Assembly: GCF_004010195.1 (NCBI RefSeq)
Contig: NC_057719.1
Coordinates: forward strand, 41,465,752-41,501,016
Reading direction: 5' to 3'
Length of the DNA stretch: 35,265 nt
Source: Chiloscyllium plagiosum
Lineage: Eukaryota
The position numbers and the translations under genes are program-made. Position 1 is the stretch's first letter. Each line of letters opens with the position of its first letter. Under the pieces are notes generated by a model. The model made no database searches. It had not been told where the DNA came from and worked only from the letters and a program-made list of their open reading frames with translations. This document shows, piece by piece, positions 1 through 35,265 of this stretch.

Positions 1-260
1 TTCTTTAGTCATCCAGCATTCCCCATACCTACCAGCCTTCCCTTTCACCCTGACAGGAATATACTTTCTCTGGATTCTTATTATCTCATTTCTGAAGGCT
101 TCCCATTTTCCAGCCGTCCCTTTACCTGCGAACATCTGCCTCCAATCAGCTTTCAAAAGTTCTTGCCTAATACCGTCAAAATTGGCCTTTCTCCAATTTA
201 GAACTTCAACTTTTAGATCTGGTCTATCCTTTTCCATCACTATTTTAAAACAAATAGAAG
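1..260 (-). mobile_element. CR1-clade LINE ORF2 internal fragment (linker after the endonuclease); runs off the window edge
   Basis: Manual minus-strand translation FKIVMEKDRPDLKVEVLNWRKANFDGIRQELLKADWRQMFAGKGTAGKWEAFRNEIIRIQRKYIPVRVK matches the CR1 'LNWRKANF...W..FK' pattern. Confidence 0.85.
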
Positions 261-1004
261 AGCTATTCAAATGATCCGTTATCTGGCCTATTCTGTGTCT
301 TCTACTTTCATACCATTTTCCCCTTTAACCATAAAGATGAACAGAGATTGAGATATGTTGATAAGCCACACAAAAGTTTCCTTCTTGTAGTAGGTTGCCA
401 ATCTTATTACACCTTGTATAATATAGCTTTCATAATTTTTCTATTTTCAAACGTACCATGACATCTTTGTTGCTGCAACATAATAACAACATTTGTTCAC
501 TTTCAAAAATACGTAACTTGTTCTGAACCTTCTACGAACTACTTTGAGTCATGAAGAGTATGCAGATTCCATGACAAATTGCTTAGCACATTTGAGGCCA
601 TTCTCTCCCAGCAAATATGTGCACACATTTTTCCATCATAGCCATTAAATATCGTCTCAAGGGTCTCGTCTAGAAACCGAGCTTTTCTCGCATTTCATTC
701 TGCCAATCTACACAAATCCAATGCACTCAGTGTTAGATTAATGATCACTTCCACATTTACACGCTTGTTATCTGCTTGAAAAGTCTTATCAGTTCATTAT
801 TCTGGCTACATTTTATTTGGCTGCTATTCTTTTTGTTCCTGCTAATGAAACCACATTCTCTGGAATAATCCATTTCGAAACAGGCACATTCATATTATTC
901 CATCAGAGGATCATAAATTCTAAACAAAAAGCAGACATTTCTCCTGTGTTTTTCTTCAATCAGGAAAATATAGCCCCTTAGCTGTAATAAAAGTAGAAAA
1001 TAAG

Positions 1005-1225
1005 GTACTGTATTTCATTAGCAAAGGGCAAGAGCACAAATCAAAAGCAGTTGTGTGGTTTCTGTGTAAGGCAGTGGCCAGGCCCCATCTGGAGAGTTGT
1101 ACACAGCGCTATTCATCTAATCATTAAAAAGGACATGTTGCTGTTTACAGCAACACAGATCATTGGGGTCATCAGAAACTGAAGTTCGCAGAAAAGCTTG
1201 AAGAAGTTGGGCTTTTTCTTTGCAG
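1005..1225 (+). mobile_element. Old, degenerate CR1 ORF2 C-terminal fragment; appears to resume at ~1620-1720 after a nested CR1
   Basis: Translates as FISKGQEHKSKAVVWFLCKAVARPHLESCTQR, a decayed form of 'LYKALVRPHLEYCVQFW'; SIEEFK and FFNQRV-like segments follow after 1620. Confidence 0.55.
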
Positions 1226-1620
1226 GACCAGATATCCTAAATTAATTGAGTTCCATTTGCCAGCATTTGCTTCATATCCCTCTAAACCATTCCTATTCAT
1301 ATAACCATCCAGCTGCCTTTCAAATATTGTAATTGTACCAGCCTCCACCACTTCCTCTGGCAGCTCATTCCATACACGCACCACCCCCTGTGTGAAAAAG
1401 TTGTTCCTTAGATCCCTTTTAAATTTTCCCACTCTCACCTTTAATCTATGCCCTTTGGTTCTGGATTCCCCAATCCCAGGAAAATGACCTTGGCTATTTA
1501 CCTATCCATACCCCTCATGATTTTATAAACATCTGTAAGGTCACCCCTCACCCTCCAACATTCCAGGGAAAACGGCCCGAGCCTATTCAATCTCTCCCTA
1601 AGCCTCAAATCCCTCCCCAA
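1226..1620 (-). mobile_element. CR1/HER1-like LINE 3' fragment
   Basis: ORF 1172-1438(-) contains FKRDLRNNFFTQGVVRVWNELPEEVVEAGTITIFERQLDGYM, the canonical CR1 ORF2 C-terminus. Confidence 0.9.
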
Positions 1621-1849
1621 CCTGATGTCTATTGAAGAGTTCAAATATTATGGGGAAGTGGAAAATAAAAACAATTAAAAAGGAAGTTGAACAGGAGTTT
1701 TTTTTAACCAAAGGGTGCTGTTGAGCAGCTTATAATTGAAGTAAATATTATTAATTCATTCAAGCAGTTTATAAGTCTGAGACAAAATGAGGTAGTGTAA
1801 GCAAGACTTCATTTCAACACACTTTGTTCTTACAAAGAGTGTGAAACAA

Positions 1850-2180
1850 TATGTTTGGAACTCAGGAGGAAGGAGAGAAAAGGAAGGACACAAAAAAAGA
1901 CCATAGAGATAGTGTAGTGAAGAAGGGTACCATTGTGTAAGGTTCAATTGGATAGATTGCTGAAGAGAGAGAAAACTGAGTACGTAGTGAGAAAGTGGGG
2001 AGATGGAGACAGTCTCTGAAAAAGGAAAAAATCTAGCTTTCCAAGAGGGGAGAGAGTTTCAAGCTGAATTCTAAATTTGTAAAAAATATTGGGTATCATG
2101 ACACGTTTTTTTCTTGAAATGTTGAAGTAATCTTTGAGGTTCAGCTTTATTGTCATGGGATCAGCAGACATCCATCTTAA
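1850..2180 (-). mobile_element. Possible highly decayed L2-like LINE fragment
   Basis: Purine-rich plus strand with motifs (GTGGGGAGATGGAGACAG, TCAGCAGACATCCAT) that resemble antisense L2; no clean translation. Confidence 0.3.
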
Positions 2181-2904
2181 AGAGTTCACCAGTTCGAGGC
2201 CTACTAATACTGGCTTGTGAAAAGCAGCTGCTGTGACAATGGTAGGTAGGTGTGTAAGAAAGATGATTGTGATCCTAGAGCAGATGCTGTTGGGGATGAC
2301 TCTAACCCCTCCCAGCCCTATGAAAAGATGCTACCTCGTTTGAGACTTTTCTATCTCACACTCATGAAACTGAAGTGGAAGGCAAGGTTCAGATTCCTTC
2401 CATTTTCATCTAGAATGGCAAAACAAATTCTAGAATTATCTGAAATAGATACTTTTTGCTCCTTTCAGGACAAACTGCACTGAGTTTAAACGGACAGAAG
2501 TCCCCTGGCTTCAGTTTAAAAATATTACTGCCCCATTAATACCGCATGATACAAGGTTAAATCAACCCAATGGTTTGTATTTCGTGATTTTTTTTTGATA
2601 TTTTAAACATTTTTCAAAGATTAAGTATTCTGTGAATATAGTTTATTTAAAATCACCCCAGAACATTGCCAACACTATGATAGAATACAGGAGTCAATTC
2701 TAATCCAGTGCGGATGTCAAGAGCTCTTGGACTGAATAGTTTGGGACTTTTAGGACTTCATTCATCTTATGCCCTGCCAGCTGCTTCCTGAAGATAAGTA
2801 GGAATTTTGAACCCATTCAGATAATAATGCAAATGATAACCAATTTCTACCATCCCCACCCTCCCATCATCCCTCCATATTTAGCACTATGCCTTTACAT
2901 TTTT

Positions 2905-3190
2905 GCTAGCCAGGGCCTGTCACGTTAAGGGGACATTAAACATCCCAGACCACTATTTCAAAGAAAGGGAATGTTCCATAGTTTGATGCGCAATACTTAT
3001 TCTTCAACAAGCCTGAATAAGATCATTTGGTATTCAGCTGTTTATTGGAATTGCAGCGTACAAATTGACTATTATATCCCTACATTATAATGAAAACGGC
3101 ACTTTGAAAATGCACCATGTGCTGTAAGCTCCTTGTGCCTTTCATTAGCATAACTTGTCTCAATAAATGTACATTTTTATTCTTTCTTCT
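2905..3190 (+). mobile_element. Degenerate Deu-domain SINE (SacSINE1/AmnSINE1-like) body and tail
   Basis: Ordered motifs GGACATTAAACATCCCAGACCACTATTTCAAAGAA...CAAATTGACT...CCTACATTATAA...GCTGTAAG...ATAAATGTA plus a T/C-rich tail follow the Deu-domain consensus as I recall it. Confidence 0.55.
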
Positions 3191-5764
3191 TTCTACTTGC
3201 CTTATGGAAAAGAGGAAACACTCATACCTGGATCTTTGTGTGATTTAGCCCACATAAAAAAGCATTTCATTATTAAAGTTCGCTTGATATGCTATTACAT
3301 TTCTAGGGATTGGACCATAAAACTGAACTCCTGATCTGAAAGAACAGTCACTTACTGAACATACAGCTGATTTGAGCCCCAGGAAATATTCAAGACAAAT
3401 CCGAAAGGATTTCAACATACATTAAATCCAGAATTCTAGAAATATATAACTGCTAATAGAAACAATAGAAACATTCATTACTGCTAAGCATTTATCTACT
3501 CAAGCTTGCAGTTCCACCCACCTTTCAACAATATAACATAGATTGGGACAAAACAGATTTGTATCACCCACTGGCCTGTTTAAGTCTTGAGCATGAAACA
3601 AAGTCCCTTAAAAGCTAATGAATATTTGAAGGATAAATTATAGAGCCCATAAGAAGGAACAGATCAATAGTAAATGACAATTTGACTGCATTTGACACTT
3701 TTAGTAGAAGATAAAACATCATAGGAGGAGTCAGTTTTAGGCATTTACCAGTTGTCCTAATGAGATGACTTCAAAATCATTTTAAATTATCAGCAGCACT
3801 TACGTCAACTGTTGTTAAAAATACTAAAATAATTTATTAATTAACTAAACTGACAGTTCAATTTATCAGATTATGTGGTATGAGATTTGTGTGTACTATG
3901 AATTAATAATTGGATCTTATCATTTTTTCCCGTTAAGGAGATTTGACTAGTTAAACAAGAAAGTTAAAATTGAGTAAAACCATGGCCTTTTAAACAATAA
4001 CCAAATGTACAGATTATTTTTGTAGAAATACCACGAGGATGACTTTGACTCCAGCAAACCATTGATCATGTTATAAAGATTAAAGACTTCTGTCGTGCTA
4101 ACTGCAAATGTGTTAAACAAATAGCATCTGGTGTCAGTCACCACACACGATGGTAACTAACATTTTACAATTGTCCTATTGTTCTACAACAAAGATGACA
4201 AGAATTTTAATTTTTAATATTAATAAATGACAAATACTTTCACTTCTATAGAGAGCAATCTGTTAATTTAAATATGTATAACATGGTCTAATCAAATCAA
4301 GTAGTCGCTAACAGAAAGATAGAATTAATTAGACAAAAATAAATGACAAGGCAGGCTTGGGGTAGGGCTTTGCAGACCAGTATATACTTTAGCTCAAAAC
4401 AGATACTAGTTAGATTGAACAAATTTTAAATTCATGGAAAGTAAAGGTAAAATATCAGAAGAAAAATTGCTCTTAAGAAATCGCAATTTAATAAGAAGGA
4501 TAACTAAAAGGGCAAATCCTTATAACCAACTTGTCATGGACTGTATTCCAGTAGTTACACTGAATAATATAGCAGATTCAATACCAAAATTAGGTAACTT
4601 GAACCTAATTGAACTCATTGGCTGCTGCCTCATCATTTAATCAGCTAAAGCTCTCATTTCAGTATTGAACTGATGGATCATTAGCTATAGCCTTATTACG
4701 CAAATCTACTGTTGTTTAATTCTTTACAGTCTGTGCATTTCGGGATGAGTAACAGCATGAGCCTGCCTGTTAAAGCCTCATTTCATTTTCATGCTATCAG
4801 TAATGATGCAATGATTCTTTGAATATATGACTATTAACCACTTACGGATTCCATTATGTCATCTGGAATCCTGTAACACTATATTGTTCTTACTGATGTA
4901 ATGACATGTCTCAGATTCCAGGCAAATGCCCTAAACGACAGTTATCCACCGACAAGATGTGGAACAACAATGAGAGACAAAGCAGTGAATGTTAATTGAA
5001 GTCTGAAAGATAAACAGTTATGATTTTTAATAAATACACCACCTTGTTACTGCACTGTTAATATAGAAACATATCACAAGCAATATGCTGAACCTTAATG
5101 GATGCCAACTCAAAGGAGGAGACGTAAGGAGGGAGTAGCAAAGGCATTCAAAGAGATGGATTTTAAGAAGAATCATAAAAGAAGAGTGATGGATAAAGTA
5201 GGTGGTCAGAGGGGAAGTTCTAGTGCATCAGTTGGGAAGCCAGTAATTGAAATTTCAAAGAAGCACATCATTTGTCCCATTGACAACTCATGGAATTTTC
5301 AAGTGTACAATTTGAAAGCTACCTAAATCTGCCATTTGTGCTTTGGGCCAGTACGACTACCTGCCCTTTTAGATACCACTTTAATATATCTCTGGGCTGT
5401 ATATCTCTTTACACTGTCCCCAAGGCTGCTTGCTTCTTATCTCTATGTAATGCTCTTCAATATCTTATATATTGTAACTCTACTTTATCTAAATTTGTAG
5501 TTAGTAGGTTTTCCAAAACAATTTTCTAGTGTGGTGTCTAAGACCTCTGTCTTCACATGTTCATTCTGGACTGGATTTCAGAGACATGAGATTAGTCACA
5601 TCATCATGATTTACAGGCATCTCATTATGCCACATCACCCGTAAGTTTCTCTCTCTCTCTACCTGGTTTACATTATTCTAACAGTTTCCTTTTACTTACT
5701 TACATTGCCTTTATAGTCATTAATGTCATTATGAACATCATCATTACAATTATCTCCATGATCT

Positions 5765-6086
5765 AGATTAGATTAGATTAGATTACTTACAGTGTGGAAA
5801 CAGGCCCTTCGGCCCAACAAGTCCACACCGACCCGCCGAAGTGCAACCCACCCATTCCCCCACATTTACCCCTTTTACCTAACACTACGGGCAATTTAAC
5901 ATGGCCAATTCACCTGACCTGCACATCTTTGGACTGTGGGAGGAAACCGGAGCACCCGGAGGAAACCCACGCGGACACGGGGAGAATGTGCAAACTCCAC
6001 ACAGTCAGTCGCCTGAGTCGGGAATTGAACCCGGGTCTCTGGCGCTGTGAGGCAGCAGTGCTAACCACTGTGCCGCCGTGCTGCCC
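5765..6086 (-). mobile_element. HE1/V-SINE-type tRNA-derived SINE, full length, CpG-rich (young)
   Basis: Minus strand: A box CGGCACAGTGG, B box GGTTCAATTCC, V-domain core TGTGGAGTTTGCACATTCTCCCCGTGTCCGCGTGGGTTTCCTCCGGGTGCTCCGGTTTCCTCCCAC, LINE-like tail GGGCCGAAGGGCCTGTTTCCACACTGT, then (TAATC)n. Homologous to 27645-27926 and 30385-30694. Confidence 0.95.
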
Positions 6087-6907
6087 ACTCCTCAAGATCC
6101 ATAATTCATAGATCAGATGACATCCTGTTAGATCATATAAATGCATTGCAAATGCTTAATTTGATTCTCCAAAACCCTGAAAGCACTGATAAAGTCTTAT
6201 TGTTCTATCACTGCATTTCTTTGGGGCTAAATGCTGAATGCTTTAATACCTACATGAAACTCTGAAGAACTTCCTTCTAAACTTTGCCTTTCCAGAATAT
6301 CATCAGCTATGAGACTTACAATGTGTAAAAATGCAATGGTTGATGGCACTGCTTCAAGTAAAATCCTGAAGTTGTTCTATGTTGCACTGAAACTGCTACT
6401 TTTTGTGCTCCCACTGGCCTTGTTAAGGGTCGTTTGCATCATTGAGTGGTTGAGGCGCTGGCAAGGTTTATTAGATTGTACTGATTGAGGTTTCCATCCT
6501 CACAGACTCTTTCTCTGAGTGAGTTCTTAGATTTTCCCTTTTTACTATAAGAGTTCCAATTCCATGTTTTAACTCTCCATGGGCATTGTCAGTTTGTCAC
6601 TAGGCTTTAAAGTCCTTTGAAGTTCTCCATTTGCTAGGGAAATTTGCCTGCTTTTTTTTCTCAGCTACACATTTTTGAAGTTATCCTTGGTCCTGTCTTA
6701 CTCTTGGAGTCTTCCTGTTTTAGTCATGTCTCTTGTGATCTGTTTTAACTTCAGATCCTGATTCTAGAGGGTTTTTATCCCCCAAGCTGGCAATATGCTT
6801 TACCAATCTAGAGTATCTCTGGCCTGTGTTATCTGGTCCTATATTGTCCTGAGGCTGCTATTTCTCATTAAGACTCTTCAATTACAATACTGTTACATTC
6901 CTTTATT

Positions 6908-7019
6908 TACCTCTGGACATAGCAGGTTCTCTCTTGGGCATGTCTGAAATCTATCTCTTCGCAGCCTCATTCTCGATTTCTCGCTTCCCAATGACAAAGT
7001 CATGTGCTGAGTTACATCA
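6908..7019. repeat. 112-bp direct repeat, copy 1
   Basis: TACCTCTGGACATAGCAGG...GCTGAGTTACATCA is identical to 7260-7371. Confidence 0.95.
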
Positions 7020-7099
7020 TCCTGAAATTCAACCAGATTTAAGTAACCTAACTAGCATTCCTTACAGGAATGTCCAAACATCGTTCATCTAGGTTAGGT

Positions 7100-7172
7100 G
7101 AGGATATCTGGTCTGCATAGATGAGTTAAACCAAAGGGTCTGTTTCTGTGCTGTACATTTCTATGACTCTAT
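7100..7172 (+). mobile_element. Short CR1/HER1-like 3' tail
   Basis: GATGAGTTAAACCAAAGGGTCTGTTTCTGTGCTGTACATTTCTATGACTCTAT is the typical CR1 3' end with a CTATGACTCTAT repeat. Confidence 0.75.
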
Positions 7173-7259
7173 TATAGGTGTTAAAATGGCTTTTTATGTG
7201 TCAGGTGTACATCATTAATTTTGAAAAAATGTTTGCTAACTTTTGCTTCTTTTCTTGTA

Positions 7260-7371
7260 TACCTCTGGACATAGCAGGTTCTCTCTTGGGCATGTCTGAA
7301 ATCTATCTCTTCGCAGCCTCATTCTCGATTTCTCGCTTCCCAATGACAAAGTCATGTGCTGAGTTACATCA
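7260..7371. repeat. 112-bp direct repeat, copy 2
   Basis: Identical to 6908-7019 and directly abuts a CR1 fragment. Confidence 0.95.
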
Positions 7372-7830
7372 GCCTTCCTCTGGCAGCTCATTCCACACAC
7401 ACACACCACCCTCTGCGTTAAAACGTTACCCCTTAGGTCTCTTTATAAAACTCTATAAGGTCAATGCTCAGTCTCTGATAAAACAGCCCCAGCCTGTTCA
7501 GCCTCTCCCTGTAGCTCAAATCCTCCAACCCTGGCAACATCCTTGTAAATCTTTTCTTAATCCTTTCGCATTTCACAACATCTTTCCCATAGGAGGGAGG
7601 CCAGAATTGCACACAATATTCCAAAAGTTTCCTAATCAATGTCCTGTACAGCCGCAACATGACCTTCCAATTCCTATACTCAATGCTCTGACCAATAAAC
7701 GAAAGCATACCAAACGCCTTCTTCACTATCCTATCTACCTGCGACTCCACTTTCAAGGAACTATAAACCTGCACTCCAAGGTCTCTTTGTTCAGCAATAC
7801 TCCCTAGGACTTTACCATCAAGTGTTTAAT
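7372..7830 (-). mobile_element. CR1 LINE ORF2 C-terminal fragment lacking its 3' tail
   Basis: ORF 7433-7774(-): QVDRIVKKAFGMLSFIGQSIEYRNWKVMLRLYRTLIRKLLEYCVQFWPPSYGKDVVKCERIKKRFTRMLPGLEDLSYRERLNRLGLF. Confidence 0.9.
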
Positions 7831-8059
7831 CGGAGAGAGCATGACACAATCTGAAAAATCATTATTGATGGATGTTGCCAGACATTAGATTTAAGACCCC
7901 TCATGACACATTCCCAATCCACTAAGGAGTGGGGCGCCCAATGTAAGTTAGTTCACCAGCTGTATGGTTACTTTCTCTCCTATGCTTGTGTGTTTGCCTA
8001 CTGGAATGAGATAGAGGCCAGTATTAAAGGAGATGAAAATGCGTGACACAAATGTTAAT

Positions 8060-8600
8060 GTCAGTGCAAGTGGGGAGATGTCACGAGAGATTGAGTAGGC
8101 AGCTCAGAGGGCATGCAGGATGAGTGATGTTGGAGTCTGGGATGAGTGAGAGTGGGAAGGTCTTGCACTCAGTAGTGAAAGTGGTAGAGCACGATACTTG
8201 GTGGGAGATGGGTGTGATAGCTGAGTTGGAAGGAGTGTGAGGTATCGTGATAAGATGGTGGCACATACCCTGGCAAAGCAGAGAAGGCCATTGATCACCT
8301 TCCTACAGTACTGTGCATTCCTCCGGATGGCTGAGAATGCATTGACCTGGTGGTACCCTCGGATCAAGCTGGCATGGTCTGTTGTTATGGCCTCCACTAC
8401 AGGTCTGGGTAAGAGTGTGTCTTGTATCTACACACTCCATCCATTAGGACTCTAGGCTATGCCCACAAAGCAGGACATTGATTTCTCCTTCGCTGCCATG
8501 ACTAGAGCAAATGTCAGGAACCCCACACAGGGCGGCTCTAGACTGACAGTGCTTGTCCAGGAATATGGGTGTACAGCTGTCTTTATTTAAAAATGGTGCT
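8060..8600 (-). pseudogene. Decayed Myb/SANT-like gene of a PIF/Harbinger-type DNA transposon, copy A (exon 1 plus CA-rich intron)
   Basis: ATG at 8499 (MAAKEKSMSCFVG); QVNAFSAIRRNAQYCRKVINGLLCFAR resembles the Myb/SANT helix 'VNA.S...R...QCRKK.NDL'. A donor AGG|GTATGTGCCACCATCTT lies at 8269/8268. Homologous to copies at ~20.7 kb and ~28.2 kb. Confidence 0.6.
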
Positions 8601-8644
8601 GGGGCCAGGGAGACCTGTCATTTCTGGGGTATCCAGGCAGTGGC

Positions 8645-8808
8645 AAATTGTTCTGAGAATTCCCTTCCTAAAGGTATTGAGGGACTACCAACAGCACATG
8701 GACTGCTGCAGTTCAAGAAAGCAGTTCACCACCACCTTCTCAATGGCAACTATGGATTGGCAATAAATATTGGCCAGCCAATGAGCTCATGTCCCATGAG
8801 TGAATTAA
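8645..8808 (+). mobile_element. 3' end of a CR1/L2-group LINE (same tail as 30326-30755)
   Basis: NSLPKGIEGLPTAHGLLQFKKAVHHHLL C-terminus plus GGCAATAAAT...CCCATGAGTGAATTAAA; aligns within the window to 30326-30384 plus 30699-30755. Confidence 0.8.
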
Positions 8809-8818
8809 ACATTGGCTG

Positions 8819-9028
8819 TCTTCCTGGTGGTAGAAATTGAATAAAGATTTGTGCACTTTGTGTCTTTCACTGTGTCTCACACCTGCACACACACACCATG
8901 GGTGCTGGGGATAAAATAAGCACTACCGCACTTAGGTGGTAGTGTGGGGAAAAAAAAAGGTGTGGGGGGGGGGGGGGTTAAAATAAAAAAAAAACAGGAG
9001 TGTCAACATGATAAAGATAAAAAAAAAT
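8819..9028 (+). mobile_element. Tx1-like retrotransposon 3' UTR unit 1 with a composite tail
   Basis: Matches the reverse complement of ~16060-16199 (AATAAA, (CA)n, CCATGGGTGCTGGG, hairpin at 8920-8945); flanked by TAAACATTGGCTG at 8806-8818 and 9029-9041. Confidence 0.85.
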
Positions 9029-9041
9029 TAAACATTGGCTG

Positions 9042-9181
9042 TCTTCCTGGTGGTGGAAAATGAATAAAGATTCGTGCACTTTGTGTCTTTCACTGTGTCT
9101 CACACCTACACACACCATGGGTGCTGGGGAAAAAATAAGCACTACCGCAGTTAGGCGGTAGTGTGGGGGTTAAAAAAAAAC
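9042..9181 (+). mobile_element. Tx1-like retrotransposon 3' UTR unit 2
   Basis: Same start as unit 1 (TCTTCCTGGTGG), hairpin at 9139-9164, A tail; flanked by TAAACATTGGCTG at 9029-9041 and 9182-9194. Confidence 0.85.
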
Positions 9182-9199
9182 TAAACATTGGCTGAAAAG

Positions 9200-9400
9200 A
9201 AGCATGGAATAATGGCTAATGGGTTTTTTTGGGCTGAGTTCCCCATGGGGTCATAACTGGTATCCTTGCTTTTTGTAAAATCTATTAGTAATCCACACCT
9301 TGATTAAGCAAGTCATTACAGGTTGCAGGATAGGTGGAGAGAGCTGTAAATAAAGCACATTGTATCCTACACTTTATGAATAGGGGCATAAAGTACAGGT
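9200..9400 (+). mobile_element. Degenerate CR1 RT fragments
   Basis: GAGTTCCCCATGGGGTCATAACTGGTATCCTTGCTTTTTG resembles 'GVPQGSVLGPLLF'; ORF segment RAVNKAHCILHFMNRGIKYR resembles 'VVKKAYGMLAFI.RGIEY'. Confidence 0.55.
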
Positions 9401-9570
9401 GCAAAGTCCCACCTGCCAGCACCCGGCCCATATCCCTGCAAACCCTTCCTATTCATATACCCATCCAGATGCCTTTTAAATGTTGCAACTGTACTAGCCT
9501 CCATCACTTCCTCTGACAGCTCATTCCAGACATGCACCACCCTCTACGTGAAAAGTTGTTCCTTAGGTTA
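9401..9570 (-). mobile_element. CR1/HER1-like 3' fragment
   Basis: Near-colinear with 1250-1412 (CATATCCCT...CCTATTCAT...CAGCTCATTCCA...GTGAAAAGTTGTTCCTTAG). Confidence 0.85.
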
Positions 9571-9910
9571 ATTTTCCCAGATGCACTCCAATGTCCAGCG
9601 ATACATGAATTCAAACATCAAAGACAGCAACTGTGCAGGTTCATTCCTCAGTCAGTTAGCTGTATAGGTTTCTTTCTCTCTCTCTCTCCTACACTGACCT
9701 CACCATGTGCTTCCTTTGCCTGTTCCCCTCCCTTTTAAAAGTGTCGTTGTTTAGACTTGTTTTTTTCTCCAAAGTTCCAAAAAAATGCAATAGCATATAA
9801 AGCAGTAATTGCTGCTCCTGGAATTCGAGGAAATCTCCCCCAACACATAAAATACCTCAAAAAAGGAGAGCTGTTACAGCCAGAAATTTTTCCCATCCTC
9901 CATCTTGGAT
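9571..9910 (-). mobile_element. Possible LINE 5' UTR segment fused to the CR1 3' fragment
   Basis: The minus strand begins TCCAAGATGGAGG, resembling the CAAGATGGCG starts of LINE internal promoters (the L1 here starts similarly); no protein evidence. Confidence 0.3.
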
Positions 9911-10099
9911 TTGATCTTCAACACTTGACAGATTGGGAGAAAGTATAGTTTCCAGAACAATCAGAAAGGCTGTCGAGGAGCTAGGCAGCTTTTGCTCCTG
10001 CATTGTTTGTGAGGTTGCAGCTTTCATATGGTCCACATGCTTGTTCAGGACTGTCGCCTCCTAGCCGAACGTTGTACATCACTGGACTTTGACTCTGTG

Positions 10100-10283
10100 T
10101 CGATCATGCCTTTTACCCATGCAGGGCCCTTCCCATGGCTCCCACACCACATTTTTGTTCATCAGACCCAATATTCCCTTATACAATGTGGTGTTGTGCT
10201 TTATTTTATAGTACATGTATGAAGCATTTTGGAATGTTCCATTTCATTAATGGTGGTACATAAATATTGAAGTTGTTGTTATC
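10100..10283 (+). mobile_element. L2-like LINE 3' end with (GTT)n tail
   Basis: GAAGCATTTTGGAATGTT...ACATAAATATTGAAGTTGTTGTT; loosely matches the reverse complement of 30970-31100. Confidence 0.55.
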
Positions 10284-10595
10284 TTTTTAGAAAATATTTT
10301 AATATTGAAAAAAACTTTCTTTACAAATTTATAAAATTACAAAAATATGAAAATGTAAAATTATAACAACAAAAACAACAATAAACCAACTATTGTACTA
10401 CTCTACAAAAGAACTCACAATTACACTCATTACACATCAATAAATAAATATGTAAATAAATAACGCCTCTCAGTGTAACAACACCTTACCTCTCAACCTT
10501 TGAAAGCATCAATTATTAAACCCACGTTTGCTAGAAATTCTTCTTTTCAGGACAGTAGGCTTATTAAACCAAACCACCACAACTAGACTAAAGCC

Positions 10596-13500
10596 CTAAT
10601 TTAAAATGGCTGGCCGATCTGCTTTCAAATAATTCAAAAAGGGCTGCCACGTCTTATAAAAATTGTCCATTTTCAGGTGCACTACCTTTGTAAGACAGTC
10701 CAAAGGAATGTGTTCCATAATTAACTTATGCCACCCCAACAGATCCAGCCGGTTCTCAGACCTCCAGCATATCAGAATGTTCTTCCTCACACAAAACCTG
10801 AGGATGCTAAAAAGCTTTTTCCCATGTACATCTAAAGGAGATAAATTCGGCAAACTGAGGAGAAGAGAAATCTGGTCCACCTTGACTTTGGTCCCCAAGA
10901 CCCTCTCTATTATTCTGCCACAGAGCTCCAGTATGCACGGAACCTGTGGCAGGACCATACACAATGAGTGAGGGTACCCGTGTTTATTTTACATTTGGAG
11001 CACGTTGAAGACACTCCCTGCTTAAATTTTGCAAGATGATCTGGGGCCAGATGAGCCCTATGAAGAATTTTTAACTGCATAGCATGCATCCTACTACATA
11101 TCGAAATCTTCTTCACACTCTCACAAATGTCCCCCCAAGTTTCCAGAGTGATCTCCACCCCTAACTCTCTCTCCCAGACCTCCCGGAATCGCTCGATATT
11201 GCCCAAGGAACCTCCCCTTGACAAACGATAGAGAGTCCTCACTGAAGGAGTGCTCTTAGCCTGAAGCACCCTCCTTTCCGTATCAGATTTGTAACACTCA
11301 GTAAGAGGCATAGTCTCTTTTCGGATAAAATCACTGATCTAAAAAAAACGGAAGTGGTCCCTATTCGATAATCCATACTTACGAGTTATTTGATCAAATG
11401 ACATTAACGTTTCATCTTCAAACACGTCACCCAAACAAAAGACTCCCCTATTCGCCCAGGACTTAAACCCGGGATCCATTGTCCCCGCCGGAAACCTGGC
11501 ATACCAACTATGGGAGTATGGAAAGACGTTTTAGACATATTACCCTCCATCTGTCTCATTGCCCTCCATGCTTTGACAGTGTTAATAACTATTGGATTGC
11601 GGCAATGTTCCGCAACTATCCTCATTGTGTCCAGAAACAACAGGTTAATAAGAGGACATTTTGCCTGGGAGGCCTCAATGTCCAACCATATCGACGCTGA
11701 GTCCTCACAGGCCCAATCACACTCAAAAGATCGAAGGGAGCTCAATTGATATTGTCTGACATCCGGGAGATCCACTCCTCCCAAACCCTGGGGCATTTGC
11801 AATATTGTAAGCTTGATAAAGGGCTGCTTATGGCGCCAAATAGAAGGACTAAACCAACCAGTTAATTTCCGAAACGTTTGTCTAGGAAAAAGCAAGGAAA
11901 GAACATTCATTTTAATAAGAGCAACTCGACCTAGCCATGATATTGGATGGGCCCGCATCTTAGAAGGTCTTGTTTAATTTTGTCAAACAAAATTAGCCTG
12001 AATAATTGATCAAAACTAGGGGGAACAGAGAGGCCAAACAAAGAAAGCCTCCCTTTGCTCACATAAAGGGGAACCCACCTTCAACGTCCGGTATTCCCCT
12101 AAGACTCCCTATAGGCATAGCCTCCGATTCTGGAAATTGATCTCCTAACCTAAGAAAAAGCCAAGTGAATGAATACATTGTATCAAACAGGGCACCAAAA
12201 CTGCCGGGTTCAAAAGAACAATGAGAACATCATCCGCATATAATGTGATCTTATGTACCTTTGACCCCACCCTTCGGGCAGATTTATCAGGGTCCCCACG
12301 AATGGCTTCTGCAGCGGCTCAGTCACCAATGTGAAAAGCAAAGGTGAGAGGGGCCAGCCTTGCCAACTGCTCCTATCAATGTTAAAATTATCAGACTTTA
12401 TACCATTAGTGAGAACCGCTGCCAGATGATCACTGTAAAGGACCCTTACCCATCCAGTACACACTTCACCCAGACCAAACCGCTCCAGAGTATAAAAAAT
12501 ATATGGCAATTCCACCCAGACAAATGCCCTCTCCACGTCCAAGAAAACCACCAACCCTTGAACTGAACGTTGCTGGCACACTTGAATCATGTTAAGCAGT
12601 CTCCTAGCATTATTAGAAGATCTGCGACCCTTTGTAAAGCCCATCTGATCCTCCTTAACAATAGAGGGCAATACCCTTTCCAATCTCAATGTCAGAGTCT
12701 TCGATAAAATTTTAAAATCAGAGTTTAAAGGCAAGATGGGTCTGTAAGAAGTTTAGTCTTCTGAGGCCTTCCCTATCTTGAGGATAAGAAAGCTATTAGC
12801 CTCTTTCAAGGATGGCTGGAGGCAATCCCGACTATATGAATAGTTATACATGTCTATCATCGGCCCTGACAGTATGTTTACAAATTCTTTATAAAACTCA
12901 CTGGGAAAGCCATCAGGGCCTGGTGCCTTACCATTTTGAAGTTGCCTCATTGCCTCCTGTATCTCTTGGGCTATTAACGGAGCATTAAGAAGAGACACCT
13001 GTTTAGCCAACACACCAGGAAGATCCAAATTCTCAAAAAAAGACTCCATTTTATCCCATCTGCCCTCAGACTGGTAAAGTTCAGAGTAAAACCTCCAAAA
13101 CGCCTCATTGATCTCTTTAACATCAAAAGTAAGAGTTCCATTCCCTTCCCTTTTGGAAGCAATAGACTGGGAGGCATCTTTCTTCCCGACCAAATATGCC
13201 AAGTATTTACCCAGCCTATCACCATGCTCAAAAGCCTCTGCTTCGCAAAGAAAAGTTTCTTCCTTGACTTATGCGTTAGCATGGAGTTTAAGGTAGATTG
13301 GAGAGCTGTGATCCACTGCAGCTTAGTCACCGACGCTCTACTGTAATATGTCGTCTCAGCTGCCTTCAGTCGTGTCTCGAGCAGACGCTGCTGCTCTCCC
13401 TTCTGTCATTTCTGACTGGCCGAGTATGAGATAATTATCTCTCTAGCATAGGCCTTAGCCATCTCCCAAGGAATGGACGGATTACTAGCTGTACCTGAGT

Positions 13501-14335
13501 TGATGGCCAAAAAAGCTTCAAATTCCCTCAAAGTATTCTACATACCTGCTGTCCTTGAGGATGAAGGGATCCATTCACCAGTACCGTGAGCCCATTGCAT
13601 CACCCTTAATCTTAACCATTAAATGCAACACTGCATGGTCAGAGTTGGCAATATTCCCAATCAAACAGGATACCACCAAATCTAAAAAATCCACGGGAGT
13701 TAGGAAATAATCAATACTTGTGTGGCATTTATGAGGATTGGAAAAGAACATAAAATCTCTGACCGTAGGGTGTAAACATCTCCAAACGTCAACAATCCCA
13801 GTTGTACACATAGATGACCCAAATGCTTGGATTATGAAGAAAGCTTTGCGGGGGGCCTTTAGGCATTCTGTCCAGCACAGGATTCATAAGGCAATTAAAT
13901 TCTCCCCCTCCCGCCCCATAATAATATGTAGGACACCAAGCCCATCAGCTTAGACAATGCATCAATCAGAAATTTAAGAGGATGGGCTGGAGGACAGTGG
14001 ACATTCAAAATACTATATCCCTGGTCATGTATAAGGGCCTTAAGAATAACAAACCGACCTTACTCATCTTTAACACAATGTATAAAATTAAATGGGAGAC
14101 CCTTCTGGAGGAGTATTGCCACTCCTCTGCTCCTCGTACTAAAAGACGAGAAAAACACTCGCTCAAACCCATCCTGCTGCAACTTCAACTATTCCTTGTC
14201 ATTAAGATGAGTCTCCTGCAACAGGGTAACATCCACCCTCTCCTTTCTAAGGCTCAACAACACCTTTTTTCTTTTAACTGGCGAATGAATCCCTCTGATA
14301 TTCCAGGTGCACCATTTAAGAATGCTGCTAACCAT
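10596..14335 (-). pseudogene. L1 ORF2 (APE endonuclease, reverse transcriptase, Cys-rich C-terminus), frameshifted
   Basis: MVSSILKWCTWNIRGIHSPVKRK start; DVWRCLHP...FFSNPHKCHTSIDYF...SDH (endonuclease); GKAPGPDGFPSEFYK, LNSDFKILSK, QGWPLSPLLF and ITLYADDVL (~12222-12250) (RT); CSKCKINTGTLTHCVWSC. Split over many ORFs in the track. Confidence 0.93.
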
Positions 14336-14784
14336 GATCCTTTGCAATCACCTTTGACCTGCCGAGGGGAACAGTTTTTCTTGCAACATGCTGAGCACAC
14401 TCAAAAGGAGACTCATAGAGCCTATTTACAAAAAACCAAAAAAAACTTAATTACAAAACACAAAAGGTATTTAGTGAGGGACTCTAACCCATGCCCATAG
14501 AGGGTGCTTACATTTCCCACACACACCTCCATCCCCCCTTCCAGCTCGAGCCGCACCCCAAACCCAAGCAATGGAAGAAACCAAACAAAGGACATTGTAA
14601 ACACAAACGTATAACAAAAGCAGTGAGCACTCTGCTCACCCCCCACAATATATCAATACCACTCCAGCTCAGAGAGAAAAAAAACCCACCAAAAACAGCT
14701 TCTTTGGGACAAGAGTGAAGTACAAGAAATCAAAGCAAGACAAAAAAAAAGACACTATTGTCCATGTCCATAAATACATCTACA

Positions 14785-15618
14785 TTATTTTAAAGTGTCT
14801 AGGAAGTTTTTGGCTTGTTCCAAGGAATCAAACGACCGCATAGTCTCCTCATAAGTAATACGAAGCACTGCTGGGTATCTTATCGAATATTGAATACTGA
14901 GGTCCTTTAGCCTTCTCTTACCTCATCAAACAATTTCCTCTTGTGGATCACTGCCACAGAAAAGTCCTGTAAAAACATTATCTCAGTGCCCTGATAGGTC
15001 AGTGCATGCAGATGTCTCCCCAACTTTCTCGAAGTTTCCATGACTCTCTGCTTGTCCTTGCAGCATTGAAACCGTATCAGAACCAGATGGGGATGCTGAC
15101 CCTGACCGGATCTGCGCACCGCAACCCAGTGAGCTCTGTCAACCTTCACCCGGTGCACCTCAGCATCCCAGCCAAGAAATTGTGGCAACCAGTCTTCAAA
15201 AAAGCTTGCTAGCTGCCTACTTTCTACTCCCTATGGCAGGCCAATTACACGGATACGTTTCCTCCTACCTCTATTTTCCAGGTTATCGAACCAGTTTCTC
15301 AAAGGCCTGGATATGCCCCGCCGAGGACTCGACCTCAGTCTCAACCTCTTCAACTCGCTTCCCGAGCCCTTTCAACTCCCTCTTGTGCTTTTACAGCATG
15401 GCTGAGATGGGCTCCAGTTGATTACGAGTCTCTTCCCTCATCTCCTGGATCAGCCTTAGGATTGCTCCGAGTTCCTCCACGATGTTCTGTTGCACAGGCA
15501 TTTCTTTCACAGCTGCAGGGGGAGCTGCACTGCTTCCCCTGTAGCAGTCTTGGGCTCGCCCTATGTTTTCGAGGGTCCCGAATGTTGAGACTTGGCCATT
15601 TGCTTCTCCTTAGTCATT
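14785..15618 (-). pseudogene. L1 ORF1 (coiled coil, RRM, CTD), disrupted
   Basis: ORF 14907-15188(-) VKVDRAHWV...HLVLIRFQCCKDKQRVM...YQGTEIMFLQDFS, followed by YSIRYPAVLRITY, matches L1 ORF1p; start and stop are approximate. Confidence 0.85.
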
Positions 15619-16001
15619 CTCGCACACTTGAGAAAGGATTTAAATGGTTGTATTAACAAATTCTTTCCAAAAAAAAGCAAAAGCGGTGGGGGGGGGGGTG
15701 AAAAAATATTACTATCATGGGTTGGGGTGCAGATCTCAGCAAGGCTGATCTATTCAGATCGCCGTCATCTTGCATTTCCCCCAAGTTGGTGATATCTGTT
15801 GAGCAATTATTTCTGGCCTTGCCAGTGTCTCTTGTGCATCTTGTATATGATTGCTACTCAGTCTGTGTTGAGAGTGAAATAACTCCACAGAGGCCAATAT
15901 CCAAGACACCCTTTAATTATACATGGAGAGTCCTTGGCACTGATCCAATCCCCTCAGAATGAGCACTCAGAGTGAGCAGGATGTCCGACACTCCTGTTTA
16001 T

Positions 16002-16679
16002 TATTTTTTCTTTTTTTTTTGTTTTTTCTTTTTTTTCTTACTCCTGCTCTTTTTTTATATTAAACCCCCGAACTACTGCCGAACTGCGGTAGTGCTTATT
16101 TTTTCCCAGCACCCATGGTGTGTGTGTGTGTGTAGGTGTGAGACACAGTGAGAGACACAAGGTGCACAAATCTTTATTCAATTTCCACCACCAGGAAGAT
16201 AGGAAACACCTGAGTGGCCAGTGACAGGCACTGCCCTTCACATCAAAGGGCAGTGCTGTGTGATCAAACAGTGAAGGGGAGGGTAGGGACTAAATCAAAA
16301 TAGAGTTGGAGGGGGAAATAATGCACTCCACTCCCTGCGGCGCCCACCTCTCCCTGGACAACTCCAGGGTGTTGATGGACACCGCATTCCCCTTCTCCAA
16401 GGACACCCAGGCCCTAACGTAACCACGGAAGAGGGGCAGGCAGTCAGCCCTAACCACCCCCTCCACAGCCCGCTGCCTGGACCTGTTGATGGCCAGTTTG
16501 GCCAGGCCCAGGAGCAGACCCACGAGGAGGTCTTCAGACCTGCCCTCCCTCCTCCGTACCGGGTGCCCAAAGATCAGGAGCGTGGGACTGAAGTGCAACC
16601 AAAAGCAGAGGAGGAGGTTTTTGAGAAAATCAAAAAGGGAGTGCAAACGCCCACATCCAATATACACGTGGTCCACGGA
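16002..16679 (-). mobile_element. 5'-truncated Tx1-clade non-LTR retrotransposon nested in the LTR
   Basis: Perfect 15-bp TSD GACACTCCTGTTTAT (15987-16001 and 16680-16694), A-rich tail, 3' UTR with hairpin, and an open ORF2 C-terminus. Confidence 0.9.
16290..16679 (-). pseudogene. Tx1-like ORF2 C-terminal fragment (open frame, truncated within the zinc knuckle)
   Basis: SVDHVYIGCGRLHSLFDFLKNLLLCFWLHFSPTLLIFG...DLLVGLLLGLAKLAINRSR matches the Tx1 'H....C.RL..LF..L...LL..AKLAI...R' pattern; stop at 16290-16292. Confidence 0.8.
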
Positions 16680-16796
16680 GACACTCCTGTTTATACCTGT
16701 CAGTCAGGGCTCCCTGATTGGACCAGACTAACAGCCCCGATCAGGGAACTCCCATGCTACGAAGCCCACCTGGCTGAGCCCTTTACAATTACTCAA

Positions 16797-17142
16797 TAGA
16801 CGTTTTCAAAATCATGAATAGCCTGAACAGGGTAGAAAAGTAGAAAATTATTTCCACTTGTAAAAGGATCAAGAATAAGAATACAGAGTTATAAAGTGAT
16901 TTGACAATTAAGCAAACACAATATGAAAAAAAATTCATATACAGTGAGTTGTAAGGGTCCAACATCATTGCCTGAATGTGTGGTCGAAATCAGTTTGATT
17001 GAGACCCTGAGAATTGGAGGATTATTTGAATAGAAAGAATACACAGGGTTATGGGATAAATGCAGAAGAATGGCACCGAGTCATAAAGCTGTTCCAAATA
17101 TGAAGGGCTGAATGGTCTTCTTCTGCTCTGTGAATCTTTGAT
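16797..17142 (+). mobile_element. Degenerate CR1 3' fragment
   Basis: IDVFKIMNSLNRVEK...LFPLVKGSR plus tail GGGCTGAATGGTCTTCTTCTGCTCTGTGAATCTTTGA. Confidence 0.75.
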
Positions 17143-17479
17143 TGCCTTTTCCACTTCCCAATGGTAAGTGAAGGAAGAGAAGGCTAGCTACTCGAAATTA
17201 CAAATGTATGATGCTCTCAAAAATATTTTTACCCCAGGCCAATGTCACTAAATTATTGAGCTATTGAATCTCTGAAGAACTATTTCAATTCTCATGGCAG
17301 TAGCATCAAGGGAAACGATGGTTTCTGAGCAAATGGTCAACTTGTGAGAGAGCATGCCTTGAGGGCAGCAATACATCGCTCATAATCGACCAACAGAATT
17401 TCTATAATTTATTGCTACAGCCTGTGGGACTCTTCCTTGTAATAATATAGATTCCACTCCTCCAGCTCCTTCTGTTTAA

Positions 17480-17600
17480 CAACATCTAGATTGGGTTGAT
17501 GTAATGAGAATGACATCTCAGCTTTAGGCTTACTGGCTCTTAAAATATATCCTTCGCTCTTGTGATCTGTTTTAATGATCTTAGTATGTAAGAGGCCGGC
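17480..17600 (-). mobile_element. Possible decayed Gypsy RNase H fragment
   Basis: IIKTDHKSEGYILRASKPKAEMSFSLHQPNLDVV resembles 'I.TDHKPL.YI.....P.AR..RW.L.LQ.F...V'; short and degenerate. Confidence 0.35.
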
Positions 17601-18066
17601 AATTTCCAAACAAATTCAAATAAAATAAATATGACTGTCTGAATTGTGATAGATGTCACAGTAATTGGAGAGAAGATTCTTGTCATCCATTACTTTGGGC
17701 CAGTACAAGGTATGATAGTCCAATGATTGTACAAAGACAAAGAAAATGGACTGTATTGTGCTCATCAGTCATGAGTGTATCAGGGAGGGATGTCTGAAGT
17801 GCTACATGAGAAGCTGCTAAATCTTTATTATTTCCTGAATTCAGCTCAGACTATATCTAAAGTATGCTCCAGTATCTCTTCCCAAGACATATTGGGCGAG
17901 GAGATTGAGGTGGGTGGAGTCGGATTGTTGGAGAAGAAAGAATAGAAGCTGCTGAAGTCTTTTAATTCTTAGCTTAAAAGTGACCAGTAATGTTAGCAAC
18001 ACAAGGGACAGAGCCGAAAAAGCATGAGGAATGGGCAGATACAAAGCCTCAATACTTTCTAATGCA

Positions 18067-18320
18067 TGCAACTTGGGGGTAAATGGTAAGGTTGGCAGCA
18101 AGTTGCCAGTACCAAGAACACCTGCACTATACCTGACACAAATGTCAATCCCCTTCTTGCCATCATCATAAGCAGCAGGCAGAGCATGATCACTCATGTT
18201 CATTTCTAGAATCCTTTTAGGCAGAATCTCCAGAGCAAAGGCAAACACAGGAGAAGGAGCGAGAGAGTGATAAATAACATGCTTGCAATCTGTGGAATTT
18301 CTTGCCCAGTGAAGCAGGTG
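18067..18320. repeat. Inverted repeat, left arm (~254 bp)
   Basis: Reverse complement of 18738-18990, with 2 substitutions and one 1-bp indel near the outer end by my reading. Confidence 0.95.
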
Positions 18321-18545
18321 TGGCACACATCCACCACCATTAGCCTACCATTGCATCTGACGGAGGCCCTGTTAGGTTTAGAAGGGAAGTGAAAATGAGC
18401 TGATGTTAGTGATCTTTACATGGTGCCGCACATATGAGCCGAATTCCAGAATATCCCACATTTTACTGGTGACTGAACTGATGAACGGAATTCACCAACA
18501 TGGGTGCTGTATGGGAGTTCCTGCTGCACACTGAGTTGTGACATT

Positions 18546-18771
18546 GAACATAAAAACATACGAAATAGGAGCAGGAGTAGGCCATCTGGCCCCTTGAACC
18601 TGCTCCACCATTTAATAAGATGATGGCTGATGTTTTCATGCAGTCAGCTCCATTAACCCTCCCGTTCACCATAACCTTTAATTCCTTTACTGTTCCAAAA
18701 TCTATCTTTGCCTTAAAAATATTTAATGAGGTAGCCTCACCTGCTTCACTGGGCAAGAAATTCCACAGATT
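18546..18771 (-). mobile_element. CR1 3' end (5'-truncated)
   Basis: GAACATAAAAACATACGAAATAGGAGCAGGAGTAGGCCATCTGGCCCCTTGAACCTGCTCC tail; minus-strand translation NLWNFLPSEAGEATSLNIFKAKID. Confidence 0.9.
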
Positions 18772-18990
18772 GCAAGCATGTTATTTATCACTCTCTCGCT
18801 CCTTCTCCTGTGTTTGCCTTTGCTCTGGAGATTCTGCCTAAAAGGATTCTAGAAATGAACATGAGTGATCATGCTCTGCCTGCTGCTTATGATGATGGCA
18901 AGAAGGGGATTGACATTTGTGTCAGGTATGGTGCAGGTGTTCTTGGTACTGGCAACATGCTGCCAACCTTACCATTTACCCCCAAGTGCA
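18738..18990. repeat. Inverted repeat, right arm
   Basis: Reverse complement of 18067-18320; its first ~34 bp are CR1 sequence. Confidence 0.95.
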
Positions 18991-19189
18991 CCCCTGTGTT
19001 CCAAGGTCTTCTTATATGATGTACAGATGAGCTTGGTCCACCTTTAGAGACCTATATCTGGCAGGCATTGTCCACCAATATCTTGTGTAAGAAAATAGGG
19101 TAAACAAGGAACCTTTCGGTAGTCACATTTGTGCCAAATGGTAAGGAAGAGATTTGGGTATGAGCCTGTATGAGGAAAGGTATTTAGAA

Positions 19190-19325
19190 TAAAAGCAAAT
19201 ACCATTGATGCTGGAAATTTGAAAGAAAAAAAAACAGAAAATGCTGGAGAAACTCAGCAGGCCTGGCCATATGTTGGAAAGGAAAGAGTTAATATTTTGA
19301 GTCTGATGTCATTCTTCTTCAGAAG
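19190..19325. mobile_element. Penelope-like terminal repeat remnant
   Basis: GATGCTGGAAATTTGAAA...ACAGAAAATGCTGGAGAAACTCAGCAGG...GAGTTAATATTTTGAGTC...TTCTTCAGAA; related segments at ~26765-26835 (same sense) and 27430-27562 (opposite sense). Family assignment is from recall. Confidence 0.6.
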
Positions 19326-20669
19326 GGAATCTTTGAAATTTTACATGGAAATAATTCTATCTAAGACAGCTGGATAGCAAAAGTGCAAATTCCCAATGTA
19401 CTCTTAAACCAGAGTGTAGTGTGTGGACTATTATATAAGTTTTGGTTTAAAAGGATTATAAGTGTAATAGTTTTAATAGCTGTGTACAGAGGATAAGTTT
19501 TCCTGATCCTGGTGAAGTAGAAGAATGACTTGGGCTGCTAACTGTTAGAGAGAGTTGGCATTCAATGTTGGCATTAGCTTCCTCCAGTCCTGAGTGATAT
19601 TCTTTGCAGATATTACTGGCTATTTACTATTAATGTATGATAAACAGAGTTTAAAACACTCTAAGTCTGTAGACCGTTCTTGTCCTAACTTTCTTTTTGA
19701 CCAATCTATTCTGAGAATCTCACTGGTTTAGGTGAGAGTGTGATGAAAGTGGCACCACCTCTTTCAGGGATTTTATTTTTCTAACCTGGAGAAAATTCAA
19801 ATTTGTTAGGAAGTAGGTAAACAACAAAAGCCTCATTTATAATATGCATTATATGTAACACGCATATATGTTATATTTTTGTATATATATGCATTCTCAT
19901 TCCATATTGAATTATTACTTCCATTAATAATAAGTCAAATATTTTGGCTACATATTAAAATGTAATCCTTATACATGATCGTGATTTTATTTTAGATATT
20001 AGCTTTATTTAAGAAGGAAAAAAAATTAATTTATATGTTCAAAATTTTAGAAATAAGGAACTTTATCAAGAGTCTGCAATTTTCATTGATAACATTGTTT
20101 AATGCTCAGAGTCCGTCTGTATCTTGTATTGCAGCTGGCTTTTTGAAGTGAGAGTCTGTGTGGGGGGTGTTCCTCAGGCTTTATTTAGCAAACAGTATTC
20201 TGTAATTATAGTTCTGGGAATCATAGTTCATTGGTTTTATTAATGTTTACCTTTGGTTAACTTCCATTTTGGGAATAAGACAGCTGTTTTTATATACACT
20301 TTGAATACCTAAAGGGTTTCAGTGCCAATTATTTTTGTCAAAATGTCTTCATTGCTATCTTGTTCCAAATGTCAAGAAGTGCGTTTATCAAGCATTATTT
20401 GCTGTTTTTGTAAATTGCTGTTTTGCAATAAAGTAGAGATTAGGTTGAAACTTATATTGCCTTATTTACTTATTTGGCTAGGTCCAAGTTGTATTGAGTG
20501 TGTGGAGGCATTTCTATCATTGGATTTCTCAAGATATCTTTCCAAGCTGCCTCATTAACAACCTACCTCACCTGTATGGCTCCTGTCATATTCCATCTTA
20601 TCACATGCCATTCCGAGAGCAATTTGTCACTCTGTTGATAGCCATCAAAAAGCACAGAATCCCTTGTGG

Positions 20670-21990
20670 CCTAGCCATCTTTAAAAGGCCCCTGTGCACC
20701 CAAACAAGCATTGGCATTACAAAGCTGCCCTGATCAGTCAAGGCTATTTCCAGAAGACATTGGAGAAAGGGAAGATGATATCATGATTCTCCAACAGGGA
20801 ACTGTTGGTCCTGGTTGAGCAAGTAGTGCAAAGGAAAGGACCAGCAGAGGAGGCCACCCACCAGACCTCGCAGCTCAGTCCAAGGTCACCAACCAGGCCA
20901 GCACTGCCACTTCTTCGCTACACCAGGATAAGTGCCACAACCTTCTTTCTGTCACCTCATATTTAGTCTTTCTTTATTGCTTTATCCATCATGCATCAAT
21001 GCTGTCACTCTCACTATTGCCTACAACATCTTCCCTCAGTTGCTGTCACCCACTCTAACGATCCACACCAGTTATCCTTCATGCCCTCTGCGCTTCCTAC
21101 TCTCTCCCTCAGAAACATCACCACCTTTCCACTATCTGCACCAGCTGCTGTGCCACACACCCATCTTCACCTCACTCAATTCCTCCCTTTCTCTCATTAC
21201 AGGAGAAGACAGACCGTAACAGTGAGGGGCCTGTACTGTTGTCTACATTAAGTTACTCATCCTACATGAGAGACCACTCTGTGGGGGGTGCTGAAAACTC
21301 CATGTCCCACCAACCTGTGTAGTAACCACTCTTCACTCCATGGTAATTCTCACATTAACTCAGCAGGAAGAATGCTCCCTTACACACCACCTCCACCAAT
21401 TGGCTATACTGCCTTGACTGTCTTATATCTGGCAGGTACTACTAGCATGTCTACCACCTCCTCGATCAAACATCCAGCTCCCCCAGAAGTTAGTTCCTCA
21501 ACCTTTGCGGGCAAAAGTACCGAGGCCTCAGGGAAAGCACCAGCAAGGCTGCATCCTGCACGTTCCATCAGCTTAGGTACTGATACCTTGGTGGGAACGT
21601 CAGCTTCGGAAATTGTGGAAGCACAGTCTGTGAGCACTTCACTGTAATTGTTCCGCAGCTAGCTGAGGAGGAAATGCTCCAGGCTGCTGGCATTTGGAGG
21701 ACTACCTGAGACCAGGTCTCTACTCAGGCATGGTCAGGAAACAACTGCCTGAGACCAGGCCCCTACTCAGGCCCAGTCAGAACATGACTGCCTGAGACCA
21801 GGTCCCTGCCATGCCCAGTCAGGAAACAACTGCCAGAGACCAGGCCCCTGCTCATGCCCAGTCAGAAAATGACTGCCTGAGACCAGGCCCCTGCTCAGGT
21901 TCAGTCAGGAGAGGATCCATTTTGTTAACAAACAGAGACTTGATCCAAATGCACAGAGAAGAACAGGAGCAGCACACAAGTATGTGGGAA
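20670..21990 (+). pseudogene. Decayed Harbinger-type Myb/SANT gene, copy B (multi-exon remnant)
   Basis: FSNRELLVLVEQVVQRK N-terminal helix; mutated donor AGG|ATAAGTGCCACAACCTT (~20927); C/T/A-rich intron; acceptor CTCTCATTACAG|GAGAAG (21202/21203, EKTDRN); S/T/P-rich downstream segment in ORF 21288-21647. Confidence 0.55.
21701..21914. repeat. Minisatellite, 5 x 42-43 bp
   Basis: Units start at 21701, 21744, 21787, 21829 and 21872; consensus ACTGCCTGAGACCAGGYCCCTRCTCAKGCCCAGTCAG plus 6 nt. Confidence 0.95.
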
Positions 21991-23609
21991 GCAGTTGGGT
22001 TCAAGCCACATCCCCCCCATAATTGTGTCATAAACCTGTTTGAACAGGTTGATTAAAAATACCTAAATGATGCAGCAAGATACTTCTAGTCTGATTCTGC
22101 CACCAAGCTAACCATAGCCCTGTAAGATTCTGTCCATTGTAACTATTTGTCATTTTCAAGTGTTAAACTGAATTATTTGGCATGGCAATCAACAAATATA
22201 ACTACTAATGTCAGCAGATACTTTATACAATAGAAATGCTACCTTTATTTAAAGATTATAGTACTGTGGTACCTTCAGACTGAGGAAGATGTGGAGGCAG
22301 AATGGACCTTTTCTGATCTGCTCAAAGAATTAATTAAACAAATAATGAATTCAATCAGACTGGTTTCAATTGGCCAAAATCATTGATGATAGGGTTGCAA
22401 TAACTACAAGATGAAATTGGTTGGCAGTTGTACAATTCCAACAGAAAATTGTCATCATTTTGAATTGGCTCTTCATTAAAGTGAGCAGAACACTGGCTTC
22501 AGGTTTTAGACCTCTTGATTGTACAAGTCTGGCTTTGTGACAGAGAACAGGAATACTCCTTCTGGTTCCACAATATTGTAGTTCATTGTCCTCTCCTGTC
22601 AACCCTGTGACTCACTTCTCTGCACATTCAGAATTCATCTACAGGTCAATTTGGTATAAGAAGTGATCTAATTTTTTCAGGTGCTGAACCAGGCAGGCTG
22701 TTACCACGTGAAGTTCATCAGCCCCATGTGAATGTGGGCCCCGAATGGTTTTTGGTTCAAGACAAGTGATGAATACCTTCCACTAATCAACCAACCTCTC
22801 ATTAAATCGACCTAGCTGATGGGCAGAATCTTGTGGAGACAAAATGGTTTGCAGCCGCTGTCTGGCCAGTGAACCCACCACATTGCCTCTTTTTGAGGAG
22901 GCTTCTTGCATCTTGTGCCACCCAGGTACTAAGCAGTCGATTTTTCTCAGGATTAAGGCAAATCTAATCTCTACTCAGCTCCACCACTGGGGAAGTGCTG
23001 ACTGCAGTGCCTGAAATCAGGAGCTGTTTCATTTTCTGGTGCTAGTATACAGACATCACCTCAGTCAGTTCAAAGCACATCAAACTTAATGCAAGAATGA
23101 AAATGATTCTATGCTAGTTGACATGTTTGGAAATGTTGGAGTATTTGTTAATTGGTTATAGTTTGAATCACTTGATCATTCATATCAGTCTAGTTGTCAA
23201 AGGAATGCTTGTTCAGTATGTGATTTCCCGCAGTGCTTAGATGAAAAGGAAATAGCTAGATGTTCTGTTTTGCCAAGATAAGGAATGAAAATAATTCTAT
23301 TTAGATTGTTCATGATAGATGTTATCTTATCAGTGAAGCCACAGCCTCGGTTATGAAATACACATCCCCCTCCATATGACCAATAAGCAACTAAAAAGGG
23401 AAAAATAAAATTAGACTCATTTTAAAGCAGAAATGATTGAGTCTTCATGGTTACTTCTTCACTCCTCATTCTTGAGCATAATGTTTCTCACTGGGGTACA
23501 GTCCCAGTTTTATCTCTGGTGTTTATATGCCTGGTTGAGTCCGGATATCAAAGAGTAAATTATCTAATATCCTGCCACCAATGATTTCTTGAGAAATTTT
23601 CCACTGCAT

Positions 23610-24160
23610 CATAAAATCATGGAAATTTGCAGCACATGAGAGACCATTTGCCTGTGCCAACTGGAAAACAGCTCATAGTCTTTCTCTGATTGCTCTGTAA
23701 TCCATAACCTTGTAAGTGTTCAAGTACATATCCAAATCCATTTTAAAGATGAAGGGATTTCTGCTTTCTTTTCAGACAGAGACTTCCAGACTTCTAGCCC
23801 TTCTACCAATTACTATAAATCTATATCTCTCTGCAAAGAGAAATAAGTTGTTCCAATCCATTCTATCCTGGCCTCTCATAAATTCTAAATCTTAATTAAA
23901 TCTCCACACAGCCTCTTCTGTTTCAAGAGAAACAATCCCAATGTATCAAACACTTTTTTTCAGTTCTCCAAACATATTTATAAGTGTCATATGTGATCAC
24001 ATTACCCTGTAATTAGAATTAGAATTAGATTTTATTGTCACATGTACTTAACTCATGTACGTCTGTACTTGAGTACAGTGAAAAGCGTACAATGTCACCA
24101 GTCCCAGTGCCATCTTATGTGCAGTGACCAGAACTGCCCACATATTCCAGCTGTACCTTT
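23610..24160 (-). mobile_element. Degenerate CR1 3' fragment with a second LINE-like tail nested at ~24012-24120
   Basis: AATCATGGAAATTTGCAGCAC tail, TTAAATCTCCACACAGCCTCTTCTGTTTCAAG and GTGACCAGAACTGCCCACATATTCCAG (LEYVGQFWS on minus); the inner (ATTAGA)3-TTTTATTGTCACATGTAC segment looks like a separate 3' end. Confidence 0.6.
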
Positions 24161-24369
24161 GCTCATTTTTAAATAGTGCTAACATAACTCACTGGTTGTG
24201 AGGACGCATTGTAGTTGCGAGGACACAGCTCGCTATTTGTAGTGTTCAGATATCACAACCAAGCCTCTTTATGCGTTCAATTGACATCTGTACTTGTGCT
24301 ATTACCAATAGATATCATTGGATGATAATTCAGGGATGGGAACATTGGCACTGATTATGTGCTGACAGT

Positions 24370-24765
24370 GTGAGAGCATAGAGGGAGCAAAAGACAGGGT
24401 GCTTTCATGTATTTGTGGAGTCGTGGACAATTCATAAGACTTAGATGACCCCAAGTGCAGAAAGTGTTGTTGGACGCACAACTTTGAGCTATGGGATTTG
24501 GAGCTCAAGTCAGCAGCTGGAATCACTGAGGTGCATTAGGGAGGCAGAGAAAGATGTGAATAGATGTTGAGAGAGCTGGTCACACCGTAAGTTAGAAGCA
24601 ATCAGGCACATAGGGAGTGGGTGACTGTCAGAACGTCCTAGAGAAGCAGACAGGTAGTGCAGAAATCTTCAGAGATCATGTGCACTGACCAGTTTTTCAT
24701 TCTGGATCCTGGTCAGGGTGATGAAGCCTTGAAAGAATGCGACAAGAGCCAAACCTGTAGCACCA
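24370..24765 (+). mobile_element. CR1 ORF1 N-terminal remnant (zinc finger and leucine zipper)
   Basis: Segments LDDPKCRKC, QQLESLRCIREAEKDVNR, RELVTP, EWVTVR, RQVVQKS and QFFILDPGQGD occur in order, with frameshifts. Confidence 0.7.
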
Positions 24766-27429
24766 AGTTTCTTGTGTGCCATTTTGTTAGTGCTGTTGGG
24801 GACATTTTAAATTAACTCACCTAATATGAGAGAACGAGGAGAGAATATTAGGGAATAATACTCGGGTGCGTGAAATATTCAGACAAGCAGCTGGCACTAG
24901 AGGAGAGAGCAGTCACTTGACAGGTGGAGTTAGCGTGAGAGAGCAAGTAGTTAGGTCTAAATTAAAGTTATGATGCTTGTATTTAAAGTGCACAGTGTAC
25001 AAATACAAACTGTTTTGGAGCTGTTGTTAATAGACATAGATTTCTGTTTTATTATAGTTGCTTTCTTTTTAAAATTGCTTTTTGTCTTTGGTAATAAGTT
25101 TTACTCATTGGTCATGATTAGAGTGCAATTTAGGAATGAATGGGGAGCTGCAATGAAAAGATACCCTGTCTAGATGCTGGATAAAAGCCAACGCAAGGGA
25201 ACTGACACTATATGTAATTCTCTATAATGCGTAATTAATGTGTACTCTTTTTTATTCTGCAATAATAAATAAACCAAACAGGAGCATGTTTTGTCACAAA
25301 TAAGTACACATGTGTATTGTAATTCATGCACTGGGTGTATGATGGCACCAATTAAGGTCCATAATCTTGTCTCAACATTGTCTTTCCTTGACACAGCAGC
25401 CATGCAAACTGTACATCAATTTTATTATCACAATGGCACTCAGATCAGACTTCTACATGTTTGGAATATCTGTTCTTTGATAGTTTTCTCTGTAAAGATT
25501 GCCAACACTGCATAGAACCATAGTGTTTGATTTACAGTATACGATTTTGACTCTGACTTAATAGTAGTTTGCCCAATGTAACACTTTATTCTATCACCCG
25601 ACTGCTTCTCAATCATAACATTTATTGCTGATTATATTTTTCCGTGATTAAGCATTCCTCATTTCAACTGCTATGCAGATTGACTAAACACATCTCTCTC
25701 CTAGCCCATCCACATCCATCAAATCACCATTTCTGTAATTTTGCATCATTTATGTCACATTGACAACTCAAAGTCAACAAAATTATAGAAGGGAAAAGAC
25801 AGCTTAAATGACTCATAATTGAATCTCCACACTTCTGGTTCATAAATCTTCAATTACAAATTTTTATAAATATGGCATCCTGGTTATACAGTCTAATTAC
25901 TGGGACGTATTACATTTCAAAACTATAATTTAGCTGTACTAAATAGAATGGGTAGAGTTGATACAGTTGCAATGCAATGCATTAGTAAGCAATAAAAACT
26001 AAGATTAAGTCCCAGCGGTGATCTAAATACATTCTGTACTGAAGTTATTAAAAATAGTTCAGAGAAAATCAGATTTATAATAGCAGATGTCTAGACTGCA
26101 GATGCATTGCTGAAGGACTTTGCATTTGCTCACATGTGTAATGTGACCTTGGTCTACGCAATTGGTATCATGTCATAATTTTTTATTATCACATAAACTA
26201 TTTTGATGTAGTGCTTATACTGCTATCGATGGATGGTCTATCGAACCAAGTGGAAGTCTTTTCTGATTACTAAAACAATCATTAAATTTCTAGTGCAATA
26301 AAGTTTTATAACAATCTGACTTAGGAAAGCTGGTTTATCAACCGTGTGATCAAATCCTTTGAACCATCATCAAATCAAAGGCAGAGTACTAGGACATAAA
26401 TACTAGGCAAATATAACCCATGTTCAATTTGGTAACAACTGCTGAGTTTTGGAGCTAAAGGCACAATATCAAAACAGAACAATGAGACACAGTTAAAATA
26501 ATATCCTCGGCCAGATTAATGGAGCTTCGACAGAACAACTGTCAGGGAAAGGCTAATATCATATTTTTGTGACCATGGTGAACATATCACTTTTACTACT
26601 CAGAGTACCATCTCCCAAAGCTTTTTTACATCTGCTAAAGTGCAGATTTTATACCAATTAGAAAGCAGTGAGTGAGGCATCACAGAGACCTGTAATAATG
26701 AAACAATGCATTGTGGTTGGAGGTGAACGGCTATCTGAAAGATAACTTTCAACTGAAACTTCTGGAGTAGGCAACATCTGCGGAAAAAGGGAAAGAGTTA
26801 GTCCTTCACCTCAATAACCTTTCATCAGAACTAGAAGATGCTTGAGATCTGTGGTGTGTTTTCAATACAGTATTTTCTGTTTTTGTTCTGCATACCCCTG
26901 GCATCTTCCTGGCTTTCTTCCAGCACACCCCTGCTGTAACCACTCACTTCTAGGAGCTGTTCATCTCTAACATCTCCTAATGACCATAAAATGCTGGACA
27001 TGCTCAGCAGGTATCGAGGGACAACAGTCACACACTTACAGTGTAGGAGGCATAATGGAGAATTGCAAAGAAGATTACGGTGGCCCAGCAGCTCAGTGGG
27101 AGAAAAGCAAGTAGGCAGGGGTGTAGATCACAATGTTGGCTGTATACTGATACGGAAGCCCCATCCAAAAATCAATCCACACCATCTCCATTCACTGGGG
27201 CTCTGGTGCAGCTTTCCACTTTGCAAACTCCCTTTCTCCTTTATCCCCAGGATTAATCCTACATCCCAACCAACAGTATCCAAAGCGAAACCACCAGTTG
27301 GGCAAAACACCTGAATGGCACTATCTGTCTATTCACCTAACTACCCCTTTGGACTTTCATTCTGCTATGCACCCAGACTTCTGCTCCACCTTTCCCTGAC
27401 CCTGTACTCAGAAATTATTCCAACAGCTT

Positions 27430-27562
27430 CCAGTTCTAATAAATGATAATTGACCTGAAATGTTGATGGTATTTCTCTTTGCATGGATGTTACCTGGTCC
27501 ATTGACTGCTTCCAGCATTTTTTGTTTTTATTTGAGATTTCTAATGTGTGCAGTATTTTACT
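27430..27562. mobile_element. Penelope-like terminal repeat remnant (opposite orientation to 19190-19325)
   Basis: GACCTGAAATGTTGA...TTCCAGCATTTTTTGTTTTTATTTGAGATTTCTAA is approximately the reverse complement of 19190-19325. Confidence 0.6.
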
Positions 27563-27644
27563 CCTGTCAGAGTGCAATAATAGCAGTTACTAATGAGAAA
27601 TTCATGCTCTGAGTTATCTTATTGTTATGGTTGAAGAGGAATAG

Positions 27645-27926
27645 AGGATGGCTCAGTGGTCAGCACTCCTGCCTCACAGCACCAGGGACCTGGGTTTGAT
27701 TCCAGCCTTGGGACACTGTATAGAGTTTGCACATTCTCCCCATGTCTACATGGGTTTCTTCTGCATGCTTTGTTTTCCTCTCACAGTCCAAAGATGTACA
27801 GACTAGGTGGAGTAGCAATGAGAAATGCAGAGTTAGGGTAGGGGTATGGATTGAGGATGCTCTTCAGAGAGTTGGTGTGGATTCAGTCGACCAAATGCCT
27901 GCCCCCACACTGTAAAGATTCTATGA
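27645..27926 (+). mobile_element. HE1/V-SINE-type SINE, older diverged copy
   Basis: A box TGGCTCAGTGG, B box GGTTTGATTCC, GAGTTTGCACATTCTCCCC core, tail CACACTGTAAAGATTCTATGA; CpG-depleted relative to 5765-6086. Confidence 0.9.
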
Positions 27927-28169
27927 ACTGACTGAATCTTACATTTTCTTGGCAAAATACTAGCCACTTCAGGTTTGGTGGAGTGATTTTCACTATGAGC
28001 CCAAATGCGTTTTCTCATCAAATCGTAACAAATGTATCAAATGTGATTGTTAATTTTGCTTCAATGGTGAGTATCAAGTCTGCTTACCACCCCCATCTTA
28101 TCATGTGTCATTCCCAAAGAAACCCAGCCCTCATCAGAGATCCTGGAGTTCACTGGCATTCTTGATGCT

Positions 28170-28960
28170 GGTGCTATCTTTAAAGTCCCATGATGTACTC
28201 GAACAATCACTGTCAGTCTGGAGCTGCTTTACATGTTCCTTAACATTTGTCTTAGATATAGCAGATATGGAGAAATCAGTGCCCTGCTTTGTAGGCATGG
28301 TCCTGTGGAGATTCTTCTGCATGTGCCAGTATGACCTCCTCTTCTCCCAGAACCAGATGTGGAGCCACAACATCAGTTCAGTTTGGTCAGTCTGGGGGAA
28401 TGCCCAACATTGTAGGAAGTAGGTCAGTTTCTTCACCACTCCACTAGTGTAAGTGCCACCATCTTCTCTCTGATGCCTCACTTTCAGTGTATCTTTGTTG
28501 TTACTTCCCACCAAGGCTCAAACTTTGCCACTCTGACTACTGCCTGCAACATCTTCATCCTTACCCACTCCCATTCGCAACACCATTAACTCTTCTATGC
28601 TGCCCACTGCTTCTATGCCATCTATGCTGTCCACTAAGTGGCTTGGGACACCTCCCCCATCTGCAACAACAATAGTAGCTACTTGACCCATTTTCATCTT
28701 CTGTAATACCTTTCCTGTCTCTCAGAGCATGAGGCCAACATCCCACAGTAGGCCAGAAAGAGTCATGATGTGTGGTGGGCTGCCATCACATTCTGACTCT
28801 GACCTTCCCAATAGAGCCTAGCTTACTACTGGGAGCTGCTTTTGACTCTTACTGCGATGGGAACCCCTGAGCTTAGGCAATCCCCTTTGATTGGACTGAG
28901 ACTTGCTCTCAACTCTGTTGAGCGTTTTAGCTTTGTGTCTGTGCTAAATGGTACAGCAGG
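28170..28960 (+). pseudogene. Decayed Harbinger-type Myb/SANT gene, copy C
   Basis: MEKSVPCFVGM...WGNAQHCRK parallels copy A (KEKSMSCFVGI...RRNAQYCRK); donor GTAAGTGCCACCATCTT at 28449; C/T/A-rich intron; acceptor TTCCTGTCTCTCAG near 28725; then ERVMMCGGLP. Confidence 0.55.
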
Positions 28961-29604
28961 ACAATTGCAACATAAACCTGGTATTCTAGCTAAGGGGTGA
29001 AGGCAAAAAAATACAAGACAGAGTTTCTGTGAACATCCACATAGGCTCTGACTGAGGGAGCACTTTGAGACCAAGTGAGGAACCCAGGATCATGGCTGCT
29101 CCAGGTCATAGGCTCAGTAAGTATCCCTAAAGTGTCCTTCAAATGTGGTGCACAAAAATCCAACATCAACACTTTTTGGCACTTTAAATGAGAGAGAGAT
29201 TAAACTAACTCAAAAATAAATGCTTTTCATCTTGCAATTTTTTTTTGTTGTGACTGGCCAAATAAACATGTATTTGTTGAGCATTTGAATACAGACAAAC
29301 CAAACCTCTGTCATCGAGAGCAAGAGGTATCGGTCCGATACTATTTGAAAAAAAAACAAAGGGCAATTATGTGAACCTGAAAGCAGAATTTGCTAAAGTG
29401 AACTGGCAAATTAGGCTGAAGGTTAGGTCGACAGAAATGCAGTGTCAGACATTACAAGGGATATTTCAGAATAGATACACCCCAAAGAGTAAGAAAAATT
29501 CAGAGGAACAGACCCACAATCCAGAATTAACTCAAATTGTTTGTTAGTATCAAAGTTATGGAAAAAGCATATCATTGTGTAAAGACAGGTGGCAGATAAA
29601 AGAG

Positions 29605-29733
29605 GAGGTGACGGTTTGGTGGTATTATCACTGGACTGTTAATCCAGAGACCCAGGTAATGTTCTGGTAGGATTTCAATCCTACCAGAGCATTTGGTGGA
29701 AACTGAACTTAATAAAAATCCGGAATTAACAGT
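29605..29733 (+). mobile_element. 5' head of a tRNA-like SINE (not HE1)
   Basis: GGTGACGGTTTGGTGGTATTATCACTGGACTGTTAATCCAGAGACCCAGG...GATTTCAATCCTACC with A-box-like and B-box-like motifs; recalled as a common shark SINE head. Confidence 0.55.
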
Positions 29734-29734
29734 T

Positions 29735-30755
29735 TTCTCCAGTGGTTCCCAGCATTACAGATACCAAACTTCAGCCAAATTTGATTCCCTCCAAGTGCTG
29801 TCAAGAAATGGTTGGAGGCATTGGACACTGCAATGGCTATGGATCCTGACAACATTCCAGCAATAGGACTGAAGCATTGTACTCCAGAACTTGTCACTCC
29901 CCAAGCCAAGTTGCCCCAGTATAGTTACAAAACTGGCATCTACCCAACAATGTGGAAAATTGCCCAAGTATACAAACAGGAGGACAAATCCAAAACAGCC
30001 AATTACTGCTCCATCAGTCTACTCTTGATCATCAGTAAAGTGATCTTCAAAACCCACTTACAATACTATCAAGCAGCACCTGCTCAGCAATAACCTGCTC
30101 AGTGATGCCCAGTTTGGATTCCGCCAGGGTCAGTCAGCTCCAGACGTCATTACAGCCTTGGGTCAAACATGGACAAAAGAATTGAATTTCGGATGTGAGG
30201 TGAAAGTGACAGCCCGTGACATCAAAGCTTCATTCGACTGAGCGTGGAATCAAGGAGCCTTCGCAAAATTGGAATCAGTGGGGTATCAGGGGGCAAACTC
30301 TCTGCTGGTTGGAGTCATAACTAACAACAAGTGGACTGTAGCAGTTCAAGAAGGCAGCTCACCATCACCTTCTCAAGGTTAAGTGGGTGGCATGGTGGCT
30401 CAGTGGTCAGCAATGCTACCTCACAGCACCAGGGTCCCAGTTTTGACTCCAGCCTCGGTCGACTGTCTGCGTGGAGTTTGCACATTCTCCCCGTGTCTGC
30501 GCGGGTTTCCTCCAGGTGCTCCGGTTTCCTCCCACAATTCAAAGATTTGCAGGTCAGGTGAATTGGCCATGGTGTTATGGGCATTAATCAGAGGGAAATG
30601 GGTCTTGGTGGGTTGCTCTTCGGAGGGTCTGTGTGGACTAGTTGGGCCAAAGGGCCTGTTTCCACACTGTAGGGAATCTAATCTTTTAAAAAAAAAGTAA
30701 GGATTGGCAATAAATGCTGGCCCAGCCAGCAAGACCACATCCCATGAATGAAATC
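29735..30755 (+). mobile_element. CR1/L2-group LINE: RT N-terminal segment joined to the 3' tail, interrupted by an HE1 SINE
   Basis: LEALDTAMAMDPDNIPA...GIYPTMWKIAQV...ANYCSISLLLIISKV, then QFGFRQG and DIKASFD motifs; jumps at ~30325 to the tail that aligns with 8690-8808. Confidence 0.85.
30385..30694 (+). mobile_element. HE1/V-SINE-type SINE
   Basis: A box TGGCTCAGTGG, V-domain core, tail GGGCCAAAGGGCCTGTTTCCACACTGTAGGGAATCTAATCT; AAGT on both sides (30381-30384, 30695-30698). Confidence 0.95.
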
Positions 30756-30969
30756 AATTTCTGGGCCAATCACTATTCCCTCTTTATTTGTTTTCTCCTG
30801 CAATCTCCAGTATTTTATTGAAATCCAATGCAATACACCCACTTTAAATAGGATTTATTTCAATCAATATGCAAATGAAAATGCCTACAAAACTCTGGCG
30901 CAGACATCTCTCTGAGTCATTTGTACATTCAACTCACCCCATCAAAGTCCATTCTACACCTGCTCATCG

Positions 30970-31140
30970 ACAACGCTTTGCAGCTATATAGCTTCTTTAA
31001 CTTAGTAAAATATACGAAGGCACTTCACAGGAGCATTAGAAAGCAACATTTGTCAATCAACCATGTAAGGAGATTTTAGGGTAATAACCTAGCTTGGGCA
31101 AAGAGGTAGGTTTGAAGGAGGGACTTAATGGAGGGGCGTG
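30970..31140 (-). mobile_element. L2-like LINE 3' end
   Basis: TATATAGCTTCTTTAAC...GGCACTTCACAGGAGC...CTTGGGCAAAGAGGTAGGTTTGAAGGAG follows an antisense L2 tail as recalled; related to 10100-10283. Confidence 0.6.
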
Positions 31141-31769
31141 GGGGTGGGGGATAGAGTCCTATCCCCATCTAACTTGGTAATTCTTATATGTTTGTCAGAC
31201 TGAGTCCAGGAAGATAAGACCTTGGCATAACATATTAAGGTTGTGAACTCTGTTCGTGTGCAGTCCCAGAGATTTCATCAAATGATTTTCTATATTGGAC
31301 TATCCCATTCAATGTTCCCTCTGCACCAATCTGTCTGTCATCCAATAGGGTTTATCCTGTTTGTTATTCAGACAGCCTTTATACCTCATTTCCACTATGT
31401 TTACAATTAATCATTAAAAAGGGAGCATACAATCACATTTTTGTTTAATGTCCCCATTATTTTTTCACTCAGCGATGCCTTAAATTCTTAGCCCAATAAA
31501 ATTGAGCTCTGATTCCTTTACAGAGAGGCTTCAAACATACAAAATGGGAAAGATTAATTCTGATTTCAGCACAGTAAATGGAATTTGCCGAAACCAATCT
31601 AATTTGAATGCTTTGCTCTGAAAGTAACCAAGAATATTGAATTTTTATAAAAATAGGAAAAATAGTTTAGGTACCAACTATAGATAGGGACAGATAAACA
31701 GGATTTCAAGTTGACCATTTTTAATGAGAGGAATTAGAAATGTAATTGGTTTGAAGCAAATGGAAAATA

Positions 31770-32700
31770 GGGGCAGATGAGAAAAAGAACAAAAGGAAAG
31801 ATGTGTGAAGGGTATTAACTAGTTGAGATTGAATGTCAACAGAACTGGTTGGTGCTAGGCCAAATGGAGTGGTAAAGGGTCAAATGAAAAGATAAGAGAT
31901 GTGTCCAGAGGAGATATGCATGGCATAATGATGAAGCATTGCTTTTCATAAACAGAAGGGAGTGAATAATTGTGTAAAATGGAGACCTGAAACAAAAGGA
32001 AACAAAATAGGGCAAATATTATGACTTAAAACTGTTGAAATCATAAGTGAGTAGGGAAGATTATAAAGTGACTAATCAGCTCCTTCAGGTTTTGTAAAGA
32101 TTTATTGCAGTAGTGCAGAGATCTGAGGTTAGAGAGGTCAGCAAAATAACAAGGTGGCGAATAAAATTGACAGAGTACTAAATTGAAATAAGCACACATA
32201 TATCATTGTTTTGCATAAAAGAAATGTTTGAGGCTTTGAAGAATGAGTAAGACTGAGGTAAAGGGATTGTGTTGCATACCTTATGCCTGTACGGAAAGGA
32301 GATGTGACAAAAGAAGGGATGCTATGGAGAGAATAGTGCCTTCAGAATGCTGCAAACAGAGAACATGGGAAAGTTGGTAATAACATTATTTTGCAGGTGG
32401 CAGAAATTGTAGAACATAATTTACTGAACACAGAGGTTGGAAGGTGAGGGCAACCGAAGCCCTTTTGAGGTTCTGGGAGGAATGGAAATAGGGAGAGAAG
32501 AGGAGAACATATTTGTGGACAACCAGGATGGTGGGGTTTTGAGGATATGCAGTTGAAGAAAATGAGGGACACAGTTGTATCACTAGGACAGATGAAACAG
32601 AGAGGGAGAAGCTGGGAAAATGGAATGGAATCCTTAGAGGAAGCTGGGTATGATGGCGTGCAGTCACTTCAGTATGAGGCATGTAGGGAATATTCATGGA
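31770..32700 (-). mobile_element. Penelope-like element remnant (RT thumb to GIY-YIG region and 3' flank)
   Basis: Minus-strand translation at ~32570-32668, DCTPSYPASSKDSIPFSQLLPLCFICPSD, corresponds to the Penelope 'S.HP...K.SIPFSQFLRLRRICS' motif. Confidence 0.7.
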
Positions 32701-33819
32701 TACCCATTCACAGAAATGTCAAAGAAGAATTCAAGATAAAGAGAATTGAAGATAGACCCTGTGACAGAACTGTAGAAATTGGAAGAAAAATGGCTGACAC
32801 TTTCCAGTGCATGTTAATAGCAGGAAATGGCATTGATCCAGTAATTAATCTGCCGGAAACAGAGATTAGAGAGAGGAACAAAGATTATTTATGTTAATTA
32901 AATTCAGACACAATTACAAATAAATAGCCTGGGTTTTCATGGACAAACGTTATTTTAAAATGTTCTAATTCCTTTTTCTGAATATGGAAGATCATATTTC
33001 TACCATTAGCTATTCATGCAAACTGTTCCCCTGGCTGTTATACCAGGCCTGCTGGCTTGTTAGTTTACTCTGATTTTACAATGGAACCTTTAAACTGCTA
33101 ACAAAACTTTGAATTTACATGAATTTCAAAGGGAGCATCTAACAACATAATCATTCTTTGTGAACATTACTCACCAGAGATAACAGTGTCATTAATGCAT
33201 GCTTACAATTCCATTCTGGCATTATAACAATTTCTTTTGATGATTTCATGAAAAGTATGATCCTCTTCAGATTTACAGCTCTAAAGCATACAGTATGCAA
33301 TGAAGTAGAGATCGAAGGTTACTGTGGGCACAATGTTGGAATCCCCAGATCCCAAGCTGGAATAAAGGGAGGTTTCTGGTTAAAGCACCAGGCTACATTT
33401 TCCTGCTTCTCTCAGCTTCTGACCACCCAGGAACAAGGCAGTTGAGGCTGCTTCATATTAATACATGTATTGAAAGCTTGAATTGTATACAATACAGTTG
33501 TTGCTAAAATCATAAAATGGTTTTATCTTTAAAATGTAAACAATGCAAACAATTTCATTTCATTCTGATAGGCACCATTTGTAACTTGAGCAGGAATTTG
33601 CTGGAACAGCTGCAAACATCATTGTGTCCTGACTACAGGGTGGACTGTCTAAATGACTTTGTCTGAGTAGGACTGCTGTTTAAATGTACAAATCGACCAA
33701 CTTAAGAAATGCAGGTTGGAGTAATGGTGTTACTGCACCAGCTTTCTAATCAGAGCTCCTTAGCACATGCTCAATAGCCATTTCACAATGATGTCTGAGA
33801 CCTGATGGAAGAAAACATG

Positions 33820-34420
33820 TGCGATGCAAGAATGACCCATTTATCCCTATTCTCTGTTTTTTGTCTATTAGACAATCATTAATCCATGCCAATACATTAC
33901 CTCTTATCCCATGTCTTTAGTATTTCACACCAGCTTTCTATGGGAAACGTTATAAATAGCCTTCTGAAAATCTAAATTTGCTATGTCTATCAGACTTTTT
34001 TTATCAATTTTATTAGTAACACCTTCAAAAAAACTCCAAGTTCATAAAATGACTTCTCATTTGCAAATCCATACTGACTATGATCATCATCCAAGTCTCT
34101 AGTTATTTAATCCTTTATAATAGATTCAAGCATTTCCCTGCTACTAAATTAAGATTAATAGTTCCACAATACCCTATTTTGCCGTTTCTCCCTTCTTCAA
34201 TAGTAGAAATTGCTACTTTCCAATCTGCAGGAATCATTCCAGATTCAATAAAAGTTTGGAAGATAATCATCAGTGCATTGACACCATCTATAGCTAATTC
34301 CACCAACACCCTGGGATATAGACCATGAGGTTCTGGGAATTAATCAACTTTGGCTCCATTGTTTTCTCCAATACAATCTTCTTACAAATGGTAATTTCCT
34401 TCAACTCCTTATTCTCCCAT
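33820..34420 (-). mobile_element. Degenerate CR1 RT fragment
   Basis: ELAIDGVNALMIIFQTFIESGMIPADWKVA...GYCGTINLNLVAGKCL, plus a DFQKAI motif near 33955-33975. Confidence 0.85.
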
Positions 34421-35137
34421 AAAGACTGATACAGGGCTCCAACACATAATCTCTGCTTATCATTTACATTTGAAACTTGTACTAAGAAAAGCTGCATGGT
34501 GCCTAGTGCAAACATGAGAGAATGCATTCATGAAATGTAAATAACATATGTTCACTTTTTAACAAAATGCTTATCAGACTTTTCATTCTTGTAGCCCTCA
34601 CAAAATTTGGATGATATTATTAAAAAAGCTCAATTTTGTTCCAATTTTGGAGCCGTGAAGCATATAGGTGAAAAATTGACTTTCTAAAAAAAACTTCAAC
34701 AGATCTTTAAGTCCATAGAATCACGACTCTATACTTCCTGCAGAGGATCAGGAATTCACCATATGTCTGGAGGACCATTTCAGCATTGACCTAACTGAAC
34801 TGATTTAAAACAGGTGTAAGCCAAAGTATTCCTTTTTAAAATTTTTATTGGTATGGCAAGTACCTAATTGTAAAGAGTGGAAGTAAATAGAGGCATTGGG
34901 ATCGGTGTCAGTTCTTGGGTTCCAATATGTCACCATGTAACTTGTCTTGCTGAAAGTATATTTTAGTCATATTTCTGTAATACTTCCATTCTGGCAATCC
35001 TTTCATAACACATCTCACTTGTCTAAATAATATTCACATCTAGTTCAAAAGGATGTGGGAATCTTTTGTTACAAAAGGTCTGTGAAATCAAATATAGATT
35101 AGTGCCATGACTTTTTTGGTAGTAGTACTAACAAAGA

Positions 35138-35265
35138 TGGGGAAGGTGGGACCTCTATAAACAGGATGGTCTACACCTGAACCTGAGGGGCACCAGTATC
35201 CTTGGCGGGAGGTTTGCTAGTGCTCTTTGGGGGGGTTTAAACTAACTCTGCAGGGGCATGGGAAC
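35138..35265 (+). mobile_element. CR1 ORF1 esterase (SGNH-like) C-terminal fragment; runs off the window edge
   Basis: WGRWDLYKQDGLHLNLRGTSILGGRFASALWGGLN* contains the DGLHLN motif. Confidence 0.85.

Follow-up and report, generated by a model that had tools for sequence, protein, structure and literature searches.

The window, that is, the whole stretch of 35,265 bases that was analysed, carried pieces of a Tx1-like LINE family at two insertion sites. One site lay at the TATA box of an LTR-like repeat, where the inserted copy was flanked by a 15-bp target duplication. The other was an unrelated TAAACA site, at which two units, here called unit 1 and unit 2, stood in tandem. TAAACA was common to both sites. 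The two places were also linked by a 13-base motif, AAACAGGAGTGTC, which was found three times in the window: at 8992 on the forward strand and at 15987 and 16680 on the minus strand. The two minus-strand occurrences were the two target duplications of the LTR-nested copy. The forward-strand occurrence was in the tail of unit 1. The features of the tandem locus, which had no LTR, were as follows:

8803..8818, forward strand: left local target duplication, AATTAAACATTGGCTG, identical over 16 bp to 9026-9041 and over 13 bp to 9182-9194
8819..8949, forward strand: unit 1, a 5'-truncated 3' UTR of a Tx1-like LINE that closes with a stem-loop region and GTGTGGGG
8950..8979, forward strand: first layer of the tail of unit 1, A9 and then a second copy of the element's end (G-GTGTG-G-run-TT) with the G-run expanded
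8980..9004, forward strand: layer attributed to the LTR, an A-run with AATAAA (8982-8987) followed by CAGGAGTGTC
9005..9010, forward strand: AACATG, a probable continuation of the LTR (which has GGACATC in the window) or else the beginning of a second target
9011..9027, forward strand: distal A-rich tail, the likely priming site, with A at 9016 and 9018 in other records
9026..9041, forward strand: middle local target duplication, covered by a contig of record X5
9042..9180, forward strand: unit 2, a second 3' piece with the 5' breakpoint of unit 1 and a plain TT-poly(A) tail without the motif
9182..9194, forward strand: right local target duplication, 13 bp

The features of the LTR-nested copy and its host repeat were as follows:

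15875..15986, minus strand: downstream part of the LTR-like repeat, ending in CA
15987..16001, minus strand: 3' target duplication, ATAAACAGGAGTGTC, which together with the last A of the tail gives AATAAA at 16002-15997
16002..16066, minus strand: tail of the LTR-nested copy, in which two A-rich runs enclose GAGCAGGAGT (16049-16040)
16067..16679, minus strand: 5'-truncated Tx1-like copy, with the last 127 codons of ORF2 (16673-16290) and the 3' UTR
16680..16787, minus strand: upstream part of the LTR-like repeat, with the TG start, CCAAT, TATAAA and the 5' target duplication (16694-16680)

The Tx1 label given to the element in the original prediction was supported by protein comparison. The 127-codon piece of ORF2 was 44% identical over 121 amino acids to the 149 kDa protein (ORF2, P0011) of Xenopus Tx1, with an E value of 4e-18. 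It was 69% identical to the protein P0001, which itself showed 41% identity to the Xenopus protein over 99% of its own length. A Hemiscyllium protein model was also among the protein matches, which makes a shark the likely host. Pfam gave no match for the 127-amino-acid piece, and its matches on P0001 (RT and zf-RVT) were weak and under the cut-off. The one match in Rfam, at E 1, was far below the cut-off of that database and was taken as chance. Every copy in the window was truncated below the RT, and the element appears Tx1-like in that its ORF2 is most similar to the ORF2 of Tx1. The copies showed poly(A) tails, 5' truncation and target duplications of 15 and 13-16 bp.

At the tandem locus, units 1 and 2 were framed by three copies of TAAACATTGGCTG, of which the first two shared 16 bp. 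The left copy sat at the end of an abundant unrelated repeat, and the sequence upstream of it (8700-8790) was high-copy. As had been claimed, no LTR was present here; apart from TAAACA, the site had little in common with the LTR site (6-7 of 15 positions). Unit 1 (8819-8949, or 8819-9027 with its tail) was 92% identical to unit 2 and 88% identical to the LTR-nested copy. The two units differed by six substitutions and four gap columns in 127 aligned columns. Three of the differences (8912/9131, 8931/9150 and 8937/9156) were at positions where both alleles were common in the family. The C at 8931 was frequent in organism A but rare in organism B, where it made up 581 of a summed depth of 629,840 at 9150 in record X9 (contig depths are not copy numbers and were not treated as such). 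A plain local duplication of unit 2 was rejected because unit 1 differs from it at family-variable sites. From these alleles, unit 1 likely came from another, younger source.

The 5' breakpoint common to both units (8819 and 9042) was not accompanied by microhomology: the target ends in GGCTG and the element continues with CCTA. Either annealing of a new cDNA to the older unit 2 or a duplication followed by conversion would explain it. Among the papers listed in a literature search, there was no case of shared breakpoints. The stem-loop region of unit 1 folded better than shuffled sequence (z -3.3). Unit 2 had a z score of -3.2 but paired differently, and the LTR-nested copy had one of 0.44, so the stem-loop is not preserved to the same degree in all three. 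Record X9, from organism B, covered the right flank (9194-9250) but not the junction between units 1 and 2. Unit 1 may be younger than the split between the organisms, and the hole in X9 proves nothing in this respect. One contig of X9 comprised two element pieces with an A-run and the variant target word CAGAAGTCTGTC between them. Thus, arrays with related targets exist in organism B.

The tail of unit 1 started with G4 (8946-8949), A9 (8950-8958), GGTGT plus G14 (8959-8977) and TT. It continued with A4-T-A10 (8980-8994) and CAGGAGTGTC (8995-9004), and it ended with AACATGATAAAGAT (9005-9018) and A9 (9019-9027). The letters of 8946-9027 bear out the layered tail that had been described. We rejected the idea that GGTGT-G14-TT is foreign DNA, since it repeats the element's own end, GTGTGGGG(G)TT; this assignment was based on the occurrence of GTGTGGGG at 8942-8949 and of GTGTGGGGGTT where unit 2 ends. 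With the A-runs collapsed, A4-T-A10-CAGGAGTGTC was the full 15-bp LTR duplication with seven extra A's. The next six bases could be aligned to the LTR with one gap and two mismatches, with ACAT in common. The chance of finding ACAT at that offset of the LTR was about 0.017. By this alignment, the tail probably carries about six more LTR bases past the 15-bp duplication. The segment 9005-9018 had no other match within the 35,265-base window.

The end of the tail, ATAAAGAT-A9, reads as a decayed poly(A). Positions 9016 and 9018 were both A in four of four RNA reads (with four different starts) and in three contigs of record X1, and 9016 was A in one contig of X9 as well. The four RNA reads differed from the locus of unit 1 at three or more other places. 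As the reads and contigs with the same pattern differ elsewhere, the motif followed by a few bases and an A-run is not unique to the unit 1 locus. RNA reads with the motif and then A's may represent cleaved transcripts, other genomic copies or priming on a genomic A-run. Four of 24 listed sequencing runs were compared with the window. Among the records, X1 is possibly the window's own source, and X21 is linked to it by the species label alone.

Without its insert, the repeat that hosts the other copy is about 220 bp long, and it begins with TG at 16787 and ends with CA at 15875. We call it LTR-like on the basis of these TG...CA ends and its CCAAT and TATA motifs. No duplication flanking it was seen by eye, and no second copy of it was found within the window. 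On the 5' side of the insertion, TATAAA stands alone, and AATAAA occurs at the 3' junction. The 3' edge of the target duplication is the centre of an imperfect dyad (15974-15999, minus strand), with CAGGAGTGTC on one side and GGACATCCTG on the other, which may be relevant to second-strand cleavage. About 170 bases from the repeat begins a long decayed LINE with broken frames (about 10300-15700, minus strand), which looks L1-like from its motifs.

The tail of the LTR-nested copy had also been reported to contain an embedded motif. The word in question, GAGCAGGAGTAA, is present at 16038-16049, but it matches the duplication over only seven bases and the end of another repeat (18569-18579) over 11. 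The inner layers of the two tails of the window align at 21 of 25 columns, many of which are A, and both tails have the same T-10 nt-CAGGAGT spacing. The segment 16040-16061 (minus strand) aligns about equally well to the tail of unit 1 and to the end of the other repeat (18554-18579), where 11 bases match exactly. In the same layer, GAGCAGGA is also the reverse complement of LTR bases that lie directly downstream. GAGCAGGAGT may be a decayed form of the layer in unit 1 or may come from another parent site, and it is not independent proof. We also considered the LTR-nested copy itself as the direct parent of unit 1. It was rejected, being truncated and separated from unit 1 by 11 substitutions in 130 columns.

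The match between the tail of unit 1 and the LTR target (8992-9004) was exact, as originally predicted, although the duplication is 15 bp long rather than 13. Of the 13 matched bases, three belong to the A-run, which leaves 10 that are informative. By base composition, AAACAGGAGTGTC is expected 1e-6 times in the 83 bases of the tail. When the tail was shuffled with its dinucleotides preserved, none of 20,000 shuffles matched the duplication over more than 10 bases, and five reached 10. The 1,745 remaining 83-base tiles of the window stayed within the same limit of 10 bases, which seven of them, from two places, reached. We also surveyed the sequences that follow A-runs of at least seven bases. 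The match was seven bases or fewer at 32 of the 33 places, and the 33rd was the unit 1 site, with 13 bases. The match is far above chance.

A misassembly was the other way in which the motif might have been spurious. A contig of X5, which comes from a study other than that of X1, extends over 9025 and 9028, which lie 35 and 32 letters from its end, and has a base difference at each of these two positions. It crosses the junction, so tail, target copy and unit 2 are joined in another sample too. As far as could be tested, there was no sign of misassembly, with none of the listed contigs spanning all 561 bases. The tail is of low complexity and the run length of its G14 is unchecked, which speaks for chance or error. 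Given that none of the 20,000 shuffles exceeded 10 bases and that a contig of another study crosses the junction, we give almost no credence to chance or error as the source of the motif. In viral and metagenome contigs, the element patterns had no match. The LTR pattern was found at two metagenome and 37 viral loci, but all 39 fitted the pattern alone and were discarded as chance.

It seemed that the tail at 8980-9010 arose as a very short 3' transduction from a Tx1 parent residing in such an LTR, to which we assign a probability of roughly two in three. If a variant with a stacked array in the parent LTR is included, a read-through origin becomes quite likely. A parent at the LTR target and a short read-through had been suggested by the original prediction, and with a match far above chance this is the most likely explanation. 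The bases at 8995-9010 are non-element sequence between A10 and the distal A-rich tail, and they lie within the 16-bp duplication. The A9 end and the 16-bp duplication of unit 1 are marks of target-primed insertion. The segment 8995-9004 matches the sequence that follows the copy at 16002 on its 3' side; this copy represents the class of the parent and not the parent (it is truncated and has other alleles). Contig joints gave further junctions between element and motif: at 9160->8987 in X5 and 9179->8986 in X9, element ends are followed by the A-run and the motif elsewhere, which is the kind of parent expected. The idea that several transductions were stacked in the tail was not supported in that form. 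Only one foreign layer could be mapped to a flank; the first layer derives from the end of the element itself, and the last is ambiguous, being either LTR bases with a decayed poly(A) or a second target.

The following course of events would produce such a tail. At the LTR site, the A tail joined to the duplication turns TATAAA into AATAAA, as seen at 16002-15997, and this AATAAA likely sets the cleavage. The transcript of the parent would run through the A tail, would be cut 10-17 bases past AATAAA and would receive a new poly(A). The resulting RNA would end in CAGGAGTGTC and a few LTR bases. Reverse transcription could then have started from the distal poly(A) at the non-LTR site 8803-8818, which was the 5' duplication of the older unit 2. 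An insertion there would leave the order target-unit-target-unit-target. Slippage or restarts early in reverse transcription might have extended the inner A- and G-runs and duplicated the last bases of the element. The target would likely have been chosen by the endonuclease and not by the carried motif. In the tail of unit 1, AATAAA ends at 8987, which is 17-23 bases before 9004-9010, or 10-17 bases in the frame of the LTR. In a limited literature search, no paper dealing with a shark Tx1 tail or with the conversion of TATA to AATAAA turned up.

Several observations weigh against read-through. It concerns one locus, for which no parent copy was found in the window, and 10 bases from the hexamer is at the low end of the usual spacing. 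Position 8984 was A, and not the T of AATAAA, in five of six RNA reads, although the alignment of A-runs is ambiguous. The common 5' breakpoint of units 1 and 2 is not accounted for by read-through alone. Finally, the match ceases to be exact where the duplication ends, and its extension rests on four bases. The stop weighs against read-through because a tiny stacked insertion would give it too. In that case, the parent's LTR array would have held a tiny, almost tail-only insertion in the duplication behind the parent, read-through would have carried the duplication together with this stub, and 9005-9027 would be the stub or a second target (it begins with AACAT, as the local target does) and not LTR. 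The 14 bases of 9005-9018 are about one duplication long, and the X9 contig with element, A-run, variant target and element shows a comparable order. We nevertheless consider the stacked array unlikely. ACAT continues the LTR as described above, the A's at 9016 and 9018 in other records are what a decayed poly(A) would show, and there is no A-run between CAGGAGTGTC and the next layer, which a second round of transduction needs.

An origin at the DNA level would dispense with a read-through RNA. Unit 2 and its target would have been copied locally, and the 3' half and tail of unit 1 would then have been overwritten by gene conversion from an LTR-nested paralogue. This accounts for the identical 5' breakpoint, which microhomology does not favour, and for the fact that unit 1 has other family alleles in its 3' half. 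It needs two rare events, whereas annealing of the cDNA to the 5' part of unit 2 would be a single one, and RNA reads with the motif and A's do exist. We judge it very unlikely.

The original prediction had offered RNA-assisted targeting as the alternative to read-through: the motif, whether part of the element or an acquired guide, would pair with the nicked LTR strand during priming. The pairing of the motif was estimated at about -23 kcal/mol with the bottom strand of the LTR and -3.8 kcal/mol with the local site (RNA parameters, rough values), and the T-10 nt-CAGGAGT spacing common to the two tails could be an inherited layer. There are also precedents in published work: downstream target bases improve R2 insertion (PMC6795142), and they were proposed to anneal in the case of R1 (PMC2718515). 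The insertions of the window tell another story. Unit 2 has no motif, yet it inserted at the TAAACA site; unit 1 bore the motif but landed off-target; and the LTR-nested copy, which is at an LTR, retained the motif inside its tail, with priming 38 bases further on, in the distal A-rich run. A motif that primes would not be copied as an inner layer, and the motif was therefore not the primer in these two events. We regard RNA-assisted targeting as highly improbable.

The RNA ends were examined among 1,828 RNA reads. Loose ends behind 8949, 8958, 9180 and 8937 were seen in 186, 154, 151 and 51 reads, respectively, with A-runs directly after the element. Most reads end in GGGG(G)TT-poly(A), although an oligo-dT bias could hide distal layers. 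The mean RNA depth was 8.4 on the motif and 470-790 on the UTR of unit 1, a difference to which oligo-dT priming at the first A-run would contribute by lowering the share of the motif, so that it is weak evidence. With unit 2 lacking the motif, most RNA ends lacking it and the motif copied as an inner layer, the claim that it is a part of the element that guides priming was not supported. Another version is an acquired and self-renewing guide. Insertion at the TATA box would provide each LTR-resident copy with a new poly(A) signal directly ahead of the target word. The RNAs of LTR-resident copies would end in the target, pair with the nicked LTR over 13-15 bp and steer the next insertion. Guide use on target leaves no trace, because a motif-primed LTR insertion resembles an ordinary target duplication. 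Such a guide, if true, would be visible solely in off-target fossils such as unit 1; we think it quite unlikely.

Target bases carried off-site are known from R1, and short transductions with two tails from L1; the tail described here is a fresh example of this known type. According to Stage and Eickbush 2009 (PMC2718515), R1 copies outside 28S in Drosophila carry up to 14 downstream target bases, the off-target sites share 4-9 bp with the normal site, and tandems parted by the target duplication arise by insertion in the 5' duplication of an older copy. Similarly, we observed an apparently site-specific LINE, target bases carried off-site and a tandem of the form target-unit-target-unit-target. 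R1 is co-transcribed with rDNA, whereas the target here is the LTR-like repeat of another transposon. Unlike in R1, the carried word is enclosed by two A-runs, and a poly(A) signal arises at the junction itself. Annealing was proposed for R1; here, the copied motif shows that priming took place further 3'.

Short 3' transductions of L1 have two tails, and the cleavage is usually 10-30 bp past the poly(A) signal (PMC13009371). The tail of unit 1 resembles them in that a short flank between two poly(A) tails serves as a source tag. The differences are that this tag is a repeated target word, which names a class of parent sites and not one locus, and that the element is Tx1-like. In Alu and L1, experiments have shown that inner A-runs expand and that tail letters are duplicated by slippage of the reverse transcriptase (PMC3415434). 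In unit 1, by comparison, the piece involved would be 10-20 bases of the element's end plus a G-run. Tx1-8_Crp and Tx1-4_AMi are crocodilian Tx1 families inserted in LTR retrotransposons (Kojima 2015, PMC4494074). Like these two families and Xenopus Tx1, the element studied here is a Tx1-type LINE that appears to prefer a site in another transposon. The passages of PMC4494074 on these families do not describe target bases in tails or the position within the LTR.

If the tail is indeed a short 3' transduction, LTR-resident Tx1 copies were active sources and also seed off-target sites. The target word in a tail would then be a tag for counting how much of the family descends from LTR-resident parents, and the step by which the TATA box of the target becomes a poly(A) signal lends itself to testing. 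Had the carried word steered priming, it would imply a self-reinforcing target preference in poly(A)-tailed LINEs; the two visible events speak against this.

Two further repeats were observed elsewhere in the window. The segments 18071-18324 and 18734-18987 form an inverted repeat of 254 bases, which are 99% complementary and 409 bases apart. A tandem repeat with a period of about 43 bases occupies 21690-21937.

Follow-up and report, generated by a model that had tools for sequence, protein, structure and literature searches.

Preferential insertion of a shark Tx1-type LINE at the TATA box of a Gypsy-type LTR, and LTR-derived leaders in its full-length copies

Described elements and the present family

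The targeting of LTRs by Tx1 elements is not new by itself. Two crocodilian Tx1 families, Tx1-8_Crp and Tx1-4_AMi, prefer LTR retrotransposons (PMC4494074); the preliminary description of our locus knew of no described family that targets the TATA box of this LTR. The main text of that source gives no position, orientation, TATA link, or LTR-derived leader for the two families. In the same report, SINEU-2, SINEU-3, and Tx1-Mar in Mariner-N4_AMi resemble the present case: they target another transposon, insert in tandem around a single duplication, and have passengers with the same target, and transcription from the flanking target was proposed from 5′ extensions (PMC4494074). They differ in targeting a DNA transposon; only for a SINE subfamily is promoter use suggested, and the sections on this case describe neither shared truncation points nor downstream-templated junctions (PMC4494074). 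Xenopus Tx1L in Tx1D, the founding Tx1 element, also targets another transposon; Tx1D is a non-autonomous DNA transposon, and no promoter link is mentioned in the accounts at hand (PMC4494074, PMC6719617).

The R2 element in 28S rDNA has no detectable promoter of its own and is cotranscribed with its target, and target sequence on the 5′ end of its RNA helps to close the 5′ junction (PMC6895275, PMC12203849). A leader that holds target sequence is also found in the LINE described here, although this sequence comes from downstream and not from upstream of the insertion. R2 relies on polymerase I, has a restriction-like endonuclease and a ribozyme, and draws on upstream target homology (PMC6895275, PMC12203849), whereas our LINE is of the APE type, sits at a TATA-type promoter, has its homology downstream of the nick, and lengthens the duplication. 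With an APE-type ORF2 and a Gypsy LTR as target, it does not belong to R2. Chimeric L1 insertions with long duplications are known as well (Gilbert et al. 2005, Mol Cell Biol 25:7780, cited in PMC8087252). There, an SDSA-like step links the new cDNA with a homologous copy already in place, with duplications of up to 323 bp, and this is treated as an unusual outcome (PMC8087252). Here, such junctions recur in about one-third of neighboring pairs, because the target always supplies the homology. Head-to-tail arrays like those seen here are formed at Drosophila telomeres by HeT-A and TART (PMC6719617). These two elements differ in belonging to the Jockey clade and in residing at chromosome ends. 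The HeT-A/TART leader, in a further likeness, derives from the upstream neighbor's 3′ end, and the promoter is the element's own 3′ end, unlike the foreign LTR proposed here.

In the literature covered, with Repbase, Dfam, and most subscription journals aside, we found no relevant report of Tx1 LINEs with target sites in sharks or other cartilaginous fish; within the same limits, the design seen here (targeting of a TATA box or LTR promoter, shared truncations in arrays, and long duplications) is undescribed. The new part is the leader derived from the LTR R region, together with routine downstream-templated 5′ junctions. For APE-type LINEs, the second-strand cut and the closure of the 5′ junction are called unresolved in PMC6895275. 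The present family leaves many natural junctions with known downstream homology; these allow copied-tract lengths to be measured and a model to be tested with marked targets. It also offers a concrete answer to how a LINE may rely on a TATA promoter outside itself and yet keep its front end from one generation to the next, and a route by which LINEs may change their 5′ leaders. Finally, a Tx1 endonuclease whose target is dispersed and lies outside genes has practical interest for RNA-based targeted insertion.

The window insertion, its family, and its target

The window is a 35,265-nt stretch of Chiloscyllium plagiosum DNA, and the vertebrate genome that holds it amounts to 3.56 Gb. On its minus strand, a 678-bp Tx1-like fragment lies between two perfect copies of the 15-bp duplication ATAAACAGGAGTGTC, the recomputed spacing being exactly 678 bp (Table 1). 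The arrangement given in the preliminary description was thus reproduced from the sequence, including the intact CCAAT and TATAAA motifs upstream and an element that begins 10 nt past the TATA box (5′ boundary at 16679). The truncated ORF2 is 44% identical to residues 1170–1292 of Xenopus TX1 ORF2 (E = 1e-18); Pfam returned zero matches for this fragment. The flanks sum to 228 bp with TG...CA termini, and we call the LTR solo because internal sequence is absent; a clean 5-bp LTR duplication was not found around it (TCTAT versus CTCTC). In the empty site, the A of TCACTCT falls at position 30 counted from the T of TATAAA, and the first ∼65 nt of the LTR 3′ part are the sequence that fronts full-length elements. 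In the U3, two opposed CCAAT motifs form an inverted repeat (16712–16750, minus strand) ∼20 nt upstream of the cut. The idea that a hairpin in U3 serves as the recognition signal was rejected, the fold being unsupported (z = −1.18).

Table 1. Coordinates of the window insertion and of related features
Feature	Position	Strand	Evidence
LTR 5′ part: U3 through TATA box and first duplication (Ty3/Gypsy)	16680..16795	-	sequence
CCAAT box	16717..16721	-	sequence
TATA box TATAAA; its second base starts the duplication	16690..16695	-	sequence
5′ target-site duplication, 15 bp	16680..16694	-	sequence
Tx1 ORF2 end, 5′-truncated: last 129 codons and stop	16290..16679	-	protein match to Xenopus TX1 ORF2
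3′ UTR; AATAAA at 16178-16173	16062..16289	-	sequence, family RNA reads
A-rich tail; degenerate target copy at 16050-16040	16002..16061	-	sequence
3′ target-site duplication, 15 bp	15987..16001	-	sequence
LTR 3′ part, R and U5	15875..15986	-	multicopy matches, leader comparison
Initiator-like TCACTCT (predicted LTR start)	15969..15975	-	motif position across LTRs
Off-target two-unit array, same LINE family	8806..9194	+	sequence
Passenger copies	L123:2697-2925, L174, L294-L311		sequence

The LINE family is abundant, with 2069 candidates for its 3′ UTR. The full-length copy at locus L209 measures 7.67 kb and contains a GAA-rich, repeat-rich 5′ UTR, an ORF1 with a CCHC zinc knuckle upstream of ORF2, and an ORF2 that matches TX1 from the endonuclease through the C-terminus. 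The APE endonuclease at the ORF2 N-terminus matches TX1 residues 1–210 at 45%, and its frameshifted pieces went undetected by Pfam. The reverse transcriptase (RVT_1, E = 6.7e-23) is 65% identical over 98% of 190 aa to that of Xenopus TX1 ORF2 (Tx1L), and the best named matches by identity come from sturgeon (74%) and stingray (73%). The A-rich tail, the 10–20-bp duplication, and the variable 5′ truncation are Tx1-clade traits present in the family, and on these sequence grounds the LINE belongs to the Tx1 clade.

The two halves of the window LTR gave 1904 and 2143 first-look candidates; the flanking 228 bp are therefore a multicopy repeat, and their proposed identity as an LTR is borne out by the TG...CA termini, a primer-binding-site-like motif, a polypurine tract, and RNase H in the adjoining internal DNA. 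Intact copies are ∼236 bp long, and some precede the primer-binding-site-like motif, which we take to be one for tRNA-Ser, or come after the polypurine tract. The adjoining internal DNA is common to several loci and contains an RT_RNaseH domain in L088 (E = 2.5e-24); gag, RT, and integrase-like pieces were seen by eye in the internal region next to the LTR, and four other internal pieces beside it gave zero Pfam matches. Judged by these features, the target repeat is a Ty3/Gypsy-type LTR. Matches to a 5-bp duplication surround a few of its copies. The genome contains 524 exact matches to a 35-base pattern that covers the TATA region (control, 0), and the pattern is present in 3 of 29 LTRs chosen by the other half, which gives very roughly 5,000 LTR copies, with a range of ∼2,000–24,000 that is wide owing to the small count. 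The R region falls into two subfamilies. Among 40 LTRs examined, 22 bear the motif TCA(C/G)T, and in 20 of these its A lies at position 30 from the TATA box; TCACTCT is presumably initiator-like, a label that follows the initiator consensus.

Two element queries yielded 58 loci, which are best matches to the query and not random samples. An automated classification, in which R-side matches may include the R-like leader of the passenger family described below, placed 25 of them in sense orientation at the LTR site, 18 elsewhere, and none in antisense, with 15 undecided because of gaps or of arrays extending beyond the locus. A LINE counts as target-specific when one type of flank accompanies more than 20% of its copies, as the criterion is worded in PMC4494074, and the LTR site accounts for 25/58 (43%) here, or 25 of 43 decidable loci. 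The preference for the LTR TATA box and the sense orientation put forward in the preliminary description both stand, and exclusivity does not; the outcome it had set against itself, random orientation with no LTR enrichment, did not appear. Two apparent patterns were discarded: antisense insertions were an artifact of the U3 inverted repeat and of a reference short of the 3′ end, and a recurrent 5′ end at 16679 was merely the query edge. In an ORF1-anchored set, 26 of 29 loci were undecided with 1.5-kb flanks, and 10-kb stretches were then used for 20 of the 29; an LTR lies beside the array in 17 of 22 long loci.

Approached from the target, 12 of 58 LTR-anchored loci carry the LINE. Forty exact-pattern TATA sites, taken by position on two contigs regardless of insertion (one already-known site was skipped), hold the LINE in 7 cases, the passenger family in 1, and an A-tailed R fragment in 1. 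By arithmetic, the enrichment at the site exceeds 10,000-fold, taking 24,000 LTRs and a 10-base window as ∼3 in 100,000 strand positions. Duplications at the LTR site are 12–16 bp long, those off target share just an A-rich start, and 5′ truncation points vary between loci. Targeting of the LTR TATA site is strong, yet not absolute, because 18 of the 43 decidable loci lie elsewhere, at loose A-rich sites.

Remnants of the LTR target are found in the tails of 6 of the 18 off-target copies, against a shuffled rate of 3%. In the window, the 13-mer core of the target has three exact matches, the third at 8992–9004, and five matches at up to two mismatches (shuffled mean, 1.26). That third match is a target remnant in the first tail of the off-target array at 8806–9194, in which a 13-bp duplication occurs three times (at 8806, 9029, and 9182) and both units begin at the same base. 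The remnants in these tails and in that of the window copy suggest that the parents sat in LTRs, and the degenerate target in the window tail was probably carried over from such a parent. Extra bases that follow the LTR target in the first tail of the 8806–9194 array recur in L006, L015, and L027, which suggests a single read-through source lineage.

Leaders, 5′ junctions, and other occupants of the site

Upstream of ORF1, full-length copies run on into R-like sequence. A search with the junction between R-like and unique sequence as query gave 215 candidates, of which 40 were scored and 38 were new. Because the query was of the seamless type, the class proportions that follow are biased: 23 junctions pass seamlessly from the duplication through R into the leader (24 by rule, before L274 was moved by eye); 10 have the element's own ORF2 end and a piece of 3′ UTR fused to an R-like piece and form a derived subfamily; 3 begin at the initiator TCAC; and in 2 the leader is fused to U3 and the TATA region has been lost. 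The evidence for initiator starts thus consists of three copies, just one of them off target (L260), the others (L272, L278) being joined to a resident copy. In the leaders made from the element's own 3′ end, 60–430 nt of that end replace the initiator, and in L203 the donor-derived part of the leader exceeds 200 nt. U3 sequence away from an LTR is carried by no copy examined. Very short units that consist of the duplication and R up to the initiator TCAC, followed by an A run, were seen in L256, L271, L273, and L284.

After the element tail, the LTR resumes at the TATA duplication, and R is hence present twice; the leader also has a TG-rich insertion that the downstream LTR of the same locus does not have. 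A second target site inside R is excluded by these two features. In 8 of the 38 junction loci, an A run terminates the sequence no more than ∼60 nt from the junction anchor, which is what would be expected of short 5′ RNA fragments. The inner leader resembles the second LTR subfamily, and we treat this as a lead only: at uncorrected p = 0.002–0.05, 10 of 12 comparisons favored this subfamily for two leaders and 2 of 12 for the other two, and at that p none of 20 favored the first subfamily.

The 5′ end of a new copy usually repeats the sequence just downstream of the cut. In 8 of 9 aligned long loci, its start repeats the sequence that follows the 3′ duplication, private variants included. The downstream template is R in L196, L198, and L123 and a truncated resident copy in L201, L202, L203, L209, and L212; truncated copies thus act as the 5′ end of longer ones. 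The private variants common to the start and the downstream DNA span ∼55 nt in L203 and ∼200 nt in L201, after which donor sequence follows. In L197, the 5′ start is not a copy of downstream DNA and extends upstream of position 30. By eye, the LINE array in L122 (near 4800–6000) adjoins sequence resembling large-subunit rRNA, as seen in L106.

The same site is used by other sequences. A non-coding passenger family of ∼1.95 kb (1968 candidates) lies at the LTR TATA site in 11 of 25 decidable loci; comparisons with Rfam and, on its own strand, with Tx1 proteins yielded nothing. Its copies are ∼95–97% alike; their middle part is GC-rich and repeated, poly(A) follows AATAAA immediately, and the 5′ end of the full-length passenger resembles R of the second LTR subfamily. 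Of 5 readable loci, 3 have a passenger start that agrees with the downstream copy. In the other two it is unlike the downstream DNA and extends into the duplication, upstream of position 30, as RNA read through an array would; these two loci are evidence against an invariable start at position 30. In L297 and L300, a passenger and the autonomous LINE are joined to each other with opposite orientations. At the target in L133, an array includes a copy of a tRNA-Met precursor (5245–5316, minus strand) with its 5′ leader, an A tail, and a 3′ trailer whose last bases are a T run. A third A-tailed family, unrelated to the others, sits at this LTR site in L083 (near 1620–2500); its body is purine-rich and repeated, and its 3′ end is AT-rich. 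Pieces of the LTR R region are repeated at the target in L234 and also in L034, L048, and L203; the L234 piece continues past the AATAAA of the LTR into a terminal A tail and looks as if a solo-LTR transcript had gone back into its own promoter.

Proposed promoter use and alternative explanations

We favor, at about two chances in three, a reading in which transcription is driven by the LTR and downstream homology rebuilds the promoter, the LINE using the Gypsy LTR as landing site and promoter alike. The window copy, under the same joint estimate, would be a simple and old product, a first insertion into an empty LTR. The cycle would start with the sense insertion at the TATA box seen in over half of the decidable loci, by an element whose full-length 5′ leader is the LTR R region or a piece of its own 3′ end fused to a piece of R. 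Immediately downstream of the nick lies either R or a truncated copy from an earlier insertion, and this DNA would match the 5′ end of the new cDNA. After target-primed reverse transcription, this cDNA end may pair with the homologous top strand downstream, where the second strand would be resolved; closing the junction through the match would lengthen the duplication by ∼30–200 nt, so that the new copy starts exactly like its downstream neighbor. Because insertion occurs 14 nt upstream of the initiator, an element started from the TATA box would lose its first bases in every round unless they were rebuilt; under the favored reading, U3, TATA box, initiator, and leader would be restored each time without erosion. 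RNA polymerase II would start ∼30 nt from the TATA box and read whatever follows, such that truncated copies, whole arrays, and non-coding passengers would be transcribed, A-tailed at varied points, and reinserted. A truncated copy at the site would thereby become a new front end, which would give the second type of leader, made from the element's own 3′ end.

The promoter borrowing proposed in the preliminary description is thus backed indirectly, by the R-derived leaders, the three initiator starts, and the truncated copies serving as 5′ ends, and a dependence of the LINE on the LTR promoter is what these sequences suggest. A broader scenario, on which we are evenly divided, would make this a promoterless vertebrate APE-type LINE that parasitizes the polymerase II promoter of a Gypsy LTR: it would cut at the TATA box, make its RNA from the LTR start, and let downstream homology set the second-strand join, with the promoter rebuilt every round. 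Its leader would grow by capture (of an older LTR subfamily, a newer one, and its own truncated copies), and the site would foster non-coding passengers that can do without a tRNA head.

The promoter might instead have been captured rather than borrowed, the R region having become a self-sufficient internal promoter once it was taken up, with the TATA site as a safe landing place and the templating as a by-product of homology. We consider this unlikely. Internal promoters are common among LINEs, the GAA-rich, repeat-rich 5′ UTR is a candidate for one, and the 18 off-target loci among 43 agree with such independence; in ∼2% of one single-cell poly(A) run, no site where many molecules begin was found. 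In the derived subfamily, however, the initiator has been replaced by 60–430 nt of the element's own 3′ end, and the donor-derived stretch of more than 200 nt in L203 speaks against an internal promoter; the 17 of 22 long loci in LTRs and a passenger family that likewise begins with R-like sequence also argue against it. From the same portion of the run, 1350 reads fit the window stretch, with a peak-bin depth of 716 in the orientation that sense RNA should give versus 25. Poly(T) read ends at 16158 and 16162 fall just past AATAAA, and family reads have poly(A) 10–15 nt beyond this signal. The family RNA is mostly sense and polyadenylated, in line with the favored reading. The reads stem from many copies, 19 of the 1350 being at least 99% like the window copy, and they may possibly be read-through from host genes or the result of priming on genomic A tracts.

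Shared 5′ ends could also arise at the DNA level after insertion, by unequal crossover between duplications, slippage, or gene conversion, an origin that we regard as quite improbable for the arrays as a whole. After removal of duplicate loci and excluding units shorter than 45 nt or without a target-like junction, the array set comprises 236 units. Starts lie within 3 nt of each other in 49 of 136 neighboring pairs (31 of 52 arrays), compared with 2.0% between loci; the other 87 pairs have different starts. In same-start pairs, the share of rare variants in common falls with distance from the start, from 46% (0–30 nt) through 22% (30–60 nt), 15% (60–120 nt), and 7% (120–200 nt) to 4% (>200 nt), and identity drops from 0.963 to 0.895, whereas between-locus control pairs stay flat at 0–1% shared rare variants and 0.87–0.91 identity. 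The decay from the 5′ junction to the between-locus level speaks against plain duplication, because duplication of whole units would give a flat profile. Units also differ in their 3′ end and tail, and in 8 loci a full-length element with its own tail and duplication separates the matching segments. Some arrays do look like plain DNA duplication, among them L134 with four identical 58-nt units, a few other pairs are nearly identical over their whole length, and neighbors with different starts share 22–25% of rare variants distally. As for age order, the upstream unit has fewer rare variants in 15 of 25 pairs (13 of 20 arrays), a weak trend.

Hitchhiking, in which an active Gypsy element multiplied a single insertion in its LTR and no true target preference exists, is barely credible even though target and passenger are both high-copy repeats, because truncation points at the one site vary between loci, and LINE copies are 91–97% like the window copy versus 80–91% for the LTR halves, while the same site is occupied by three families unrelated to one another, by a pre-tRNA copy, and by fragments of LTR RNA.

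Three further features of the window were noted. Broken reading frames of another, L1-like LINE (10600–15650, minus strand) start just downstream of the LTR on the same strand and include, by eye, ORF1, endonuclease, and RT-like pieces. A 254-nt inverted repeat (18071–18324 and 18734–18987) is 99% complementary, with 409 nt between the arms, and a 43-bp tandem repeat of 4.9 copies occupies 21700–21910.
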